Source of the DNA: a virus
Lineage: Duplodnaviria; Caudoviricetes
Virus record (IMG/VR): IMGVR_UViG_3300020434_000055
Length of the DNA stretch: 64,000 nt
Strand: one strand, 5' to 3'
Made by a program: the position numbers and the translations under genes. Each line of letters starts with the position of its first letter. Position 1 is the stretch's first letter. Below are positions 1-64,000 of the stretch, in pieces. The notes under the pieces are model-generated. The model saw only the letters and a program-made list of their open reading frames with translations, was not told the DNA's origin and ran no database searches.

Positions 1-1605
1 ATAAGAGGAATCAATTCTAAAATAAGAGGTGGAGAAGTTCAACACACAGGAGTTATTCCTTTTCTTAAAAAGTTTGAAGCTACAGTTAGAAGTTGTACTC
101 AAAATGGAGTACGTGGAGGAAATGCAACTGTACACTTTCCTATATGGCACCAAGAAATTAAAGACATTATAGTTCTTAAAAATAATAAAGGAACAGAAGA
201 CAATAGAGCTAGAAAAATGGATTACTCAATTCAAATTTCTAAATTATTTTATGAAAGATTTATTAATGCAGGAGAAATTACATTATTCTCTCCACACGAA
301 GTACCAAGTTTAATGAAAGCCTGGGGCACACCTAAATTTGATGAACTTTATATAAAGTATGAAAAAGACAAATCAATTGATAGTAGAAAAATATCAGCAC
401 AAAATTTATTTTTTGACATATTAAAAGAAAGAGCAGAAACAGGACGTATCTATATTATGAATATAGACCATTGCAATACTCACTCTTCCTTTAAAGATAG
501 AATAACTATGTCAAACTTATGTCAAGAAATTACATTACCTACAAAACCTATTCAACATATTGATGATGAAAAAGGAGAAATTGCACTTTGTATTCTTTCA
601 GCAATTAATGTTGGAACAATAAGTGATGTATCTGAACTAGAACCAATATGTGAGTTAACTGTAAGAGCATTAGATGAAATAATAGACTATCAAGACTATC
701 CAGTTAAGGCGGCAGAAATAAGCACTAAAGCAAGACGTTCATTAGGTATTGGTTATATTGGATTAGCACACTACCTAGCAAAACAAGGTTACAAATATAG
801 TGAACAAGGTGCGTGGGATGCCGTTGATAGACTATCAGAAGCATTTCAATATTATCTATTAAAAGCTAGTAACATATTAGCTCAAGAAAAAGGAAAATGT
901 TCTAAGTTTGATAGAACAACATATGCAGATGGTCAATTACCAATAGACCATTATAAAAAAGATGTTGATAAAATTGTTCCACACAAACAAAGAATGGCGT
1001 GGGAGGCTTTAAGAAAAGATATTGCAAAACATGGATTGAGACATTCTACAGTAACAGCACAAATGCCAAGTGAAAGTTCTTCCGTAGTTAGTAATGAAAC
1101 TAATGGTATTGAACCACCTAGAGCTGTATTATCAATTAAAAAATCTAAAAAAGGTCCATTAAAACAAATTGTTCCTGGATATCCAAAATTAAAAAATGCA
1201 TATACTTTACTTTGGGATATGGAAAACAACGATGGATATATTAATATTGTTGCAGTAATGCAGAAATATTTTGATCAAGCTATTAGTGGCAACTGGAGTT
1301 ATAATCCATTACACTATGAAAACAATGAAGTACCTATATCTGCAATGGCTAAAGATATGCTTAATGCATACAAATTTGGTTGGAAAACATCTTACTACCA
1401 AAACACATATGACTTTAAAGGCGAAGAAGAAGATGTTCAACCATCTGGTATTGATACCAGTGAAATATATGATCATTTAAAAACCGCTCCAATAACTGGA
1501 GTAAATGGAGAGGCTAGTTTAAATGGAGAAGCGAAACCCCAAGCTGAAAAAATCTTACAATCCGAAACAAATTCTGAAGAAGACTGCGACGCTTGTACTA
1601 TATAA
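1..1605 (+). CDS. nrdA: Ribonucleotide reductase class Ia alpha subunit (5'-truncated by window edge)
   Basis: Frame is open from base 1 (IRGINSKIRGGEVQHTGVIPFLKKFEA...). Motifs SNLCQEI and TVTAQMPSESSS, plus C-terminal redox pair CDACTI. Confidence 0.97.
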   Translation: MRGINSKIRGGEVQHTGVIPFLKKFEATVRSCTQNGVRGGNATVHFPIWHQEIKDIIVLKNNKGTEDNRARKMDYSIQISKLFYERFINAGEITLFSPHEVPSLMKAWGTPKFDELYIKYEKDKSIDSRKISAQNLFFDILKERAETGRIYIMNIDHCNTHSSFKDRITMSNLCQEITLPTKPIQHIDDEKGEIALCILSAINVGTISDVSELEPICELTVRALDEIIDYQDYPVKAAEISTKARRSLGIGYIGLAHYLAKQGYKYSEQGAWDAVDRLSEAFQYYLLKASNILAQEKGKCSKFDRTTYADGQLPIDHYKKDVDKIVPHKQRMAWEALRKDIAKHGLRHSTVTAQMPSESSSVVSNETNGIEPPRAVLSIKKSKKGPLKQIVPGYPKLKNAYTLLWDMENNDGYINIVAVMQKYFDQAISGNWSYNPLHYENNEVPISAMAKDMLNAYKFGWKTSYYQNTYDFKGEEEDVQPSGIDTSEIYDHLKTAPITGVNGEASLNGEAKPQAEKILQSETNSEEDCDACTI

Positions 1606-1614
1606 TAATACAAT

Positions 1615-2715
1615 ATGAGCAAATCAGTATTCAATAAAAACGAAGTAAACTTTACAAAAGAACCTATGTTTTTTGGTGCGGACCAAAATGTACAAAGGTA
1701 TGATGTATTTAAATATCCACAATTTGATAAACTTAATCAAACAATGCTTGGATACTTTTGGAGACCTGAAGAAGTATCTTTACAAAAAGATAGATCAGAC
1801 TACGCAAATTTTAGACCTGAACAAAAACATATATTCACAGCAAATTTAAAATACCAAACATTACTAGATAGTATACAAGGTAGAGGACCTGCTTTAATGT
1901 TCATGCCTTATGTTTCACTTCCTGAATTAGAAGGATGCATTATTACTTGGGATTTCATGGAAGCACTTCATTCAAGAGCTTATTCTCATATTATGAAGAA
2001 CGTTTATCCTAATCCATCTGTTGTATTTGACACTATTTTAACTGATAAAGAAATACTAAAACGTGCTAAAACTGTTACTGAACATTATGATAATTTTGGA
2101 CGTGCGGCACAAGATTATTTTGTAAAAGGTAAAGGTGATCTTAAAGAAGTTAAAAAACAATTATATTTGGCAATGTTTAATGTTAATTTATTAGAAGGTG
2201 TTAGATTTTATGTTTCATTTGCTTGTACATTTGCTTTTGGTGAACTTAAACTTATGGAAGGTTCTGCCAAAATATTATCTTTAATTGCTAGAGATGAAGC
2301 TACGCATTTAAGCCTAACATCACATATAATTAAAAATTGGCAAAAAGGTGATGACCCTGAAATGAAAAAAATTATTAAAAGTTGTGATAAGCAAGTTATT
2401 CAAATGTTTAAAAATTGTGTAGAAGAAGAAAAGGCTTGGGCAAAGTATTTGTTTAATGCAGGTTCTATGATAGGATTAAATGAAAAACTTTTACACAGAT
2501 ACGTAGAATGGACAGGAAATAAAAGATTAAGAGCTTTGGGTTTTGATCCAATTTATGATATTCCACCATCTCAAGATCCATTACCTTGGACTAGACATTG
2601 GTTAAGTTCAAAAGAATTACAAGTTGCACCTCAAGAAACAGAAGTAGAATCTTACTTAATTGGTGGTATTAATCAAGATATAAAAGAAGGACAATTCGCT
2701 AAATTTAAATTATAA
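1615..2715 (+). CDS. nrdB: Ribonucleotide reductase class Ia beta subunit
   Basis: FWRPEEVSL, DSIQGRGP, EALHSRAYS, LEGVRFYVSFAC, RDEATH di-iron motifs; C-terminal APQETEVESY; adjacent to nrdA. Confidence 0.97.
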   Translation: MSKSVFNKNEVNFTKEPMFFGADQNVQRYDVFKYPQFDKLNQTMLGYFWRPEEVSLQKDRSDYANFRPEQKHIFTANLKYQTLLDSIQGRGPALMFMPYVSLPELEGCIITWDFMEALHSRAYSHIMKNVYPNPSVVFDTILTDKEILKRAKTVTEHYDNFGRAAQDYFVKGKGDLKEVKKQLYLAMFNVNLLEGVRFYVSFACTFAFGELKLMEGSAKILSLIARDEATHLSLTSHIIKNWQKGDDPEMKKIIKSCDKQVIQMFKNCVEEEKAWAKYLFNAGSMIGLNEKLLHRYVEWTGNKRLRALGFDPIYDIPPSQDPLPWTRHWLSSKELQVAPQETEVESYLIGGINQDIKEGQFAKFKL

Positions 2716-2909
2716 TGAAAAATTTTGAAAACATGGACGGCATGGAAGTACTTTGGTATCTTTTAACTAATTGGGAAGAAGGTAGAGGACTTTGGATGAT
2801 TATTGGATTCGGCTTGACAATCTTCGCAATCAGTCTTATAATAGATTATATGGACAAAAAGAACAATACAAAAAGCGATTGGCGAATCAAGTACGATGGC
2901 GAAATATAA
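2715..2909 (+). CDS. Small membrane protein
   Basis: One hydrophobic segment; translationally coupled to nrdB (TAATG). Confidence 0.6.
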   Translation: MKNFENMDGMEVLWYLLTNWEEGRGLWMIIGFGLTIFAISLIIDYMDKKNNTKSDWRIKYDGEI

Positions 2910-3312
2910 TTTACTATGTTCTCATGATCATCCTTTCGAAGGTTGGTTTGATTCCGAAAAAGCATATCTAGATCAAAAAAAGAGCAGATTATTAATTTGT
3001 CCAATGTGTGACGATCCTATAATACGGAGAGCAGTTATGTCTCCTAACCTAAAATCTAAAACAACTAAAAGAACAGTTAAAGAAAAAAGTAACAAAGTCT
3101 TTTTTAATAGTAGACAGGCTTTAAAAAATTTAAATAATTGGGTGTCACATAATTGTGAAAACGTAGGTACTAAATTTGCTAAAGAAGCCAGAAAAGCTCA
3201 CAAGGGAGAGAGAGACGATCACATATATGGTACAGCTACCGATAAGGAAATTGACAAACTTTATAAAGATGGCATACCTGCAATAAAAATTCCAAAGGTA
3301 AAGGATAATTAA
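2896..3312 (+). CDS. DUF1178 family protein (zinc-ribbon; alphaproteobacterial)
   Basis: KYNLLCSHDHPFEGWF...CPMCDD...RAVMSPNL and ENVGTKFAKEARKAH...IYGTAT match the DUF1178 pattern. Confidence 0.8.
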   Translation: MAKYNLLCSHDHPFEGWFDSEKAYLDQKKSRLLICPMCDDPIIRRAVMSPNLKSKTTKRTVKEKSNKVFFNSRQALKNLNNWVSHNCENVGTKFAKEARKAHKGERDDHIYGTATDKEIDKLYKDGIPAIKIPKVKDN

Positions 3313-3564
3313 ATGTCAAATATAGTATGGTCTAAAATGCAATGTCATTTTTGTGATATGGCTAAAAGACTTTTAGAACAAAAAGAAATTGTATATGAAG
3401 AAAGAATGATTGGTGAAGGCTGGACTACAGAGCAATTATTAGAAGCAGTTCCTAATGTCCGAACTGTTCCTCAAATTATCTTAGACGGAAAATTAATAGG
3501 AAGTTATGACAATTTAGTAGAACATTTTAAAAAAATAGACAAAGAAAAATATGCCAGAGATTAA
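3313..3564 (+). CDS. Glutaredoxin
   Basis: CHFC active site, RTVPQI cis-Pro motif, IGSYDNL; close to nrdAB. Confidence 0.92.
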   Translation: MSNIVWSKMQCHFCDMAKRLLEQKEIVYEERMIGEGWTTEQLLEAVPNVRTVPQIILDGKLIGSYDNLVEHFKKIDKEKYARD

Positions 3565-3832
3565 TCCAAACGATACTGTATCTATAAAACTACCATCAGG
3601 TGAAGAAGTTGTTGGAAGACTAATAGAAATTACAGATAAAGAAATAATATTAATGCGTCCTATGATGTTAATACAAATGTCAAAAGGAATAGGCTTAGGA
3701 CCTTTTATGTTTTCAGCACCACAACATCAAGAATACAGATTTAATAAAGCATCTGTTGTATCTTACACAAAAACGGAAGTGCATATGGCTAAAAAATATG
3801 CAGAAGGAAGTACCGGTCTTAAATTAACATAA
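3551..3832 (+). CDS. Conserved phage protein, Sm/SH3-like fold
   Basis: VSIKLPSGEEVVGRL N-terminus typical of T4-like small beta-barrel proteins. Confidence 0.55.
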   Translation: MPEINPNDTVSIKLPSGEEVVGRLIEITDKEIILMRPMMLIQMSKGIGLGPFMFSAPQHQEYRFNKASVVSYTKTEVHMAKKYAEGSTGLKLT

Positions 3833-4440
3833 TGAATAAAATAATAGCAACAGACTGTGACGGAGTTTTACTTCTCTGGGAAAAAGGTTTTGATGCCTGG
3901 ATGAAAGCAAATGACTTTAAAAAATGGGATAGTGGTCACTATAATATAGATATGAATTATCATCTACCACAAGGTTCTTCTTTACCTTTAATAAAAGTAT
4001 TTAATGAAAGTGCTTGGATGAGAGATTTAGAACCTGTTGAAGGTAGTGTTGAAATAGTAAAAAAATTATCAGAACAAGGATATAAATTTGATGTAATAAC
4101 ATCTCAAACTTTAGATACAAAAGCACAACAATTAAGACGAGAAAACTTAATAAATGTTTTTGGAGATGTGTTTAATGAAATTACATTTTTGGATATGGGA
4201 GCAGGAAAACGAGAAGTCCTGGATCAAAGAATGAAGCAAAAACAGTACAAGCCAGGAACATTTTGGATAGAAGATAAACCAAATAATGCCGAAGATGGGG
4301 CATCTTTGGATTTGAAGTCACTTCTGTTTGACTTACCACACAACAGATGGTATAATAGTAAAGTAACTCCGGTCCAACGAGTTAGTGGTTGGAGCGAGAT
4401 TTATAACGTTATAATTAAGGAGAATAAAAATCATGAGTGA
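3832..4440 (+). CDS. HAD-family 5'(3')-deoxyribonucleotidase-like protein
   Basis: HAD motif I ATDCDGVLL and motif IV WIEDKPNN. Confidence 0.8.
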   Translation: MNKIIATDCDGVLLLWEKGFDAWMKANDFKKWDSGHYNIDMNYHLPQGSSLPLIKVFNESAWMRDLEPVEGSVEIVKKLSEQGYKFDVITSQTLDTKAQQLRRENLINVFGDVFNEITFLDMGAGKREVLDQRMKQKQYKPGTFWIEDKPNNAEDGASLDLKSLLFDLPHNRWYNSKVTPVQRVSGWSEIYNVIIKENKNHE

Positions 4441-4612
4441 AACACACCAACAAATTACTCAAGCCGTTGAAGCTTACGTTAAAGAAAACGAAGCCTTCGA
4501 AACTAAAGGAATTAAAGCCGCGGCGGCTAGAGCCAGAAAGGCCCTGGGAAATTTGGGGAAACTTTCTAAAGCTCGTAGAAAAGAAATACAAGAAAAGAAA
4601 AATTCTATGTAA
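4433..4612 (+). CDS. Histone H1-like (Hc1-family) small basic DNA-binding protein; not in the ORF track
   Basis: AAGGAG SD upstream. Translates to MSETHQQITQAVEAYVKENEAFETKGIKAAAARARKALGNLGKLSKARRKEIQEKKNSM*; the G-x-KAAA-x-RARKA core is typical of the Hc1-like family. Confidence 0.8.
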   Translation: MSETHQQITQAVEAYVKENEAFETKGIKAAAARARKALGNLGKLSKARRKEIQEKKNSM

Positions 4613-4618
4613 TTCATC

Positions 4619-4665
4619 GTTGGCGCGGATCTAATCGATTATCCGTGCCAACAACACCCTTTTTC
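4619..4665 (+). terminator. Probable intrinsic terminator
   Basis: GTTGGCGCGGAT-loop-ATCCGTGCCAAC stem just after the Hc1-like stop; short T-run follows. Confidence 0.6.
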
Positions 4666-4735
4666 AGGAATCCACATAAATAATTCAAGTTACTAATAAT
4701 TAATATAGTAAATATAATAGAAGACAGAATAAAGT

Positions 4736-4948
4736 ATGGCAACAGGCAAAATCAAATGGTTTAATTCCGCTAAAGGTTTCGGATTCATCACACCAGATCA
4801 AGAAGGCAAAGACGTGTTTTTACACGTTTCTGCTTTAAAAGCCTCTAATTTAAGTGACGTTCATGACGGCGACTTAATGGAGTATGAGCTGGTAGAATTC
4901 CGAGGACGACAAGTAGCTGGAAATCTTAAACGCATTGTAGTAGAATAA
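4736..4948 (+). CDS. cspA: Cold-shock protein (CSD RNA chaperone)
   Basis: MATGKIKWFNSAKGFGFI (RNP1) and DVFLHVSAL (RNP2). Confidence 0.95.
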   Translation: MATGKIKWFNSAKGFGFITPDQEGKDVFLHVSALKASNLSDVHDGDLMEYELVEFRGRQVAGNLKRIVVE

Positions 4949-4993
4949 TCATCCCAACATAAAACAGCATATCAAACTGTACCATCGATGTCT

Positions 4994-5022
4994 TTGACAT
5001 ATCAATAAAAAGATGTTATAAA
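4994..5022 (+). promoter_or_regulatory. Sigma70-type promoter of tmRNA gene
   Basis: TTGACA(4994)-17 bp-TATAAA(5017) with TG extended -10. Confidence 0.85.
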
Positions 5023-5028
5023 TATTAC

Positions 5029-5360
5029 TGTAGACGTTGAAGTTTGGGTAATAAATTTCAGGGACGTCGGGGCAGTACCGACCACCTCCACCAAATTCTT
5101 CCGCGTGAAACATTTTAAGGTTTAAGTGTTTAACGGGGGTGAACTAGGATCGACCGGAATGTAAAGACAAATGGAGTCTATCTAGTAGGCACGAAGTAAC
5201 GTCCAATTTATAAATGCATTAGCATTTAAACCTGAAGTGACAGTTCCAGTTAGCATTTTTGCTGACAGAGAACTGGTTGCAGTTTAATACTGCCATTTCG
5301 GAGAAAGGTTAATCTCGGCAACAGAACATAGACCAGCATAGGGGCTTCGGCCCCTATGTT
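5029..5360 (+). ncRNA. ssrA: Circularly permuted (two-piece, alphaproteobacterial-type) tmRNA
   Basis: Acceptor piece ends with T-arm GTCGG-GGCAGTA-CCGAC plus CACCTCC-A-CCA(5093). Intervening segment 5094-5134. Coding piece starts GGGGGTGAACTAGGATCGAC(5135). The 7-bp acceptor stem has a G3.U70 Ala determinant. Resume context ATAAAT-GCA at 5216, tag ORF ends TAA 5287. Outer ends are approximate. Confidence 0.93.
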
Positions 5361-5362
5361 TA
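5336..5362 (+). terminator. Intrinsic terminator after tmRNA
   Basis: GCATAGGGGC-TTCG-GCCCCTATGT-TTATT, a C(UUCG)G tetraloop hairpin. Confidence 0.9.
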
Positions 5363-5427
5363 TTAAACATTCTTATAACTTCTCTTAACATTTAATTTCC
5401 GCTTTAACTTCTCTAAATAATATTCTT

Positions 5428-5688
5428 ATGTTGTATAGTAGAAGAAGAAAAAAGTTAATGAGCAAATTAAAAAAAAATGCTCCAAAAGTTCCAGATCTTA
5501 CTTGCCCAAGTATAGATAGTGCTATCGAACGACTTAAGAAAATATATGAAAAAAATAAACCAATTTCTGATTACCAATGGAAACTTATAGATAAAAGATT
5601 AGAAGTTCTTAGAGAACAAAATGAACTTCTTCGTGAAAGTGGCAAATATTGGTACGAATCCTGCAAAGAACACCTCAAAAAGTCATAA
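5428..5688 (+). CDS. Hypothetical phage protein (coiled coil)
   Basis: Open frame with VPDLTCPSID...LEVLREQNELLRESGKYWY; start codon uncertain. Confidence 0.6.
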   Translation: MLYSRRRKKLMSKLKKNAPKVPDLTCPSIDSAIERLKKIYEKNKPISDYQWKLIDKRLEVLREQNELLRESGKYWYESCKEHLKKS

Positions 5689-5763
5689 AAATCAACACTT
5701 TTTAACTATTGATTTATGTTTCAAAATCTGCTATTATAGTAGTATATAAATATAGTTAATATA

Positions 5764-6516
5764 ATGAAGAAACAAACCCGAGAACAACGGAAGACATCTG
5801 CATCTAAAAGAATAGTTCTTAAAAACCTAAAAAGATGGGCCAATTATTCCATCGCAGTAATAATATTAATAGCAATTTCTTTTTCATATGGAACATTCTT
5901 TCCTAACAAAGTTGTTTCAAACAAACTTTCGTCAACAATGTTTGAAAGCATAAAAAAACATTTTGCTAAAATCAATATTAAACTAGACAAAATAACTATG
6001 CAAAATAAAAAAGATATGGAAGTATCTTTATATTTGGATATTCACCAACCAGAATTTATATATAATGATGCTGATAGCTTCGTTGATGCAGTACGTCAAT
6101 GTGTAGATTATCTTAATTATACAACAGAACTTGAAAAAAGAATTCCTTCATCTATTATAATAGCAATGGCTGGAGTTGAATCAGGTTGGGGAACTTCTAG
6201 ATTTGCAATAGAAGGTAATGCATTATTTGGAGTACGAACTTGGGATCCAAACACACCACAAATGAAACCAAAAAATTTAGACAATATAGATTGGGGTGTT
6301 AAAAAATACAAGCATCAATGCGAAAGTATTCGTGATATGATAGAAATTATTAATAGACATCCTGCTTATAAAGCCTTTAGAGATGAAAGGGCAAAACAAT
6401 TAAAAAATGGTAAATGGGATTACAAAAAATTAATAGCAGGATTAAATGCATGGAGTGAAAATAAAGATTACGACCATCTAATATATAGTACTATATTAGA
6501 TAGAAACCTTCCATAG
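5764..6516 (+). CDS. Membrane-anchored GH73/Bax-like glucosaminidase (peptidoglycan hydrolase)
   Basis: N-terminal TM helix; IIIAMAGVESGWGTSRFAIEGNALFGVRTW catalytic motif. Confidence 0.85.
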   Translation: MKKQTREQRKTSASKRIVLKNLKRWANYSIAVIILIAISFSYGTFFPNKVVSNKLSSTMFESIKKHFAKINIKLDKITMQNKKDMEVSLYLDIHQPEFIYNDADSFVDAVRQCVDYLNYTTELEKRIPSSIIIAMAGVESGWGTSRFAIEGNALFGVRTWDPNTPQMKPKNLDNIDWGVKKYKHQCESIRDMIEIINRHPAYKAFRDERAKQLKNGKWDYKKLIAGLNAWSENKDYDHLIYSTILDRNLP

Positions 6517-6521
6517 TTATT

Positions 6522-6881
6522 ATGAACTTTATAGAAATAATATTTCCTAAAAGGAAAAAACGTAAATTACCTAATACAGCAAAATTAAGAAAAATCCGTG
6601 CTGAACATCAAGCCTGGCTTAAAAACCTTGGACTAGATGCCAAAAGTTTAAAAAAGCGATGGAAAAATATAGCTAACGAGAGTTGGTTCCCTAATTATAC
6701 AACCGATAATAACTATCCACCAACATCAGACAAAATCCCAGTAGGTACTTCACTTAAAAAAGAACGCATGGAATATTCAGGCGAAAGAAAACTACTTGGT
6801 ATAGCAACAATGCACAAATCTAATATGGTACCAGTCTTTGATAAAGAAGACGCCAAAGATATTGCAAAGATGCGAAGATGA
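6522..6881 (+). CDS. Conserved hypothetical phage protein
   Basis: C-terminal LLGIATMHKSNMVPVF...AKDIAKMRR motif, recalled from marine myoviruses. Confidence 0.65.
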   Translation: MNFIEIIFPKRKKRKLPNTAKLRKIRAEHQAWLKNLGLDAKSLKKRWKNIANESWFPNYTTDNNYPPTSDKIPVGTSLKKERMEYSGERKLLGIATMHKSNMVPVFDKEDAKDIAKMRR

Positions 6882-7162
6882 CATTAGAAAAAAGAAACAT
6901 TAAGCAATTAGCAAAAGAAATGAAAAAACAATTCGATGCTCATGAGGATTGTGTTCTAGATTACGACTTACCAAATAAAGAAGGTTATGAACTTGTAATT
7001 TCAAGAAGTAGTGAGGGAGAAGATGGCTCATACATTACTACAGTAGATCTCCATAAGTATGAAAGCGATGATTATGAAATGCAGTCGACTTACGGGTCGT
7101 CAGATTTAAATGACTTCGAATGGATTGTACAAGAAGTTATAGATAATGGAGGAAATATATAA
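6878..7162 (+). CDS. Hypothetical acidic protein
   Basis: Coupled ATGA overlap with upstream gene. Confidence 0.6.
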   Translation: MTLEKRNIKQLAKEMKKQFDAHEDCVLDYDLPNKEGYELVISRSSEGEDGSYITTVDLHKYESDDYEMQSTYGSSDLNDFEWIVQEVIDNGGNI

Positions 7163-7287
7163 TGACATTAGGCGACGGTATATTATTAGGACTTATAGGC
7201 TGTACATTAACAGTCGTTGGTTTAGGTTACGCATATTATAAAGGTTCTCAAAAGAAAGAAGACGACGAAGAAAACGACCTTTTCTAG
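7162..7287 (+). CDS. Small single-pass membrane protein; not in the ORF track
   Basis: MTLGDGILLGLIGCTLTVVGLGYAYYKGSQKKEDDEENDLF*, GGAGG SD, TAATG coupling. Confidence 0.65.
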   Translation: MTLGDGILLGLIGCTLTVVGLGYAYYKGSQKKEDDEENDLF

Positions 7288-7362
7288 GTTGTATTTTAAC
7301 ATTTTGGTAAACTACTACCAAAAAAGCCTTCAAAACCAAGACTTCTTAATCGAACAAATACC

Positions 7363-7391
7363 TTGACTTTTTGGTAGCAATTCTATATAAT
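7363..7391 (+). promoter_or_regulatory. Sigma70-type early promoter
   Basis: TTGACT-17 bp-TATAAT. Confidence 0.8.
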
Positions 7392-7398
7392 ATAGATA

Positions 7399-8013
7399 AT
7401 GAATACTTTTAATCAAGGAGGCAAAATGAAAGGCTCATTTAAATTAGTAACTGTTTTATTTGCAATGGTATTCCTTTTGAATGCTTGTGCAAACAGAATG
7501 GTAAAACTGCCTACAGAAAATCCAAAACACAAGACTGTTCCTGCATGGTACTTAAATCATGAAGATAGCGGTAAAGAAGGCATAATTTTCAGAGATGGAT
7601 ATTTTTATGCTGTTGCTGTTGCGGTTTCTCCAGATATGGAGATGTCTATTAAAAAGGCAGTACTTAAAGCAAAATCTAAAATTGCTGATAGAATCAACGG
7701 GGAGATGAATAATAAGACAACTATCATCTATAACGAAAGTGGTTCTGCTGAAGCAGTTGTAGGTATTGAACAATCAGAGGATGTAATAGTTAATTTCATT
7801 TCTAAGACAGTTCTTAGAACATATAAAGTAGAGAAGAAATTGACATTATTTAACACTGATAAAAATAACTATAGATCATTTGTTTTGATGAAGATATCTA
7901 AGAAAGAAGTAGACGAAATTATTGCATTAATTGAAAGCAAAAAGATGGTTAAATTAAGCAATAAAATTGATAATATTTCTGACAAGATATTAGACCAAGC
8001 GAATAAACAATAA
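7399..8013 (+). CDS. Lipoprotein (LPP20-like)
   Basis: Lipobox FLLNAC; PAWY motif and AVAVSPDMEMSIKKAVLKAK resemble LPP20-type lipoproteins. The true start is likely the MKGSF ATG after GGAGG. Confidence 0.65.
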   Translation: MNTFNQGGKMKGSFKLVTVLFAMVFLLNACANRMVKLPTENPKHKTVPAWYLNHEDSGKEGIIFRDGYFYAVAVAVSPDMEMSIKKAVLKAKSKIADRINGEMNNKTTIIYNESGSAEAVVGIEQSEDVIVNFISKTVLRTYKVEKKLTLFNTDKNNYRSFVLMKISKKEVDEIIALIESKKMVKLSNKIDNISDKILDQANKQ

Positions 8014-8019
8014 GGACTT

Positions 8020-8349
8020 ATGAAAAAGTTATTTTTTCTATTGTGTGCCACGACTCTATTATTGGTTGCTAGAGCAGAAGCAGGCGGAGTTTGGAGTGAT
8101 CAGTATTGTAATATTGAAACACAAACTATAATAACCAAAGACACTAATGGTAAAATTATTAGTGAAGAATCAATAGAAAAATTAGTATGTAATGACGGAG
8201 CAAAAGATTTCCTTGCTTATAGCGGTATAGCAAAAGAATGCAGGGAATTTTGGTTCGAAATTTTATTAAGCAACAGATTTGTAAAAAGGAAAGGTTATGT
8301 TTGCCAAAAATTTGACGGTAGTTGGGAAATTGTGTATAATCCTAAGTAG
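8020..8349 (+). CDS. Secreted Cys-containing hypothetical protein
   Basis: Signal peptide (ARAEA) followed by four Cys. Confidence 0.6.
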   Translation: MKKLFFLLCATTLLLVARAEAGGVWSDQYCNIETQTIITKDTNGKIISEESIEKLVCNDGAKDFLAYSGIAKECREFWFEILLSNRFVKRKGYVCQKFDGSWEIVYNPK

Positions 8350-8752
8350 CTTATTGTTGTTCGCTTGTAGTTCAACAAAACAAAGTTCACTTAATAGCGA
8401 AAGCACTTTTAAGAGTGTAGAAAGTGACTTTGAACAAACTGGACACGCAGTTAACTTAATATATAATTCAATAAAATCTAAACACTTTAGTTTAACCAAA
8501 CAGGATCAAATCAAACAAATGCAGGCGGTATTCTTCGCATTAGATAATGCAGAAGAAGGTCAAGTTGTTAGTTGGGTTAATGGTAAGAACGATACATTTG
8601 GTTTGGTTAAAGTAGTTTCAAGTTATCCACACGGTAGTGGGTATTGCCGTGTAATATTCACACAAATCTCTAAAAAAGGTAAGGTTAGAGACTTCTCAGA
8701 AACAGCCTGTAAAGACGTTGCTTATGAAGGCTGGCAATTCATTAGAAATTAA
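8297..8752 (+). CDS. RT0821/Lpp0805-family surface-antigen lipoprotein
   Basis: Lipobox LLFAC; ALDNAEEGQVVSWVN...GYCRVIFTQI...ETACK...WQF matches the 17-kDa surface-antigen C-terminal domain. Confidence 0.75.
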   Translation: MFAKNLTVVGKLCIILSSLLLFACSSTKQSSLNSESTFKSVESDFEQTGHAVNLIYNSIKSKHFSLTKQDQIKQMQAVFFALDNAEEGQVVSWVNGKNDTFGLVKVVSSYPHGSGYCRVIFTQISKKGKVRDFSETACKDVAYEGWQFIRN

Positions 8753-8809
8753 CATTCGGGTTAATCAGATAGTTTTATTAACGATAAGTATTAGTTTAAA
8801 TAATACTAT

Positions 8810-10735
8810 ATGTTTATCGCACTTCTTACATTAATATCGGCCCTGTCAATTTCAGGTGTAGCAATATTCTATTCAGTAATAGGATTGGCTACTATATTCC
8901 CAGGAGCATTTGTTCCTGTGGTTATAATGGGCTCTGTGTTAGAAGTAGGTAAGTTAATAGCCGCCAGTTGGTTGTATCGGAACTGGAAACAAACTCGGTT
9001 TCTCTTAAAATTTTATCTCGCCACAGCCGTGGTTGTATTAAGTTTAATAACGTCTATGGGTATATTTGGGTTCTTATCCAAAGCCCACCTAGAGCAGAAC
9101 CTAGCAGAAAATACAGTTGTACAACGAATTGACATTATAAACAACAAAATCACTAGTGAAAAGACATATATCAAAAGACAAACCCTTATTATAGAAAGAG
9201 CTGAAAAAAGTCTTACAAGAACAGCTGGTACTAACGACGAAGCAATTGCAATTGAAAAAGAGAATTTAAAAGCAGTAGAAGATAAATTCAAAACTTTACT
9301 TGTAGTTGAGACCAAAAACATTGAAAATTTAACTGATAGAATGAAAGTATTGGATAAAGACGTTAGTGACGTACTAACTGCAAACAAATCATTTTTTAAT
9401 GAAGAAAAAGCGGCTAAACAATTAAAAGAATCACAAAAAGAAGAACGAGCTGGTATTAATATAAAAATAAGCGAATCCCAAAGCAGAATAGCTCAACTTA
9501 AAGAAGACTACGCAAATGATACTGCCGTTATACAAAAAAGAATAGAGAAGTTAAGAGAAGGTGGAGTTGACGACAAATCAGGTGTTTATGCACAAATAGA
9601 AGTAGCAGAAGAAAACATATTAAAATCACAAAACAATATAGATGATTTAATTATTGACCGAGAGCCTTTAGAGGCAAGAATGATTAAGTTAGAAGCAGAG
9701 ATAGGCCCAGTAAAATATATTGCCGCACTTGTAGTTGATTGGGGAGTAACAGATAAAGTTGATACAGACGAAGCAGTAAGATGGGTTATCCTTATTATAA
9801 TTTGCGTATTTGATCCACTTGCAGTTGCATTATTATTAGCGGCTAATCAAAGTATGCTAAGAAGATTTCCTAATACTTGGGAACCGCCAGAAGACCCTAC
9901 ACCACCAAGTAAACCTAAAACTCCTGAATTACCACCTAAAGAACCAAGTACGGGTAAAGGTTTAAGAGCATCTGATTTAATTAAATCAGGAGAAACAGAA
10001 TTAGGTAAAGAACATGAAACTTTATTACAAAACATAGACAAGCATTCTCCATCTGCAGAAGCAGAGGAATTAAAGGAAATGGATGATACAGTATCTGAGC
10101 CTTCTGTTTCAGAACTCTTAGCAGAAGGATTTGCTGAAGAACAAAAAGCAAGAGCTATAGAAGAAGCGGAAGAAGAAGCTAAAGAAGAAAGACAAGACGA
10201 ACTACTTGATGAATTTATTGACGATAATGCAGACGGCTTTGATGAAGACCAAGTAAAATACGATATGGAAACTGACCCAACACCAATACCTATTCCAATG
10301 GAGCCTATCCCAACAACGGCAGATGTTGCAATGATTTTACCTGAACGTAATGTAGCAACAAAAAAAATGGTCCAAGAGTATGATGTAGAAAAAGAACTAA
10401 AAGAAGAATTATTAAAAGTGGGTCATGATAAAGAAGACGAATTTTTTAGAACTCTTGATCCTGAAGAACAAGGACGTTTAGAAGCATATGATGAAAAAGA
10501 TAAACGTTGGCAAAATGAAAAAGCAGAATGGAAAAGCAAAAACCCTGAAGATACAATAAAAAGACATAAAGAATTGTATATAAAAGGCTTTATAGAAAAG
10601 TTACCTTGGGAAGACATAAGCCTAGAAAAACCAGAAGATTTAGAAAGCTGGAATAAATGGGTAGATGCGGCAAATAAAGAAGCAGAAAAAGAAGACGAAG
10701 GCGTAGAAAAAAAAAGACTGACGAACCTACAGTAG
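8810..10735 (+). CDS. Large conserved phage membrane protein (TM, coiled coil, acidic tail)
   Basis: Three N-terminal TM segments, long coiled coil, EAEIGPVKYIA...WVILIIICVFDPLAVALLLAA, then an acidic low-complexity tail. Late-promoter-like GATAAGTA at 8783. Confidence 0.75.
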   Translation: MFIALLTLISALSISGVAIFYSVIGLATIFPGAFVPVVIMGSVLEVGKLIAASWLYRNWKQTRFLLKFYLATAVVVLSLITSMGIFGFLSKAHLEQNLAENTVVQRIDIINNKITSEKTYIKRQTLIIERAEKSLTRTAGTNDEAIAIEKENLKAVEDKFKTLLVVETKNIENLTDRMKVLDKDVSDVLTANKSFFNEEKAAKQLKESQKEERAGINIKISESQSRIAQLKEDYANDTAVIQKRIEKLREGGVDDKSGVYAQIEVAEENILKSQNNIDDLIIDREPLEARMIKLEAEIGPVKYIAALVVDWGVTDKVDTDEAVRWVILIIICVFDPLAVALLLAANQSMLRRFPNTWEPPEDPTPPSKPKTPELPPKEPSTGKGLRASDLIKSGETELGKEHETLLQNIDKHSPSAEAEELKEMDDTVSEPSVSELLAEGFAEEQKARAIEEAEEEAKEERQDELLDEFIDDNADGFDEDQVKYDMETDPTPIPIPMEPIPTTADVAMILPERNVATKKMVQEYDVEKELKEELLKVGHDKEDEFFRTLDPEEQGRLEAYDEKDKRWQNEKAEWKSKNPEDTIKRHKELYIKGFIEKLPWEDISLEKPEDLESWNKWVDAANKEAEKEDEGVEKKRLTNLQ

Positions 10736-10844
10736 ATCCAAAACAACCAAATAAAGAAGTATTCCCAATAAATTACATAGTTAGAGATAAGAATATTCAA
10801 GTTCGTAAAAAAACTATGCCAAAAGAAGACGACGAATCATAATA

Positions 10845-10873
10845 TTGACATTTACCATCCAATATGCTAAAAT
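10845..10873 (+). promoter_or_regulatory. Sigma70-type promoter
   Basis: TTGACA-17 bp-TAAAAT with TG extension. Confidence 0.8.
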
Positions 10874-10879
10874 AACTTA

Positions 10880-11299
10880 ATGTCAGAAATTAAGTTAATA
10901 ACACCTCCCGATAAACTATTAAACAATAATAAAAGTTTCCTTTTGGTTAATCTAAAGGATACTTTTAAAGATGAATTTAATAACATTATGAAAAACATAA
11001 ATGTTAATATTAACCTTTATATGTATGATGAAGCAGGTTACAAAGATAGTGCTAATTGGTTAATTGAAATATCTAATTTAGCTGACTATATTATTTTGGA
11101 TATAGACCAAACTGGTTTGGATAATTGGTTAATTGGATATCTATTAGCTAAAAATCATACCTTTTATACTTGTATAGATATACCTAAACCTAGACCTTAT
11201 AACTTAATAAACAGTAATAGAATTTATAATTTAGATCCAATAAAAACAATCCTAAAAGACTTAAATGACACACCAACTAACACGAAAACAACTAATTGA
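10880..11299 (+). CDS. Conserved hypothetical phage protein
   Basis: IKLITPPDKL...YNLINSNRIYNL; follows promoter. Confidence 0.65.
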   Translation: MSEIKLITPPDKLLNNNKSFLLVNLKDTFKDEFNNIMKNINVNINLYMYDEAGYKDSANWLIEISNLADYIILDIDQTGLDNWLIGYLLAKNHTFYTCIDIPKPRPYNLINSNRIYNLDPIKTILKDLNDTPTNTKTTN

Positions 11300-11954
11300 T
11301 AGTATAATCAATATACCCAAATATTATATTATTAGATTTACTGGTTTAGGATATGAATCAGTAATGGGTATAATAACAAAAAAACAACATGACTATTGGA
11401 AAAGAAAAGGACAACGTAAACTAGGAGAGTATCTAGCAGAGTTGCGTGATATGAATGACTTAGATTATGTTCCTTATGAATCCCAATTAAAATCATCTGA
11501 TTGGTATGATTATGATAGTGTAGCCCACGCCGCCGGTGCCGAACTTAATCCTAAAAATTATTTGACTATAGAAGAAATTGATGGTCCAGACGTTCATACA
11601 GTATTAACTGAAAAATTATCTATTAAAAAATTAGCTAAACGTGGTATTGGTACATTTTGTACAGGAATATTTAATTGTAATATGAGTACATTAAAAGACA
11701 AACATTATTTCCATGGTCAAAGTCACGAACTAGGTACTTGGACTAATGAAGAAAAAATAGTTACTAACGCATTAGGTTTACAATTAGACAAGTTAAAAAT
11801 ACTATATGCAGATGTAGAAGGTAAACAAATAATTCATGGTGTTAGATATATTAAACAACCATACCATATGGAGACAAATAAAGTTACCGGAAAAAGTCTT
11901 AAACTTGGCGTAAAAAGAGGCTGGTATGATATTTTGGCGAATTTAGGCTCTTGA
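11265..11954 (+). CDS. Hypothetical protein
   Basis: Long open frame with phage-like codon use. Confidence 0.6.
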   Translation: MTHQLTRKQLIDSIINIPKYYIIRFTGLGYESVMGIITKKQHDYWKRKGQRKLGEYLAELRDMNDLDYVPYESQLKSSDWYDYDSVAHAAGAELNPKNYLTIEEIDGPDVHTVLTEKLSIKKLAKRGIGTFCTGIFNCNMSTLKDKHYFHGQSHELGTWTNEEKIVTNALGLQLDKLKILYADVEGKQIIHGVRYIKQPYHMETNKVTGKSLKLGVKRGWYDILANLGS

Positions 11955-12000
11955 TTTTTCGCTGAATAATGTTTATATTATAATAGTATGATAAATAACA

Positions 12001-12063
12001 TTGTACGTGATGCTATGATAGGTCTCGTACACATAACTTGCTTAACAAAGGAGGACGATTATG
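12001..12063 (+). promoter_or_regulatory. ROSE-like RNA thermometer in hsp20 5'UTR
   Basis: CTTGCTT-AACA-AAGGAG: the UUGCU motif pairs with SD AGGA leaving a bulged G. Upstream hairpin GTACG...CGTAC (12003-12030). Confidence 0.7.
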
Positions 12064-12507
12064 ACAAATAAAGCCCTATCAATTTTTAATCAACTAAGAC
12101 CCGTTACAATTGGATTTGATAACGTATTCGATCATTTTGAAAGAATGATGGAAGGCGATAACTTTTTCAATGGTGCTGGTGTTAATTACCCACCTTACAA
12201 TATTGTGAAAACAGGTGAAAACACTCACGATATTGAAGTTGCTCTTGCTGGATTCAGTAAGAAAGATATTGATGTAGAGTATAAAGACAATATGCTTACA
12301 ATCAAATCTATCAAAGAATCCAATACTGGCAATCAAAAGGATGGAGTTGTGCATAGAGGAATATCACAAAGATATTTTTCTAAATCTTTTACAATTGCGG
12401 ATGACGTAGAAATAAAAGGTGCAGAACTTAAAGATGGTCTTTTGACAGTTTCTTTGGAAAGAATAATTCCGGAAAGTAAAAAGGCTAAAAAAATAGACAT
12501 TAAGTAA
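12061..12507 (+). CDS. ibpA: Small heat-shock protein Hsp20/IbpA
   Basis: YPPYNIVK, IEVALAGFSKKDI, HRGISQRYFSKSFTIADD, AELKDGLLTVSLERIIPE. Confidence 0.96.
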   Translation: MTNKALSIFNQLRPVTIGFDNVFDHFERMMEGDNFFNGAGVNYPPYNIVKTGENTHDIEVALAGFSKKDIDVEYKDNMLTIKSIKESNTGNQKDGVVHRGISQRYFSKSFTIADDVEIKGAELKDGLLTVSLERIIPESKKAKKIDIK

Positions 12508-12518
12508 TATTAATGGAG

Positions 12519-12554
12519 ATAGGTGGGGGCGTTTTTTAATACGCCCTAACCTAT
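12519..12554 (+). terminator. Hairpin between hsp20 and clpS
   Basis: ATAGGT.GGGCGT-loop-ACGCCC.ACCTAT; overlaps a TATAAATA late promoter at 12552. Confidence 0.5.
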
Positions 12555-12565
12555 AAATACTTAAA

Positions 12566-12871
12566 ATGAGCACAGAAATAGAAGTTAAAATAGACGAAAA
12601 AATAAAACAAGTAATTAAAGAACCTGAAAATTACAAGGTTATCTTTTTGAACGATAACGTTACCCCAATGGAATTTGTAATAGATATTTTAATCAAAATA
12701 TTTAAACACACCGCAGAAACGGCTCGTGATCTTACTCTGAAAATCCATAAAGAAGGCTCTATAATTGTTGGACTTTATACATACGAAATAGCAGAACAAA
12801 AAGGTATGGAGGCAACTAACGAAAGTAGGAGTTTAGGATATCCACTTCAGGTTAAGATTGAAAAAGAGTGA
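12566..12871 (+). CDS. clpS: ClpS N-degron adaptor
   Basis: YKVIFLNDNVTPMEFVIDIL...LTLKIHKEGSIIVGLYTYEIAEQK...GYPLQVKIE. Confidence 0.93.
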   Translation: MSTEIEVKIDEKIKQVIKEPENYKVIFLNDNVTPMEFVIDILIKIFKHTAETARDLTLKIHKEGSIIVGLYTYEIAEQKGMEATNESRSLGYPLQVKIEKE

Positions 12872-13491
12872 GCAAATTAAAAGAATTAACGTGGGAACAC
12901 CATAAAAACGCAGAGCGACATGAATTCGCCAAACTTCTAATGAGTGGCAAAATGCCAGAGAAGTTATATGCTACATATCTTTATAATCAACACCCTTGCT
13001 ATGTTATAGTTGAAGCAGTTGGAATGGCATATGGTTTAATGGATGGGGGCTTAAGACGAGCACCTGCAATATGGGACGACTTTAAAGAATTATGGCCAAA
13101 CGTTCCAGATGACGATACTAAAGATTATGAAAAACCATTTATAGCACCTTGCGTAAAAGAATTCCTTGATCATATTCAAAAAATAAAAAGTGATAGAAAA
13201 AAAGTAATGGCCCACATTTATGTTCGTCATATGGCAGATTTAAGTGGAGGTCAAATGATTAGAAAACGTATACCTGGTAAAGGACGTTTATATGATTTTC
13301 CTAAACCAATTGACGAAATGAAAGCTGATGTAAGAAAAAATTTAAGTGATGATATGGCAGATGAGGCAATAATAGCTTTTGGCTTTGCCACTAAATTATT
13401 CAAAGAATTAAGTACACAAATTTATAATGAAGATAATAGAAATACTACAAATGATCCTTTTAAAGGAACAGTTATAGAAGGAAAAGATTAA
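12868..13491 (+). CDS. ho1: Heme oxygenase
   Basis: LKELTWEHHKNAE (proximal His helix); AHIYVRHMADLSGGQMIRK distal helix. Confidence 0.9.
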   Translation: MSKLKELTWEHHKNAERHEFAKLLMSGKMPEKLYATYLYNQHPCYVIVEAVGMAYGLMDGGLRRAPAIWDDFKELWPNVPDDDTKDYEKPFIAPCVKEFLDHIQKIKSDRKKVMAHIYVRHMADLSGGQMIRKRIPGKGRLYDFPKPIDEMKADVRKNLSDDMADEAIIAFGFATKLFKELSTQIYNEDNRNTTNDPFKGTVIEGKD

Positions 13492-13697
13492 TGACATCTT
13501 TATCTAAAATAAGACATAGACAAAAGTTTGAAGAAGCACCCAAAAATGATTTTACTGGAAATATGATAAGGGTTAATATTCTTAAAGAAGAAATAGCACA
13601 TCTTAAAACATTACTTCAACCAACGGACACTGGACATATTCATACTGCAATATCTGTCTTGGAAGACCGAATAAAAGAATTAGAAAATGAAAAATGA
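13491..13697 (+). CDS. Small hypothetical protein within the HO-FDBR cassette
   Basis: Coupled at both ends; LQPTDTGHIHTAISVLEDRIKEL. Confidence 0.65.
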   Translation: MTSLSKIRHRQKFEEAPKNDFTGNMIRVNILKEEIAHLKTLLQPTDTGHIHTAISVLEDRIKELENEK

Positions 13698-14394
13698 GTC
13701 TTTTATTTGGAATAAACTTATAGAGTGTCAAAATCAAATACTAAAAGAGTTTAATACTAGAGGTACAGAAATAACTGAACCTGGTATGGATCATTTTAAC
13801 CAACCTGAAAATGGTTGGATGAATAGAGTATGGCAAACTGAAAATTGTAGACGTTGTCATATAGATGTAGTAGATGCTAGAGATACAAAAGCTCTTTGGA
13901 TGATGCACGTATGTGTTTTTCCTAATCTTGATAATGATGGTCCTATATATGGCTTTGATGTTATTGCAGGTAAAAATAAAATGACTGGAGCCTTCCATGA
14001 TTTTTCAGCATCTTCTGGAGGAGAAAAACATCCTTTAGTAGACTGGTATAAAGATGCAGTAGCAGATTATATACCTAGCAAAAAAAGAGTATTACCTGAA
14101 TGGGCAAAAAATATATTTTCAAGTAGTATGATTGCCGCGGGTAATGTTAGAACAGATGAAGAAGCAACTGCAATAGTTGATTTAGCAATTAGCAATCTTA
14201 AAACTTATTTTGACAGTATAGGACAATACTCAGGTAAAGCACTTAAAGAAAATACAATAAAAGCACAAAATTACTATTGTAATAATCAAACACAAAATCC
14301 ACATACACCCAGAGTAATGTTGTCTTTAGGACTAAACGAAAAAGACGTTAAAAAGTTTTGTACAGACATATTATTTCCTAAAATAAGCCAATAA
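13687..14394 (+). CDS. pcyX: Ferredoxin-dependent bilin reductase, PcyX/PcyA-like
   Basis: CHIDVVDAR, WMMHVCVFP, PIYGFDVIAG, AFHDFS and YYCNNQTQNPHTPRVM match FDBR family motifs; next to heme oxygenase. Confidence 0.82.
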   Translation: MKNESFIWNKLIECQNQILKEFNTRGTEITEPGMDHFNQPENGWMNRVWQTENCRRCHIDVVDARDTKALWMMHVCVFPNLDNDGPIYGFDVIAGKNKMTGAFHDFSASSGGEKHPLVDWYKDAVADYIPSKKRVLPEWAKNIFSSSMIAAGNVRTDEEATAIVDLAISNLKTYFDSIGQYSGKALKENTIKAQNYYCNNQTQNPHTPRVMLSLGLNEKDVKKFCTDILFPKISQ

Positions 14395-14413
14395 TATCAA
14401 CACTTCTTTGGCA

Positions 14414-14442
14414 TTGACTTTAATACCAAAAATTGCTATAAT
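14414..14442 (+). promoter_or_regulatory. Sigma70-type promoter
   Basis: TTGACT-17 bp-TATAAT with TG extension. Confidence 0.85.
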
Positions 14443-14448
14443 ATTAAT

Positions 14449-14631
14449 ATGATTCATACATTAGAACAACTCGTACATAAAGTAGATGTTATACATAAAA
14501 AATCAAAAGATCTTGCATTATTAAAAGATACTGCTCATCCAGAAGAAGTAAAATATATGATAGAGGATATCCAAGCCTTAGCAAGAGATATTGCAAACGA
14601 TAAACAGATTACTGAAAAAATAAACGAATGA
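14449..14631 (+). CDS. Small hypothetical protein
   Basis: Directly after promoter; coupled to next gene. Confidence 0.6.
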   Translation: MIHTLEQLVHKVDVIHKKSKDLALLKDTAHPEEVKYMIEDIQALARDIANDKQITEKINE

Positions 14632-15107
14632 ACATTACTATAAGTGGTGGAAGTAAAAAATTATACGATTTAGCATATAGCATAGTTGACTATTGTGGTA
14701 AAACAGTTTTATCTAAACAACTATACAATACAATTTCAATTGACGTAGAATTTGATAAAAAATTATATAGAGAATCTGGTGTATTAGCAGAAGTAGATTT
14801 TGATGACAGAAATCACAAGCCAAGAGAATTCACAATAACTATAGATTGTACAGTATCTAAAAGAAGAATTATGGAGTCTATTGCTCATGAAATGGTCCAC
14901 GTAAAACAGTACGCCAAAGGAGAAATGGTAGACTTGGAAAGATGTGGGTCTACTAAATGGCAAAATAAAGTCATAGACAAAGAAACCAATTATTGGGACC
15001 GTCCTTGGGAAATCGAAGCTCATGGAAAAGAGCTTGGATTATTTGTCCGTTGGGCTGAACATAATTTACTAGGATCTCAATCCTGGACTCAAGAGAAATA
15101 TAGCTAA
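14628..15107 (+). CDS. HEXXH zinc metallopeptidase-like protein
   Basis: SIAHEMVHVKQY...YWDRPWEIEA motif. Confidence 0.75.
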   Translation: MNITISGGSKKLYDLAYSIVDYCGKTVLSKQLYNTISIDVEFDKKLYRESGVLAEVDFDDRNHKPREFTITIDCTVSKRRIMESIAHEMVHVKQYAKGEMVDLERCGSTKWQNKVIDKETNYWDRPWEIEAHGKELGLFVRWAEHNLLGSQSWTQEKYS

Positions 15108-15162
15108 AATTAACTGCGTATATAATTACTGATTTTTACTATCAGATAATAACTGCATATTT

Positions 15163-15630
15163 TTGATAATTAATTATATGCAGAAGCGAATTCAACATAA
15201 ACTACGAGTCAAAAAAGCACTTAAAAAAAGAGAAGGTGTGAAAAATTTCAAGCCGTCAGTTAGCCAAGCCCAAAGCTGGTTTTCTACTTTGAATAGAGCT
15301 TTATTCAGAGGTAGATTATGGATGCCTGATATTCTTGTTAAAAGAATACACAATGCTCGTGGGCAAATTGTTTATGATTGGGATGGCAGAAAATCGCCAG
15401 TAGGCACATACGATTCTAGAAAAATTCCTTATCATAATGATACCTTATGGATGTCTATGGAATTAGCTTCAAAATTTTCAACGTGGAAAGATTTTATTGA
15501 AACTCTTGCACACGAAATGGTACATCTTTATCAAATACAAATCCAAAAAGATCCTTACGCCAACCATAATAAGAATTTTTATGCTTGGAAAAACACATTT
15601 TCTACTGTAGGATTAAACTTAGAAAGATAA
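15163..15630 (+). CDS. SprT-like metalloprotease
   Basis: FSTLNRALF..., ETLAHEMVHLYQ...HNKNF (HEXXH plus downstream His). Confidence 0.8.
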   Translation: MIINYMQKRIQHKLRVKKALKKREGVKNFKPSVSQAQSWFSTLNRALFRGRLWMPDILVKRIHNARGQIVYDWDGRKSPVGTYDSRKIPYHNDTLWMSMELASKFSTWKDFIETLAHEMVHLYQIQIQKDPYANHNKNFYAWKNTFSTVGLNLER

Positions 15631-15644
15631 TTTCTTTAGATCCC

Positions 15645-15815
15645 TTATTTATCAAGATTAGGGTTAGTTAGAAGATCTAGGGTGATTATTTGGTTAATTG
15701 GTACGGCCTTTGGATCCCGAGCCACAACTTTTGGCTTAATTCGGTTACTATACTTAAGACTCTTTTCAGCTTTACGGAGTTCTCTTCGGCGTGCTCTATC
15801 TGATTTCTTTGCCAT
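15645..15815 (-). CDS. Small basic protein on minus strand; not in the ORF track
   Basis: AGGAG SD. MAKKSDRARRRELRKAEKSLKYSNRIKPKVVARDPKAVPINQIITLDLLTNPNLDK*. Minus-strand GATAAGTA late-type promoter at 15853-15860. Confidence 0.7.
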   Translation of the reverse strand: MAKKSDRARRRELRKAEKSLKYSNRIKPKVVARDPKAVPINQIITLDLLTNPNLDK

Positions 15816-15866
15816 TTGTTATCTCCTAAACTGAATGCTTTAACCATCAATCTACTTATCTATCAT

Positions 15867-15895
15867 TTGACTTTTGGTGTAGAAAATGTTATATT
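15867..15895 (+). promoter_or_regulatory. Sigma70-type promoter of rpsU
   Basis: TTGACT-17 bp-TATATT with TG extension. Confidence 0.75.
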
Positions 15896-15914
15896 ATAAG
15901 GTAATTATACATAT

Positions 15915-16112
15915 ATGGAAGTAGAAGTTCGAAATAATAACGTAGACAAGGCAATGCGTATCCTTAAGAAGAAAATGAAAAAGGAAGGTCTTTTTGATTT
16001 AATGAAGGATAAACAGTATTACCAAAAGCCTAGTTTTAAAAGACGAGAAAAGAAAAAAAGAAGACTCGTGAATATCAAGAAAGCGGAAAAATTAAGAAGT
16101 AATTTCATTTAG
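15915..16112 (+). CDS. rpsU: Ribosomal protein bS21
   Basis: [25 protein letters not shown]...[17 protein letters not shown]. Confidence 0.93.
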
Positions 16113-16119
16113 GAGGTAA

Positions 16120-16389
16120 ATGAAAGCAAAAGAATTACAATGGAGTACATTTTCAGTACCCTATGGATTTTTTAAGAATTATTTTCTATTAATGATATTT
16201 GCTTTATGGTTTTTACCCGGCGTCATGGGTATAAGATTTACAGTTTTAGGATATATTCTAAATTATCTTTGGGCAGACTTTATGTTTTATATGTGGTATA
16301 AAACCAAAATGTCAGCTAAAGAATATTGGGAAGAACAAAAAAGAAAAAGAGATTGGCAAGACAGGGACGACGATGACAACACATTTTGA
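16120..16389 (+). CDS. Membrane protein
   Basis: AGGAGG SD; two hydrophobic segments. Confidence 0.6.
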   Translation: MKAKELQWSTFSVPYGFFKNYFLLMIFALWFLPGVMGIRFTVLGYILNYLWADFMFYMWYKTKMSAKEYWEEQKRKRDWQDRDDDDNTF

Positions 16390-16597
16390 TGACACCGTAT
16401 TAATTGAATGTACCGATAATGGTAAAAAAATGGAAGCCGAAGTTCTTACTTTTAAAGAAGAACAATTTTTAAGTGTATCGATCCAAAGAGCAGTGAAATT
16501 AAATATGGCATGGAATTCTAAAAAAAATGTTTATATTGGTAAAGGTTCCGGTCTCGAATTTATAACAACAGGTCCTAAAAAATTTATAACTAATTAA
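16373..16597 (+). CDS. Conserved small phage protein
   Basis: ECTDNGKKMEAEVL...YIGKGSGLEFITTGP; all-beta look. Confidence 0.6.
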   Translation: MTTHFDDTVLIECTDNGKKMEAEVLTFKEEQFLSVSIQRAVKLNMAWNSKKNVYIGKGSGLEFITTGPKKFITN

Positions 16598-16601
16598 TAT
16601 A

Positions 16602-17651
16602 ATGAAAAACGTTGGAATAATTGGCGTTGGTAAAATTGGTAGAACGATTGCCGCCTTTTTAAATAAAAAACCCGAAATATTTAAAGTTCATTTAGCAGAT
16701 ATAAATCCATGGGATAAAGATGAATCTATTATAAAAATAGATGCGTCTGATATAAACGAGTGTAAAAGATTTATAGGTGGCAAAGATATAATAATTACAT
16801 CTACTACTCATGACGTTAATATTAATATTGCAAAATCGTGTGCTGAATTAGGAGTAGCATATTTTGATTTAACAGAAGATACAGAAGTTTCAGAGTATAT
16901 TAAAAATTTAGATACAAAAACATTTATGATGCCACAATGTGGATTGGCGCCTGGGGCAGTTAATATTATTGCCGCAAATTTAATCAGTCAATTTGAAGAA
17001 CCACATAAAGTTAAAATGAGAGTTGGAGCATTACCTAAATATCCTACCAATGCAATGTCTTATTATCTTACTTGGTCAACTGATGGTTTACTTAATGAAT
17101 ATGTAAATTATTGTGATGTCATTTCCCATTACGATCATATTAAAGCACATCCACTAGATGGTATAGAATCAATTTATATAGATGGAAATAGATATGAAGC
17201 ATTTAACACATCAGGAGGTAGTGCTTCTATGTGTGAAACATATAAAGACAAAGTTAGAACATTATCATATAAAACTATTAGGTATCCAGGACATTGTGAT
17301 AAAATGAAATTTTTATTAGAAGATTTAAATTTAAAACATAACAAACAAAAATTTATAGAATTATTTGATCAAGAAGTTCCTTATACAACTGCAGATGTTG
17401 TAGTAATGCTTGTATCTGTAATTGGTAAAAAAGATGGCAAATTACAAGAAGTTACATATTCAAATAAAATATATGGCGACACAGATTTTAGTGCCATCCA
17501 AAGAGCAACTGCTTCTGGTGTATGTGCTGTCGTTTTAGCATATGCTACAGGAAAACTTACAGGTACAGGATATATCAAACAGGAGAACATACCACATAAA
17601 GATTTTATAACTAATTTATACGGAGAAATATACAATGGCAGAGCTACTTAA
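16602..17651 (+). CDS. Saccharopine dehydrogenase family / lysine 6-dehydrogenase-like
   Basis: GIIGVGKIG Rossmann motif, QCGLAPG, TWSTDGLLNEY, EAFNTSGG, YKTIRYPGH. Confidence 0.88.
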   Translation: MKNVGIIGVGKIGRTIAAFLNKKPEIFKVHLADINPWDKDESIIKIDASDINECKRFIGGKDIIITSTTHDVNINIAKSCAELGVAYFDLTEDTEVSEYIKNLDTKTFMMPQCGLAPGAVNIIAANLISQFEEPHKVKMRVGALPKYPTNAMSYYLTWSTDGLLNEYVNYCDVISHYDHIKAHPLDGIESIYIDGNRYEAFNTSGGSASMCETYKDKVRTLSYKTIRYPGHCDKMKFLLEDLNLKHNKQKFIELFDQEVPYTTADVVVMLVSVIGKKDGKLQEVTYSNKIYGDTDFSAIQRATASGVCAVVLAYATGKLTGTGYIKQENIPHKDFITNLYGEIYNGRAT

Positions 17652-19071
17652 AGAAGGTTATAATTTATTAGTTGAAAAATCTACTGACGCCCAAAAAGGT
17701 TGGCTAAAAGTTCCAGCACCTAAACGTGGAGAATTAATTAGAATATTTGGTAACAAATTAAGAGAACACTTACAAGAACTAGGTAAAGGTGTTACTATGG
17801 AAAGTAAAAAAATTTTAGTTGAAGGAGTTGGAGAAGTCCAAGAAGTAATTGATATGTGTGATTTTGCAGTAGGGTTATCAAGACAACTATATGGATTAAC
17901 AATGCCTTCTGAAAGGCCTGATCACAGATTACAAGAAATGTGGCATCCATTAGGTGTAGTAGGTGTTATTACGGCTTTTAATTTTCCAGTAGCGCCATGG
18001 GGTTGGAATTTTTGTTTAGCAATAGTGTGTGGCGATAGTGTTGTATGGAAACCATCTCCTAAAACAATGAAAATATCATACAGATGTAAAGAATTATTTG
18101 ATGATGCAGTTAAAGATTTTAAAAGCAAATATGTTGAAAGTTTAGGAATAGATGTAAAAAATTTATTATTAATATTAGAAGGAGATAAAGAACAAGCAGA
18201 ATGGATGGCTGATGATCCTAATATAAAATTATTAAGTGCAACAGGATCATGTGAAATGGGTAAATCATTAGCACCTAAGGTTTCTGCAAGAATGGGTAAA
18301 GGTTTATATGAACTAGGTGGCAATAATGCAATGATAGTAACTAATAATGCAAATTTTGAATTAGCCGTAAGAGCAATTATTTTTAGTGCTATTGGTACAA
18401 CCGGTCAAAGATGTACTTCTTTAAGAAGACTTTTTGTACAAAAAAATAGTTACGATTCTATGAAAGGTATGCTACATAGAGCATATTCAGGAATTGACCC
18501 TGGTCATCCATTGGACAACGGTGTTTTATTAGGCCCATTAATTGATGAAAAAGCATTTAAAAAAATGCAATCTGTTTTACATAAATGTCGACAAAAAGGA
18601 TACATGGTTTATGGTGGAGATCCACATGAAGAATGTAATAAATTAAATCCGGATCATCCGTATTACGTTTACCCAGCTATTGTTCATGCTGATTTTCATT
18701 CTGAAATGGTTAAAGAAGAAACATTTGCTCCTATCCTTTATATGTTAAAATATGATAAACTAGAAAATGCAATTAAAATGCAAAATGATGTACCTCAAGG
18801 ATTAAGTTCTTGCATTTTTACAGAAAATTTAAGAGAAGCTGAAACATTTATATCTTCAGTTGGTTCTGATTGCGGAATTGTAAATGTTAATATAGGACCA
18901 TCAGGTGCAGAAATAGGTGGAGCATTTGGTGGAGAAAAAGATACAGGTGGTGGCAGAGAATCTGGATCTGATGCTTGGAAATCTTATATGAGAAGAACTA
19001 CAGTTACAATTAATTATGGTAGAAAATTACCTTTAGCACAAGGTATAACTTTTGCATCTGATAAAAAATAA
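17635..19071 (+). CDS. ALDH7 family aldehyde dehydrogenase (alpha-aminoadipate semialdehyde / P6C dehydrogenase)
   Basis: EGVGEVQEVIDMCDFAVGLSRQLYG, ITAFNFPVA, ELGGNNA, catalytic GQRCT, GGRESGSDAWKSYMRR. Confidence 0.92.
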   Translation: MAELLKEGYNLLVEKSTDAQKGWLKVPAPKRGELIRIFGNKLREHLQELGKGVTMESKKILVEGVGEVQEVIDMCDFAVGLSRQLYGLTMPSERPDHRLQEMWHPLGVVGVITAFNFPVAPWGWNFCLAIVCGDSVVWKPSPKTMKISYRCKELFDDAVKDFKSKYVESLGIDVKNLLLILEGDKEQAEWMADDPNIKLLSATGSCEMGKSLAPKVSARMGKGLYELGGNNAMIVTNNANFELAVRAIIFSAIGTTGQRCTSLRRLFVQKNSYDSMKGMLHRAYSGIDPGHPLDNGVLLGPLIDEKAFKKMQSVLHKCRQKGYMVYGGDPHEECNKLNPDHPYYVYPAIVHADFHSEMVKEETFAPILYMLKYDKLENAIKMQNDVPQGLSSCIFTENLREAETFISSVGSDCGIVNVNIGPSGAEIGGAFGGEKDTGGGRESGSDAWKSYMRRTTVTINYGRKLPLAQGITFASDKK

Positions 19072-19697
19072 TGCCTAAAGGATTTTATAGAGATCAAGAC
19101 ATTTGTTTTGATATTAAAAAACTGCAAAATGCAATTAAAGAAGTAGATTCAAGAGTAGCAAGACAATCCCCATTAGGAAAAAATGACCTTACTGCAATTT
19201 GTTTAACACAAATACCTGAAGATCCAAATTCAATTACAGGCGGTAATGTTAGAGGTCTATATTGGACAAAACCAGATAGCACATATAAAGAAGTAGAAAG
19301 AGAAGCACCTATTAATGAATCACAATATTCAGAATTTGTTAAACTGTTTGAAGATACATATTTTAAAGAAGTATACGATAAATTAACAACCAAATATGAA
19401 TTAGGTAGAGTTAGATTACTTTGGAAAATGCCACGTACAACATTAAGTTGGCATAGAGACCCTGAACCCAGAATACATATTCCTATCATAACAAATTTTG
19501 GTGCTCGTATGTGTATAGGTGAAGTAGTTCATCATATGCCTGCAGATGGATCTGTATGGGTTACTAATAATACAAAATATCATAACGCATTTAACGGTGG
19601 AGAAGAAGATAGAATACATTTAGTTGCTACTGTTTTAAATTGCGATATGAAAATTTTTGATAGTTATCCAAATTCTTCTCTTAATCAAATTTGGTAA
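19071..19697 (+). CDS. Fe(II)/2OG hydroxylase, aspartyl/asparaginyl beta-hydroxylase-like
   Basis: WHRD...RIHIPIITN...HNAFNGGEEDRIHLV (HxD...H facial triad). Confidence 0.8.
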   Translation: MPKGFYRDQDICFDIKKLQNAIKEVDSRVARQSPLGKNDLTAICLTQIPEDPNSITGGNVRGLYWTKPDSTYKEVEREAPINESQYSEFVKLFEDTYFKEVYDKLTTKYELGRVRLLWKMPRTTLSWHRDPEPRIHIPIITNFGARMCIGEVVHHMPADGSVWVTNNTKYHNAFNGGEEDRIHLVATVLNCDMKIFDSYPNSSLNQIW

Positions 19698-19707
19698 TCT
19701 ACTCTAC

Positions 19708-19736
19708 TTGACAATACAACCAATTTCCTTTATTAT
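19708..19736 (+). promoter_or_regulatory. Sigma70-type promoter
   Basis: TTGACA-17 bp-TATTAT. Confidence 0.75.
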
Positions 19737-19781
19737 AGTACTAACATTGATAACAATTAATTATTTAAGGAGATATCTTCA

Positions 19782-20030
19782 ATGACAATTACTATACAAG
19801 AAAAAGTCCTTAATGCTTTAAACAACGGACAGGCTCTTTCTTCAGCAACGATCAAAAATAGATTTGGTGCTGGAAATCCAGGCTCTGTAATCCAATCTTT
19901 AAGATTTAAAGGATATCCAGTGTTTTTAAACACAAACAGTAAAACTGGTTGTAAAGTTTATAGAACTGGTAAAGCACCACGAAAAGTAGTAGGTGCAGGA
20001 TATAAAGCATTAGCAAAAGGCTTAATATAA
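19782..20030 (+). CDS. Winged-HTH DNA-binding protein (conserved in large myoviruses)
   Basis: EKVLNALNNGQALSSATIKNRFGAGNPGSVIQSLRFKGYPVF...YRTG; AAGGAG SD. Confidence 0.7.
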   Translation: MTITIQEKVLNALNNGQALSSATIKNRFGAGNPGSVIQSLRFKGYPVFLNTNSKTGCKVYRTGKAPRKVVGAGYKALAKGLI

Positions 20031-20060
20031 TATTAAGAACTCTGTTAGTTCTAATATACT

Positions 20061-20103
20061 AAAGGTCGTCTGTAACCTACGTAATAGGGGGCGACCTTTT
20101 TTT
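20061..20103 (+). terminator. Intrinsic terminator
   Basis: AAAGGTCGTC...GGCGACCTTT followed by a T-run. Confidence 0.8.
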
Positions 20104-20142
20104 ATGGCTAATGACCCGCTATTTTACTCGTTTCTTAGGCTA

Positions 20143-20171
20143 TTGACTTTTTGGCTTAAAGGCTTTATTAT
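20143..20171 (+). promoter_or_regulatory. Sigma70-type promoter
   Basis: TTGACT-17 bp-TATTAT. Confidence 0.75.
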
Positions 20172-20201
20172 TATAATAAAGGCAACAGAAGGGCAAAATA
20201 A

Positions 20202-21206
20202 ATGAATAAACAAATCTACGTTTTAGAAGGAAGTTACCGAAATAGAAAAGTCGAAAATACTACTTTTAAATTAGTTAAACCATACCAACCATATCCACAT
20301 AAAGAAGGTGGATTCATCACAGTAAAAATAAACGATCTCACACAATATCCGGGTGCTACAAAAGATCATATAAGAATTAGTTTAAACAACGAAAATCAAT
20401 TAAGAGATAAACCACCAGAATCTCGTAAAGAAGAAACTGACGCAGAAGTTGTTGAAAGAATGCGTAAACGTTTTGAAATTTTAGATTCAATGACTAAAGC
20501 AACCAAAAAAGGAGACATCAGAGCAATGATAGTATCTGGCCCTCCAGGTGTTGGTAAGTCATATGGTGTTGAAAAAGTTTTAGAAAGATATGGAGTTATA
20601 TCTACATTAGGAGATTCTAAAAAGAAATATGAAGTTGTCAAAGGTGCCATGAGTGCTATTGGACTATATGTCAAATTATACAATTTTCAAGAAAAAGATT
20701 GTGTTGTAGTATTTGATGATTGCGATAGTGTTTTATTAGATGACCTATCTTTAAACTTATTAAAAGCGGCTTTAGATTCTAAACGAACTAGAAGAATATG
20801 TTGGAATACAGATTCACATATGCTACGTAGGGAGAATGTACCAGATCATTTTGAATTTAGAGGTTCTGCTATATTCATTACTAACATTAAATTTGATAAT
20901 GTAAAATCTAAAAAATTAAGAGACCATTTAGATGCATTAGAATCTAGATGTCACTACATAGATTTAACAATTGATACTATGAGAGAAAAAATCTTAAGAA
21001 TTAAACAAATCGTAGGAGACGGTATGTTAAATGAATATGCTTTACCAGAAGATGTTAAACAAGAAATAATTCAATGGATAGAAGGTCATAAAAGAAGACT
21101 TAGAGAAGTAAGTCTTAGAACTGTACTTAAAGTAGCAGACTTGGCTAAAAGTTTTCCAGATAATTGGAAAGCAATGGCTGAAAATACAATTTTAAAACCG
21201 AGGTAA
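20202..21206 (+). CDS. AAA+ ATPase, conserved in large phages
   Basis: Walker A SGPPGVGKS, Walker B VVVFDDCD, IFITN sensor, LESRC arginine finger. Confidence 0.85.
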   Translation: MNKQIYVLEGSYRNRKVENTTFKLVKPYQPYPHKEGGFITVKINDLTQYPGATKDHIRISLNNENQLRDKPPESRKEETDAEVVERMRKRFEILDSMTKATKKGDIRAMIVSGPPGVGKSYGVEKVLERYGVISTLGDSKKKYEVVKGAMSAIGLYVKLYNFQEKDCVVVFDDCDSVLLDDLSLNLLKAALDSKRTRRICWNTDSHMLRRENVPDHFEFRGSAIFITNIKFDNVKSKKLRDHLDALESRCHYIDLTIDTMREKILRIKQIVGDGMLNEYALPEDVKQEIIQWIEGHKRRLREVSLRTVLKVADLAKSFPDNWKAMAENTILKPR

Positions 21207-21207
21207 T

Positions 21208-22542
21208 ATGAGAACACAACCACAAGAAGTAATAGCAAAACTAGAAGCAGATAATTCTAGACTTAAAAAAGAAGCAATAGTTTTAGATGCAATGAAAGAA
21301 GGATTGGACGAATTCTTTGAAGGTCTAAAAATGTGTTTAGACAAACTATACACATTTGGAGTTAAACAAGTACCTACTAAAGATGACGTTATATCAGCTC
21401 AAGGCTGTGAATGGAAAGTGTTTAAAAAATTAGCTGAACAACTTTATAATAGAGAACTTACAGGACACGCGGCTCGTGATGCAATTAAACTTGTAATGAG
21501 TTCTGCAACGCCAGAACAATGGAATGGCTTTTATAGAAGAATCTTAATTAAAGATTTAAGATGTGGTGTTACAGAAAAAACTGTAAACAATGTTGCAAAG
21601 AAAAACAAATTTAAACAATATACAATTCCAGTATTCACTTGTCAATTAGCACAAGACTCTGCAAAACACGATAAGAAACTTACTGGTAAGAAAATGTTAG
21701 AAGTTAAATTAGATGGTGCTAGAGTTGTATCAATTGTTTATCCAGATGGCAAAGTTGATATGTTTAGCAGAAATGGAAAAGAGCTAAACAACTTTGGACA
21801 TATTGCAGATGAAATAAGTGAAGTAGTTAAAAATTCTCCACCACCTTATCCTTTAATTTTAGACGGTGAAGTAATGAGTGATAACTTTCAAGACTTAATG
21901 AAACAAATTCATAGAAAAAGTTCTGCAACAGCCAAAGATGCTAAACTGCATTTATTTGATTTTATTCCATTAGCAGATTTCAAAAAAGGCATTTGGAATA
22001 AAAGCCAAAAGGATAGAACAGAAATGGTTAAGGCTTGGTACGAACAACATAAGGCAAGTCTAACAACTGTAGAAGTGTTAGATCATGAAATAGTTGACTT
22101 GGACACAGAAGAAGGGCAAAAGACGTACACAGCGATTAATAAGAGGGCAGTAGACGGGGGATATGAAGGTATCATGATAAAAGACCTAGACGCTCCATAT
22201 GAGTGTAAAAGAACTACGTCTTGGTTAAAATTAAAACCATTTATTGAAGTATCATTGAAAGTAATTGACACAGAAGAAGGTACAGGTAAAAATGTAGGTA
22301 AATTAGGAGCACTTATTGTTGAAGGTACAGATGATGGCAAGTTTATTAAAACGAATGTAGGATCTGGTTTAACTGATGAAAATAGAGAAGAATTTTGGAA
22401 AGCAAAAGGAAAACTTACAGGACAAATAGTAGAAGTTAGAGCAGATGCAATTACACAGAATCAAGATACAAAAAATGAATGGAGTCTTAGATTTCCAAGG
22501 TTCTTAAGATTTAGAGGATTTGATGTCGGAGAAAAAATTTAA
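21208..22542 (+). CDS. lig: ATP-dependent DNA ligase
   Basis: EVKLDGAR (motif I), LDGEV, EGIMIKD, WLKLKP, NVGSG, SLRFPRFLRFR. Confidence 0.96.
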   Translation: MRTQPQEVIAKLEADNSRLKKEAIVLDAMKEGLDEFFEGLKMCLDKLYTFGVKQVPTKDDVISAQGCEWKVFKKLAEQLYNRELTGHAARDAIKLVMSSATPEQWNGFYRRILIKDLRCGVTEKTVNNVAKKNKFKQYTIPVFTCQLAQDSAKHDKKLTGKKMLEVKLDGARVVSIVYPDGKVDMFSRNGKELNNFGHIADEISEVVKNSPPPYPLILDGEVMSDNFQDLMKQIHRKSSATAKDAKLHLFDFIPLADFKKGIWNKSQKDRTEMVKAWYEQHKASLTTVEVLDHEIVDLDTEEGQKTYTAINKRAVDGGYEGIMIKDLDAPYECKRTTSWLKLKPFIEVSLKVIDTEEGTGKNVGKLGALIVEGTDDGKFIKTNVGSGLTDENREEFWKAKGKLTGQIVEVRADAITQNQDTKNEWSLRFPRFLRFRGFDVGEKI

Positions 22543-23197
22543 AGATACTTTAGCTATGGACTTGTGGTTTCCTACAATTGTATGGAACGACAACTTAAAA
22601 CACATCGATAATAAGATGTTAAATAATTATGTCTTAAATCTTAAAGAAAAAGATAAAGGACGAATTGTAACTAATTATGGTGGTTGGCAAAGTAACATGA
22701 TTAAAAGCAAAATTCACGAAGATTTATCACCAAGTGAAAATACTGATATAATAGAAAAATTTATTGAATCATTACAAAATGCAATTAACCAATGTGTTAA
22801 AATGGCAGGGTTAATGGATTTACAAATATGTGACTATTGGTGGAACATAAATTATAAAGGTGATTATAATAAACCACACCATCACAGTGATAGTATTTTA
22901 AGTGGTGTTTATTATATTGATATACCAGAAGACAATATGGGAGATATTCACTTTGAAAGAGAAGACCCAGCACAATATTTTCTTCCTAGATATATGCCTA
23001 CGCGAAATAAATTAACTTCTACTAGAGCTACGTATAAACCTAAAACAGGTGGTTTATTAATTTTTCCTAGTTGGGTTACGCATAGTGTAGATGGTAATAA
23101 AACAGATAAACCTAGAATATCAATGAGTTTTAATACAACTATTGCCCGAACACCTGCTAATGACGAACTAGCAAGAATGAATGGATTTAAAATATGA
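22520..23197 (+). CDS. 2OG-Fe(II) oxygenase (TIGR02466-like)
   Basis: WWNINYKGDYNKPHHH...LSGVYY...LIFPSWVTHSV...RISMSFN. Confidence 0.85.
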   Translation: MMSEKKFKDTLAMDLWFPTIVWNDNLKHIDNKMLNNYVLNLKEKDKGRIVTNYGGWQSNMIKSKIHEDLSPSENTDIIEKFIESLQNAINQCVKMAGLMDLQICDYWWNINYKGDYNKPHHHSDSILSGVYYIDIPEDNMGDIHFEREDPAQYFLPRYMPTRNKLTSTRATYKPKTGGLLIFPSWVTHSVDGNKTDKPRISMSFNTTIARTPANDELARMNGFKI

Positions 23198-23448
23198 GAA
23201 ATCAATGGTACATTAAAATATATGCAATAACAATTATTGTTTTAGCATTGTTATTTTTTGCTTATAACTCAAATGCTGAAGATAAAAAACCTGGATTACA
23301 AGGGTGGGGTAATAAGTTATTTGAAGTATTAGACCAAGAAGTTCAAGACACTAAATCTTACCAAAAGAAACAATGGGAAAAGATGAAAAGACAGTTTAAA
23401 AATTTATTTAATAGAAGCGAAAAAGAGTGGAATGAATTAGATGAGTGA
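23194..23448 (+). CDS. Small secreted/membrane protein
   Basis: N-terminal hydrophobic signal. Confidence 0.55.
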   Translation: MRNQWYIKIYAITIIVLALLFFAYNSNAEDKKPGLQGWGNKLFEVLDQEVQDTKSYQKKQWEKMKRQFKNLFNRSEKEWNELDE

Positions 23449-23737
23449 AGACATTAAAACAAAATATGACAGACTAGAGCACCCAGCTTTTGGACGTAAA
23501 GAACCTAAGCCAATGACTTTAGAACAAGAAAAAGAAGAATGGGATTTTTGTATGGACCAAGCAGATCACGATACAATGTTAAGAAGAGAAATGGCAAGAA
23601 TTAGAAGAGAATGGGCACCTTGGAAAGAAAAAGATGTAACAGATACACATAAAGTTATCTATGAGGCAGAAAGAAGAGTTAAATTATTGCCTAAGAAAGA
23701 TATTAATAAACATAAGCCTGGTGCACATGAAATATAG
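23441..23737 (+). CDS. Hypothetical protein
   Basis: Coupled ORF in a small-gene array. Confidence 0.55.
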   Translation: MSEDIKTKYDRLEHPAFGRKEPKPMTLEQEKEEWDFCMDQADHDTMLRREMARIRREWAPWKEKDVTDTHKVIYEAERRVKLLPKKDINKHKPGAHEI

Positions 23738-23942
23738 GGCCAGTACACTTAAAAAATATCAACTATTATCAGATAAAATTAATGATGAGCAATGGAGTAC
23801 TCCTCGACTTAAAGAATTTTGGAAAAAAAATCGAAAATTTGAAAAATGGTTTAAGGAAAATGTTTTAGATGATTATTCAAAAGAGTCTGGTCATAGATTT
23901 TTTCCTTCAAAGTTTAGGGGAGAATATGGTGAAGGAAAATGA
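23727..23942 (+). CDS. Hypothetical protein (likely start MKYRAS)
   Basis: Overlap-coupled; the upstream extension in the ORF track overlaps another gene. Confidence 0.5.
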   Translation: MKYRASTLKKYQLLSDKINDEQWSTPRLKEFWKKNRKFEKWFKENVLDDYSKESGHRFFPSKFRGEYGEGK

Positions 23943-24172
23943 ATGAATTAATATTTGGTATATTATTAATATTTGGATTAGGTATAATAGTTGGCTGGTA
24001 TATGTCTAATACAATAAACAAAACTAGATACGAAAGTATATTAAAAAATAGTGCAATGATGATGGGTATGACTAGAGAAGTTTGGGAAAGAATTATTAAA
24101 GCAAAAAGGATGGAACATGGCGTTCAAAAAAAGAATGTTCAACAAGACTCCGAGAAGAATACATCGGAATAA
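23939..24172 (+). CDS. Small membrane protein
   Basis: N-terminal TM helix. Confidence 0.55.
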   Translation: MNELIFGILLIFGLGIIVGWYMSNTINKTRYESILKNSAMMMGMTREVWERIIKAKRMEHGVQKKNVQQDSEKNTSE

Positions 24173-24251
24173 AGGTGGACGTAAAAAAGGAACAGTTTCC
24201 ATCAAACCTATCAAAATAAAAAAACCAAAACAATCGGTCTGGTTTCCTTAA
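24117..24251 (+). CDS. Small highly basic peptide; not in the ORF track
   Basis: MAFKKRMFNKTPRRIHRNKGGRKKGTVSIKPIKIKKPKQSVWFP*, AAGGA SD upstream. Confidence 0.5.
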   Translation: MAFKKRMFNKTPRRIHRNKGGRKKGTVSIKPIKIKKPKQSVWFP

Positions 24252-24293
24252 ATCACTATTTTTCTTTACTCAAGACTATATAAGAAATATAGC

Positions 24294-25115
24294 ATGACTG
24301 AAAAAACGGAAATTCAAAAACCCTCAATACAGGAACGAGTTGCAAAAAGAGTACAACAAATTGCTCAACCAATTGAACTATGGTTAGACAGATTAGTTGC
24401 AAAACCTGAAAAATTTAATCCTGAAAATTACAAATTACTAGATCATCTTAAAAAAGAAAAAACAAAAGGTCAACACGCAAGAAAACTTAAAGAATTATAT
24501 CAAGGACAATATGATGAAATCTTTTTTTATTATAAAGCAAAAAAGAAACCATTTGAAGAACTTAATGATGATGATCAACAGTTGGTAGAGTCATATAACG
24601 AATTTAGTAAAGAAGAACTTCAATTACACATTAAAACATACGAACATATATTCAAGGCTTGTGATTATATGATAGGTATAGCTAATGCTAATAGAAAATC
24701 AAGGAAAAGAAAACCTATTAGTAAAACAAAAGCAATTTCAAAATTAAAATATAAACGTGAAGATGACAGGCTAAAATTGATTAGTATAAATCCAGAAGAT
24801 ATAATAGGTTGTGAAGAACTATGGGTTTATAACACTAAAACTAGAAAACTAGGATACTATGTAACATCTACATTTGATCCAAGAGGTATGGAGCGAGAGG
24901 GCACTGGATTAGGTGTTAAAGGTACTTCGATATTTAGGTTTAATGAAGAAATTAGTGTACAAAAAACACTAAGAAAACCCCCAGAACAGCTTCCACACTT
25001 TATAAACGGTCCTAAGACTAAATTAAAAGAAGACCTTGATAATATTAAAGCAATGGGCTTAAAATTAAATGGACGTATTAATCCAGACGTTATATTACTT
25101 CGGGCTATTAGATAA
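24294..25115 (+). CDS. Conserved hypothetical protein of large myoviruses
   Basis: LISINPEDIIGCEELWVYNTKTRKLG...KGTSI...SVQKTLRKP...LNGRIN..ILLR. Confidence 0.7.
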   Translation: MTEKTEIQKPSIQERVAKRVQQIAQPIELWLDRLVAKPEKFNPENYKLLDHLKKEKTKGQHARKLKELYQGQYDEIFFYYKAKKKPFEELNDDDQQLVESYNEFSKEELQLHIKTYEHIFKACDYMIGIANANRKSRKRKPISKTKAISKLKYKREDDRLKLISINPEDIIGCEELWVYNTKTRKLGYYVTSTFDPRGMEREGTGLGVKGTSIFRFNEEISVQKTLRKPPEQLPHFINGPKTKLKEDLDNIKAMGLKLNGRINPDVILLRAIR

Positions 25116-25118
25116 ATA
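25111..25118 (+). promoter_or_regulatory. T4-like late promoter (ATAAATA); same motif recurs at 11990, 12552, 29051, 41875, 42593, 45746, 47113, 51757, 53489, 54677, 58682, 59948
   Basis: An (R)ATAAATA box without a -35 element sits shortly upstream of start codons of structural/late genes, resembling the T4 gp55 consensus TATAAATA. Confidence 0.75.
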
Positions 25119-25123
25119 ATTGC

Positions 25124-26002
25124 ATGAGTACAAAAGACGACATAATTCACATTAAAGCAGGACTAGTAACATTGGGTGATGCTATAGAAAAATTGACTGT
25201 TTCTGTAGATGATTCAGATGAAGTAGCTAATGTTAGCAAATCTATTAATTTTAAAGGTACTGCAGATAACTCTATATATGGCAAGGGCTTATCTTGGAGT
25301 GGCTATGGTAATAAAAAACAACTAAACTACCAAACCAATCCTGATAGACTATGGAGTAGCGACATTATAGACATTAATAAAGGCTCCCATTTTTCTGTAG
25401 ATAATACATTTGTATTAAGTGAAGTAGAATTAGGGCCAACAGTTAAAACTTCTAATCTTAAAAAAGTTGGTATATTAGAAGGATTAGCAGTTAACGGAAA
25501 TGTTAATTTTGACTCTTTTGTATTTTATGACTCAGGATTCAGTCGACTAGGAATAGGAACCGAACTTCCAAATGGACAATTATCGGTATCTTCTAACGAC
25601 GTAGAATTTAGAGTACAACCAAATGAAGACAACGCAGAAATAGGAACCTACACAACTGCATCATTGAGGATCCAAACAGATAACACAGATAGAATTACTA
25701 TAGGTGCTCATGGAGACGTTAAAATTGGAACACAAGGTGGTCAAACAACGTTAAATGTTTACGGCAAAGTTGGAATAGGCGTTACTAATCTTGATAACAA
25801 CATATCTTTAGACGTTGACGGTCCAATTAGATTTCAAAGTAAAAAATTCCAAACAGGTACTGAAGCACCAACAGAAGGTTCTCATTCCCAAGGAGATGTT
25901 ACTTGGAATAGCAATCCTACTCCAGGAAACGTTATGGGTTGGGTATGCGTTCAAACAGGAACACCTGGCTTATGGAAATCTTTCGGAAATATCGGAAATT
26001 AG
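25124..26002 (+). CDS. Putative virion structural (fibre-like) protein
   Basis: Gly-rich beta repeats (SRLGIGT, GDVKIGT, KVGIGVT); C-terminal GWVCVQTGTPGLWKSFG; late promoter. Confidence 0.65.
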   Translation: MSTKDDIIHIKAGLVTLGDAIEKLTVSVDDSDEVANVSKSINFKGTADNSIYGKGLSWSGYGNKKQLNYQTNPDRLWSSDIIDINKGSHFSVDNTFVLSEVELGPTVKTSNLKKVGILEGLAVNGNVNFDSFVFYDSGFSRLGIGTELPNGQLSVSSNDVEFRVQPNEDNAEIGTYTTASLRIQTDNTDRITIGAHGDVKIGTQGGQTTLNVYGKVGIGVTNLDNNISLDVDGPIRFQSKKFQTGTEAPTEGSHSQGDVTWNSNPTPGNVMGWVCVQTGTPGLWKSFGNIGN

Positions 26003-26316
26003 AAAATCAACTTAACTTTTGGAATTGGGTGGGCAGAATTGCTCCTCTAGTTGCTCTTGTTATTGTTATTTTTCTAATTACATTTCAATTTAACACATTA
26101 CTAGACTATACCATTGGTTTTATAAGCATTGCTTTCGCCTGTATTGCTTTTATATGGTGGTGGTGGGTAATTCAAACAATACATGATTTTTTAAAATTAA
26201 AAAATTATGCAAGTGGTAAATTTAAAGAAATTAAAAAAGAATTAGAAAGTATTAAAATAGATTTGCATAAATCAAAATCTATTAGAAAAAAAGAACACAA
26301 CAAACTTAAAAAATAA
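25972..26316 (+). CDS. Two-TM membrane protein
   Basis: Two hydrophobic helices plus coiled tail; start likely MEIFRK. Confidence 0.55.
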   Translation: MEIFRKYRKLENQLNFWNWVGRIAPLVALVIVIFLITFQFNTLLDYTIGFISIAFACIAFIWWWWVIQTIHDFLKLKNYASGKFKEIKKELESIKIDLHKSKSIRKKEHNKLKK

Positions 26317-26318
26317 GT

Positions 26319-26777
26319 TTATGTGTTTAAAATTTCCTTAAGATATTCTTTATTCCAATAAGAATAGTAATCTGTTTTGCGTAAATTATCTCTTGCTTCT
26401 TCTAATTCTTTTCTTTTTTGACCTAATACAAAATTATATTTTCCATTATTTGTTTTTACTTTGTCTATATACGTTTTTCTTTCTCGATGATCGGGCAAAA
26501 ACACATAAGATGGATGTTCTTTATTAAGCAATTCACATAATTGATTTAATTGTGATATTGAAAAATCATTATTAAACATAAAAATTGTAACATCTTTTTT
26601 AATATGTTTTTCTTCAACAAAACGAAAACAGTTTTCTAAAATACTTTCATCACAAATAACCAAATTCCATACTGCTTTTTTGGCATAAGGGCAGACAGAA
26701 TGACCATTTAAACTTTCATTTACAACACCTAAATGTTGTATCCAATCCTCTATATGGCTGTAAATACGTTGAGTCAT
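26319..26777 (-). CDS. Conserved hypothetical protein (minus strand)
   Basis: MTQRIYSHIEDWI...NGHSVCPYAKKA...ELEEARDNLRKTDYYSYW; minus-strand ATTAAATA at 26789-26796. Confidence 0.65.
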   Translation of the reverse strand: MTQRIYSHIEDWIQHLGVVNESLNGHSVCPYAKKAVWNLVICDESILENCFRFVEEKHIKKDVTIFMFNNDFSISQLNQLCELLNKEHPSYVFLPDHRERKTYIDKVKTNNGKYNFVLGQKRKELEEARDNLRKTDYYSYWNKEYLKEILNT

Positions 26778-26796
26778 TATAATAACGATATTTAAT

Positions 26797-27381
26797 ATGG
26801 TAGTAATAGGAAACGGCGAAAGTAGAAAACTAATCAATCTAAGTGAAATTAAATCTGAAACGATTGGCTGTAATGCTATCTTTAGAGATTGTATAGTTGA
26901 TCATTTGGTTTGTGTTGATCGAAGAACACTTAAAGAAGCAATTAATCACGAAAATACTAAACATACAATGATATACACTAGGCCCGATTGGCTTAATATG
27001 TATACAAGTGTTTTTGAAGTACCAGAACTATTTTATGAAGGAAAAGAAAGACCCGATCAACCTATGCATTGGGGCAGTGGACAATTTGCTCTTTTAGTTG
27101 CAATTGACAATTGTAATAGTGAAAATATAGATATTATAGGATTTGACCTTTATGGAAATGACAATAAAATTAATAACATTTATAAAGGAACCAAAAGCTA
27201 TGAAAATGATAATTCACACGCCGTAGATCCTCGTTATTGGATATATCAAAATAAAAAAATATTTGAGTATTTTTCTAAATTTACCTTCAATTACTACGTA
27301 AATAATAGTTTTAAAGTACCTGATAGTTGGACAGGTCTTAAAAATCTTAAAATTAAGGACATTAAAAAATATGAGTACTAG
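26797..27381 (+). CDS. Glycosyltransferase-like / MptE-like Rossmann protein
   Basis: VVIGNGESR...IGCNAIFRD...HLVCVD...WGSG...IDIIGFDLY pattern. Confidence 0.55.
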   Translation: MVVIGNGESRKLINLSEIKSETIGCNAIFRDCIVDHLVCVDRRTLKEAINHENTKHTMIYTRPDWLNMYTSVFEVPELFYEGKERPDQPMHWGSGQFALLVAIDNCNSENIDIIGFDLYGNDNKINNIYKGTKSYENDNSHAVDPRYWIYQNKKIFEYFSKFTFNYYVNNSFKVPDSWTGLKNLKIKDIKKYEY

Positions 27382-28087
27382 ATACGTTGTTTGTCTTAAA
27401 CATGGATTTAAGTATGGCCCTGAATATGTAAACATTTTAGCTAAAATGGTTAAAAGAAACTGTACTCTTCCTTATGAATTTGTTTGTTATACTGAAAACA
27501 CACATGGTATAGACAAAAATGGTATAACAATTTTACCATTACCTACTGCGTATCCAATGATTTCTGGATGGTGGTATAAACCTTTGTTATTCAATCCTTG
27601 GCAAAAACAATTAAATGGCACAATTCTTTATATTGATTTAGATGTAATTATATTTAGAAATATAGATAAACTTTTTACATATAAAGAAGGATCTTTTTGT
27701 GTAATAAAAGATTTTAATAGATCCACCAATCCTGATTGGACTAGAATGAATTCTAGTGTAGTTAGATGGCAACCAGGACAACAGTCTCAAGTATATACAG
27801 AATTTATAAAAGACCCAGGTCATACAGCACGAAGATTTCACGGAGATCAAGATTGGTTGTATGCTAATGTAAAAAAAGATTTTGAATTTTGGCCTGATGA
27901 ATGGATCCAAAGTTATAAATGGGAAATGAGAAATAGACCGCCTATGGTTAGACAGCCAAATGGTATTAGGAATTTTAAATCACCCGGAGTTCCTATAATA
28001 AAAGAAAATACAAGTATTGCTGTTTTTCACGGTGACCCTAATCCTAAAGTATGTTGTGACCCATGGTGTAAAGAAAATTGGAAGTAA
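27371..28087 (+). CDS. GT-A (GT8-like) glycosyltransferase
   Basis: VVCLKHGFKYGPEYVNIL, GWWYKP, LYIDLDVII (DxD), NSSVVRW, HGDQDW, VFHGDPNP. Confidence 0.8.
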   Translation: MSTRYVVCLKHGFKYGPEYVNILAKMVKRNCTLPYEFVCYTENTHGIDKNGITILPLPTAYPMISGWWYKPLLFNPWQKQLNGTILYIDLDVIIFRNIDKLFTYKEGSFCVIKDFNRSTNPDWTRMNSSVVRWQPGQQSQVYTEFIKDPGHTARRFHGDQDWLYANVKKDFEFWPDEWIQSYKWEMRNRPPMVRQPNGIRNFKSPGVPIIKENTSIAVFHGDPNPKVCCDPWCKENWK

Positions 28088-28272
28088 TTAGTTTAAAAGA
28101 ATTGTTTGAAGTAATACATTGGTGTAATACCATTTCAGAAACTACAGTATTACCAATGAATGTAGTAGAATATTGTTCTGCTGTTCACACATATACTCTT
28201 GGTGAACATTTTGACAATAATTTTGAAAATTTTAAAACCATGTATCAAACATATATAGGAAACCTACAATGA
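28078..28272 (+). CDS. Hypothetical protein
   Basis: Short coupled ORF. Confidence 0.45.
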   Translation: MEVISLKELFEVIHWCNTISETTVLPMNVVEYCSAVHTYTLGEHFDNNFENFKTMYQTYIGNLQ

Positions 28273-28478
28273 TAATACGAAAATTGATACTCGTCATTTG
28301 TTTTTTTGTTCTTATAAGCAGTTGTGTTAGAGGAAATCATACGTTAACCTCAGTATGTTATAAAGAAAAATATCATACGTTACTATTAGATGGAGCAAGA
28401 ACTGTTAAAAGAATAGTTGATGATGAATGCTATAAAAAGGAAGAAGTCCTACGTTGGAAGTGGCATAAACAATTTTAA
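28269..28478 (+). CDS. Small lipoprotein-like protein
   Basis: Signal with LISSC lipobox-like motif. Confidence 0.5.
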   Translation: MIIRKLILVICFFVLISSCVRGNHTLTSVCYKEKYHTLLLDGARTVKRIVDDECYKKEEVLRWKWHKQF

Positions 28479-28495
28479 TAATACCAAAATAGTTC

Positions 28496-28732
28496 TTGAT
28501 TATTAATTTAAAATATTATATAATCATTGAAATGATAGACACATATATTACCAAAATTAAAAATTGGATAGGCCATAGGCTAAAAGAAAGAACTACTGCT
28601 GATGGTATAGTTCTTATCGTAGCAGGTATTGTTTACTTAATTTTTAAACCTATAGCAAGTTTAGTGGCTTATGCCGCTATTTTCTATGGTGGTTGGACAA
28701 TTTATAAAAAAGAAAATAAATCCGACAATTAA
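28496..28732 (+). CDS. Two-TM small membrane protein
   Basis: ERTTADGIVLIVAGIVYLIFKPIASLVAYAAIFYGGWTIYKKE. Confidence 0.65.
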   Translation: MIINLKYYIIIEMIDTYITKIKNWIGHRLKERTTADGIVLIVAGIVYLIFKPIASLVAYAAIFYGGWTIYKKENKSDN

Positions 28733-29016
28733 AAATCACTTACTCGCTTTGTACTAGATACAGGCATATCTAAGAGTTTTCTTTGTTTAACACCTTGTTG
28801 TTGAGCAAACTTTTTAGGATCACATTTAGCACATACGTGCTTATAAAAATCTGTTAATCTCTTTACTTCAATACTACCTCTAGGTCTGATAAATTTTTCA
28901 GAGCAAGAATCACATTTAAAAATGTAAAGGGTTTGTACCCTTTTACATTTGTGTTTTTTACCTAATTTGCTGGTCCTTTCAGACCAAGTAGTTTTTTTCT
29001 CTTCACCAATAAACAT
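28729..29016 (-). CDS. Zinc-ribbon protein (minus strand)
   Basis: CDSC...HVCAKC Cys pairs; minus-strand GTAAATA at 29024-29030. Confidence 0.65.
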   Translation of the reverse strand: MFIGEEKKTTWSERTSKLGKKHKCKRVQTLYIFKCDSCSEKFIRPRGSIEVKRLTDFYKHVCAKCDPKKFAQQQGVKQRKLLDMPVSSTKRVSDF

Positions 29017-29080
29017 ATAATTTTATTTACATTAGGATTAATGGATTTACCATAAATAGTGTTAACAGGAAACATTAAAG

Positions 29081-29437
29081 ATGGCGATATTAACACTTAC
29101 AGACTCGGCAAAGCAAAAAATTAAAGAACTTTGTACAGAAAATAGCAAATATGCTGTGAGATTAGGAATTAAAGGCGGCGGATGTGCTGGTTTTTCCTAT
29201 GATTGGGGATTTGCAAATCAAGACCAAATAGAAACAAATGATGAATTAATTCAAGTAGATGGTGGAAATCTATTAATAGATTCTGGTAGTATAATGTTTC
29301 TACTTGGTTCAGAATTAAGCTACGTAAAAGAAGTATTTGGTTCACAATTTAATATTACAAGTCCTAAAGTAAAATCGTCATGTGGTTGTGGAGAAAGTGT
29401 AACTTTTGATATGGATAAGGTAACTGTAGATGTCTAA
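29081..29437 (+). CDS. iscA: IscA/SufA (HesB) Fe-S cluster carrier
   Basis: LTLTDSAKQKIKE, RLGIKGGGCAGFSY, SPKVKSSCGCGESV. Confidence 0.93.
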   Translation: MAILTLTDSAKQKIKELCTENSKYAVRLGIKGGGCAGFSYDWGFANQDQIETNDELIQVDGGNLLIDSGSIMFLLGSELSYVKEVFGSQFNITSPKVKSSCGCGESVTFDMDKVTVDV

Positions 29438-32400
29438 ACAGATTATTAATATAGGTATAGAAGGTAATGACGGTACGGGTGATGCGATAAGAGACGCATT
29501 TCGTAAAGCCAATGAAAACTTCACAGAATTATATGCAGTATTTGGTCAAGGTGGTCAAATTACTTTTTCTGCATTAAGTGATACACCTGCCTCACTAGGT
29601 TCTAAAAAAATCCCAATATCTAACGATGCCGGTAACGCCATCGAAATGAGAACAATAACAGGTGGCACAGGAATAGCTGTTGACTTAACAACAAATTCCG
29701 ATGCTATTATTTTAAACAGTACAGGAACCACAGTTGATTCTGACGCTACACCAGGATTAGGCGGTCCACTTAATGGTAATACTTTTCCTATAGGAAATAT
29801 ATCCATTACTGATCAAGCAGTAATAGATTACAATACAGCCCACGGGGCAAATATATCTATAGATGATCTTGTAATTAATAAAAAATATGCAGATCAAAGA
29901 TATTTAAAAGTTTCAGGAGGTCCTAGTGGAGCATCAGGACAACTTAGAGTTAGAAATGAACCTACAGACGGTTCAGAATATACATTAACAATAACTGCTT
30001 TTAATAATGGTGACCCTACAATAACTAATCACGGATTTGACGCAGGTTCAAATGGTTTAGCTTTCATTTATAATTCTACGGCAACTGATGCAGTAAATTT
30101 AGTATCAGAGTCTATTTACTACATTAGATACATTGATGTTAATACTTTATCTCTTCACGCCAGTGTAGCAGAAGCTACAAATGATGATGACAGTACAAGA
30201 GTTAAAATTTCTGCTAGTGGTGGTTCAGGAACTCAAACACTTGCTGATAATGAATACGATAGTACGTTAACAGGTAATTGGTTAAGTTCAGAAGCTCTTC
30301 CTAGAAAAGCTATAGTTCGAAGACAAGGCGATACTATGGAAGGAATACTTAATTTATTTGACCATCCAGGAGCAATGGCTGGATTAGGAAGAACATATCC
30401 AGATGCTTACGCAAATATAGTTGCAAATAGAGAATTTTTAGCAGACGAAGTAATGGCTTGGTTTGATACTGCTTATCCAAATGCTCACAATCAACTTTTT
30501 AGTGTATCAGCCGCAACATACTCTCCTGCATCAGGAGTAATGGAATTAACTGTTGGGTCACACACTTTACAAGCTGGTACTACTATTAAGATTGACGCAA
30601 ATAGTTTAACATTTACTTGTGCTTTAGATAGTCATGCAACAAATCATACCTATCCAAGAGCAACTGGATCATCTGCACCAGGCGGATATGATCCTGTTTA
30701 CAATACAGCAATTGCAATTACTGGAGTAACAGCAACAACAATTACTGTAAATGTTGGTATATCAAGTGATACGTCAGCACATACATTTGTAAGTGCTACT
30801 TCTAATTGTATATCTACTGAACGTCATGAAAAATGTGAACGTGATACAAAATTTAATATTGATGCAATTGCACATGACGTAAAACATGGAGGTAATGCAG
30901 AAATAATTAGAGTATCAAAATATTATTGGGAAGGTGCATCATCACAACTTGCCGCTGGCGAAATAAATTATGCTATTCTAATTAATAATAAATTAAGAGA
31001 TTTTATTAATACTAATATTATACCTAATGTTGCACTTTCTACAAATCAAAATCCAGTAGTTACTACACAAACTACTACAACTAAAAATGGAGAAGCAGGA
31101 GCTGATACAAAAGTAACTTCGTTAGTTGCAACTATTAATAATATTACTGAAAACGGTTTAGATGTCATACCAACACCAACACCTGCAGTAGATGTCGGTG
31201 ATTTACAGGCGGCAACAAAAAAATATGTTGATTCAGCAGTTACACATTCAGCAACTAATTTATTTGTAAACACCAAAGGTGACGATTCAATGGAAGGGAT
31301 ACCTCAAGACAAATGGGGTAGAACTTTAGGTACTGCTTATGCTACAATAGGTGCCGCGGCGGCTAGAGCAGAAGAAATAATGAATACTACTCCTTTTGAA
31401 CCAGGTCCTTGGAGACAAGTTATTACATATAATAATGGTGCTAATGATTCTACAATAACATCTTCCGGTGTTGACAATAGTAGCGGTTATGGTGATGTAA
31501 AATTATTAATTGATGCTAATAGACAATTTATAATTGAAGAAGCAGTTGCAAGTACAGAGGCATCATATCCTACTCACGTAAATTTTGGAACTTTATGTAG
31601 AAGAGATTTAGGTTATGCTCTTGATGGATTAATTATAGATATAATAAATGGATTAAATGCTAATTACCAAGCAATTTTAGTAGGGCAAAGATTTTATAAC
31701 AGTAATAGTGGATTGTATGCAATTACTACACAAAAAGATCAAACATTACACGCAATAGGTTATGCTAAACAACTTGTAAATTATATTTTAACTAATACAT
31801 CACCAGGTAGTTTATTCCAAACAGATTATACTCAAACAATTAATAATTCTTGGACTGTAGATGCTAATGGATTAGCTTCTGCTCAAGCAAAATTTACAAT
31901 TATAGAAAATATTGTTACTAATGGTTTAAGTGTTTCTCCTGCTCTTGTTGATGGTAGTACTTGGGAAATTAAACTTGACAATGGTGGCACAGGTAACGTA
32001 GATCCTAATCCAACTAATAGTCCAGATTTAATTGCTGGAAAAATGGTTAGAGGTTTAACTACTCACGCAACAGGAAAAGTAGTTTCTGTAACACAAGGAG
32101 CTTCTGTAGATACAGTCCTAGTTGATTTATTAGAACCAAAAACATTTGCAATAGGTGAAAAAGTAGAATTTGCTCAACCAATAAGAGAGAAACATATAGC
32201 TATAAAAGTTGAATCAGGCGTATATTACGAAGACCTTCCAATCAAATTACCTGATAACGTTTCTCTTCAAGGTGATGAAATGAGAAGAAGTATTATTAGA
32301 CCTCGTGACAGAATTTCTCAATCTCCTTGGGTAAGAATGTATTTTTATAGAGATTTAACATTTGATGGTTTAACAATTGCTACACAAAATTATGGTTATC

Positions 32401-35400
32401 ACTATTTGTCAGATGCAAATGATAACGCCAGTACTCCTAAAAATAATAAAGAATTAGATATTCTTTTATTAAACAACTCAAGTATTATAAAAAATATAAC
32501 ATTCCAAGGACATGGAGGCTTTGCACAGGTATTAGATCCTGAAGGAGCAATTCTTACTAAATCTCCTTATACGTTTGACGCCGCTTGTTATTCTCAATCT
32601 ATAAATGCTAAAGCATTTAGAGGTGGAATGTATATTGATGCATTCGCAGGTAATTTACCTACAAAAGTAACTAATGTTGTTAGTCCTTTTATTTTAGACG
32701 TAACAAGTGATGCAGGAACAGGTTTAAGAATTAGAAAACCAATGACACCTTGTCCTTTTTATATTGATGGTGATAGATATCAAATTAATGCAATAAAAAA
32801 TTATGATCAAGCAAACGGTACAGCTCAATTACTTCTTGACTCTACATCCAATAGTGGTAATGGTTGGACTGGTGCATATTCTCCACCTTATTCTATTAAT
32901 GTTCAAACAGCAGGTAATAAATCAGCTTTAGGTCACGCATTTACTCAAATAAATGATTTAGGTTATGGTATAGTTGTTACTAATAGTGGATTATCAGAAT
33001 TAGTATCTTGTTTTACATATTTCTGTCAAACAGGTATGTATGCAAATCAAGGTGGAAAAATAAGATCTTTAAATAGTTCTTGTTGTCATGGAACATACGG
33101 ACTTGTTTCATCAGGCAGTGACCCTAACGAATCTGTTGATCCTATAACATTAACAAGTGACATGGTTCAAACAGCACTAGCCCGAGATGATGGTGCTAGT
33201 CTAACAAATCCTAGTGGAGCATTATCAATTTATGTTTTTGATTTAGATTATGTTGTTACTAATAATTCTGAAGTAGAAGTAGATCACGGTGGAGTAACAG
33301 GTGTTATAAGATATGAAGTTACAACTATTGAAACAACTACGGAAACTGCTCCGGCAAGTACTAGAGATTCAGCAATCTATAAAATTAATTTAGGAACAAG
33401 TGGTAAAAACGAAACATCTACAACAGGATTAAAACAAGCTATTGCAGATGATCAAACAATAACGATTAGAGCAAATTCTCAATTTGTATTTGGTGCTGTA
33501 GATGATCCGTCCCCAACAAAACCTACTACTGCTATAGTTTTTGATGAAACTCCTACAGTAACATATAGAAGTATTTCTTATTCAACATCTAACCCAGTTG
33601 GTGTTGCCTTACCAGCCAATAGTGCCTTAATTGCTTTTGATGATGTTTATGACTATATTAAAGTAGTTGTAAATGATGCAGAAGCTCAAAATAGTACTCA
33701 CGCAGGTGCAGGAACAACAATGGGACATACAGTAGGTGATGTTGTAATTGCAATTGATAAAGTTGCAGAATCAGTAGATATTGCAAGATTAAACAATGGC
33801 GATATGACATTTGGTTGGGATGGTAAAACTCACAAAATTACAAGTTATACAGATAGAACAACATATGCCACAATAGAAATTACAGATGTATCAAATATTA
33901 ATCCTACTCCAATAGGTACAGGAATTCATAGTCCTATGTCAGGATATACTGGAAGTTCTGGTGCTCCTACATTAAGAGTTGGCTTGTCATCTACTGAACC
34001 AGCTACAATTACTGTATTTGTTTCTACACTAAGAGCATCAAATCATGATTTCTTAGATATAGGAACTGGTGGTTGGAATAGTACTAATTTTCCTAATGTA
34101 ATTTATGGAGCTCCAACAACAGCTCCAGCTCAAGCTAATGAAACTTTAGAATTAGATAAAGGAAGAATTTACTATGTTAGTACTGATCAAGATGGTTTCT
34201 TTAGAGTAGGAAAATATTTTACAGTTGATCAAGCCACAGGAACAGTTTCTTTTGCGGCGGCAATTGCAATTAGTAATCTTGATGGTATAGGATTTAAAAG
34301 AGGTGTTGTTGTAGCAGAATTTAGTACAGACGGCTCAATGATTGACAATTCTACTGATACTGTACCAACAGAATCAGCTGTTAGACAATATGTTAATAGA
34401 AGATTAGGTTTTGACCATGCAAATACTTTAGTAGGTAATCCAATTGGTGCAGGTGCAGTTGCTAGAGATGGTTCTGCTCCATTTACAGCAAACGTAGGTG
34501 CAGGTGGACATAAATTAATTGACTTATCAGATCCTTCAGCAGATCAAGATGCCGCTACAAAAAGTTATACAGATAGCATCATATATGAAACAGATCAAAT
34601 TGAAGATATAAGAAATATTAATATTTCTAGTTTAGCTTCAGGTCACCTTTTAGTATTCAATGGAGCATATAGATTATTTTCTAATCCAGCATCAGGTGGA
34701 AATTTTGCGGCAAGTGATGTAATCACTGGTTCTGTTACAGGTGCAACAGGAACAATAACAGAAGTTGAAGTTCTTGTATTACCTGGAGGCGTTAATGCTA
34801 CTAGAATTACTTTTAATTGGACTTCTAGCCCAACAGCTTTCACAACAGCAGATATAATTGACACAGGTGGTGGAGTTACAGCTCAAGTTATTGATGCTCC
34901 TATGAATGAAGTAGCCAATGCTGTAATGTCTGCATCTAGTGATGTTAGTATAACTGCAACTAGAGGAGCAAATGATACTGAAATAGATTTCCAAATAGAA
35001 TCAGATGTTATTGTAAATGCAGATGTTAAATCCGACGCCAACATATCACAAAGTAAATTAAACTTAAATGCGGCAACTACAAGAGCAAATGCTTCAGGAA
35101 TTAGTCAAGCAGACTTAGGTGTTGCAAGTTTTGATAGTAGCACTTTTACTATTACTGATGGTTGGGTTGAAATTACTCCTAGTTCACTTACATTTAGTGA
35201 CTTACCTAATTTAGCTCAAAATGAAGCATATGCTAGAACAGCCGTTGGTTCAGGTTCAGCAAGTGCAATTAGTTTTGATGATATAATTAGTGGAGGTGGT
35301 GCAGTTATTGATTCTGACTTTGTTACAGAAGTAGGACAAGCAGATGATCCTGGAGAAGCACTTATAAAAATTGGTGCAGGTCAATACAAAATTACTAATG

Positions 35401-36326
35401 TATCAAAAACAGGAGAATCAAACAGTATAATTAAATCAGATGGTTCTGGTGTAGTTAATATTTCATCATTGTCTATAGATAGTAATCCGACAATGGATGT
35501 TGTTTCAAGTACTCTTGAATTTCACACACCTGGCGGAATAAAATTTTTATCAGGAGTTGGAAGTACATCTGCTACTACTGTTGTTGATTTTATAGGAAAA
35601 GAATTTAGCCTTAATCATGTTTCTACTGGAGATGCTTCAGCAAGTAATTCTCAAGAAGCAGATGACGCCGCTCTTGCAGTTAGTCATTTATATACAAAAT
35701 TTATAGAATCAGAAGAAAAAGATACTGATCCAACTGGAATAGGTTTAGGTCAAAGTAGTGCATACGTTTCTGCCAGTGATACAGGTACAGAAGGTAGAAT
35801 AGCACTTGTGGCTGACGGACTTGTTCCAGTATTAGTTACAGCAACAGGAATTATTCCTGATGCAGATGTAACATATAACATTGGTACATCTACAAGAAAA
35901 TATAATACAATGTATGCAACTACTTTTGAAGGTACAGCAACATCGGCACAATACGCTGACTTGGCGGAAAAATATATTGCCGATAATGAATATGATCCAG
36001 GTACAGTTATAATATTTGGTGGGGACAAAGAAGTTACTACTACACAATTATCTGAAGACACAAGAGTTGCTGGAGTTGTTTCAGACAAACCAGCATACTT
36101 AATGAATTCAGAACAAGAAGGTGGAACAGCAATTGCTCTTCAAGGTAGAGTTAAAGTTAAAATAGCTGGAATGTGTAGAAAAGGTGATATGTTAGTTACA
36201 AGTAGTATTAGAGGATACGCTTCATCTAGTCCTGATCCTAGAGTTGGAACAGTATTAGGTAAAGCATTAGAAGATCATATGAGCCCAGGACAAGGTATGA
36301 TAGAAATGGTAGTAGGTAGAGTATAA
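29430..36326 (+). CDS. Giant virion structural protein (baseplate wedge/tail fibre-like), 2298 aa
   Basis: gp9/gp10-type N-terminus INIGIEGNDGTGDAIRDAFRKANENFTELY; beta-helix-like middle (GVYYEDLPIKLPDNVSLQGDEMRR); C-terminal ATSAQYADLAEKY...VAGVVS..PAYLMN...IALQGRVKVK chaperone-like domain. Confidence 0.8.
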   Translation: MSKQIINIGIEGNDGTGDAIRDAFRKANENFTELYAVFGQGGQITFSALSDTPASLGSKKIPISNDAGNAIEMRTITGGTGIAVDLTTNSDAIILNSTGTTVDSDATPGLGGPLNGNTFPIGNISITDQAVIDYNTAHGANISIDDLVINKKYADQRYLKVSGGPSGASGQLRVRNEPTDGSEYTLTITAFNNGDPTITNHGFDAGSNGLAFIYNSTATDAVNLVSESIYYIRYIDVNTLSLHASVAEATNDDDSTRVKISASGGSGTQTLADNEYDSTLTGNWLSSEALPRKAIVRRQGDTMEGILNLFDHPGAMAGLGRTYPDAYANIVANREFLADEVMAWFDTAYPNAHNQLFSVSAATYSPASGVMELTVGSHTLQAGTTIKIDANSLTFTCALDSHATNHTYPRATGSSAPGGYDPVYNTAIAITGVTATTITVNVGISSDTSAHTFVSATSNCISTERHEKCERDTKFNIDAIAHDVKHGGNAEIIRVSKYYWEGASSQLAAGEINYAILINNKLRDFINTNIIPNVALSTNQNPVVTTQTTTTKNGEAGADTKVTSLVATINNITENGLDVIPTPTPAVDVGDLQAATKKYVDSAVTHSATNLFVNTKGDDSMEGIPQDKWGRTLGTAYATIGAAAARAEEIMNTTPFEPGPWRQVITYNNGANDSTITSSGVDNSSGYGDVKLLIDANRQFIIEEAVASTEASYPTHVNFGTLCRRDLGYALDGLIIDIINGLNANYQAILVGQRFYNSNSGLYAITTQKDQTLHAIGYAKQLVNYILTNTSPGSLFQTDYTQTINNSWTVDANGLASAQAKFTIIENIVTNGLSVSPALVDGSTWEIKLDNGGTGNVDPNPTNSPDLIAGKMVRGLTTHATGKVVSVTQGASVDTVLVDLLEPKTFAIGEKVEFAQPIREKHIAIKVESGVYYEDLPIKLPDNVSLQGDEMRRSIIRPRDRISQSPWVRMYFYRDLTFDGLTIATQNYGYHYLSDANDNASTPKNNKELDILLLNNSSIIKNITFQGHGGFAQVLDPEGAILTKSPYTFDAACYSQSINAKAFRGGMYIDAFAGNLPTKVTNVVSPFILDVTSDAGTGLRIRKPMTPCPFYIDGDRYQINAIKNYDQANGTAQLLLDSTSNSGNGWTGAYSPPYSINVQTAGNKSALGHAFTQINDLGYGIVVTNSGLSELVSCFTYFCQTGMYANQGGKIRSLNSSCCHGTYGLVSSGSDPNESVDPITLTSDMVQTALARDDGASLTNPSGALSIYVFDLDYVVTNNSEVEVDHGGVTGVIRYEVTTIETTTETAPASTRDSAIYKINLGTSGKNETSTTGLKQAIADDQTITIRANSQFVFGAVDDPSPTKPTTAIVFDETPTVTYRSISYSTSNPVGVALPANSALIAFDDVYDYIKVVVNDAEAQNSTHAGAGTTMGHTVGDVVIAIDKVAESVDIARLNNGDMTFGWDGKTHKITSYTDRTTYATIEITDVSNINPTPIGTGIHSPMSGYTGSSGAPTLRVGLSSTEPATITVFVSTLRASNHDFLDIGTGGWNSTNFPNVIYGAPTTAPAQANETLELDKGRIYYVSTDQDGFFRVGKYFTVDQATGTVSFAAAIAISNLDGIGFKRGVVVAEFSTDGSMIDNSTDTVPTESAVRQYVNRRLGFDHANTLVGNPIGAGAVARDGSAPFTANVGAGGHKLIDLSDPSADQDAATKSYTDSIIYETDQIEDIRNINISSLASGHLLVFNGAYRLFSNPASGGNFAASDVITGSVTGATGTITEVEVLVLPGGVNATRITFNWTSSPTAFTTADIIDTGGGVTAQVIDAPMNEVANAVMSASSDVSITATRGANDTEIDFQIESDVIVNADVKSDANISQSKLNLNAATTRANASGISQADLGVASFDSSTFTITDGWVEITPSSLTFSDLPNLAQNEAYARTAVGSGSASAISFDDIISGGGAVIDSDFVTEVGQADDPGEALIKIGAGQYKITNVSKTGESNSIIKSDGSGVVNISSLSIDSNPTMDVVSSTLEFHTPGGIKFLSGVGSTSATTVVDFIGKEFSLNHVSTGDASASNSQEADDAALAVSHLYTKFIESEEKDTDPTGIGLGQSSAYVSASDTGTEGRIALVADGLVPVLVTATGIIPDADVTYNIGTSTRKYNTMYATTFEGTATSAQYADLAEKYIADNEYDPGTVIIFGGDKEVTTTQLSEDTRVAGVVSDKPAYLMNSEQEGGTAIALQGRVKVKIAGMCRKGDMLVTSSIRGYASSSPDPRVGTVLGKALEDHMSPGQGMIEMVVGRV

Positions 36327-36541
36327 TGGCACAACAAAATATAAATGTAGGTACAAGTGCAAACAAAGGTGATGGTGATCCATTAAGAACGGCGTTTACT
36401 AAAATAAACTCCAATTTTACTGACGCAGACACTAGAATAGTTGCATTAGAAGATGGAACAATTTCTTTAGCAACTTTAAAATCAGTAGTGGCGGCAAGTA
36501 CAGATTTTAATGATTTTAAAACAAGGGTAGCGGCATTATAG
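36326..36541 (+). CDS. Small structural protein with gp9/gp10-type N-terminal motif
   Basis: INVGTSANKGDGDPLRTAFTKINSNFTD. Confidence 0.7.
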   Translation: MAQQNINVGTSANKGDGDPLRTAFTKINSNFTDADTRIVALEDGTISLATLKSVVAASTDFNDFKTRVAAL

Positions 36542-36549
36542 GATAGATT

Positions 36550-39500
36550 ATGGCAGATAGAATACCACTTATAGTAGATACATCGGACGGTAATAAAATA
36601 AAAGAATTACCAGTAGGTGATAATTTAGATTTATCTAATTCATCATTAGTTAATGTTACATCTGTAACAGCTACTAGTGTAAATGTAGGCGGAAATCTTT
36701 TTACTGGATCATATGCAGATCTTACAAACACTCCTACAATTCCAACAGATATTAGTGACTTAACAGATACTCAAAGTTTGCTTGGTGCAGGAGGTGGTGG
36801 TACAACTATTATATCAGGCGGTGGTGCTGGACGATGGATGTTAACTGCTGATGACAGTACTCAAGTTGATATATTATCAGACAATACAGTAAAAATTGCA
36901 GGAGCAGGTAATATTACTACTGCTACATCTGATGTATCAGGTACTACTGTTCTTACTGTAACTGGAACAGAATCAATAAGATGGGATTCCGGTTCAGGTT
37001 TATTTGAATTATTCACCGGTGTTGATTGGATCCCAATTATAGATACTACATATACATTTGAAGCAGGTGATGGTGATGACGCAACTGCTAAAAAAATTCG
37101 ATTAACAGGTACTGGTCAATCTACTCAAGACGTAACAGTTAGAGAAGGAACAGGCGTTACTATAACTAGAACAAGCAACGAATTAACATTTACAGCTACA
37201 GACACAGATACAACTTATTCTATATCGGCGGCTGAGGATGGTAATACAAATGCTGTACTAAGATTAACAGCTTCTAGTCTTTTAACAGATGACGTTATAT
37301 TTGCTCCAGGTTCAGGTATTGGTATTGCTAAAACAGATGATAACACATTAACTATTTCAAATACTGCGGCGGGAGCCAATGCTTTTGGAACTGTTACTGT
37401 TGGAGTGACTGATATTGTAGCAGATACTACTAATGATACTTTAACCATTGTAGGAGGAGCTAATATTGATGTAACAGGAGATGCAGGAACTGATACTATT
37501 ACAATTGCTAATACTCATGCTGATCAAAATCTTTTTAATCAAGTAGCAGGAGATACAGGAAGTAGAATAGCTCAAACTACTACAGAAACTTTAACAATAG
37601 CCGGTGGCACAAATGTTACAACAACTGTTGCAGGTTCTACTGTAACTATTGACGCAACAGGTGGCGGCGGTTCACAAAATGTATTTGGAGTAATTGCAGT
37701 TAGTGGTCAAAGTAATGTAGTAGCAGATTCTACAACAGATACTTTAACTCTTGTTGCTGGTACAGGAATAACACTTACAACTAATCCTACGAATGATAGT
37801 ATAACTGTTACAAATAGTTCTACGGGATCATCACAAAATTTATTCCAAACAGTTGCAGTTTCCGGACAAAATAATATTGTCGCAGATTCGGCTACTGACA
37901 CTTTAACTTTTGTAGGAGGTGCAGGAATAACACTTACAACTAATAGTACAACTGACGCTGTAACTATTGTTAATGCAGATCCAAATGTAGATCAAAATAT
38001 ATTCCAATCAATTGCGGTTAGTGGTCAAGGTAATGTTGTAGCAGATTCTACAACAGATACATTAACTTTCGTTGCTGGCAGTAATATGACAATTACTACT
38101 GATGTAGCAACTGATACTGTTACATTTGCTTCAAGTGGTGGAGGTGGATCTCAAAACGTATTTGATAAAATTGCTGTTAGTGGAGAAACAGATGTTGTAG
38201 CAGATTCTACAACAGATACATTAACTTTCGTTGCTGGTGCAGGTATAGGAATTACAACTACTCCTGGTACTGATAGCGTAACTATCTCTGCCTCAGGTGG
38301 AGCAGGATCACAAAGTTTATTTGAAACAATTGCAGTTAGTGGTCAAAGTGATGTTGTAGCAGATACAACAACTGACACATTAACTTTTGTTGCAGGTACT
38401 AATATGACAATTACCACTGATGCTGGAACTGATACTGTTACATTTGATTCAAGTGGTGGTGGAGGTTCACAAGATTTATTCAAAACAATTACAGTTGCAG
38501 GACAAGATGATGTTGTCGCAGATTCAACTGCTGATGTTTTAACTTTTGTTGCTGGTACAGACATATCAATAACAACTAATCAGGCGGCTGATAGTATTAC
38601 AATTAATTCTACTGGTAGTGGTGGTGAAGATAATGAATTTTCATTTAAAACAATTGAAGTTTCAGGACAAAGTGATGTTGTAGCAGATACAACAACTGAT
38701 ACATTAACATTTATTGAAGGTAGTAATATGACAATTACTACTAGTGGTGATTCAATTACATTTGCATCAACAGGCGGCGGTGGCTCACAAAATTTATGGG
38801 CAACTGTGGCAGGAGACACAGGTAGTACAACAGCTAACACTACTACAGATACTTTAGGAATAGTAGGTGGAACAGATATTAGTACTTCTATTGTAGCAGA
38901 TCTTTTAACAATTAATTACACAGGCGGAGCTAGTGCTCAAAATTTATTCAGTACAATTGCTATAGCAGGACAAAATTCAATAGTAGCTGATGCTCCTACT
39001 GACACTTTAACTTTAGCATCAGGGGCAGGTATAGTATTAGTAACTACTGCCGCTACAGATACTCTAACTATTGCAAATTCGGCACCAAATATAGTTCAAG
39101 ATGTATTCTCCGAAATTGCAGTTTCAGGACAATCAAGTCTTTTCGCAGATTCATCTGCAGATACGTTAAATGTGGCGGAAGGTGCAGGAATAGAAGTAAC
39201 AACAAGTGCTGGTACCGACACTTTAACAATTACAAATACTGCTCCTAATGTAGTTCAAAGTCTATGGTCACAAATAAGTTCAGATTCAGGTAGCACAACA
39301 GCTAATACTTCTACAGACGCTTTAGCAATACTAGGTGGAACAGATATTAGTACTTCTGTATCCGGTGACACCTTAACTATTGCTTACACAGGGTCTAGTG
39401 GTTCTAATCAAAATTTATGGTATACTATAGATTCAGATTCAGGTTCTACAACAGCAAATTCAACAACAGATACATTATCAATTGCCGGTGGTACAAGTAT

Positions 39501-40101
39501 TGGAACATCTGTATCAGGAGATACTTTAACTATTACAAATCAGGCTCCAAATGTAGATCAAAATTTATTCAATACAATTGCAGTCTCAGGACAAAGTGAT
39601 GTTATTGCAGATACAACAACTGATACATTAACTTTTGTTGCTGGTTCAAATATAACAATTACCACAGATGCCGGTACTGATAGTATTACTATTAATTCTA
39701 CTGGTGGAGGTGGATCAGGAACTCCAGGTGGTTCTACAACAGAAGTTCAATATAATGACGGTGGATCGTTTGCTGGTGATTCTGATTTAACATGGAACTC
39801 AGGCACTAATACATTATCAGCTAAAAATATTATTGCTGAAACTGTAGAAACAGAAACTATTGAAGCTCCTTCCAATTTAGTAGGAACTTATACAATTTCA
39901 TCACCAACAACTATCACATTAGATCCGGTTAGTGAAGTTATACTTGATGCTCCAATAAAATTACTTGGAAAAACAGCGGCTCAATTAGCAACCTTCACTG
40001 CAAGTGCTGGAACAATAGTTGCTGTATCAGATAATAGTTATAAACCAGCATACTACGATGGTTCAAATTGGAAATATGTTGCAACTGATGGAGGTGTATA
40101 A
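36550..40101 (+). CDS. Long repetitive tail-fibre/adhesin-like protein
   Basis: Thr/Gly/Asp-rich with 15 tandem ~50-aa units; ends with GGTTEVQYNDGGSFAGD-type fibre motif. Confidence 0.8.
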   Translation: MADRIPLIVDTSDGNKIKELPVGDNLDLSNSSLVNVTSVTATSVNVGGNLFTGSYADLTNTPTIPTDISDLTDTQSLLGAGGGGTTIISGGGAGRWMLTADDSTQVDILSDNTVKIAGAGNITTATSDVSGTTVLTVTGTESIRWDSGSGLFELFTGVDWIPIIDTTYTFEAGDGDDATAKKIRLTGTGQSTQDVTVREGTGVTITRTSNELTFTATDTDTTYSISAAEDGNTNAVLRLTASSLLTDDVIFAPGSGIGIAKTDDNTLTISNTAAGANAFGTVTVGVTDIVADTTNDTLTIVGGANIDVTGDAGTDTITIANTHADQNLFNQVAGDTGSRIAQTTTETLTIAGGTNVTTTVAGSTVTIDATGGGGSQNVFGVIAVSGQSNVVADSTTDTLTLVAGTGITLTTNPTNDSITVTNSSTGSSQNLFQTVAVSGQNNIVADSATDTLTFVGGAGITLTTNSTTDAVTIVNADPNVDQNIFQSIAVSGQGNVVADSTTDTLTFVAGSNMTITTDVATDTVTFASSGGGGSQNVFDKIAVSGETDVVADSTTDTLTFVAGAGIGITTTPGTDSVTISASGGAGSQSLFETIAVSGQSDVVADTTTDTLTFVAGTNMTITTDAGTDTVTFDSSGGGGSQDLFKTITVAGQDDVVADSTADVLTFVAGTDISITTNQAADSITINSTGSGGEDNEFSFKTIEVSGQSDVVADTTTDTLTFIEGSNMTITTSGDSITFASTGGGGSQNLWATVAGDTGSTTANTTTDTLGIVGGTDISTSIVADLLTINYTGGASAQNLFSTIAIAGQNSIVADAPTDTLTLASGAGIVLVTTAATDTLTIANSAPNIVQDVFSEIAVSGQSSLFADSSADTLNVAEGAGIEVTTSAGTDTLTITNTAPNVVQSLWSQISSDSGSTTANTSTDALAILGGTDISTSVSGDTLTIAYTGSSGSNQNLWYTIDSDSGSTTANSTTDTLSIAGGTSIGTSVSGDTLTITNQAPNVDQNLFNTIAVSGQSDVIADTTTDTLTFVAGSNITITTDAGTDSITINSTGGGGSGTPGGSTTEVQYNDGGSFAGDSDLTWNSGTNTLSAKNIIAETVETETIEAPSNLVGTYTISSPTTITLDPVSEVILDAPIKLLGKTAAQLATFTASAGTIVAVSDNSYKPAYYDGSNWKYVATDGGV
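37375..39720 (+). repeat. 15 imperfect tandem ~150-160 bp coding repeats
   Basis: Unit consensus QNLFxTIAVSGQSDVVADSTTDTLTFVAGxNITITTDAGTDSITI; DNA motif GCAGTTAGTGGTCAAAGT...GTAGCAGAT.C.ACAAC.GA.AC.TTAAC recurs. Confidence 0.9.
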
Positions 40102-41870
40102 TGTCAATGCCCGATCCAGGTGCTCCACCTAAACAAACTCATAAAGAGTTGCTAGAGAAAAATAAAGAGTTCTTCGCAGAACTACATGAAAAAGATCCAG
40201 ATGATAAATTTGAAACTATTGTTACAGTAAAAAAAGGTATTAACTGGGAAGTACTTCATAATGAACTTACTAGAGATACTACTGCCGATCCAAGTGTAGA
40301 TTCAAATATCATACCAGATAGAACTGTTGATGTTATTAAGTTAAAATCTACTAATAAAAGAAATACTCATTATAATTTAAGTCCTAACGAAGCAAAAAAA
40401 TTAAAAAATGATCCAAGAATCGAAGCCATTGAAGCACCGTTAGATCCAAGGTTTATAATACAACGAAAATATCATGACGGAGGATTTGAAAAAAGTTCAA
40501 GTCATAATAGCAATTATAGAAGAGATAATTGGGGATTATTAAGACATTGTTCTAAAACTAATAATTATGGATCAAGTACTTCAGATCCTGGTGGTTCATA
40601 TGATTATGTTTTAGATGGTACAGGTGTTGATGTTGTGGCTCAAGATTCTGGAGTTGTAATGGGACATCCTGAATGGGAAGATTCAAATGGAGTTAGTAGA
40701 TATGATATGCATGATTGGTATTCGGTATCTGGAATATCTGGAACTCAAGCTAGTAACTTTTATTCATTAACCGATGGTTCTCATGGATCTCATGTTATGG
40801 GAACAATTGCAGGTAAAAACTTTGGTTGGGCAAAAAATTCTAAAATTTACAGTATGAGAATGTTTGGATCTGGTTCTATTGGCGGTTATGATGGTATGGA
40901 CATAATGAGAGGTTGGCATAATAATAAAAATGATCCAAATCATGCTCTATGGACAGGTACACATAGACCAACTGTAGTTAATATGAGTTGGGGGTCTTCT
41001 TACACCTTTTTTGGTGTAGGTGATGACGGGCCCAGTGTTTTTGGTTTCCCAATAACCAGTGGAAATTATCGTGGAAATTCTTATTCTATTAGTAGCAACA
41101 GTGATATGAGAAATAAAGGTTTAAGTTTTTATGGTTATGTTGATTCAATGGATTGGGCCAATGCAGGTATTAATTCTGTCGCTCGAAATGCCGAGGTCGA
41201 GCAAATGATTGATGATGGTATTATTGTATGTATTGCTTCAGGGAATGACGGTCAAAAATGGGATCTTCCTAGTGGAGCAGATTGGGACAATTACGTTACT
41301 TTAGGAGCAAATAGTTATGGCTATCGTCCTGATGATTATTCTCCCTCTATTTGGGATAACCCTTTTTCTGGAAATAAGTATTATTATAATAGAGGAGGCA
41401 GTCCTAATCCGAATTTTAATAGGGCAGGTCAGGCTTTTGTAGTTGGGTCAATTAATTACAATACTTATAGTTCTACTAGGGATAGAAAAAGTCCTTTTAG
41501 TTCTCAAGGTCCGGGAGTTAATATTTGGACGGCAGGTGAAAGGATTATAAGTTGTTCTGACGGCAGTGCAGGCGGACCATACTACCATGATACCAATTAT
41601 TGGCAAGAGAGAATGCAAGGAACATCTATGGCTAGTCCTCAGGCGGCAGGAATGGCGGCTTTAATATTCCAATTGCACCCCGATTGGACACCTAAACAAG
41701 TTGTAAGTTTTATGATTCAAAATGCTATTCAAAGTAACCTTTATTCTTCAAAAGCTAATGGTGGACTAGAAGATGATTATACTAATCATTGGTCTCTATT
41801 TGGTAGTGAAGGTAATGTTGCTTATATACCAATGGCTAATCGTAAACCTTGGAATTGGAGTTCAACTTAA
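40101..41870 (+). CDS. Subtilisin-like serine peptidase (S8)
   Basis: Catalytic triad motifs GVDVVAQDSG, HGSHVMGTIAG, GTSMASPQAAG; oxyanion ASGND; N-terminal propeptide-like region. Confidence 0.9.
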   Translation: MSMPDPGAPPKQTHKELLEKNKEFFAELHEKDPDDKFETIVTVKKGINWEVLHNELTRDTTADPSVDSNIIPDRTVDVIKLKSTNKRNTHYNLSPNEAKKLKNDPRIEAIEAPLDPRFIIQRKYHDGGFEKSSSHNSNYRRDNWGLLRHCSKTNNYGSSTSDPGGSYDYVLDGTGVDVVAQDSGVVMGHPEWEDSNGVSRYDMHDWYSVSGISGTQASNFYSLTDGSHGSHVMGTIAGKNFGWAKNSKIYSMRMFGSGSIGGYDGMDIMRGWHNNKNDPNHALWTGTHRPTVVNMSWGSSYTFFGVGDDGPSVFGFPITSGNYRGNSYSISSNSDMRNKGLSFYGYVDSMDWANAGINSVARNAEVEQMIDDGIIVCIASGNDGQKWDLPSGADWDNYVTLGANSYGYRPDDYSPSIWDNPFSGNKYYYNRGGSPNPNFNRAGQAFVVGSINYNTYSSTRDRKSPFSSQGPGVNIWTAGERIISCSDGSAGGPYYHDTNYWQERMQGTSMASPQAAGMAALIFQLHPDWTPKQVVSFMIQNAIQSNLYSSKANGGLEDDYTNHWSLFGSEGNVAYIPMANRKPWNWSST

Positions 41871-41898
41871 ATCTGATAAATATGAGTAGGAGATAAAA

Positions 41899-42582
41899 AT
41901 GGCAGTTAGTAGTGTTAATATAGGTAATATAGCAAACGACGGTACAGGAGATGATTTAAGAGAAGCGTTTATTAAAGTTAATAATAATTTCGCTGACTTA
42001 GAGGCTAGAAATCCTGAACAAACTACTGCCTCTAATTTATTACCCGACGATGCTAACACTAAAGGTTTATTTTCTACAGTAACAGATTTTGATTTAAAAT
42101 TTAAAAGTCTTAAAGCAGGTACTAACGTTAGTTTTAGTTCTGATGCTAATCAAATTACTATAACTTCTTCAGGTATTGTCAGTATTCAAGTTACTACTGA
42201 TGCAGGTAGTCTTACTCCAATAGGTAGTACAGGGTTAGCTAGGTTTCTTGGTGCTGGTGGTGTTCTCACAACTGGTGGAGGAACTGACGTAACTATAGAT
42301 TCAAGATTATCTAGAGAATCATCTCCATCTTTAGGAGGTACTCTAGACGCGGCGGCAAATAATATTAATAATGTAGGTACATTAACAGTTCAAAACGTAG
42401 ATGGACTTGTAAAAGGTATAGATGTTGGTAATATTGATTCTGTTGTAGGCTTTGATATGGGTGGAATTGTTCCTACTGCTGTTAGTAACCTAATGCAATG
42501 GTTTGAAAGTTTAAAACCACTTGATATGGGTACTCCAGCTTCTCCAAACGCAACAAACATAGATTTAGGCACTTTAGCATAA
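41899..42582 (+). CDS. Baseplate/fibre structural protein
   Basis: VNIGNIANDGTGDDLREAFIKVNNNF gp9/10-type N-terminus; SPSLGGTLD motif. Confidence 0.75.
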   Translation: MAVSSVNIGNIANDGTGDDLREAFIKVNNNFADLEARNPEQTTASNLLPDDANTKGLFSTVTDFDLKFKSLKAGTNVSFSSDANQITITSSGIVSIQVTTDAGSLTPIGSTGLARFLGAGGVLTTGGGTDVTIDSRLSRESSPSLGGTLDAAANNINNVGTLTVQNVDGLVKGIDVGNIDSVVGFDMGGIVPTAVSNLMQWFESLKPLDMGTPASPNATNIDLGTLA

Positions 42583-42620
42583 TTGTTCTTACGATAAATA
42601 TTAAAAAAGGACAATAATTC

Positions 42621-44387
42621 ATGAGTACATTATGGAGTGTTAGAACCGGTCATAATTTAGGAACCTATCAAGAAAAGGTTCCGACTACCATCAATCTACC
42701 AACAGTTGGCACTATTGTTACTGAATTATTAGCAGGAACATTACCGGCAGGAACAAGATTAGAAAATAATACAATTACAGGTACATTTTTTGAAGTACCA
42801 AGAGATACAGAATATAAATTTGTTATAAGAGGAACAAAACTAATAATTAATAATCCAAGTGAAACAGAAGATAGAACTTTTACTGTTAATGTCCAAGGAC
42901 CAGATGTTCCATTATGGATTACCCCTGAAGGATCTTTACCTATTGGAGCAAATGCCCAATTATTCATACTAGACAGTTCTTATGTAGATTTTCAATTACA
43001 AACTATTGATTCAGATTTAAGTACAGGTAGTACTTTAAAATATTACATTCCTAACGATGGAGGTGAGTTACCCCCAGGAATTACATTAAGCGAAGATGGA
43101 AAATTAAGTGGAATAGTAGATCCTATATTAGCATTAGACATTAATTCAAGTACAGGATTTTATGATTCAAATAATTATTCAGTTTATCCATTTGACTTTG
43201 GTAACATAGGCGCCTATCCGGCTAGTAGTTATTATTTTGACGTTGAACAAAATTATGCATTCTTTAATCAAAATAATAAAATAAAATCTCCTAGAAAACT
43301 TAATAGATATTATGAATTTAAAGTAAATGTAACCGATGGTGATACTATTACAACTAGATTATTTCAAATATTTGTTATTGGTGATGATTTCCTAAGAGCA
43401 GATAATACTATTATGCAAGTTGGCTCTGGAATTTTTACTTCAGATGGAACATATTTAAGAGAACCAAGATGGTTAACTCCTCGTGATATAGGTTATAAGA
43501 GAGCAAATAATTATGTAACTATTTTTCTTGATTTATATGATCCTAATACATTACCAGGAACAATATCTTATATATTAGAACATAAAAATGATGATGATAC
43601 TGATAGCAAATTACCTGAAGGTATGACCTTAGATGTTAAAACAGGAGAAATAGCTGGTCGAGTACCTTACCAACCTACAGTTACAAAAGAATATAAATTT
43701 ACTGTAACTGCATTAAGATATGACTTACAGTCAGAATTAGTTGCTGTTCCAATAAATCCATATGAAGATCAACTACGAGGTTCAGGAGATTTAAAAATAG
43801 CAAAATTACCATTAGGAACTGCTGATGGTATAAAAGATTTAGAATCATTAAAAACTCAAACAATAATGATTAATGGTAATGAATTTGTAGTTCAAGGAGT
43901 TAATGGTGAAAATGAAAAATATGATACATTATCTCTTGATAAAAGTTTAATTGGAGAAGAACTTCACGTTTATACAGGGATAGTGTATGATCCAGCGACT
44001 TACTTAACCAACCCTACAGAAATTACTAGAGCTAACAATGAAATTTTTGTTTATAATAGAGTAGACAAAGACAAGTACATTGGTAGAACATTAAAATTTA
44101 GCGATTCAGAAAAATATGAAATTGAAAGCATTGAAACGGTATTAGCTGAAGGGAAACCAGCAGATCAAAATATTGCAAACGCAACTGCAATGGAAAAATT
44201 AGTTCTTAATACAAGTATTACTAGAAGTTTTGTAAACAATGAAAATATTAGTATTGGGGCATTCAAAGGAAAAACTACATTTAAACAATTTGTTGTAGGA
44301 TCCACAGATACACAACCTCAAGCAACTAAAACATTTACAGTTAACATATTAGGAGAAATTGACAGTACTATATCATGGGTGACGTAA
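42621..44387 (+). CDS. Putative Ig-domain baseplate protein, N-terminal part (frameshifted at 44379-44387)
   Basis: Repeated Ig-like units (GELPPGITLSEDGKLSG; LPEGMTLDVKTGEIAG...KEYKFTVTA). Confidence 0.7.
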   Translation: MSTLWSVRTGHNLGTYQEKVPTTINLPTVGTIVTELLAGTLPAGTRLENNTITGTFFEVPRDTEYKFVIRGTKLIINNPSETEDRTFTVNVQGPDVPLWITPEGSLPIGANAQLFILDSSYVDFQLQTIDSDLSTGSTLKYYIPNDGGELPPGITLSEDGKLSGIVDPILALDINSSTGFYDSNNYSVYPFDFGNIGAYPASSYYFDVEQNYAFFNQNNKIKSPRKLNRYYEFKVNVTDGDTITTRLFQIFVIGDDFLRADNTIMQVGSGIFTSDGTYLREPRWLTPRDIGYKRANNYVTIFLDLYDPNTLPGTISYILEHKNDDDTDSKLPEGMTLDVKTGEIAGRVPYQPTVTKEYKFTVTALRYDLQSELVAVPINPYEDQLRGSGDLKIAKLPLGTADGIKDLESLKTQTIMINGNEFVVQGVNGENEKYDTLSLDKSLIGEELHVYTGIVYDPATYLTNPTEITRANNEIFVYNRVDKDKYIGRTLKFSDSEKYEIESIETVLAEGKPADQNIANATAMEKLVLNTSITRSFVNNENISIGAFKGKTTFKQFVVGSTDTQPQATKTFTVNILGEIDSTISWVT

Positions 44388-45745
44388 CCGCAACAAATCT
44401 TGGAAGTATTAAAGCAAATTACATTAGTACTTTTAAAGTAGAAGCTACAAGTACAGTGCCAGACGCTAAAATGAAATACTTTTTAACGTCGGGTGAATTG
44501 CCGCCTGGACTTGTTTTATCTATTAATGGTGAAATAATAGGTACTGTAAGACAATTTTCTTCAGGAAATTCAGGTGGGTTAACATTCTTTGAAGATAATT
44601 TAACTTTTGATGGTGATACTACGTCTATTGATAGAGTATTCACATTTACTATAACCGCTAGAGATAGATATGGGTTTAGTGCTGTACCTAAAACTTTTTC
44701 AATATCTGTTATAGTCGAAGGAAGCACTTTATACAGTAATTTATATGTTCAACCTTCACTTCAGTCAACACAACGAGATGCATTTAAATCATTTATTTCA
44801 GATCCTAATATATTTAATCCTGCATCTGTTTATAGAGAAACTGATTCTACATTTGGAGTACAAAAAAAATTAAGAATGTTAATATATGCAGGAATAGAAA
44901 GAAAAACAATTGATCATTATGTTTCTGCAACTGCTTCTAATCATAAAAGAAAAAAATATAGACTAGGTGAAATAAAAACTGCTGTAGCCAAATATCCTGG
45001 TACGCATGATATAGCCTATGAAGTAGTATATATAAATGTTATAGATCCAATGGATGACGGCTCAGGCAAAGTTCCAAAAACTGTTTTAACTCCAGAGGGA
45101 CAAAAACTTTTAATAAATCATACTCAAATTGAAGTAAATGATGATTCTACAAAACTAAATGTAGGAGGTTCTTCATATACAATATTCCTTCAAAATAATG
45201 AAGCAATATCAACCCAAGCTATTGGGGAAGATTTACAAATTTATGCAAGAGCTGGTCGACTTTTCTTAGATGTAATTAATGGTACCCTTTCAGTTACATT
45301 AGTTGATGGTAGTACTGTACTAGATGTAGGAACTGTATCTATTAATAATGCAGATCCTTTTAGATTCAGACCAAAAAATGGCGTAATAAAAGTGGATACA
45401 AATCTAATAAAAACAAATACACTTCACAACAACTTAAAATACCTTAGTAATACGTCTAATATGAGAAATACTATTAAAGGGATAGGAACTACAGCATCAG
45501 AATTTTTACCTCTTTGGATGAGAACTGCTCAAGAAGGTACAATTCAACAACTAGGGTATATAACAGCTATTCCACTATGTTATTGTAAGACAGGTACTAG
45601 TCAAACCATAGCATCTGCTGTTAAAAATAGTAGTTTCGATTTTAGTCAATTAAACTTTGAAATAGATAGATACATAGTAGATAATACTACAGGAAATGAC
45701 ACAGAACAATACGTACTCTTTCCTGATTATGACTATAACATATAA
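44375..45745 (+). CDS. Putative Ig-domain baseplate protein, C-terminal part
   Basis: SGELPPGLVLSINGEIIG...FTFTITARD; ends LPLWMRTAQ...LGYITAIPLCYCK...FEIDRYIVD...YVLFP. Confidence 0.7.
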   Translation: MGDVTATNLGSIKANYISTFKVEATSTVPDAKMKYFLTSGELPPGLVLSINGEIIGTVRQFSSGNSGGLTFFEDNLTFDGDTTSIDRVFTFTITARDRYGFSAVPKTFSISVIVEGSTLYSNLYVQPSLQSTQRDAFKSFISDPNIFNPASVYRETDSTFGVQKKLRMLIYAGIERKTIDHYVSATASNHKRKKYRLGEIKTAVAKYPGTHDIAYEVVYINVIDPMDDGSGKVPKTVLTPEGQKLLINHTQIEVNDDSTKLNVGGSSYTIFLQNNEAISTQAIGEDLQIYARAGRLFLDVINGTLSVTLVDGSTVLDVGTVSINNADPFRFRPKNGVIKVDTNLIKTNTLHNNLKYLSNTSNMRNTIKGIGTTASEFLPLWMRTAQEGTIQQLGYITAIPLCYCKTGTSQTIASAVKNSSFDFSQLNFEIDRYIVDNTTGNDTEQYVLFPDYDYNI

Positions 45746-45770
45746 GATAAATAATATTAGGATATAAAAT

Positions 45771-46328
45771 ATGGCAAGTAATATAGACACAACTAGCATA
45801 GATGCAACATTTCCAGTAGCTGGACAAGACAATAACAGCCAAGGATTTAGAGACAATTTCAACGTTTCTAAGAACAATTTCACGGCGGCTAAATCAGAAA
45901 TTGAAACTTTACAAACTAATACTGCAAAATTAAATGCATCAAACAACTTTGCAGGTAATGAAGTTAGTGGTGCTACATTTAAAGGCAATTATACAAAACA
46001 TTTTGATGGTGGTAGTGTATCTGCCGGACAAAATGTAAGTATGTCTAGTGGTAATTTTCAAACTTTTTCAATTAGTGCCGATCTTACATTAACATTAGCA
46101 GATTGGTCTACTCAAGAAGATGTTTCACAAAGTTTAATAGTTCAAGTAGTAAGTGATGGTTCATCTCGTGCATTAACATGGGCCGCTGATGGTGGAAGTA
46201 TAAAAGGTGAAACAAATTTTACCTCTACAACAGCTATTACTAGTGCAGGAGATCCTTTTATCTTTGAATTCTGGACATATGATAATGGTACAACTGTATT
46301 TGCTAGAAATCTTGGCGAATTTAGTTAA
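45771..46328 (+). CDS. Conserved structural protein
   Basis: MASNIDTTSIDATFPVAGQDNNSQGFRDNF...AKSEIETLQ; late promoter at 45746. Confidence 0.7.
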   Translation: MASNIDTTSIDATFPVAGQDNNSQGFRDNFNVSKNNFTAAKSEIETLQTNTAKLNASNNFAGNEVSGATFKGNYTKHFDGGSVSAGQNVSMSSGNFQTFSISADLTLTLADWSTQEDVSQSLIVQVVSDGSSRALTWAADGGSIKGETNFTSTTAITSAGDPFIFEFWTYDNGTTVFARNLGEFS

Positions 46329-46340
46329 TATGAATAATTT

Positions 46341-46586
46341 ATGCCAGATAATAACATCCATCCATTAAACAACGACTTATCAAAACTTTCTATAGCACAA
46401 ATAGAACAAAAATTAAGTGAATTAAGAACAAAATATTTTAGAGCTAAAAATCCTCAACTTCGACAACAATTAAATTTCTTTATAATAGATTTTAATGAAG
46501 AATTAAAGACTAGAGTAGCCAAAGAACAAGCAAAATTGGCTAAGGAGTCTGGAAAAGATCTTGACAATCTCATCAATATAGATTAA
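46341..46586 (+). CDS. Hypothetical coiled-coil protein
   Basis: HPLNNDLSKLSIAQIEQKLSELRTKYF...DLDNLINID. Confidence 0.6.
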   Translation: MPDNNIHPLNNDLSKLSIAQIEQKLSELRTKYFRAKNPQLRQQLNFFIIDFNEELKTRVAKEQAKLAKESGKDLDNLINID

Positions 46587-46589
46587 AAT
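46561..46589 (+). promoter_or_regulatory. Sigma70-type promoter of dnaE-like fragment
   Basis: TTGACA-17 bp-TAAAAT. Confidence 0.75.
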
Positions 46590-46595
46590 ATATAA

Positions 46596-47117
46596 ATGCA
46601 AATAGATTCTTTAGGATTACCAAAATATGGTACGGATGATTTAATGGACCTTATCTATAAAGGTCAAGAAGACTTATTGTTTAATGTATTATCTGATGTT
46701 AATGAAGAAACAGAAAAATTTAATAAAGCTGTAGACTTAACAGGTGCAGGACAACATCTTAAATTTTATAAATCACTAGATATAGATTTAAAATCATTTG
46801 ATAAACTTTTACAAAATGAATGGTTTATGCCTAATAGCTATAAAAGTTTTGATATAGAAAAATACATTCGTAACGTATGTCCAAATAATCAAAATAGTAT
46901 AAAAAGAGTAGAAGATGAGTTAAAAGCATTTAAAGAAATGGGTTATACAAATTTATTAAGATTTTTACACTATCTTGTAAATTTCATGAAAGAAAACAAT
47001 GTAATATGGGGTGTAGGACGAGGAAGTTCAGTAGCAAGTTATGTATTATACTTGCTAGGTGTCCATAAAATAGATTCATTAAAATATAATCTAAATTGGC
47101 GTGAGTTCCTTCGATAA
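46596..47117 (+). CDS. Stand-alone DNA polymerase III alpha (DnaE) fragment
   Basis: WFMPNSYK, RVEDELKAFKEMG, WGVGRGSSVASYVLYLLGVHKIDSLKYNL..REFLR. Confidence 0.8.
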   Translation: MQIDSLGLPKYGTDDLMDLIYKGQEDLLFNVLSDVNEETEKFNKAVDLTGAGQHLKFYKSLDIDLKSFDKLLQNEWFMPNSYKSFDIEKYIRNVCPNNQNSIKRVEDELKAFKEMGYTNLLRFLHYLVNFMKENNVIWGVGRGSSVASYVLYLLGVHKIDSLKYNLNWREFLR

Positions 47118-47147
47118 ATATATACATAATAATACTAGGAGAATAAA

Positions 47148-47507
47148 ATGGCAGTAAAGCAAACAGGACAAAAAGTTTACCGTACAATGCAGGGAAAACC
47201 GGTTGATATGGATCTGTTAAGAAAAAGATATGAATTAACCCCAGCAGTAGGTAATGCTAAAGTTAATGCTAGAGGTGACGAATTGGGTGCCGGTGGCAAA
47301 ATTATTCGTAAAAGAGAAGAAGTTTTAGCAGATTACTATAGAGATCATCCTAAAGCTGTTCCAGACGTTAAAATAGCTGAAGCAACACAACCAAAAACAA
47401 AAAAAGCCGAAGTAAAAGTCGAAGTAAAAGCCGAAGAACCAAAAACTGAAGCTAAAAAAGAAAATGAATGGGTTGAAGATGCAGACGGTAATTTTGTTAA
47501 AAAATAA
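47148..47507 (+). CDS. Conserved hypothetical late protein
   Basis: YRTMQGKPVDMDLLRKRYELTPAVGNAKVNARGDELGAGGKIIRKREE. Confidence 0.65.
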   Translation: MAVKQTGQKVYRTMQGKPVDMDLLRKRYELTPAVGNAKVNARGDELGAGGKIIRKREEVLADYYRDHPKAVPDVKIAEATQPKTKKAEVKVEVKAEEPKTEAKKENEWVEDADGNFVKK

Positions 47508-47523
47508 AGATTAAAATACTCTA

Positions 47524-47922
47524 ATGTTCGAACGCCAGAACAATCTTAAAATCTATAAAGGCAAAATAACACCTATCCATGACAGAGTTTTAGTTTCTGA
47601 CATGGATTTCGGGGATCAAAAAACCAAAGGTGGACTTATTATTGCAAGTGACGACGGACATACTCGAGGTATCAAACCTAGATGGTGTAAAGTAGTTTCT
47701 AAAGGTCACAAAAATAAAGACACATACAAAGAAGGAGACTGGATCTTAGTCGAACACGGACGATGGTCAAGGGGTCTCCATTTTGAAAGTAAAAACGGAA
47801 AAGTCAAAGTTCTTCGAATTGTTGAAGCCAAAGCAGTAATGATGACTGGCAATTATAAACCAAAAGATTGGTACCAAGCCAGATTAAAATATAGCCCTGC
47901 CGGCGAACTCCTAGAAAAATAA
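47524..47922 (+). CDS. groES: Co-chaperonin GroES-like (gp31 analogue)
   Basis: PIHDRVLV, QKTKGGLIIASDDG mobile loop, CKVVSKG, EGDWILVEHG. Confidence 0.8.
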   Translation: MFERQNNLKIYKGKITPIHDRVLVSDMDFGDQKTKGGLIIASDDGHTRGIKPRWCKVVSKGHKNKDTYKEGDWILVEHGRWSRGLHFESKNGKVKVLRIVEAKAVMMTGNYKPKDWYQARLKYSPAGELLEK

Positions 47923-47926
47923 TTAC

Positions 47927-47955
47927 TTGACTGTAGACATTCTTTATCATATACT
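47927..47955 (+). promoter_or_regulatory. Sigma70-type promoter
   Basis: TTGACT-17 bp-TATACT. Confidence 0.75.
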
Positions 47956-47961
47956 ACATAT

Positions 47962-48132
47962 ATGAGATTACCAGAGCCAAAAAATTCCGGAATTAACACA
48001 ACAGGGTTAACAGGTATAGTATTAATGACTCTCCATTTAACTGGTGTAATTACTGGTTGGTATTGGATTGTGTTATATGTTATACTAATACTATCTGGAA
48101 TAGGACAAGAATACAAAAAGACGATATATTAA
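47962..48132 (+). CDS. Small two-TM membrane protein; not in the ORF track
   Basis: MRLPEPKNSGINTTGLTGIVLMTLHLTGVITGWYWIVLYVILILSGIGQEYKKTIY*. Confidence 0.65.
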   Translation: MRLPEPKNSGINTTGLTGIVLMTLHLTGVITGWYWIVLYVILILSGIGQEYKKTIY

Positions 48133-49047
48133 ATGCAAGAGTTATGGGTAGAAAAGTATAGACCTAAAACTGTTGATCAATATGTTTTTAGAGATGATCA
48201 TCAGAGGAAACAGGTCCACCAATGGTTGAAAGAAAAGACAATTCCACATCTTTTATTTTCAGGCACAGCAGGTATAGGTAAAACTACACTTGCAAAAGTT
48301 CTTTTAAATGAATTACAAGTTAATGATCTTGATGTAATAGAAATAAATGCAAGTAGAACAAATTCTGTTGACGAAGTAAGAACAAGAATCATTAATTTTG
48401 TACAAATGATTCCGTTTGGTGAGTTTAAAGTAGTATTACTAGACGAAGCAGACTATCTAAGTCCAAATGCACAGGCGGCGTTACGTGGTGTAATGGAAGA
48501 ATACCACACAACATCAAGATTTATATTAACTTGCAACTATCCTAATAGAGTTATACCAGCACTTCACAGCAGATGTCAAGGTTTTCATATAGAAAGAATT
48601 GATCAAACAGAATTTACAGCAAGGGTGGCAGAAATTTTAATGCAAGAAGGTGTTACACCCGATCTTAACACATTAGACACTTATGTAAAAGCAACTTATC
48701 CTGATTTAAGAAAATGTATTAATACTGTACAAATGAATACGCAAGAAGGACAGTTAATTGAACCACAAAAAGCAGATACAGGTGATTTAGATTACAAATT
48801 ACAAATGGTTGAACTGTTTAAAGCAGGAAAAATAACAGAAGCAAGAAAATTAGTATGTAGTCAAGCAAGGCCAGACGAAATAGAAGACATATATAAGTGG
48901 TTATACGACAATATTAGTTTATTTGGGGACGAACAAAAACAAGAAAAAGCAATATTAATTATTAAACAAGGATTAGTGGATCATTCATTTGTTGCAGATC
49001 CCGAAATTAATTTATCTGCAACTATGATTAAGTTACAAAATCTCTAA
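48133..49047 (+). CDS. Clamp loader ATPase subunit (RFC-small / T4 gp44-like)
   Basis: LWVEKYRPKT, HLLFSGTAGIGKTT, EINASRTNSVD, VLLDEADYLSPNAQAALR, LHSRC. Confidence 0.95.
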   Translation: MQELWVEKYRPKTVDQYVFRDDHQRKQVHQWLKEKTIPHLLFSGTAGIGKTTLAKVLLNELQVNDLDVIEINASRTNSVDEVRTRIINFVQMIPFGEFKVVLLDEADYLSPNAQAALRGVMEEYHTTSRFILTCNYPNRVIPALHSRCQGFHIERIDQTEFTARVAEILMQEGVTPDLNTLDTYVKATYPDLRKCINTVQMNTQEGQLIEPQKADTGDLDYKLQMVELFKAGKITEARKLVCSQARPDEIEDIYKWLYDNISLFGDEQKQEKAILIIKQGLVDHSFVADPEINLSATMIKLQNL

Positions 49048-50397
49048 ATGTGCGGAATAGTTGGAATATATAATGTTCCAGAGGCTTCTAAAATTGCAGT
49101 ACTCGGAATTCATGCTTTGCAACACCGAGGTCAAGAAGGAGCTGGTATTATTTCATACGATAATGACTTTCATTTTCAAAATTCTTACGGTTTAGTTGAT
49201 CATATTTTTAGTAAAAACAGAATTATAGAAAATCTACCAGGTAATATGGCAATAGGCCACGTTAGATACAGTACTACTGGTGGTACAGGTAAAAATAATG
49301 TTCAACCTTTATTTTATAATTTAGACTTTGGTGGTTTTGCTATTTCTCATAACGGAGATTTTACTGATTCAGTATATTGGCGAGACAAATTAAGAAAAGA
49401 TGGTGCAATATTTCAAACATCTACCGATACAGAAATTATTCCACATTTATTGGCCCGTACAAAAGGAACAGATCCTATTAATCGTTTACTTAAGGTATTA
49501 AATCAAGTAAATGGTGCATTTAGTATAGTGGCTTTGCTTAATAACAAGTTAATTGTTGCACGAGATACTCATGGCTTTCGTCCATTAGTTATAGGTCGTT
49601 ATAAACAAGGTTATGCAGTAGCATCTGAGAGCTGTTCTCTTGATTTAATTGGTGCAACAAATATTAAAGACGTTGACCCCGGAGAAGTACTTGTATTTGA
49701 AGATGAAAAAAAGAAAATTTATCATTTAGACAATAAAATTACAAAAAATTTTTGTATATTTGAACACGTATATTTTTCTAGACCTGATTCTATTATAGAT
49801 GACCAATTAGTATATGACGTTCGTAAAAGAATAGGTGAACAATTAGCAAAAGAAACTTATATTGATTCTGATATGGTTGTTCCTGTACCTGATTCAGGTT
49901 TAATATCTGCACTTGGATATGCTAAACAATCAAAAATTCCTTTTGAATTTGGACTTACGCGAAGTCACTACGTAGGAAGAACATTTATTCAACCCACTCA
50001 AACAATACGAGACTTAGGTGTAAAATTAAAACATAGTGCTATGCGATTATTTGAAGATAAAACAGTTACCGTTATTGATGATTCTATTGTTCGAGGAACT
50101 ACAGCAAAAAAAATTATAAAAATGATAAGAAAAGCAGGTGCTAAAAAAATTCATATGCGTATTGCATCTCCACCGGTTACTGGTCCATGTTGGTATGGTA
50201 TAGATACACCAAATAGACAAGAACTTATAGCTGGAACCAGTAGTGAAAAAGAAATTAAAGAATTTATAACGGCTGATTCACTAAAATACATATCAGTAGA
50301 AGGATTACATAAAGCAGTAAAAGGTAAAGGTTACTGTGATGCTTGTTTTAGTGGCAAATATCCTATTAATAAAAGGACTGAATTACATGAACGTTAA
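49048..50397 (+). CDS. purF: Amidophosphoribosyltransferase
   Basis: MCGIVG Ntn Cys, LQHRGQEGAGI, GHVRYST, CIFEHVYFSRPDS, PVPDSG, VIDDSIVRGTT, YCDACFSGKYP. Confidence 0.97.
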   Translation: MCGIVGIYNVPEASKIAVLGIHALQHRGQEGAGIISYDNDFHFQNSYGLVDHIFSKNRIIENLPGNMAIGHVRYSTTGGTGKNNVQPLFYNLDFGGFAISHNGDFTDSVYWRDKLRKDGAIFQTSTDTEIIPHLLARTKGTDPINRLLKVLNQVNGAFSIVALLNNKLIVARDTHGFRPLVIGRYKQGYAVASESCSLDLIGATNIKDVDPGEVLVFEDEKKKIYHLDNKITKNFCIFEHVYFSRPDSIIDDQLVYDVRKRIGEQLAKETYIDSDMVVPVPDSGLISALGYAKQSKIPFEFGLTRSHYVGRTFIQPTQTIRDLGVKLKHSAMRLFEDKTVTVIDDSIVRGTTAKKIIKMIRKAGAKKIHMRIASPPVTGPCWYGIDTPNRQELIAGTSSEKEIKEFITADSLKYISVEGLHKAVKGKGYCDACFSGKYPINKRTELHER

Positions 50398-51013
50398 ATT
50401 AATTGATAAAATGGGTACTGACCTAACAGTAGTAAATGCCGCTAGGGTTTCTTATGCAAAAACTAAAGAACAATTTGAAGATAAAGACGAAAAACTAATT
50501 GCATTTTTGGCTAAACATAATCATTGGTCACCGTTTGGACACGCATCACTACAATTTAGAATAAAAGCACCTGTGTTTGTTGCAAGACAACTTGTTAAGC
50601 ATCAAGTTGGACTAATATGGAATGAAGTTAGTAGACGTTATGTAGATTATCCACCTGAATTGTTTAATCCAGAGTCATGGAGAGGTCGTCCTATTAATTC
50701 TAAACAAGGTTCTGCTGGTGAAGTTAAACTTGATAGAACATTACAACATCTTTATTCAACTGCTATGGAACAATGTAAAATTTTATACCATGCTTTGATC
50801 GGAAAAAACATCGCACCCGAACAAGCACGAATGGTATTACCTCAATCAATGATGACTGAATGGTATTGGTCAGGAAGTTTATATGCATTTGCTAGAGTAT
50901 GCAATTTAAGATGTAAACCTGACGTACAAAAAGAAACTAGAGAGGTTTGTGAGCAAATTTCTACAGAATGCGGTAAGTACTTTCCTATTAGTTGGAAATA
51001 TTTGAGAAATTAA
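50387..51013 (+). CDS. thyX: Flavin-dependent thymidylate synthase
   Basis: VVNAARVSY, HNHWSPF, ARQLVKHQVGLIWNEVSRRY, EQARMVLPQ, HVQ-type PDVQKETR. Confidence 0.95.
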   Translation: MNVKLIDKMGTDLTVVNAARVSYAKTKEQFEDKDEKLIAFLAKHNHWSPFGHASLQFRIKAPVFVARQLVKHQVGLIWNEVSRRYVDYPPELFNPESWRGRPINSKQGSAGEVKLDRTLQHLYSTAMEQCKILYHALIGKNIAPEQARMVLPQSMMTEWYWSGSLYAFARVCNLRCKPDVQKETREVCEQISTECGKYFPISWKYLRN

Positions 51014-51015
51014 TA

Positions 51016-51336
51016 ATGTATAGACCATTACCAGACGGAATAACAATTAAAAATTCAAACGTACAAGGCCTTGGCTTGTTTGCTACTAAAGATTTTGATG
51101 TTGATGTAATTCTCGGCGTGATTCACATTAAAAACAAAAATTTTCCACACGGTTATATTAGAACTGCCTTAGGAGCATTTTATAATCATTCAGATGAGCC
51201 TAATTGTAAAAATACAGAAGGTTTCTGGCATCAATTACCTGTAAAATATCTTGTAACAATTAAACCTATTAAAGCAGGAGATGAATTAACAGCCAATTAT
51301 ACTTTATATCGAGACTTTGACGAGAAAGGAGAATAA
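51016..51336 (+). CDS. SET-domain protein (lysine methyltransferase-like)
   Basis: SNVQGLGLFATKDF, FYNHSDEPNC, IKAGDELTANY. Confidence 0.88.
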   Translation: MYRPLPDGITIKNSNVQGLGLFATKDFDVDVILGVIHIKNKNFPHGYIRTALGAFYNHSDEPNCKNTEGFWHQLPVKYLVTIKPIKAGDELTANYTLYRDFDEKGE

Positions 51337-51443
51337 TGTTAGAAGAATGGATAATAAGAATTATACTTGTTATTCTAGGAAGTATAGCATTGTTGGTTTT
51401 GATACAATTAATTGTCAATATAGTCACCGGTGTTTATGTATAA
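51336..51443 (+). CDS. Tiny membrane peptide; not in the ORF track
   Basis: MLEEWIIRIILVILGSIALLVLIQLIVNIVTGVYV*, GGAG SD, TAATG coupling. Confidence 0.5.
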   Translation: MLEEWIIRIILVILGSIALLVLIQLIVNIVTGVYV

Positions 51444-51750
51444 AGCAAGTCACATACTAGTAAGCCATTCAGAAGCAGTAAGTTCTACAAGAACAATGTG
51501 TAGGGAAGAAGCATTGTTTTTAGCAGGTGCAATTAGTGAAGAAATAAGAACAGGCAAGTATACTTTTGATCAAGCCGCAAAAATTTATAGTGATTGTCCT
51601 AGTGGACAGGCAAACAGTGGAAATTTAGGAACTTTTCCAGCCAATAGAATGGATAAAGATTTTATAACATATTTAGATAACTTAAAACCTGGTGAAACTA
51701 GTGGTCCTTGCCCTACTATATATGGTTTTCACCTTATAAGAAGAAACTAA
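51436..51750 (+). CDS. ppiC: Parvulin-type peptidyl-prolyl isomerase
   Basis: KASHILVSH, FDQAAKIYSDCPSG...GNLGTF...MDKDF, PTIYGFHLI. Confidence 0.9.
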   Translation: MYKASHILVSHSEAVSSTRTMCREEALFLAGAISEEIRTGKYTFDQAAKIYSDCPSGQANSGNLGTFPANRMDKDFITYLDNLKPGETSGPCPTIYGFHLIRRN

Positions 51751-51782
51751 TCAATAGATAAATAGTAAAAAAGGTACCTTAT

Positions 51783-52313
51783 ATGCAAGATACAGTAGAT
51801 GTTATAAAAACAGTTCAAAATGTGTTTGACAATGACACCGCTTTCACGGTACTCAAGGACTTTGAAAGAGTACTTGATGAATTAGACCTTTATGTATATG
51901 ATAATTGGGAAAATGGTGAATTAGCATCAGGTCCAAACATTAAAAGACACTTTGTATCATGCACTTTTATGTGGGATCGAGATAAAATGCCAGATCCTAC
52001 AGGTGGTCAAAGATTAACTGATTACGATTGCAAAGTATATTACAAAAAAGATCAATTTGTTTTTCCTAGACAAATAATAGAGCCTGGAGATATGCGAACA
52101 GGAACTAAAAAAGGTAAAATGGATAAAAGACCTATATGGTTAGTAGAAATTATGATGCCTAAAGAATTAATCCGAAGCATATACAGTGGTTATGAAGCAG
52201 AAACTGACTACTCTAAAGACCCAGCAACAGCAGAAGAAATTCCAGTAGATCAAAATATAGATGCTGGTATAGAACCAGTAGCAGAACCCGATGCTCCTGA
52301 AGGAGAAATTTAA
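51783..52313 (+). CDS. Conserved hypothetical late protein
   Basis: LKDFERVLDELDLYVYDNWENGELASGP...FMW...MPDPTGGQRL; late promoter at 51757. Confidence 0.7.
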   Translation: MQDTVDVIKTVQNVFDNDTAFTVLKDFERVLDELDLYVYDNWENGELASGPNIKRHFVSCTFMWDRDKMPDPTGGQRLTDYDCKVYYKKDQFVFPRQIIEPGDMRTGTKKGKMDKRPIWLVEIMMPKELIRSIYSGYEAETDYSKDPATAEEIPVDQNIDAGIEPVAEPDAPEGEI

Positions 52314-53041
52314 TGGGTTTAAAAAAAGACGATTTAGCACATACTACTGATAGTATATTTGAAATCGATTCCTATAAATCAAAAATGGGAGACGATAAAG
52401 ATATTGTAGTTCTTAGTTTTACAGTTCTAGGAGAACAACCAGCAATAGATTTAGTAAATTTTATAGAAAAAGGATACGATTACGTTTTAGATGCTGACAA
52501 AACTAGCGGAGAACAAGCTGATGGCAAATATAGAGTGTTTGTTGAATTAGAAAGAAACAATAAAATTTCAAATCAAATTACAGAAATACTAGGTGGTGTC
52601 GGAAAACTAGCAAATTTAGAAAATTTTAAATTTAGATACTATAAAAATTTTAAAAGTTTACCAGCAGATGAAAAAACTTTAGGAGAAGTTGTTCCTTTTG
52701 ATTCTGACGCTTATGAAATTAAAATAGGTGAGGCTCCTATGGAGAATTATAAAAATTTCTTTCATGATAGTTATGTAGATGACGTAATTATGGAAGATAC
52801 AACATTAATTCTTAAAAAGCAACGTCATGATCCATTATTTTTCGAATTTTTGGAATATGGCAATAAAGAAGATGTCTTAAAATCAATAAAAGAGTCATAT
52901 CAGATTAATAAATTCCCAGAAGTAATTTTTTTAAGTAAGTATATAGGAGATTATAATATATCCATTTATGGTAACAAGTATGTTCTTGAAAGCAAGAACT
53001 TCTGTATAGTACTTAAGAAAAAATATGAGACTATCAACTAA
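52313..53041 (+). CDS. Conserved hypothetical late protein
   Basis: FEIDSYKSKMGDDKDIVVLSF...FIEKGYDYVLDAD...YRVFVELER. Confidence 0.7.
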   Translation: MGLKKDDLAHTTDSIFEIDSYKSKMGDDKDIVVLSFTVLGEQPAIDLVNFIEKGYDYVLDADKTSGEQADGKYRVFVELERNNKISNQITEILGGVGKLANLENFKFRYYKNFKSLPADEKTLGEVVPFDSDAYEIKIGEAPMENYKNFFHDSYVDDVIMEDTTLILKKQRHDPLFFEFLEYGNKEDVLKSIKESYQINKFPEVIFLSKYIGDYNISIYGNKYVLESKNFCIVLKKKYETIN

Positions 53042-53486
53042 TTTTACACTAGAAGAATTCACAAGAAGTCAAACAGCAATACGTCAAAATATAGATAATA
53101 CACCCACAGATGAGCATATTGAAAATATGCAACTTCTATGTGAAATGATTCTCCAACCAATTAGAGAACATTTTGGTCCAATAGCAATTAATTCAGGATA
53201 TAGAGGAGTAGTTTTAAACAAAACTATTGGTGGTTCTTGGAAATCTCAACATTGTGAAGGTAAAGCGGCTGATATCGAATGCCCTGGTACAGGTAATCGT
53301 TATGTAGCTCAATGGATTTCAGATAATTGTACCTTCGATCAAGTAATTCTTGAATTTCATAACCGAGAAATACCCGATTCAGGTTGGGTTCATGTTAGTT
53401 ATAATCGTGGATCTAATCGAATGCAACGTCTACACACCTTAAAAGAAGACGGCAAAACTGTATACAAGCCTAACCTAATAGAATAA
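53025..53486 (+). CDS. Peptidase M15A (Zn D-Ala-D-Ala carboxypeptidase-like) endolysin
   Basis: LSTNFTLEEF, INSGYR, SQHCEGKAADI, WVHVSY. Confidence 0.9.
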   Translation: MRLSTNFTLEEFTRSQTAIRQNIDNTPTDEHIENMQLLCEMILQPIREHFGPIAINSGYRGVVLNKTIGGSWKSQHCEGKAADIECPGTGNRYVAQWISDNCTFDQVILEFHNREIPDSGWVHVSYNRGSNRMQRLHTLKEDGKTVYKPNLIE

Positions 53487-53504
53487 TCAATAAATACAAC
53501 TATA

Positions 53505-53636
53505 ATGAAAACCAAGTACTGCAATAATTGTGGCAGAAAAGCCCATTGTGACGAAGTTTTAAAAGAAACTCAGGTTGACTATGATGGCAGAAAATATGAA
53601 ATCGTAGTGTGCGTGTACTGTAGGTGCGAGGAATAG
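53505..53636 (+). CDS. Small Cys-rich zinc-finger protein; not in the ORF track
   Basis: MKTKYCNNCGRKAHCDEVLKETQVDYDGRKYEIVVCVYCRCEE*. Confidence 0.65.
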   Translation: MKTKYCNNCGRKAHCDEVLKETQVDYDGRKYEIVVCVYCRCEE

Positions 53637-53637
53637 T

Positions 53638-54123
53638 ATGTTTTTCTTTGGTCAAATAAAAATGATTTTTACAATGCTAATTATTATCGGTATTGCCGGT
53701 GCTGGTATGTATGTAATGAAGCTACGATCTGACAACGCTATTCTTAAAACAAATCAAATAAAACTAGAACAAAGTATTGAGTCACAAACTAAACTATTAG
53801 AGCAACAAAAAATAGATTTTGAAGCAATAATGGAACATAATAAGCAAATGAATATATTAGTTAAAAATTTACAAGAAGATTTAAGACAATTAGATAAAAG
53901 ATTTACTAAAAAAGGTAGAGACTTTGGTAAACTTGCAATTAAAAAACCTAGTTTAGTTGAAAAAATTATAAACAAAGCTAGTGAACGTGCTCAACGATGT
54001 GTAGAAATTGCCTCAGGGGCACCATTAACTGAAGCAGAAATAAACGCTACAAAGAAATCAGAAATTAATACTGAATGTCCTTCGATAGCTAACCCTAATT
54101 ACAAAGCATACGCGGTAGAATAA
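53638..54123 (+). CDS. Putative i-spanin (Rz-like)
   Basis: N-terminal TM, long periplasmic coiled coil, two C-terminal Cys; follows endolysin. Confidence 0.65.
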   Translation: MFFFGQIKMIFTMLIIIGIAGAGMYVMKLRSDNAILKTNQIKLEQSIESQTKLLEQQKIDFEAIMEHNKQMNILVKNLQEDLRQLDKRFTKKGRDFGKLAIKKPSLVEKIINKASERAQRCVEIASGAPLTEAEINATKKSEINTECPSIANPNYKAYAVE

Positions 54124-54479
54124 TGAGAATACTTTTTATAATATTACTAGCATTTGCATTATCAGGTTGTACACTTGGAGCTGAGAAGAAAATAAAAATT
54201 TTTCAAGTAGAAGAACCTAGAGCAAACTTAAATCTTGAATCTCCTGAACCTTTAGACTTAGAAAAATTAAGATGGATTATTATTACTAGCAAAAATGCAG
54301 AAGAAGTATTTAAAAGATTAGAAGCAGAAGGTTATGATCCTGTATTATTTGGACTTACAGACAAAGATTATGAATTAATTGCAAAAAACTTTGCACAAAT
54401 ACGGTCATACTTAAAAGAACAAAACGCAATACTTGAAAAATATAGAGAGTATTACGAACCTGAAGAAAAAAATGAGTAA
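54123..54479 (+). CDS. Putative o-spanin lipoprotein (Rz1-like)
   Basis: Lipobox ALSGC, Pro-rich segment; coupled to i-spanin. Confidence 0.65.
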   Translation: MRILFIILLAFALSGCTLGAEKKIKIFQVEEPRANLNLESPEPLDLEKLRWIIITSKNAEEVFKRLEAEGYDPVLFGLTDKDYELIAKNFAQIRSYLKEQNAILEKYREYYEPEEKNE

Positions 54480-54681
54480 CATTTTACGCAAAATATGGTA
54501 TTGGATTGTTGGTTACCCAGCTGAATTAACTTATTGGTTTGAAGGTAAAGAGTTTCTAGTTCATGTACGTAAATTTAGAGAGCTTAAACCCAATCATATT
54601 ACATTTATGAATGTAGAAACAGAGAAATATGTTGCAATAAAATCAGATACTCCAATAAAGTACATACTTAAACAAGAATAA
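54469..54681 (+). CDS. Hypothetical protein
   Basis: Start likely MSNILRKIWYW. Confidence 0.5.
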   Translation, partial: KMSNILRKIWYWIVGYPAELTYWFEGKEFLVHVRKFRELKPNHITFMNVETEKYVAIKSDTPIKYILKQE

Positions 54682-54689
54682 ATAGCATT

Positions 54690-55013
54690 ATGTCAGACGA
54701 TTTAATTAAAGTTAAAAAAACAACAGAAGAATACGAAGTATCAAAAAGTGATCTAATCCCAGATACCGGAGATGACGCCCCTACTTGGTATAATAAAACA
54801 GCAGGCCTATTAGACAAATTTAGAATAATACCTAGATTAGTAATGTTGGCTTACATCTTTGCATTTTATTCATCAGTAACTTGGTTTATGCAACTAACTG
54901 ATCCCACAAATGCTCAAGCAATGTTTATATCAACAATAGTTGGTGCCGGTGCGGCATTCTTTGGACTATATGTTGGTAAACCGGGTGCTACACTTCCAAA
55001 AAATAAGAAATAA
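54690..55013 (+). CDS. Holin-like two-TM protein
   Basis: LDKFRIIPRLVMLAY...WFMQLTDPTNAQAMFISTIVGAGAAFFGLY; next to lysis genes. Confidence 0.6.
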   Translation: MSDDLIKVKKTTEEYEVSKSDLIPDTGDDAPTWYNKTAGLLDKFRIIPRLVMLAYIFAFYSSVTWFMQLTDPTNAQAMFISTIVGAGAAFFGLYVGKPGATLPKNKK

Positions 55014-55036
55014 TTCCCATTAAATACAATAACAAC

Positions 55037-55065
55037 TTGACTTTTTGGTAAAGAGTTGTTATATT
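55037..55065 (+). promoter_or_regulatory. Sigma70-type promoter of dnaJ-def-clpA operon
   Basis: TTGACT-17 bp-TATATT with TG extension. Confidence 0.75.
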
Positions 55066-55071
55066 ATTATT

Positions 55072-55923
55072 ATGGCAGACTATTATGATATATTAGGGGT
55101 TAAAAAAGGCGCTTCCCAACAAGATTTAAAAAAAGCATATAAAAAACAAGCGATGAGATATCATCCAGACAAGGGTGGAGACTCTAATAAATTTCAAAAA
55201 ATAAACGAAGCATACGATACACTTAAAGACCCTCAAAAGAAAGCCATGTATGACCAATTTGGTGCTACTGGTAATCAAGGACCTTATTCAAGAACATATT
55301 CAACTGAAGAGTTTGAATTTCCTAATGACATAGGAGATATTTTTAATCAATTCTTTGGTGGATCAAGATCACCGTTTACTCAAAGAAGACAAAGACAAAG
55401 AAATAAAGACATAGCAATTCAAACTCAAATAGATTTAGAAGATGTAATGAATGGTAAATCATTAATTGCAACATATACACTAACAAATGGTAAGCAACAG
55501 AGTGTAAACATTGATTTACCTCCGGGAGTAGAAACAAATACCACGATGAAATTTACAGGACTAGGAGATAATTTCATTCCAAGTATTTCTAGAGGTGATT
55601 TAATGGTAAGAATTAAAGTACGATCTCATTCAAGATGGCATAGAGATGGTGCAAATTTACATTGCGTAGAAAAAGTAAGTGTGTTTGATTTATTATTAGG
55701 AACTAAAAAGGAAATAACAACTGTAGATGGTAAAAAATTATCTATTACCATCCCTAAAGGATGTCAACCAGGTACAGTATTAAGTATTAGTGAACAAGGA
55801 CTACCAAGATTGCATGGCAGAGGCAAAGGTAACATCTATATGACAGTTCAAGCCGATATACCTAACATATCTGATCCAGAAATGTTAAAGCTTCTTCAAA
55901 GGATAAAATATGGAACTAATTAA
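55072..55923 (+). CDS. dnaJ: DnaJ-class II co-chaperone (CbpA-like, no Zn finger)
   Basis: DYYDILGV...YHPDKGG J-domain; G/F region; C-terminal domain with GDLMVRI and GLPRL..RGKGN. Confidence 0.93.
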   Translation: MADYYDILGVKKGASQQDLKKAYKKQAMRYHPDKGGDSNKFQKINEAYDTLKDPQKKAMYDQFGATGNQGPYSRTYSTEEFEFPNDIGDIFNQFFGGSRSPFTQRRQRQRNKDIAIQTQIDLEDVMNGKSLIATYTLTNGKQQSVNIDLPPGVETNTTMKFTGLGDNFIPSISRGDLMVRIKVRSHSRWHRDGANLHCVEKVSVFDLLLGTKKEITTVDGKKLSITIPKGCQPGTVLSISEQGLPRLHGRGKGNIYMTVQADIPNISDPEMLKLLQRIKYGTN

Positions 55924-56428
55924 ACACCCAAATGAATGGTTAGAGAAAAAAATAAAACCTTTCGACTGGGAAAATTTAGATTCAGAAAAAATTGAACAAG
56001 AAATGGTCTCTATTATGGAGGATAATAAAGGTATAGGTCTGGCGGCAAATCAAGTTGGGTTAGATGCAAGAGTTGTAACAATATTGCCAAAAAATATAAA
56101 AGGAATTACTAAATCTTTTGCAATTATTGATCCTACAATAGAACAAATAAGTCTTAATAAAATTGAAGATGTTGAAGGATGTCTTAGTTTTCCAAAATTA
56201 TGGTTAAAAGTTAGAAGACCAGACAAGGTTACTGTAAAATTTCTTGACAGTAAACAAAAAGAGTGTATAATGGACTTTAGTGGTTATGATGCAAGATGTT
56301 TTCTTCACGAATATGATCATCTGGAAGGAATAACGTTCGTGAGTCCTTTACGAGTTAGCAAATTAAGATTAGATATGGCAATAAAAAGACAACAAAAAAT
56401 AATAAAAGAGGAACAACAAAATGGTTGA
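55910..56428 (+). CDS. def: Peptide deformylase
   Basis: GIGLAANQVG, EGCLSFP, HEYDHLEG. Confidence 0.96.
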   Translation: MELIKHPNEWLEKKIKPFDWENLDSEKIEQEMVSIMEDNKGIGLAANQVGLDARVVTILPKNIKGITKSFAIIDPTIEQISLNKIEDVEGCLSFPKLWLKVRRPDKVTVKFLDSKQKECIMDFSGYDARCFLHEYDHLEGITFVSPLRVSKLRLDMAIKRQQKIIKEEQQNG

Positions 56429-58667
56429 GCCTAGCCAAGAACTCCAATTAGTTTTTGATAAAGCAGTTATAGATGCTAAAAAATTAAAGCATGAATATGT
56501 AACTGTTGAACACTTATTATTTGCAATGCTATGCACTGATAAATTTTCAAATATGATTAAAGGATTCGGTGCAGATGTTGACGATTTAAAAACAGAAGTA
56601 GAAAATTATCTTAAAACTAAATTAAAAACTATAACACTTGAAAATATTTCAAAATATAAACCAAAAAAGACAACAAGTGTAGAAAGAATTCTAAATAGAG
56701 CATTTACCCAAGTATTATTCAGTGGTAGAAGCCATATAGACATCTCAGACGTGTTTCTTAGCATGATGAGTGAAAAGAAAAGCTGGGCTTATTACTTTAT
56801 AATGAAGACCGAAATAAGCAAAGACAAGTTTCAAGACTATCTACACGCCGAAATGGAATCATTATATGAAGATGAAGTTGATCAATCCGCGGCAAAAAGA
56901 GCATTAGGTCTTTATACTACAAATTTAAACAATGAAGTTAAAAAAGAAAGAATAGATCCAGTTATAGGAAGAGTAGAAGAATTAAATTCTATAGCTTTAT
57001 CCTTAGGTAGAAGAACTAAAAATAATGTAATCCTAGTAGGAGATCCAGGTGTAGGAAAAACTGCTATTGCAGAAGGATTAGCATTTAATATTGAAAAGAA
57101 TACTTGTCCTGATTTTTTAAAAGAATATAAAGTGTATAATTTAGACATTGGTGGAATGTTAGCTGGTTCTAAATATAGAGGAGATTTTGAAGAAAGATTT
57201 AAACTTGTATTATCTGCTTTAAAAAAGAAAGGCAAAACAATTTGTTTTATAGATGAAGCACATAATATAAGTGGTGCAGGAGCAGGCGGAACTACAAATA
57301 GTAATGATTTAGCTAATTTATTAAAACCTGTATTAACTAAAGGTGATCTTAAAGTTGTAGCATCAACTACTTGGGAAGATTATAGAAAATATTTTGAAAA
57401 AGACAGAGCTCTAATGAGAAGATTTCAAAGAATTGTAATTGATGAACCAGATAAAGATACTACAGTTAAAATATTACACGGACTTAGAAAATACTATGAA
57501 AATTTTCATAATATTGCAATTACAGATCAAGCAATTAAAGAAGCAGTTAAAACTAGTGTCAAATATCAAACTGATAAAAAATTACCTGACAAAGCAATTG
57601 ATTTAATAGACTTGGCGTGTAGTAGATTTAATCTTAAAGACCCTACTGCTGAAAAAGTAATAGGTCAAGAAGAAATACAATATGAAGTAGCAAAAGCTGT
57701 GAAAATGCCTGTTGAAAACATTCAACAAAAAGAGTCTTCAGCACTTGCTAATTTAGATAAGAATATGAAGAGTGGTGTATTTGGACAAGACAAAGCAATA
57801 GAGTCTGTTATTGATAAAATTATGGTGGCACACGCAGGATTAAAAAGAGAAAACAAACCAATAGGATCATTTGTGTTCATGGGCCCAACAGGTTGTGGTA
57901 AAACAGAAACAGCAAAACAACTTGCAAATCATTTAGGTGTTAAATTAGTCAGATTTGATATGTCAGAGTATCAAGAAAAACACGCAGTATCAAAACTAAT
58001 TGGATCTCCTCCAGGATATGTTGGATTTGAAGAAAATACAGGATTGCTTATAACAAAATTACAAGAACATCCTAATTGCGTATTGCTATTAGATGAAATA
58101 GAAAAAGCACACCCTGATGTTAGTCAAATATTACTTCAAATAATGGATGAAGGAACTGTTATGGGTAATAATGGTAAAGAAGCAGACTGTAAAAATGTTA
58201 CATTAATTTTAACTACTAATTTAGGTGCAGATCAATTAGATAAAAACGTAATGGGATTCACTGACTCCTCATCTACTAGTGAATATGACGATAAAGAAAT
58301 GAAAAAGTTCTTTCCACCAGAATTTAGAAACAGATTAGACGGAACTATTGTATTCCAAAAATTATCAAAAGAAACTCTAATAAAAATTGTTGGTAAGTTT
58401 ATGCTAGAGCTTAGATTGATGTTAAAAGACAAAGATACAGTACTAGAATTAACTGATGAAGCTATTGACTACCTAGTAGACAAAGGATATGATGATAAAA
58501 TGGGTGCTAGACCTATGCAAAGACTAATTGACAATGACATTAAAAGACCTCTATCCAAAGAATTGCTATTTGGTAAGTTAAAAAATGGTGGTAAAGCTAA
58601 AATTGACTCAAAAGATAAGGGTATTACTATCATCTACGAAGAAGCAGTGAAACTAATCAAAAGTTAA
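56421..58667 (+). CDS. clpA: ClpA AAA+ unfoldase
   Basis: Clp N-domain (HEYVTVEHLLFAM), two NBDs (GDPGVGKT, GPTGCGKT), no ClpB coiled coil, KNVMGF ClpP-docking loop, MGARPMQR. Confidence 0.95.
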   Translation: MVEPSQELQLVFDKAVIDAKKLKHEYVTVEHLLFAMLCTDKFSNMIKGFGADVDDLKTEVENYLKTKLKTITLENISKYKPKKTTSVERILNRAFTQVLFSGRSHIDISDVFLSMMSEKKSWAYYFIMKTEISKDKFQDYLHAEMESLYEDEVDQSAAKRALGLYTTNLNNEVKKERIDPVIGRVEELNSIALSLGRRTKNNVILVGDPGVGKTAIAEGLAFNIEKNTCPDFLKEYKVYNLDIGGMLAGSKYRGDFEERFKLVLSALKKKGKTICFIDEAHNISGAGAGGTTNSNDLANLLKPVLTKGDLKVVASTTWEDYRKYFEKDRALMRRFQRIVIDEPDKDTTVKILHGLRKYYENFHNIAITDQAIKEAVKTSVKYQTDKKLPDKAIDLIDLACSRFNLKDPTAEKVIGQEEIQYEVAKAVKMPVENIQQKESSALANLDKNMKSGVFGQDKAIESVIDKIMVAHAGLKRENKPIGSFVFMGPTGCGKTETAKQLANHLGVKLVRFDMSEYQEKHAVSKLIGSPPGYVGFEENTGLLITKLQEHPNCVLLLDEIEKAHPDVSQILLQIMDEGTVMGNNGKEADCKNVTLILTTNLGADQLDKNVMGFTDSSSTSEYDDKEMKKFFPPEFRNRLDGTIVFQKLSKETLIKIVGKFMLELRLMLKDKDTVLELTDEAIDYLVDKGYDDKMGARPMQRLIDNDIKRPLSKELLFGKLKNGGKAKIDSKDKGITIIYEEAVKLIKS

Positions 58668-58694
58668 CCTTAGGGCATATAGATAAATATCTAT

Positions 58695-59045
58695 ATGTCA
58701 GCATCAAGTGAAACAATTATGTCAGCAACTACCCATCCTGGGGATAGTACCGTCGAGACTGTCGAAGGTTCTAGCTTTAAGGGTGATGGTTACTATGGTA
58801 GATCGGACGGTGTTCATACTGTTCAATATAGTATTTCTGGTTTTACAGGAACCATTAAAATGCAAGCCACTTTAGCAACAATACCTACAGCAAGTGACTG
58901 GTTTGATGTTAGTGGAACAGAAATAGTATATGCAAGTACTACAACTACCAATGATTACAAAAATTTTACCGGAAATTTTGTATGGGTGAGGGCACACGTG
59001 GTATATACTGATGGAGACATTAACGCCATTAGTTTAAATCATTAA
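58695..59045 (+). CDS. Conserved late protein
   Basis: KGDGYYGRSDGVHTVQY...NFTGNFVWVRA; late promoter at 58682. Confidence 0.7.
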   Translation: MSASSETIMSATTHPGDSTVETVEGSSFKGDGYYGRSDGVHTVQYSISGFTGTIKMQATLATIPTASDWFDVSGTEIVYASTTTTNDYKNFTGNFVWVRAHVVYTDGDINAISLNH

Positions 59046-59053
59046 GGAGAGTT

Positions 59054-59380
59054 ATGAAAATTAACGAATTTACAACTGTAGACAAACCCAAGTTAGATTT
59101 TAACTTATTAGATGATATACATTATTTCATGATTAATGATTCTAGCTTTTATAGAAAACATTACTTTCCAACAGTAGATAAAGCCAAACAAACAGGCGAC
59201 AATTCAACCTTACAACCTCTGATCGATACAGCAATTAATGAATATTTTAAAACATTTAGATTAAAAATGAGACCTGAAAATGTAATTAAAGATGAAGACA
59301 AACAATCATTAAAACAAAGAATTATAGACAGTGAAAAAGAAGAAGACGATATCGAGAAAGAGCGGAAAGAGAATGAATAA
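59054..59380 (+). CDS. Putative internal head protein
   Basis: N-terminus MKINEF; FYRKHYFP motif. Confidence 0.55.
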   Translation: MKINEFTTVDKPKLDFNLLDDIHYFMINDSSFYRKHYFPTVDKAKQTGDNSTLQPLIDTAINEYFKTFRLKMRPENVIKDEDKQSLKQRIIDSEKEEDDIEKERKENE

Positions 59381-59949
59381 TGAGATTAAAGGAGTTTACT
59401 GAAGCATTATCTAAACCTGCATCTTTCGCCTTTGGTCGAATGAATCCTCCTACCTTAGGACATCAAAAATTAGTTAATACTATCCAATCTCAACCCGGCG
59501 ATCATTTTTTATTTTTAACGCATACTCAAAATGCAAAGACAGATCCTCTAGCATTTGCTGAAAAATTGTTTTTTACTCAACAAATGTTTGCAGGAATTAA
59601 AATAGGTGACCCTAAAGTCAGAACAATAATCCAAGCCATGCAAAAATTAGAACAAATGGGGTATACCGATATCACATATGTGGCTGGTAGCGACAGGGTC
59701 AATGAATTTAGAGAATTATTAAACAAATATAATGGTCAAGAATATACATTTGATTCTATTAAAACCGTAAATGCAGGTACTAGAGACCCTGATTCACAAG
59801 GTGTAGAAGGTATGAGTGCAAGAATGGTAAGAGATTTAGCGGCTAGAGGTGATAAAATTGCTTTTATGAAAGCAATACCAGGTGATAGAAAATTAGCAAC
59901 CATGATGTATGACAAACTTAGAAGTAAATTAAATGTACCAGCAATTTAA
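59380..59949 (+). CDS. Cytidyltransferase-like nucleotidyltransferase (HxGH superfamily)
   Basis: SFAFGRMNPPTLGHQKL, DPLAFAEK, YVAGSDRV, AGTRDPDSQGVEGMSA. Confidence 0.85.
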   Translation: MRLKEFTEALSKPASFAFGRMNPPTLGHQKLVNTIQSQPGDHFLFLTHTQNAKTDPLAFAEKLFFTQQMFAGIKIGDPKVRTIIQAMQKLEQMGYTDITYVAGSDRVNEFRELLNKYNGQEYTFDSIKTVNAGTRDPDSQGVEGMSARMVRDLAARGDKIAFMKAIPGDRKLATMMYDKLRSKLNVPAI

Positions 59950-59960
59950 TAAATATACAT

Positions 59961-60167
59961 ATGGAAATAGCGAAATTAAAAAAATTAGCAGGCATTACGG
60001 ACTCAGAGGCACCCTCAGAAACACAACTTAATATTAGTCATACAGCACAGGCATTAAAAGACAGAGAAAAGGCATTAGGTTTAAGACCCGGTGATCCAGG
60101 CTGGTTTAAATTATGGTTTAGTAGACCATTAATGCAACAAAGTAAAGGATATAAAAGTAGAAAATGA
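59961..60167 (+). CDS. Small late protein
   Basis: MEIAKLKKLAGI...PGDPGWFKLWF. Confidence 0.65.
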   Translation: MEIAKLKKLAGITDSEAPSETQLNISHTAQALKDREKALGLRPGDPGWFKLWFSRPLMQQSKGYKSRK

Positions 60168-62290
60168 ACTTACGTGAATTCATAAAAGATTTTAGAGTTA
60201 ATTCACTAGCTGAATTTAGACAAGTTGTTACTCCACGAGATGAAAAACATTATAGAGAATTAATGAAACATCTTCATGCTATGGAATTAGACCCTGTAAA
60301 TAGAAGTGATCCTGATCTTATGGGAGAAATCCGAAGAAGAAGAATGGAATTAAGAGGCTGGGCTGAAAAAAATATAAAAAGAGAAGATACTGTTAAAGAA
60401 GTTCCAGGAATGACACAATCGGCTAATACACAGGCGGCAGGTGTGAATCATTTAGGATTACCATCAGATGATGTAGTAAAAGAAGATAACGAAGAATTTT
60501 CTTTTGGTCAAATAGCAAAAGCAAAAGCATATGCTAAATTATATGTAGATAATTATACAACCGCTGTAAAAAATATTGAAAGAATTGCAAAAGGATTATC
60601 AAGTCATCCAGATGTTGCTGATGCATTAAGAAAAGCAAACGAAGATGACGAACCACAAATAACAGATTATACAGATGTAGTTTCACCAGAAGAAATGGCA
60701 AAAATATGGTATTATGATGAAAAACACGGTAGAGCTAAAGACTTACAAGCACGATTTAAAACTTGGCAAGATTATTACAAGTCAGATGACTTTGAATTAG
60801 ATTTAGATCATTTAAGAAGTAAATTTGAAGATGACGATAAAGACGAATTAATGAAAAAATTTCTTGCTAAAGGTGGTAAAATTCAAAAATTAAAACCAGG
60901 AATTCCTAAAGGTGCAACTCATATGGATCGAAGAGGGGATTATAAGAAAAGTGACTTTCCTAATGTAAAATTTCAAAATAGAAAAGACGTAGAAAAATCA
61001 AAAAGTAAAGCTCTAAGAAGTACACCTATAACAAGTCCAATGAGTGATGAATCAGTAAAAGAAGATTCTGAAGCAAGTTTATTAGGTGCCGCACAGGCTT
61101 CTTTAAGTCATGGATTAGAACTAGCTGATGCTGTACTTAAAGATGATAATAATATGGCAAAAGTTATATCTTCTACTATTAAAGAAAATTGGCCTCCTTT
61201 AATTGATAAAATTCAAAATGTATATAAAACTGATTCTGCAAAAGAAGAATTATCTAAAATACTAAATTTTGATAAAAAAGATTATGGATTGAAAGAAAGA
61301 ATGCCAGCATCTATTATTAAACATAAACAAAAACTTGATATGATGACTGATAAAGAATTAGCAATCAGATTTCAAGACAAAGATGAAAACACACTACGTC
61401 ATATGGCTTGGAGACATGGTTACGGTAAAATGAGTTCACACTATTGGGATAGAGTTCAAGCAGGTAAACAAGAAACAACTGAAGATTTAGATCATCTAGG
61501 ATTATCAATAAAAAAAGAAGATGATGGCGGTAGAGCTCAACAGGCATACAAATTAGCAAGAGATCAAAAAGTTGATTATGCCAATATAATGTTTCGTGGT
61601 AAAGAAATAGATCATAATAGCATAGACTATGACATGAAGGATTTTAGTGATATGATATTTGAACTACATGGAGCAAAATATATAGATGGCACACCTTTAA
61701 CTGATGAAGAATTAGAAGAATTTGAAAAAACAGATGAACTTCTTGATTGGGTTGCTGAGGATTATGCAACACAAGGAGAATCAGTTAAAGAAGAAGCACC
61801 ATTTGGAACAGGAATGGATTTAGTTAGAATGGCTGTATTTAGAAAATTTATATCAGCAGAAGAATATGTAAATTTTGCAAAAGAATTAAAAACAGCAGGT
61901 GAAGAAGTTGCTAATAGTGAACAGTATGCAGATTGGCCTGATGGAGAAGGCTTTGGTTCATCTGATGGAAACTTTGCAATTAGAGATTTAATGAGTACAG
62001 CAGGATACGAATTTGATGACAATGATACAAGTGGTAGATTTGTTGTAACTAAAATGCCAAAAAAATTACAAAAATTAGGTATAACAAATGCAAGAATGAA
62101 ACAACCTGAATTACCTCTTAAACAAGAAGGGGATAGTGATGGAGTCCAACCTGCTGATTTAAAAAGAATGGGTCTTTCAACTCCTAAAGCATATGTTCAT
62201 AAAGATGGACGAACAGTAATGATTAATAAAAAAGATTTACAAAAATATCTTAAAAAAGGGTGGCAAAAATCTAGTTTAAGAGCAGAGTAA
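60164..62290 (+). CDS. Large modular acidic protein, putative internal head polyprotein
   Basis: MNLREFI N-terminus; unrelated small modules separated by (S/T/V)VKE-type sites. Confidence 0.65.
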   Translation: MNLREFIKDFRVNSLAEFRQVVTPRDEKHYRELMKHLHAMELDPVNRSDPDLMGEIRRRRMELRGWAEKNIKREDTVKEVPGMTQSANTQAAGVNHLGLPSDDVVKEDNEEFSFGQIAKAKAYAKLYVDNYTTAVKNIERIAKGLSSHPDVADALRKANEDDEPQITDYTDVVSPEEMAKIWYYDEKHGRAKDLQARFKTWQDYYKSDDFELDLDHLRSKFEDDDKDELMKKFLAKGGKIQKLKPGIPKGATHMDRRGDYKKSDFPNVKFQNRKDVEKSKSKALRSTPITSPMSDESVKEDSEASLLGAAQASLSHGLELADAVLKDDNNMAKVISSTIKENWPPLIDKIQNVYKTDSAKEELSKILNFDKKDYGLKERMPASIIKHKQKLDMMTDKELAIRFQDKDENTLRHMAWRHGYGKMSSHYWDRVQAGKQETTEDLDHLGLSIKKEDDGGRAQQAYKLARDQKVDYANIMFRGKEIDHNSIDYDMKDFSDMIFELHGAKYIDGTPLTDEELEEFEKTDELLDWVAEDYATQGESVKEEAPFGTGMDLVRMAVFRKFISAEEYVNFAKELKTAGEEVANSEQYADWPDGEGFGSSDGNFAIRDLMSTAGYEFDDNDTSGRFVVTKMPKKLQKLGITNARMKQPELPLKQEGDSDGVQPADLKRMGLSTPKAYVHKDGRTVMINKKDLQKYLKKGWQKSSLRAE

Positions 62291-63231
62291 TGAAAATAAG
62301 ACAATTCTACATAGCATCTGAAGATACTTTAACAAAAGGACAAAAAAAGAAAAAAGAAAAATATGTTAAAGGCATGAAGAAAGGTGCAAAAGATTTCAAA
62401 AAAAGATACGGTGACGACTATAAATCAGTAATGTATGCTACTGCTACAAAAATGGCTAAAGAAAACACAAATGAAAGTCCTATAGAACAAGATAGAGATA
62501 ATCCTATTGCAAAACCATATGTAGATACTCCAGAGTGGAAAGCTCTACACGATATGGATGATAAAATTATTGACGCATACATCAAACATAAAGAAGAATC
62601 AGTTGAAGAAGATCAAATTCCAAGTAATATGCCAGGTGGCATTGGAGACTATGCTAGAGAAATAGCAACAGGCAAACTTGTAAGAATAGTTGACTATACA
62701 GATGATGACGAAGGCATTTACACAATATCTTACGGTGATGGTAAAGGTGAAACAGATGTAGTAGCGAAAGATTTAAAATTTAAGGACCCTACTTCTTATT
62801 GGTCCGATGAAGAAACAACAGAAGGAGCTAATTTAAATCCTTATTTCTTAACTAAAAAAGAATTTGATGGTAAAATGAGAGACGTTTGGGATTTTCCAGA
62901 TGGCTATGGAGATGAAGACGACAGTCCTTATCTTTCAAACTTTTCAATGAGAGATGTATTAAATTCATTAGGTTTAGATCCTAATTTCGAAGATGCAGGA
63001 CCTATTGAAATTAATAAATTTATTAATATTACAACTCAATGGTTAAAGAAAAATATTAATAAACCTTCAGCAGAAGTTCCTACAACAGTTGATAAAAGTG
63101 GGGGCGGTGCTACAATGATAGGTGGTGGAAAACCAGAAGGTTACGAAAATAAAGTCATAATGGGATTCAATCAATTCGCACGTAGTATCAAACAAAAATA
63201 TCCTAAAGTTACGCATATAGGAATTGCGTAA
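62290..63231 (+). CDS. Modular protein, putative internal head protein
   Basis: MKIRQF N-terminus; KKEKYVKGMKK...YGDDYKSVMYATATKMAK module; ESVEE/ETTE linkers. Confidence 0.6.
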   Translation: MKIRQFYIASEDTLTKGQKKKKEKYVKGMKKGAKDFKKRYGDDYKSVMYATATKMAKENTNESPIEQDRDNPIAKPYVDTPEWKALHDMDDKIIDAYIKHKEESVEEDQIPSNMPGGIGDYAREIATGKLVRIVDYTDDDEGIYTISYGDGKGETDVVAKDLKFKDPTSYWSDEETTEGANLNPYFLTKKEFDGKMRDVWDFPDGYGDEDDSPYLSNFSMRDVLNSLGLDPNFEDAGPIEINKFINITTQWLKKNINKPSAEVPTTVDKSGGGATMIGGGKPEGYENKVIMGFNQFARSIKQKYPKVTHIGIA

Positions 63232-63237
63232 AATTCA

Positions 63238-63804
63238 ATGTTACTTACAGAAATAGATGGTCAAGAGCCAGTGAACAAACCAATAGTCTATGTAGATTTG
63301 GATGGTGTATTAGCAGACTTCTTTGGTGGAGTAGAAAAACTATATGGTGTTGATCATTGGAAACAATTAGTATCAGATAAAACTAAAGATCTTAAAATGG
63401 AAGTAATAAACAAAATTCAAGGTACAGATTTTTTTGCAACATTACCTAAATTCCCAACTGCTGATCAATTACTTGCTATTGTTAAAGAATATACAGGGGG
63501 CACATTTTCAATTTTATCATCTCCTTTAAGAGGTGATCACCAAAATTCTGCAAATCATAAAAAGACTTGGATAAGTCAAAATATAGAAGCACCTGCTGAA
63601 ATTATTATTACTGGACGGAAAGAATCATATGCAAAAGACAAAAGAACAGGTACTTCTAATATACTAATTGATGATAGACCTAAAAATCTTGATCGCTTTA
63701 AGGCGTCAGGAGGTTATGGTATTTTATATCAAGCTAATAGAAATCCGGTAAGTAAAGTAAAAATGGAGTTGGAGCAATATGCCAAAATTTACGGGGATCA
63801 ATAG
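63238..63804 (+). CDS. HAD-family 5'(3')-deoxyribonucleotidase-like protein
   Basis: VYVDLDGVLADF, ILSSP, KKTWI, NILIDDRPKNL...GGYGILY. Confidence 0.85.
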   Translation: MLLTEIDGQEPVNKPIVYVDLDGVLADFFGGVEKLYGVDHWKQLVSDKTKDLKMEVINKIQGTDFFATLPKFPTADQLLAIVKEYTGGTFSILSSPLRGDHQNSANHKKTWISQNIEAPAEIIITGRKESYAKDKRTGTSNILIDDRPKNLDRFKASGGYGILYQANRNPVSKVKMELEQYAKIYGDQ

Positions 63805-63949
63805 AGCTTATTCAAGCGGTAAACCTGACAAGAGATCTTCACAAGAAGAACGTGACAGATTAATGAAAGAATTCCTTGCCAAAGGTGGCAAAATACAAAA
63901 AATTAAATCTAAGATAACAAAACAAATGTTAGATAGAGGTAAATTATAA
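63779..63949 (+). CDS. Small protein with SutA-like RNAP-binding motif; not in the ORF track
   Basis: GGAG SD; MPKFTGINRAYSSGKPDKRSSQEERDRLMKEFLAKGGKIQKIKSKITKQMLDRGKL*. Confidence 0.65.
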   Translation: MPKFTGINRAYSSGKPDKRSSQEERDRLMKEFLAKGGKIQKIKSKITKQMLDRGKL

Positions 63950-64000
63950 TGAAAATTGTTGAAATTATAGCATTACCTTTAAACGATTCAAGGGCAAAAA
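63949..64000 (+). CDS. Start of next late gene (truncated)
   Basis: TAATG coupling; MKIVEIIALPLNDSRAK..., same N-terminal motif as neighbours. Confidence 0.55.
   Translation, partial: MKIVEIIALPLNDSRAK

What the first reader, a model, noticed from the sequence alone, without database searches (positions are those of the whole stretch)
60833..63949. Two copies of a SutA-like RNA-polymerase-binding motif
DKDELMKKFLAKGGKIQKLKP (about 60833-60900, inside the polyprotein) and EERDRLMKEFLAKGGKIQKIK (ORF 63779-63949, missed by the ORF track) are similar at DNA level. From memory they resemble the Pseudomonas SutA RNAP-binding helix (ERDALAKAMEEFL.RGGKVQEI), a factor that supports transcription in starved cells. 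Inference: an injected or late RNAP modulator for infecting dormant oligotrophic hosts.
Basis: inference. Interest (0 to 1): 0.72.

Follow-up and report, generated by a model that had tools for sequence, protein, structure and literature searches.

The report
Phage copies of SutA polymerase-docking motif
An uncultured ~355-kb marine T4-like phage carries two old, conserved copies of the short peptide that the Pseudomonas factor SutA uses to dock on RNA polymerase, but without SutA's activating acidic tail, so they more likely block or tether the host polymerase than boost it; no binding has been tested.

Summary
Six-frame translation of the window finds the motif LMK-x-FLAKGGKIQK exactly twice: at residues 224-249 of the 708-aa ORF (60164-62290) and in a real 56-aa gene (63779-63949).

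- Pfam SutA-RBD and NCBIfam SutA match both copies, but below their cut-offs.
- A profile of 23 phage homologues finds the solved SutA chain.
- Profile-profile comparison with 47 true SutA sequences gives 97% probability (score 57.8, against a maximum of 18.8 in 100 column shuffles).
- Nine of the ten residues shown by mutagenesis to contact the RNA polymerase beta protrusion are kept in the small protein.

Both copies lack SutA's acidic N-tail and its C-tail. [quoted passage not shown] I therefore read them as polymerase-docking peptides that inhibit or anchor, not as dormancy activators.

The large-protein copy is one cassette in a shuffled multi-cassette protein. The cassette borders coincide with V/L-K-E sites of the kind the T4 prohead protease cuts. 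Virion delivery is possible but unproven.

A complex prediction gave only weak support. The scan found the same mini-SutA before in a related phage, and I found no paper describing it.

The parts
63779..63949 (+). 56-aa basic (pI 10.5) 'mini-SutA' gene. It overlaps the end of the NT5C gene by 26 nt in another frame.
   Evidence: ORF; 22 homologues of 54-59 aa; conserved synteny; dN/dS about 0.3; Pfam PF20661 23.7 bits, E 3e-5; model shows a helix at 22-34 with flexible tails
63845..63922 (+). Copy B of the SutA-RBD-like motif (residues 23-48): helix, GG turn, short strand
   Evidence: Aligns to SutA residues 55-89 with one 3-residue gap, 15/35 identical, E 3e-8; hhalign 97.3% against true SutA
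63771..63774 (+). GGAG ribosome-binding site of the 56-aa gene
   Evidence: Read directly from the sequence
60164..62290 (+). 708-aa multi-cassette protein. Its cassettes occur in different orders in homologues.
   Evidence: 184 homologues, most sharing only cassettes 1-78, 376-440 and 659-708 in permuted order
60833..60910 (+). Copy A of the SutA-RBD-like motif (residues 224-249 of the 708-aa protein)
   Evidence: Pfam PF20661 17.8 bits, E 2e-3; 43 of 119 homologues of the large protein match the motif pattern; a profile of 35 distinct instances of the cassette gives hhalign 95.9% against true SutA
60485..61063 (+). Residues 108-300, the piece between two V-K-E sites that contains copy A. The N-half is acidic (pI 4.7) and the C-half basic (pI 9.95).
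   Evidence: Cleavage is inferred, not shown.
60392..60400 (+). V-K-E linker (residues 77-79) at a cassette border
   Evidence: Homology break points end at 75-79
60476..60484 (+). V-K-E linker (residues 105-107)
61055..61063 (+). V-K-E linker (residues 298-300) that closes the SutA-like cassette. It is conserved as SDES-V/A-x-E in homologues.
61289..61297 (+). L-K-E site (residues 376-378) at the start of the most widely shared cassette
   Evidence: HSP starts cluster at 376-380
61784..61792 (+). V-K-E linker (residues 541-543)
   Evidence: HSP ends cluster at 545-550

Best explanation
Both peptides are diverged homologues of the RNA-polymerase-binding domain of SutA: a helix, a GG turn, and a short strand that adds to the beta-protrusion sheet.

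The 56-aa protein is a stand-alone, strongly basic 'mini-SutA'. It keeps the docking surface but has neither SutA's acidic N-tail nor its C-tail. I infer that it sits in the hydrophobic groove of the host RNAP beta protrusion (beta1). Because the activating tail is absent, it most likely acts like tail-less SutA: it lowers initiation by the host holoenzyme, displaces a host SutA if there is one, or serves as an anchor for its own conserved N-terminal (GINRxY) and C-terminal (ITKQMLxRGK) segments.

The second copy is one cassette of a large modular protein and would give that protein, or a fragment cut from it, the same docking ability.

Shown: the sequence relationship, conservation of both copies, and the absence of the tails. 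Inferred: binding to RNAP and the direction of the effect.
For: 1. Family matches fall in the right segment. Pfam SutA-RBD scores E 3e-5 (copy B) and 2e-3 (copy A); NCBIfam SutA scores E 7.8e-5, aligned to SutA positions 63-92. Many homologues carry precomputed PF20661 labels.
2. A profile of the phage family finds the solved SutA chain 7F0R_G at residues 63-92, E 2e-4.
3. hhalign against 47 true SutA sequences fetched from Pseudomonas, Halopseudomonas, Spongiibacteraceae and others gives 97.3%, score 57.8. One hundred column-shuffled controls gave mean 9.4 and maximum 18.8; the reversed alignment gave 11.2. The cassette profile gives 95.9%.
4. There is a bridging sequence. Phage homologue P0002 against a Sansalvadorimonas SutA-family protein gives 24/39 identities, E 1e-11. 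That protein scores 68 bits on the SutA model, and the Pseudomonas sequence used scores 164.9 bits against a cut-off of 145.
5. Ten SutA residues abolish beta-protrusion binding when mutated: K60, R64, L67, M71, F74, L75, G78, G79, V81 and I84 (PMC9300723). Copy B keeps R, L, M, F, L, G, G, I (for V81) and I, which is 9 of 10 in the alignment.
6. The AlphaFold model shows a central helix at 22-34 (pLDDT about 86) with flexible tails, as in SutA.
7. Both copies are under purifying selection and conserved in relatives.
8. [quoted passage not shown]
9. The complex prediction with P. aeruginosa RpoB residues 1-520 as a stand-in gave weak support: score 0.48, best of 3 controls 0.00. The mark was reached by 58 of 80 solved complexes and 2 of 110 mismatched pairs. 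At 0.60 or under it was reached by only 7 of those 80 solved complexes, and by both mismatches that passed. The runs agree in at least 79% of contacts and the partner's pLDDT is at least 61. A like complex (7XL3) has been solved, so the pass may come from memory and shows likeness only.
10. As a specificity control, PF20661 gave no match at E<=0.01 in two cyanophages and a Xanthomonas jumbo phage, and matched in 1 of 14 control genomes. All five related phage records matched at E 2e-4 to 6e-7.
Against: - Both copies score below the curated cut-offs: Pfam 23.7 and 17.8 bits against 29.3; NCBIfam 23.5 against 145.
- The shared segment is only about 25-35 residues, and helix-GG-strand is a common structural transition. 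De novo TIM barrels scored as high as SutA in the PDB search because of repeated KKGGDI segments.
- Relative to SutA the helix lacks three residues, which shifts the upstream contact residues. K60 is not kept.
- The host is unknown, and SutA is reported only from the Pseudomonadales-Oceanospirillales clade. SutA had no effect in E. coli, so the groove is lineage-specific.
- No binding or transcription experiment exists.
- The complex prediction is weak and used a foreign polymerase.
Confidence: 0.55

Rival explanations
1. One reading: a SutA-like activator that keeps transcription going in starved or dormant oligotrophic hosts so that the phage can replicate.
For: The docking motif is SutA-like. 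In the window's own 708-aa protein, the 25 residues just before the helix are 44% D/E, and residues 108-224 have pI 4.7. That is a faint echo of SutA's acidic-tail-plus-RBD layout.
Against: The 22 residues before the helix in the 56-aa protein are net basic (five K/R, one D). [quoted passage not shown] The acidic stretch before copy A is not conserved: most cassette homologues have EKKAERDAL preceded by a mixed-charge segment. Nothing here bears on host dormancy.
Confidence: 0.1
2. A tether rather than a regulator. The motif is only an anchor that brings other parts to the polymerase: the other cassettes of an uncleaved 708-aa protein, or partners bound by the conserved tails of the 56-aa protein. 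The effect would then lie in what is recruited.
For: Copy A is embedded among unrelated cassettes. The 56-aa family has invariant residues outside the RBD: I7, R9, Y11, T47, K48 and K55. Earlier scan notes describe SutA-like anchors fused to DNA-binding domains in other phages; I did not check these.
Against: No function is known for any neighbouring cassette: Pfam gives nothing. The cassette borders look like cleavage sites, which would separate the anchor from its cargo.
Confidence: 0.15
3. Homologous peptide, different target. The helix-GG-strand module has been re-aimed at another protein (phage or host), or at nucleic acid, for example as a basic internal head protein.
For: Both contexts are very basic (pI 10.5 and 9.95). 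Ninety-three representative clusters of small basic proteins carry the motif with varied tails. The helix carries a three-residue deletion.
Against: The residues kept are precisely those that contact the beta protrusion in SutA. Conservation is concentrated on the hydrophobic face plus GG, not on the basic residues.
Confidence: 0.15
4. Chance or convergent resemblance of a short, common structural motif with no shared function.
For: The match is short and below curated thresholds. De novo designed TIM barrels score similarly in the PDB search. PF20661 matched in 7 of 14 control genomes at E<=1.
Against: The profile-profile score is about 3 times the best of 100 shuffles. The similarity extends beyond the core (ERD-x-L before it, PSNVT after it), with 24/39 identity to a bacterial SutA-family protein. 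At E<=0.01 only 1 of 14 control genomes matched.
Confidence: 0.05

Closest known systems
SutA of Pseudomonas aeruginosa (NCBIfam NF041490; Pfam PF20661 SutA-RBD; PDB 7XL3, 7XL4, 7F0R)
   Same: Central helix, GG turn and short strand. Nine of the ten mutationally defined beta-protrusion contact residues are kept. Flexible flanks.
   Different: No D/E-rich N-tail or wedge-loop context, and no ADPPKKP...YGSRPI C-tail. Three residues shorter in the helix. Net basic. Encoded by a phage, in two copies, one inside a multi-cassette protein. Scores below the family cut-offs.
SutA delta-N variant (Bergkessel et al., bioRxiv 10.1101/423384) and natural bacterial forms without the N-tail (for example the Sansalvadorimonas protein in L152), plus the basic RBD-only small proteins seen in Cellvibrionaceae and other marine Gammaproteobacteria (L095, L117, L123, L146), possibly related to the PFL_1563 family (NF058628)
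   Same: RBD without the acidic tail. The engineered form inhibits transcription. The bacterial short forms show that this architecture exists in nature.
   Different: The phage proteins have their own conserved N- and C-terminal segments. The function of the bacterial short forms is also untested. I did not scan the four RBD-only proteins against NF058628; that model was seen only as a weak, below-cut-off hit on the phage and SutA proteins.
Phage T4 Alt and the internal proteins IPI-III (capsid-targeted, cut by gp21, ejected with the DNA)
   Same: T4-like phage. Relatives encode a gp21-type prohead protease. The N-terminus M-N-L-R-E-F resembles the capsid targeting sequence type. Cassette borders fall at L/I/V-x-E sites. 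Alt is an ejected modifier of host RNAP (PMC9026906).
   Different: Alt is an ADP-ribosyltransferase, not a docking peptide. Packaging and cleavage of the 708-aa protein are not shown. Similar N-termini also occur on enzymes (NT5C, cytidylyltransferase-like) that one would not expect in a capsid.
Small phage RNAP binders (T7 Gp2, named in 10.1101/423384 as a phage protein that remodels RNAP and inhibits RNA synthesis; Xp10 P7, T4 AsiA, Alc and RpbA, from my own knowledge)
   Same: Small phage proteins that dock on host RNAP to shut off or redirect transcription.
   Different: No sequence relation. As far as I recall they bind other sites (beta' jaw, the beta' N-terminus and beta flap, sigma region 4). 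None is derived from a host regulator's docking domain.

Membership tests
SutA-RBD domain (Pfam PF20661) | Score at or above the Pfam gathering threshold (29.3 bits) | tested here: not met
   23.7 bits (56-aa) and 17.8 bits (708-aa). Related phage records reach 19-27 bits. Several homologues carry precomputed PF20661.3 labels.
SutA-RBD domain (Pfam PF20661) | Significant profile-level similarity to the RBD of bona fide SutA | tested here: met
   hhalign gives 97.3% (small family) and 95.9% (cassette) against 47 true SutA sequences. The real score of 57.8 compares with a shuffle maximum of 18.8. PDB SutA is hit at E 2e-4. BLASTP gives E 3e-8 and 1e-11.
SutA-RBD domain (Pfam PF20661) | Conservation of the beta-protrusion interface residues K60, R64, L67, M71, F74, L75, G78, G79, V81, I84 | tested here: met
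   Copy B keeps 9 of 10 (K60 not kept; V81 replaced by I). Copy A keeps L, M, F, L, G, G, I and L, with K in place of R64. This requires a 3-residue gap in the helix.
SutA-RBD domain (Pfam PF20661) | Helix followed by a short strand, with disordered flanks | tested here: met
   The model shows a helix at 22-34 with pLDDT about 86 and low-confidence flanks. The strand is not formed in the monomer model, as expected for a strand that forms on binding.
SutA-RBD domain (Pfam PF20661) | Physical binding to the RNAP beta protrusion (beta1) | not testable with these tools
   Only a prediction with a stand-in polymerase is available: weak support, score 0.48 against best control 0.00, with the caveats.
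SutA proper (NCBIfam NF041490, equivalog) | Full-length match at or above 145 bits | tested here: not met
   23.5 and 13 bits, covering only model positions about 57-92. True SutA scores 164.9.
SutA proper (NCBIfam NF041490, equivalog) | D/E-rich disordered N-tail required for activation | tested here: not met
   Residues 1-22 of the 56-aa protein have five K/R and one D. The acidic patch before copy A is not conserved in homologues.
SutA proper (NCBIfam NF041490, equivalog) | Conserved C-tail ADPPKKPxSKYGSRPI | tested here: not met
   It is replaced by ITKQMLxRGK-F/L in the small family, and by PxGxxAYKGKxLKP... in the cassette.
T4-type capsid-targeted, gp21-processed ejected proteins | N-terminal capsid targeting sequence and L/I-x-E cleavage sites, in a phage that has a gp21-type protease | tested here: inconclusive
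   Peptidase_S77 is present in 2 of 5 related partial records. V/L-K-E sites coincide with cassette borders. In 24 of 35 distinct cassette instances the sites bracket a fragment of 62-66 aa, most often 62-63. The N-terminal likeness to the targeting sequence is by eye only. No virion proteome is available.

The most novel reading that the evidence does not exclude
The phage seizes host RNA polymerase in two stages with one borrowed docking peptide.

Stage one: the copy inside the 708-aa cassette protein is carried into the capsid by a T4-type targeting signal. The prohead protease cuts it out at the V/I-x-E linkers, giving a fragment of about 62 aa in most relatives and about 193 aa here. It is then ejected with the DNA, so the beta protrusion is occupied, and host SutA excluded, from the first seconds of infection.

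Stage two: the 56-aa gene resupplies the peptide from the genome.

The shuffled cassette proteins would then be a general delivery format for many small host-takeover peptides.
Probability: 0.15. Interest if true: 0.8.

Novelty: new variant of a known kind. Interest (0 to 1): 0.55.

Why it matters
SutA is so far described as a bacterial dormancy regulator of one gammaproteobacterial clade, with a binding site that its discoverers call distinct from those of other regulators (10.1101/423384).

The docking half turns up as a conserved, tail-less mini-protein, and again as a cassette in a modular protein, in a widespread ocean phage and in 93 representative clusters of small marine proteins. That suggests phages have repeatedly borrowed this handle on RNA polymerase.

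If binding is confirmed, three things follow:
- a new class of small phage RNAP binders that act at the beta protrusion;
- a natural version of the inhibitory delta-N SutA experiment;
- a sequence marker that may point to the host lineage of uncultured phages.

The stretch examined is held almost complete (92% or more of sampled words) in metagenomes of six studies, so the phage is abundant and widespread.

Tried and rejected
- No whole genome is held for the window, so phage-wide searches were limited to five partial related IMG/VR records.
- tblastn of the 56-aa protein and of a 107-aa relative (P0160) against 50,697 cultured-phage records found nothing, even at E 1. The low-complexity filter may be the cause. 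True SutA against the same set gave only two E 0.5 hits in an Acinetobacter phage record.
- Searching homologues of the SutA-like metagenomic protein P0226 returned only itself.
- The sigma-70 and terminator scan of 54-64 kb is at chance level: 44 sites found against 48.7 expected. No TATAAATA lies nearer than 12552. The expression class is therefore undetermined.
- RNA-library contigs from four studies cover parts of 59.1-63.8 kb, but only the first 23 nt of the 56-aa gene, and they cannot exclude DNA carry-over. I count this as no evidence of expression of the small gene.
- Pfam, PHROGs and NCBIfam give no function for the other cassettes or for the 313-aa neighbour.
- A frameshift fusion of NT5C to the 56-aa ORF was considered and set aside. 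The small family is conserved from its own Met1, has its own GGAG, and occurs free-standing elsewhere.
- Recent duplication or gene conversion between the two copies is rejected (pS 0.62).
Full report
**What is there.** The window is part of an uncultured marine T4-like jumbo phage.
- The exact 708-aa protein occurs on a 355,620-bp contig.
- The window encodes a T4 gp9/10-like baseplate protein, and related records carry a gp21-type prohead protease.
- GC content is 32%.
- Metagenomes of six studies hold 92% or more of the sampled words of the stretch.

Copy A is residues 224-249 of ORF 60164-62290. Copy B is residues 23-48 of the 56-aa ORF 63779-63949. They share 17 of 26 residues. A six-frame scan finds the GGK-I/V core nowhere else in the 64 kb.

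At DNA level they are 72% identical (82% in the core). Synonymous sites are nearly saturated (pS 0.62, pN 0.21). This is an old duplication held by selection on the peptide, not a recent DNA copy.

**The small ORF is a gene.**
- It has a GGAG 4 nt before the ATG.
- It has 22 homologues of 54-59 aa with invariant residues along the whole length.
- It sits in a fixed place directly after the NT5C-like nucleotidase gene in related contigs.
- dN/dS is about 0.3.
- The large-protein copy is likewise kept in relatives. Three of five partial related records each show two good PF20661-like matches, and a fourth shows one good and one weak match.

**Is it SutA-like?** Yes, at the level of the docking domain.
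- Pfam SutA-RBD matches copy B (23.7 bits, E 3e-5) and copy A (17.8 bits, E 2e-3). Both are below the 29.3-bit cut-off.
- The NCBIfam SutA model matches the same segment.
- A profile of the 23 small proteins finds the solved SutA chain at residues 63-92, E 2e-4. De novo TIM barrels with repeated KKGGDI segments score similarly, which is a warning that helix-GG-strand is a common motif.

To test this properly I fetched true SutA genes from bacterial genomes with a degenerate DNA pattern. I extracted 47 distinct SutA proteins and confirmed that the Pseudomonas one passes the equivalog cut-off (164.9 bits).
- hhalign of the phage family against this set gives 97.3% probability and score 57.8. One hundred column-shuffled controls gave a mean of 9.4 and a maximum of 18.8.
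- The cassette profile from the large proteins gives 95.9%. That alignment places a three-residue gap in the helix, which brings KK-x-ERDAL into register with SutA's KQKERDAL.
- Pairwise, the window's 56-aa protein aligns to SutA residues 55-89 with 15/35 identities, E 3e-8.
- A phage homologue shares 24/39 residues, including the run EFLAKGGKIQKIPSNVT, with a SutA-family protein of a Sansalvadorimonas MAG, E 1e-11.

He et al. (PMC9300723) showed that ten SutA residues are needed to bind the beta protrusion. Copy B keeps nine of them.

The monomer model shows a helix at 22-34 with flexible flanks, as SutA has.

As a specificity control, PF20661 gave nothing at E<=0.01 in two cyanophages and a Xanthomonas jumbo phage, and matched in only 1 of 14 control genomes.

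**What is missing.**
- The family cut-offs are not met.
- The equivalog features of SutA are absent. The 22 residues before the helix of the small protein are net basic rather than D/E-rich.
- The conserved SutA C-tail is replaced by ITKQMLxRGK-F/L in the small family, and by a different basic tail in the cassette.

This matters for function. [quoted passage not shown] SutA also had no effect in E. coli, so the docking site is lineage-specific.

Bacteria themselves have tail-less and RBD-only small forms.

**Most likely mechanism.** Both peptides dock on the hydrophobic groove of the host RNAP beta protrusion. Without the activating tail, the small protein most likely does one of the following:
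- lowers host-type initiation;
- excludes a host SutA;
- uses its own conserved ends as effector or recruiting elements.

Binding and the direction of the effect are inferences.

A complex prediction with P. aeruginosa RpoB 1-520 as a stand-in gave weak support: score 0.48, best of 3 controls 0.00.
- The mark was reached by 58 of 80 solved complexes and 2 of 110 mismatched pairs.
- At 0.60 or under it was reached by only 7 of those 80 solved complexes, and by both mismatches that passed.
- The runs agree in at least 79% of contacts, and the partner's pLDDT is at least 61.
- Because the SutA-RNAP complex is solved, the pass may reflect memory and shows likeness only.

**The large protein.** Its homologues share cassettes of 50-100 residues in permuted orders. 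The homology break points coincide with V/L-K-E sites at residues 77-79, 105-107, 298-300, 376-378 and 541-543.
- Across 35 distinct instances of the SutA-like cassette, 24 are bracketed by I/V/L-x-E sites 16 residues before and 46-50 after the FL/YL position. That predicts a fragment of 62-66 aa, most often 62-63, close to the size of the free-standing protein.
- In the window's own version the predicted piece is residues 108-300.
- T4 gp21 cuts after Glu in L/I-x-E. Ten N-terminal residues suffice for capsid targeting. The ejected T4 protein Alt modifies host RNAP (PMC9026906).

Virion delivery of copy A is therefore possible, but several points hold it back:
- it rests on sequence pattern alone;
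- similar N-termini occur on neighbouring enzymes;
- the conserved linkers could equally be recombination joints or flexible spacers;
- the nearest late-type TATAAATA is 40 kb upstream.

I put it at about 15%.

**Prior knowledge.** I found no paper on phage-encoded SutA-like proteins: of 20 papers holding both words, the 15 listed were not on this subject. The scan has found the same thing before on other DNA. It has a follow-up on a related ~340-360-kb phage ('mini-SutA lacking the acidic tail'), notes of the same doublet in another genome, and SutA-like anchors fused to DNA-binding domains in other phages. I reached the same reading independently and added three things: the control-backed profile comparison, the bridging bacterial sequence, and the cassette and cleavage-site analysis.

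**Verdict.** This is a new variant of a known kind, of moderate interest.

Noticed in passing
window 5017-5024, 5745-5752, 12552-12559: The T4 late-promoter octamer TATAAATA occurs only 3 times, against 15.6 expected from shuffles. Two of the three lie directly before ORF starts (5764 and 12566). This fits a motif reserved for real late promoters.
   Followed up: no
window 56244-56271: A perfect sigma-70 consensus (TTGACA, 16 nt, TATAAT; 12 of 12) lies inside the deformylase gene, about 150 nt before the clpA-like start. It is a likely host-type promoter for clpA and perhaps for the downstream cluster that holds both SutA-like copies.
   Followed up: no
window 62290-63231: The N-terminal module of the 313-aa ORF (residues about 15-65, lysine-rich, ending YATATKMAKE) matches phrog_12788 and phrog_727. 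At DNA level it matches a hypothetical gene next to the cytidylyltransferase of Synechococcus phages RN05-S and RB11-B. The protein also contains an ESVEE linker at residues 103-107, like the 708-aa protein.
   Followed up: partly
window 59380-59949: This 189-aa ORF is similar at DNA level to the 'cytidyltransferase' genes of cyanophages P-SSM4, P-RSM4 and S-TIM4. It starts with M-R-L-K-E-F, the same N-terminal pattern as its neighbours.
   Followed up: no
L095, L117, L123, L139, L146, L154 (marine Gammaproteobacteria and Cellvibrionaceae MAGs): These bacterial genomes encode 57-77-aa basic proteins that consist of little more than the SutA-RBD motif followed by a GVSGQ...RHI tail. They are natural RBD-only relatives of unknown function.
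   Followed up: no
L077 (Polaribacter MAG), L153 and L161 (Verrucomicrobiaceae MAGs): Full SutA-type genes with the YGSRPI tail sit on contigs binned to non-gammaproteobacterial MAGs. The two Verrucomicrobiaceae ones are close to a Spongiibacteraceae sequence. Mis-binning seems more likely than true presence.
   Followed up: no
window 60164-62290 and homologues P0024-P0142: The three most widely shared cassettes (residues 1-78, 376-440 and 659-708) occur together in about 90 shorter proteins of 395-612 aa, in a different order (1-78, then 659-708, then 376-440). They match no family.
   Followed up: partly
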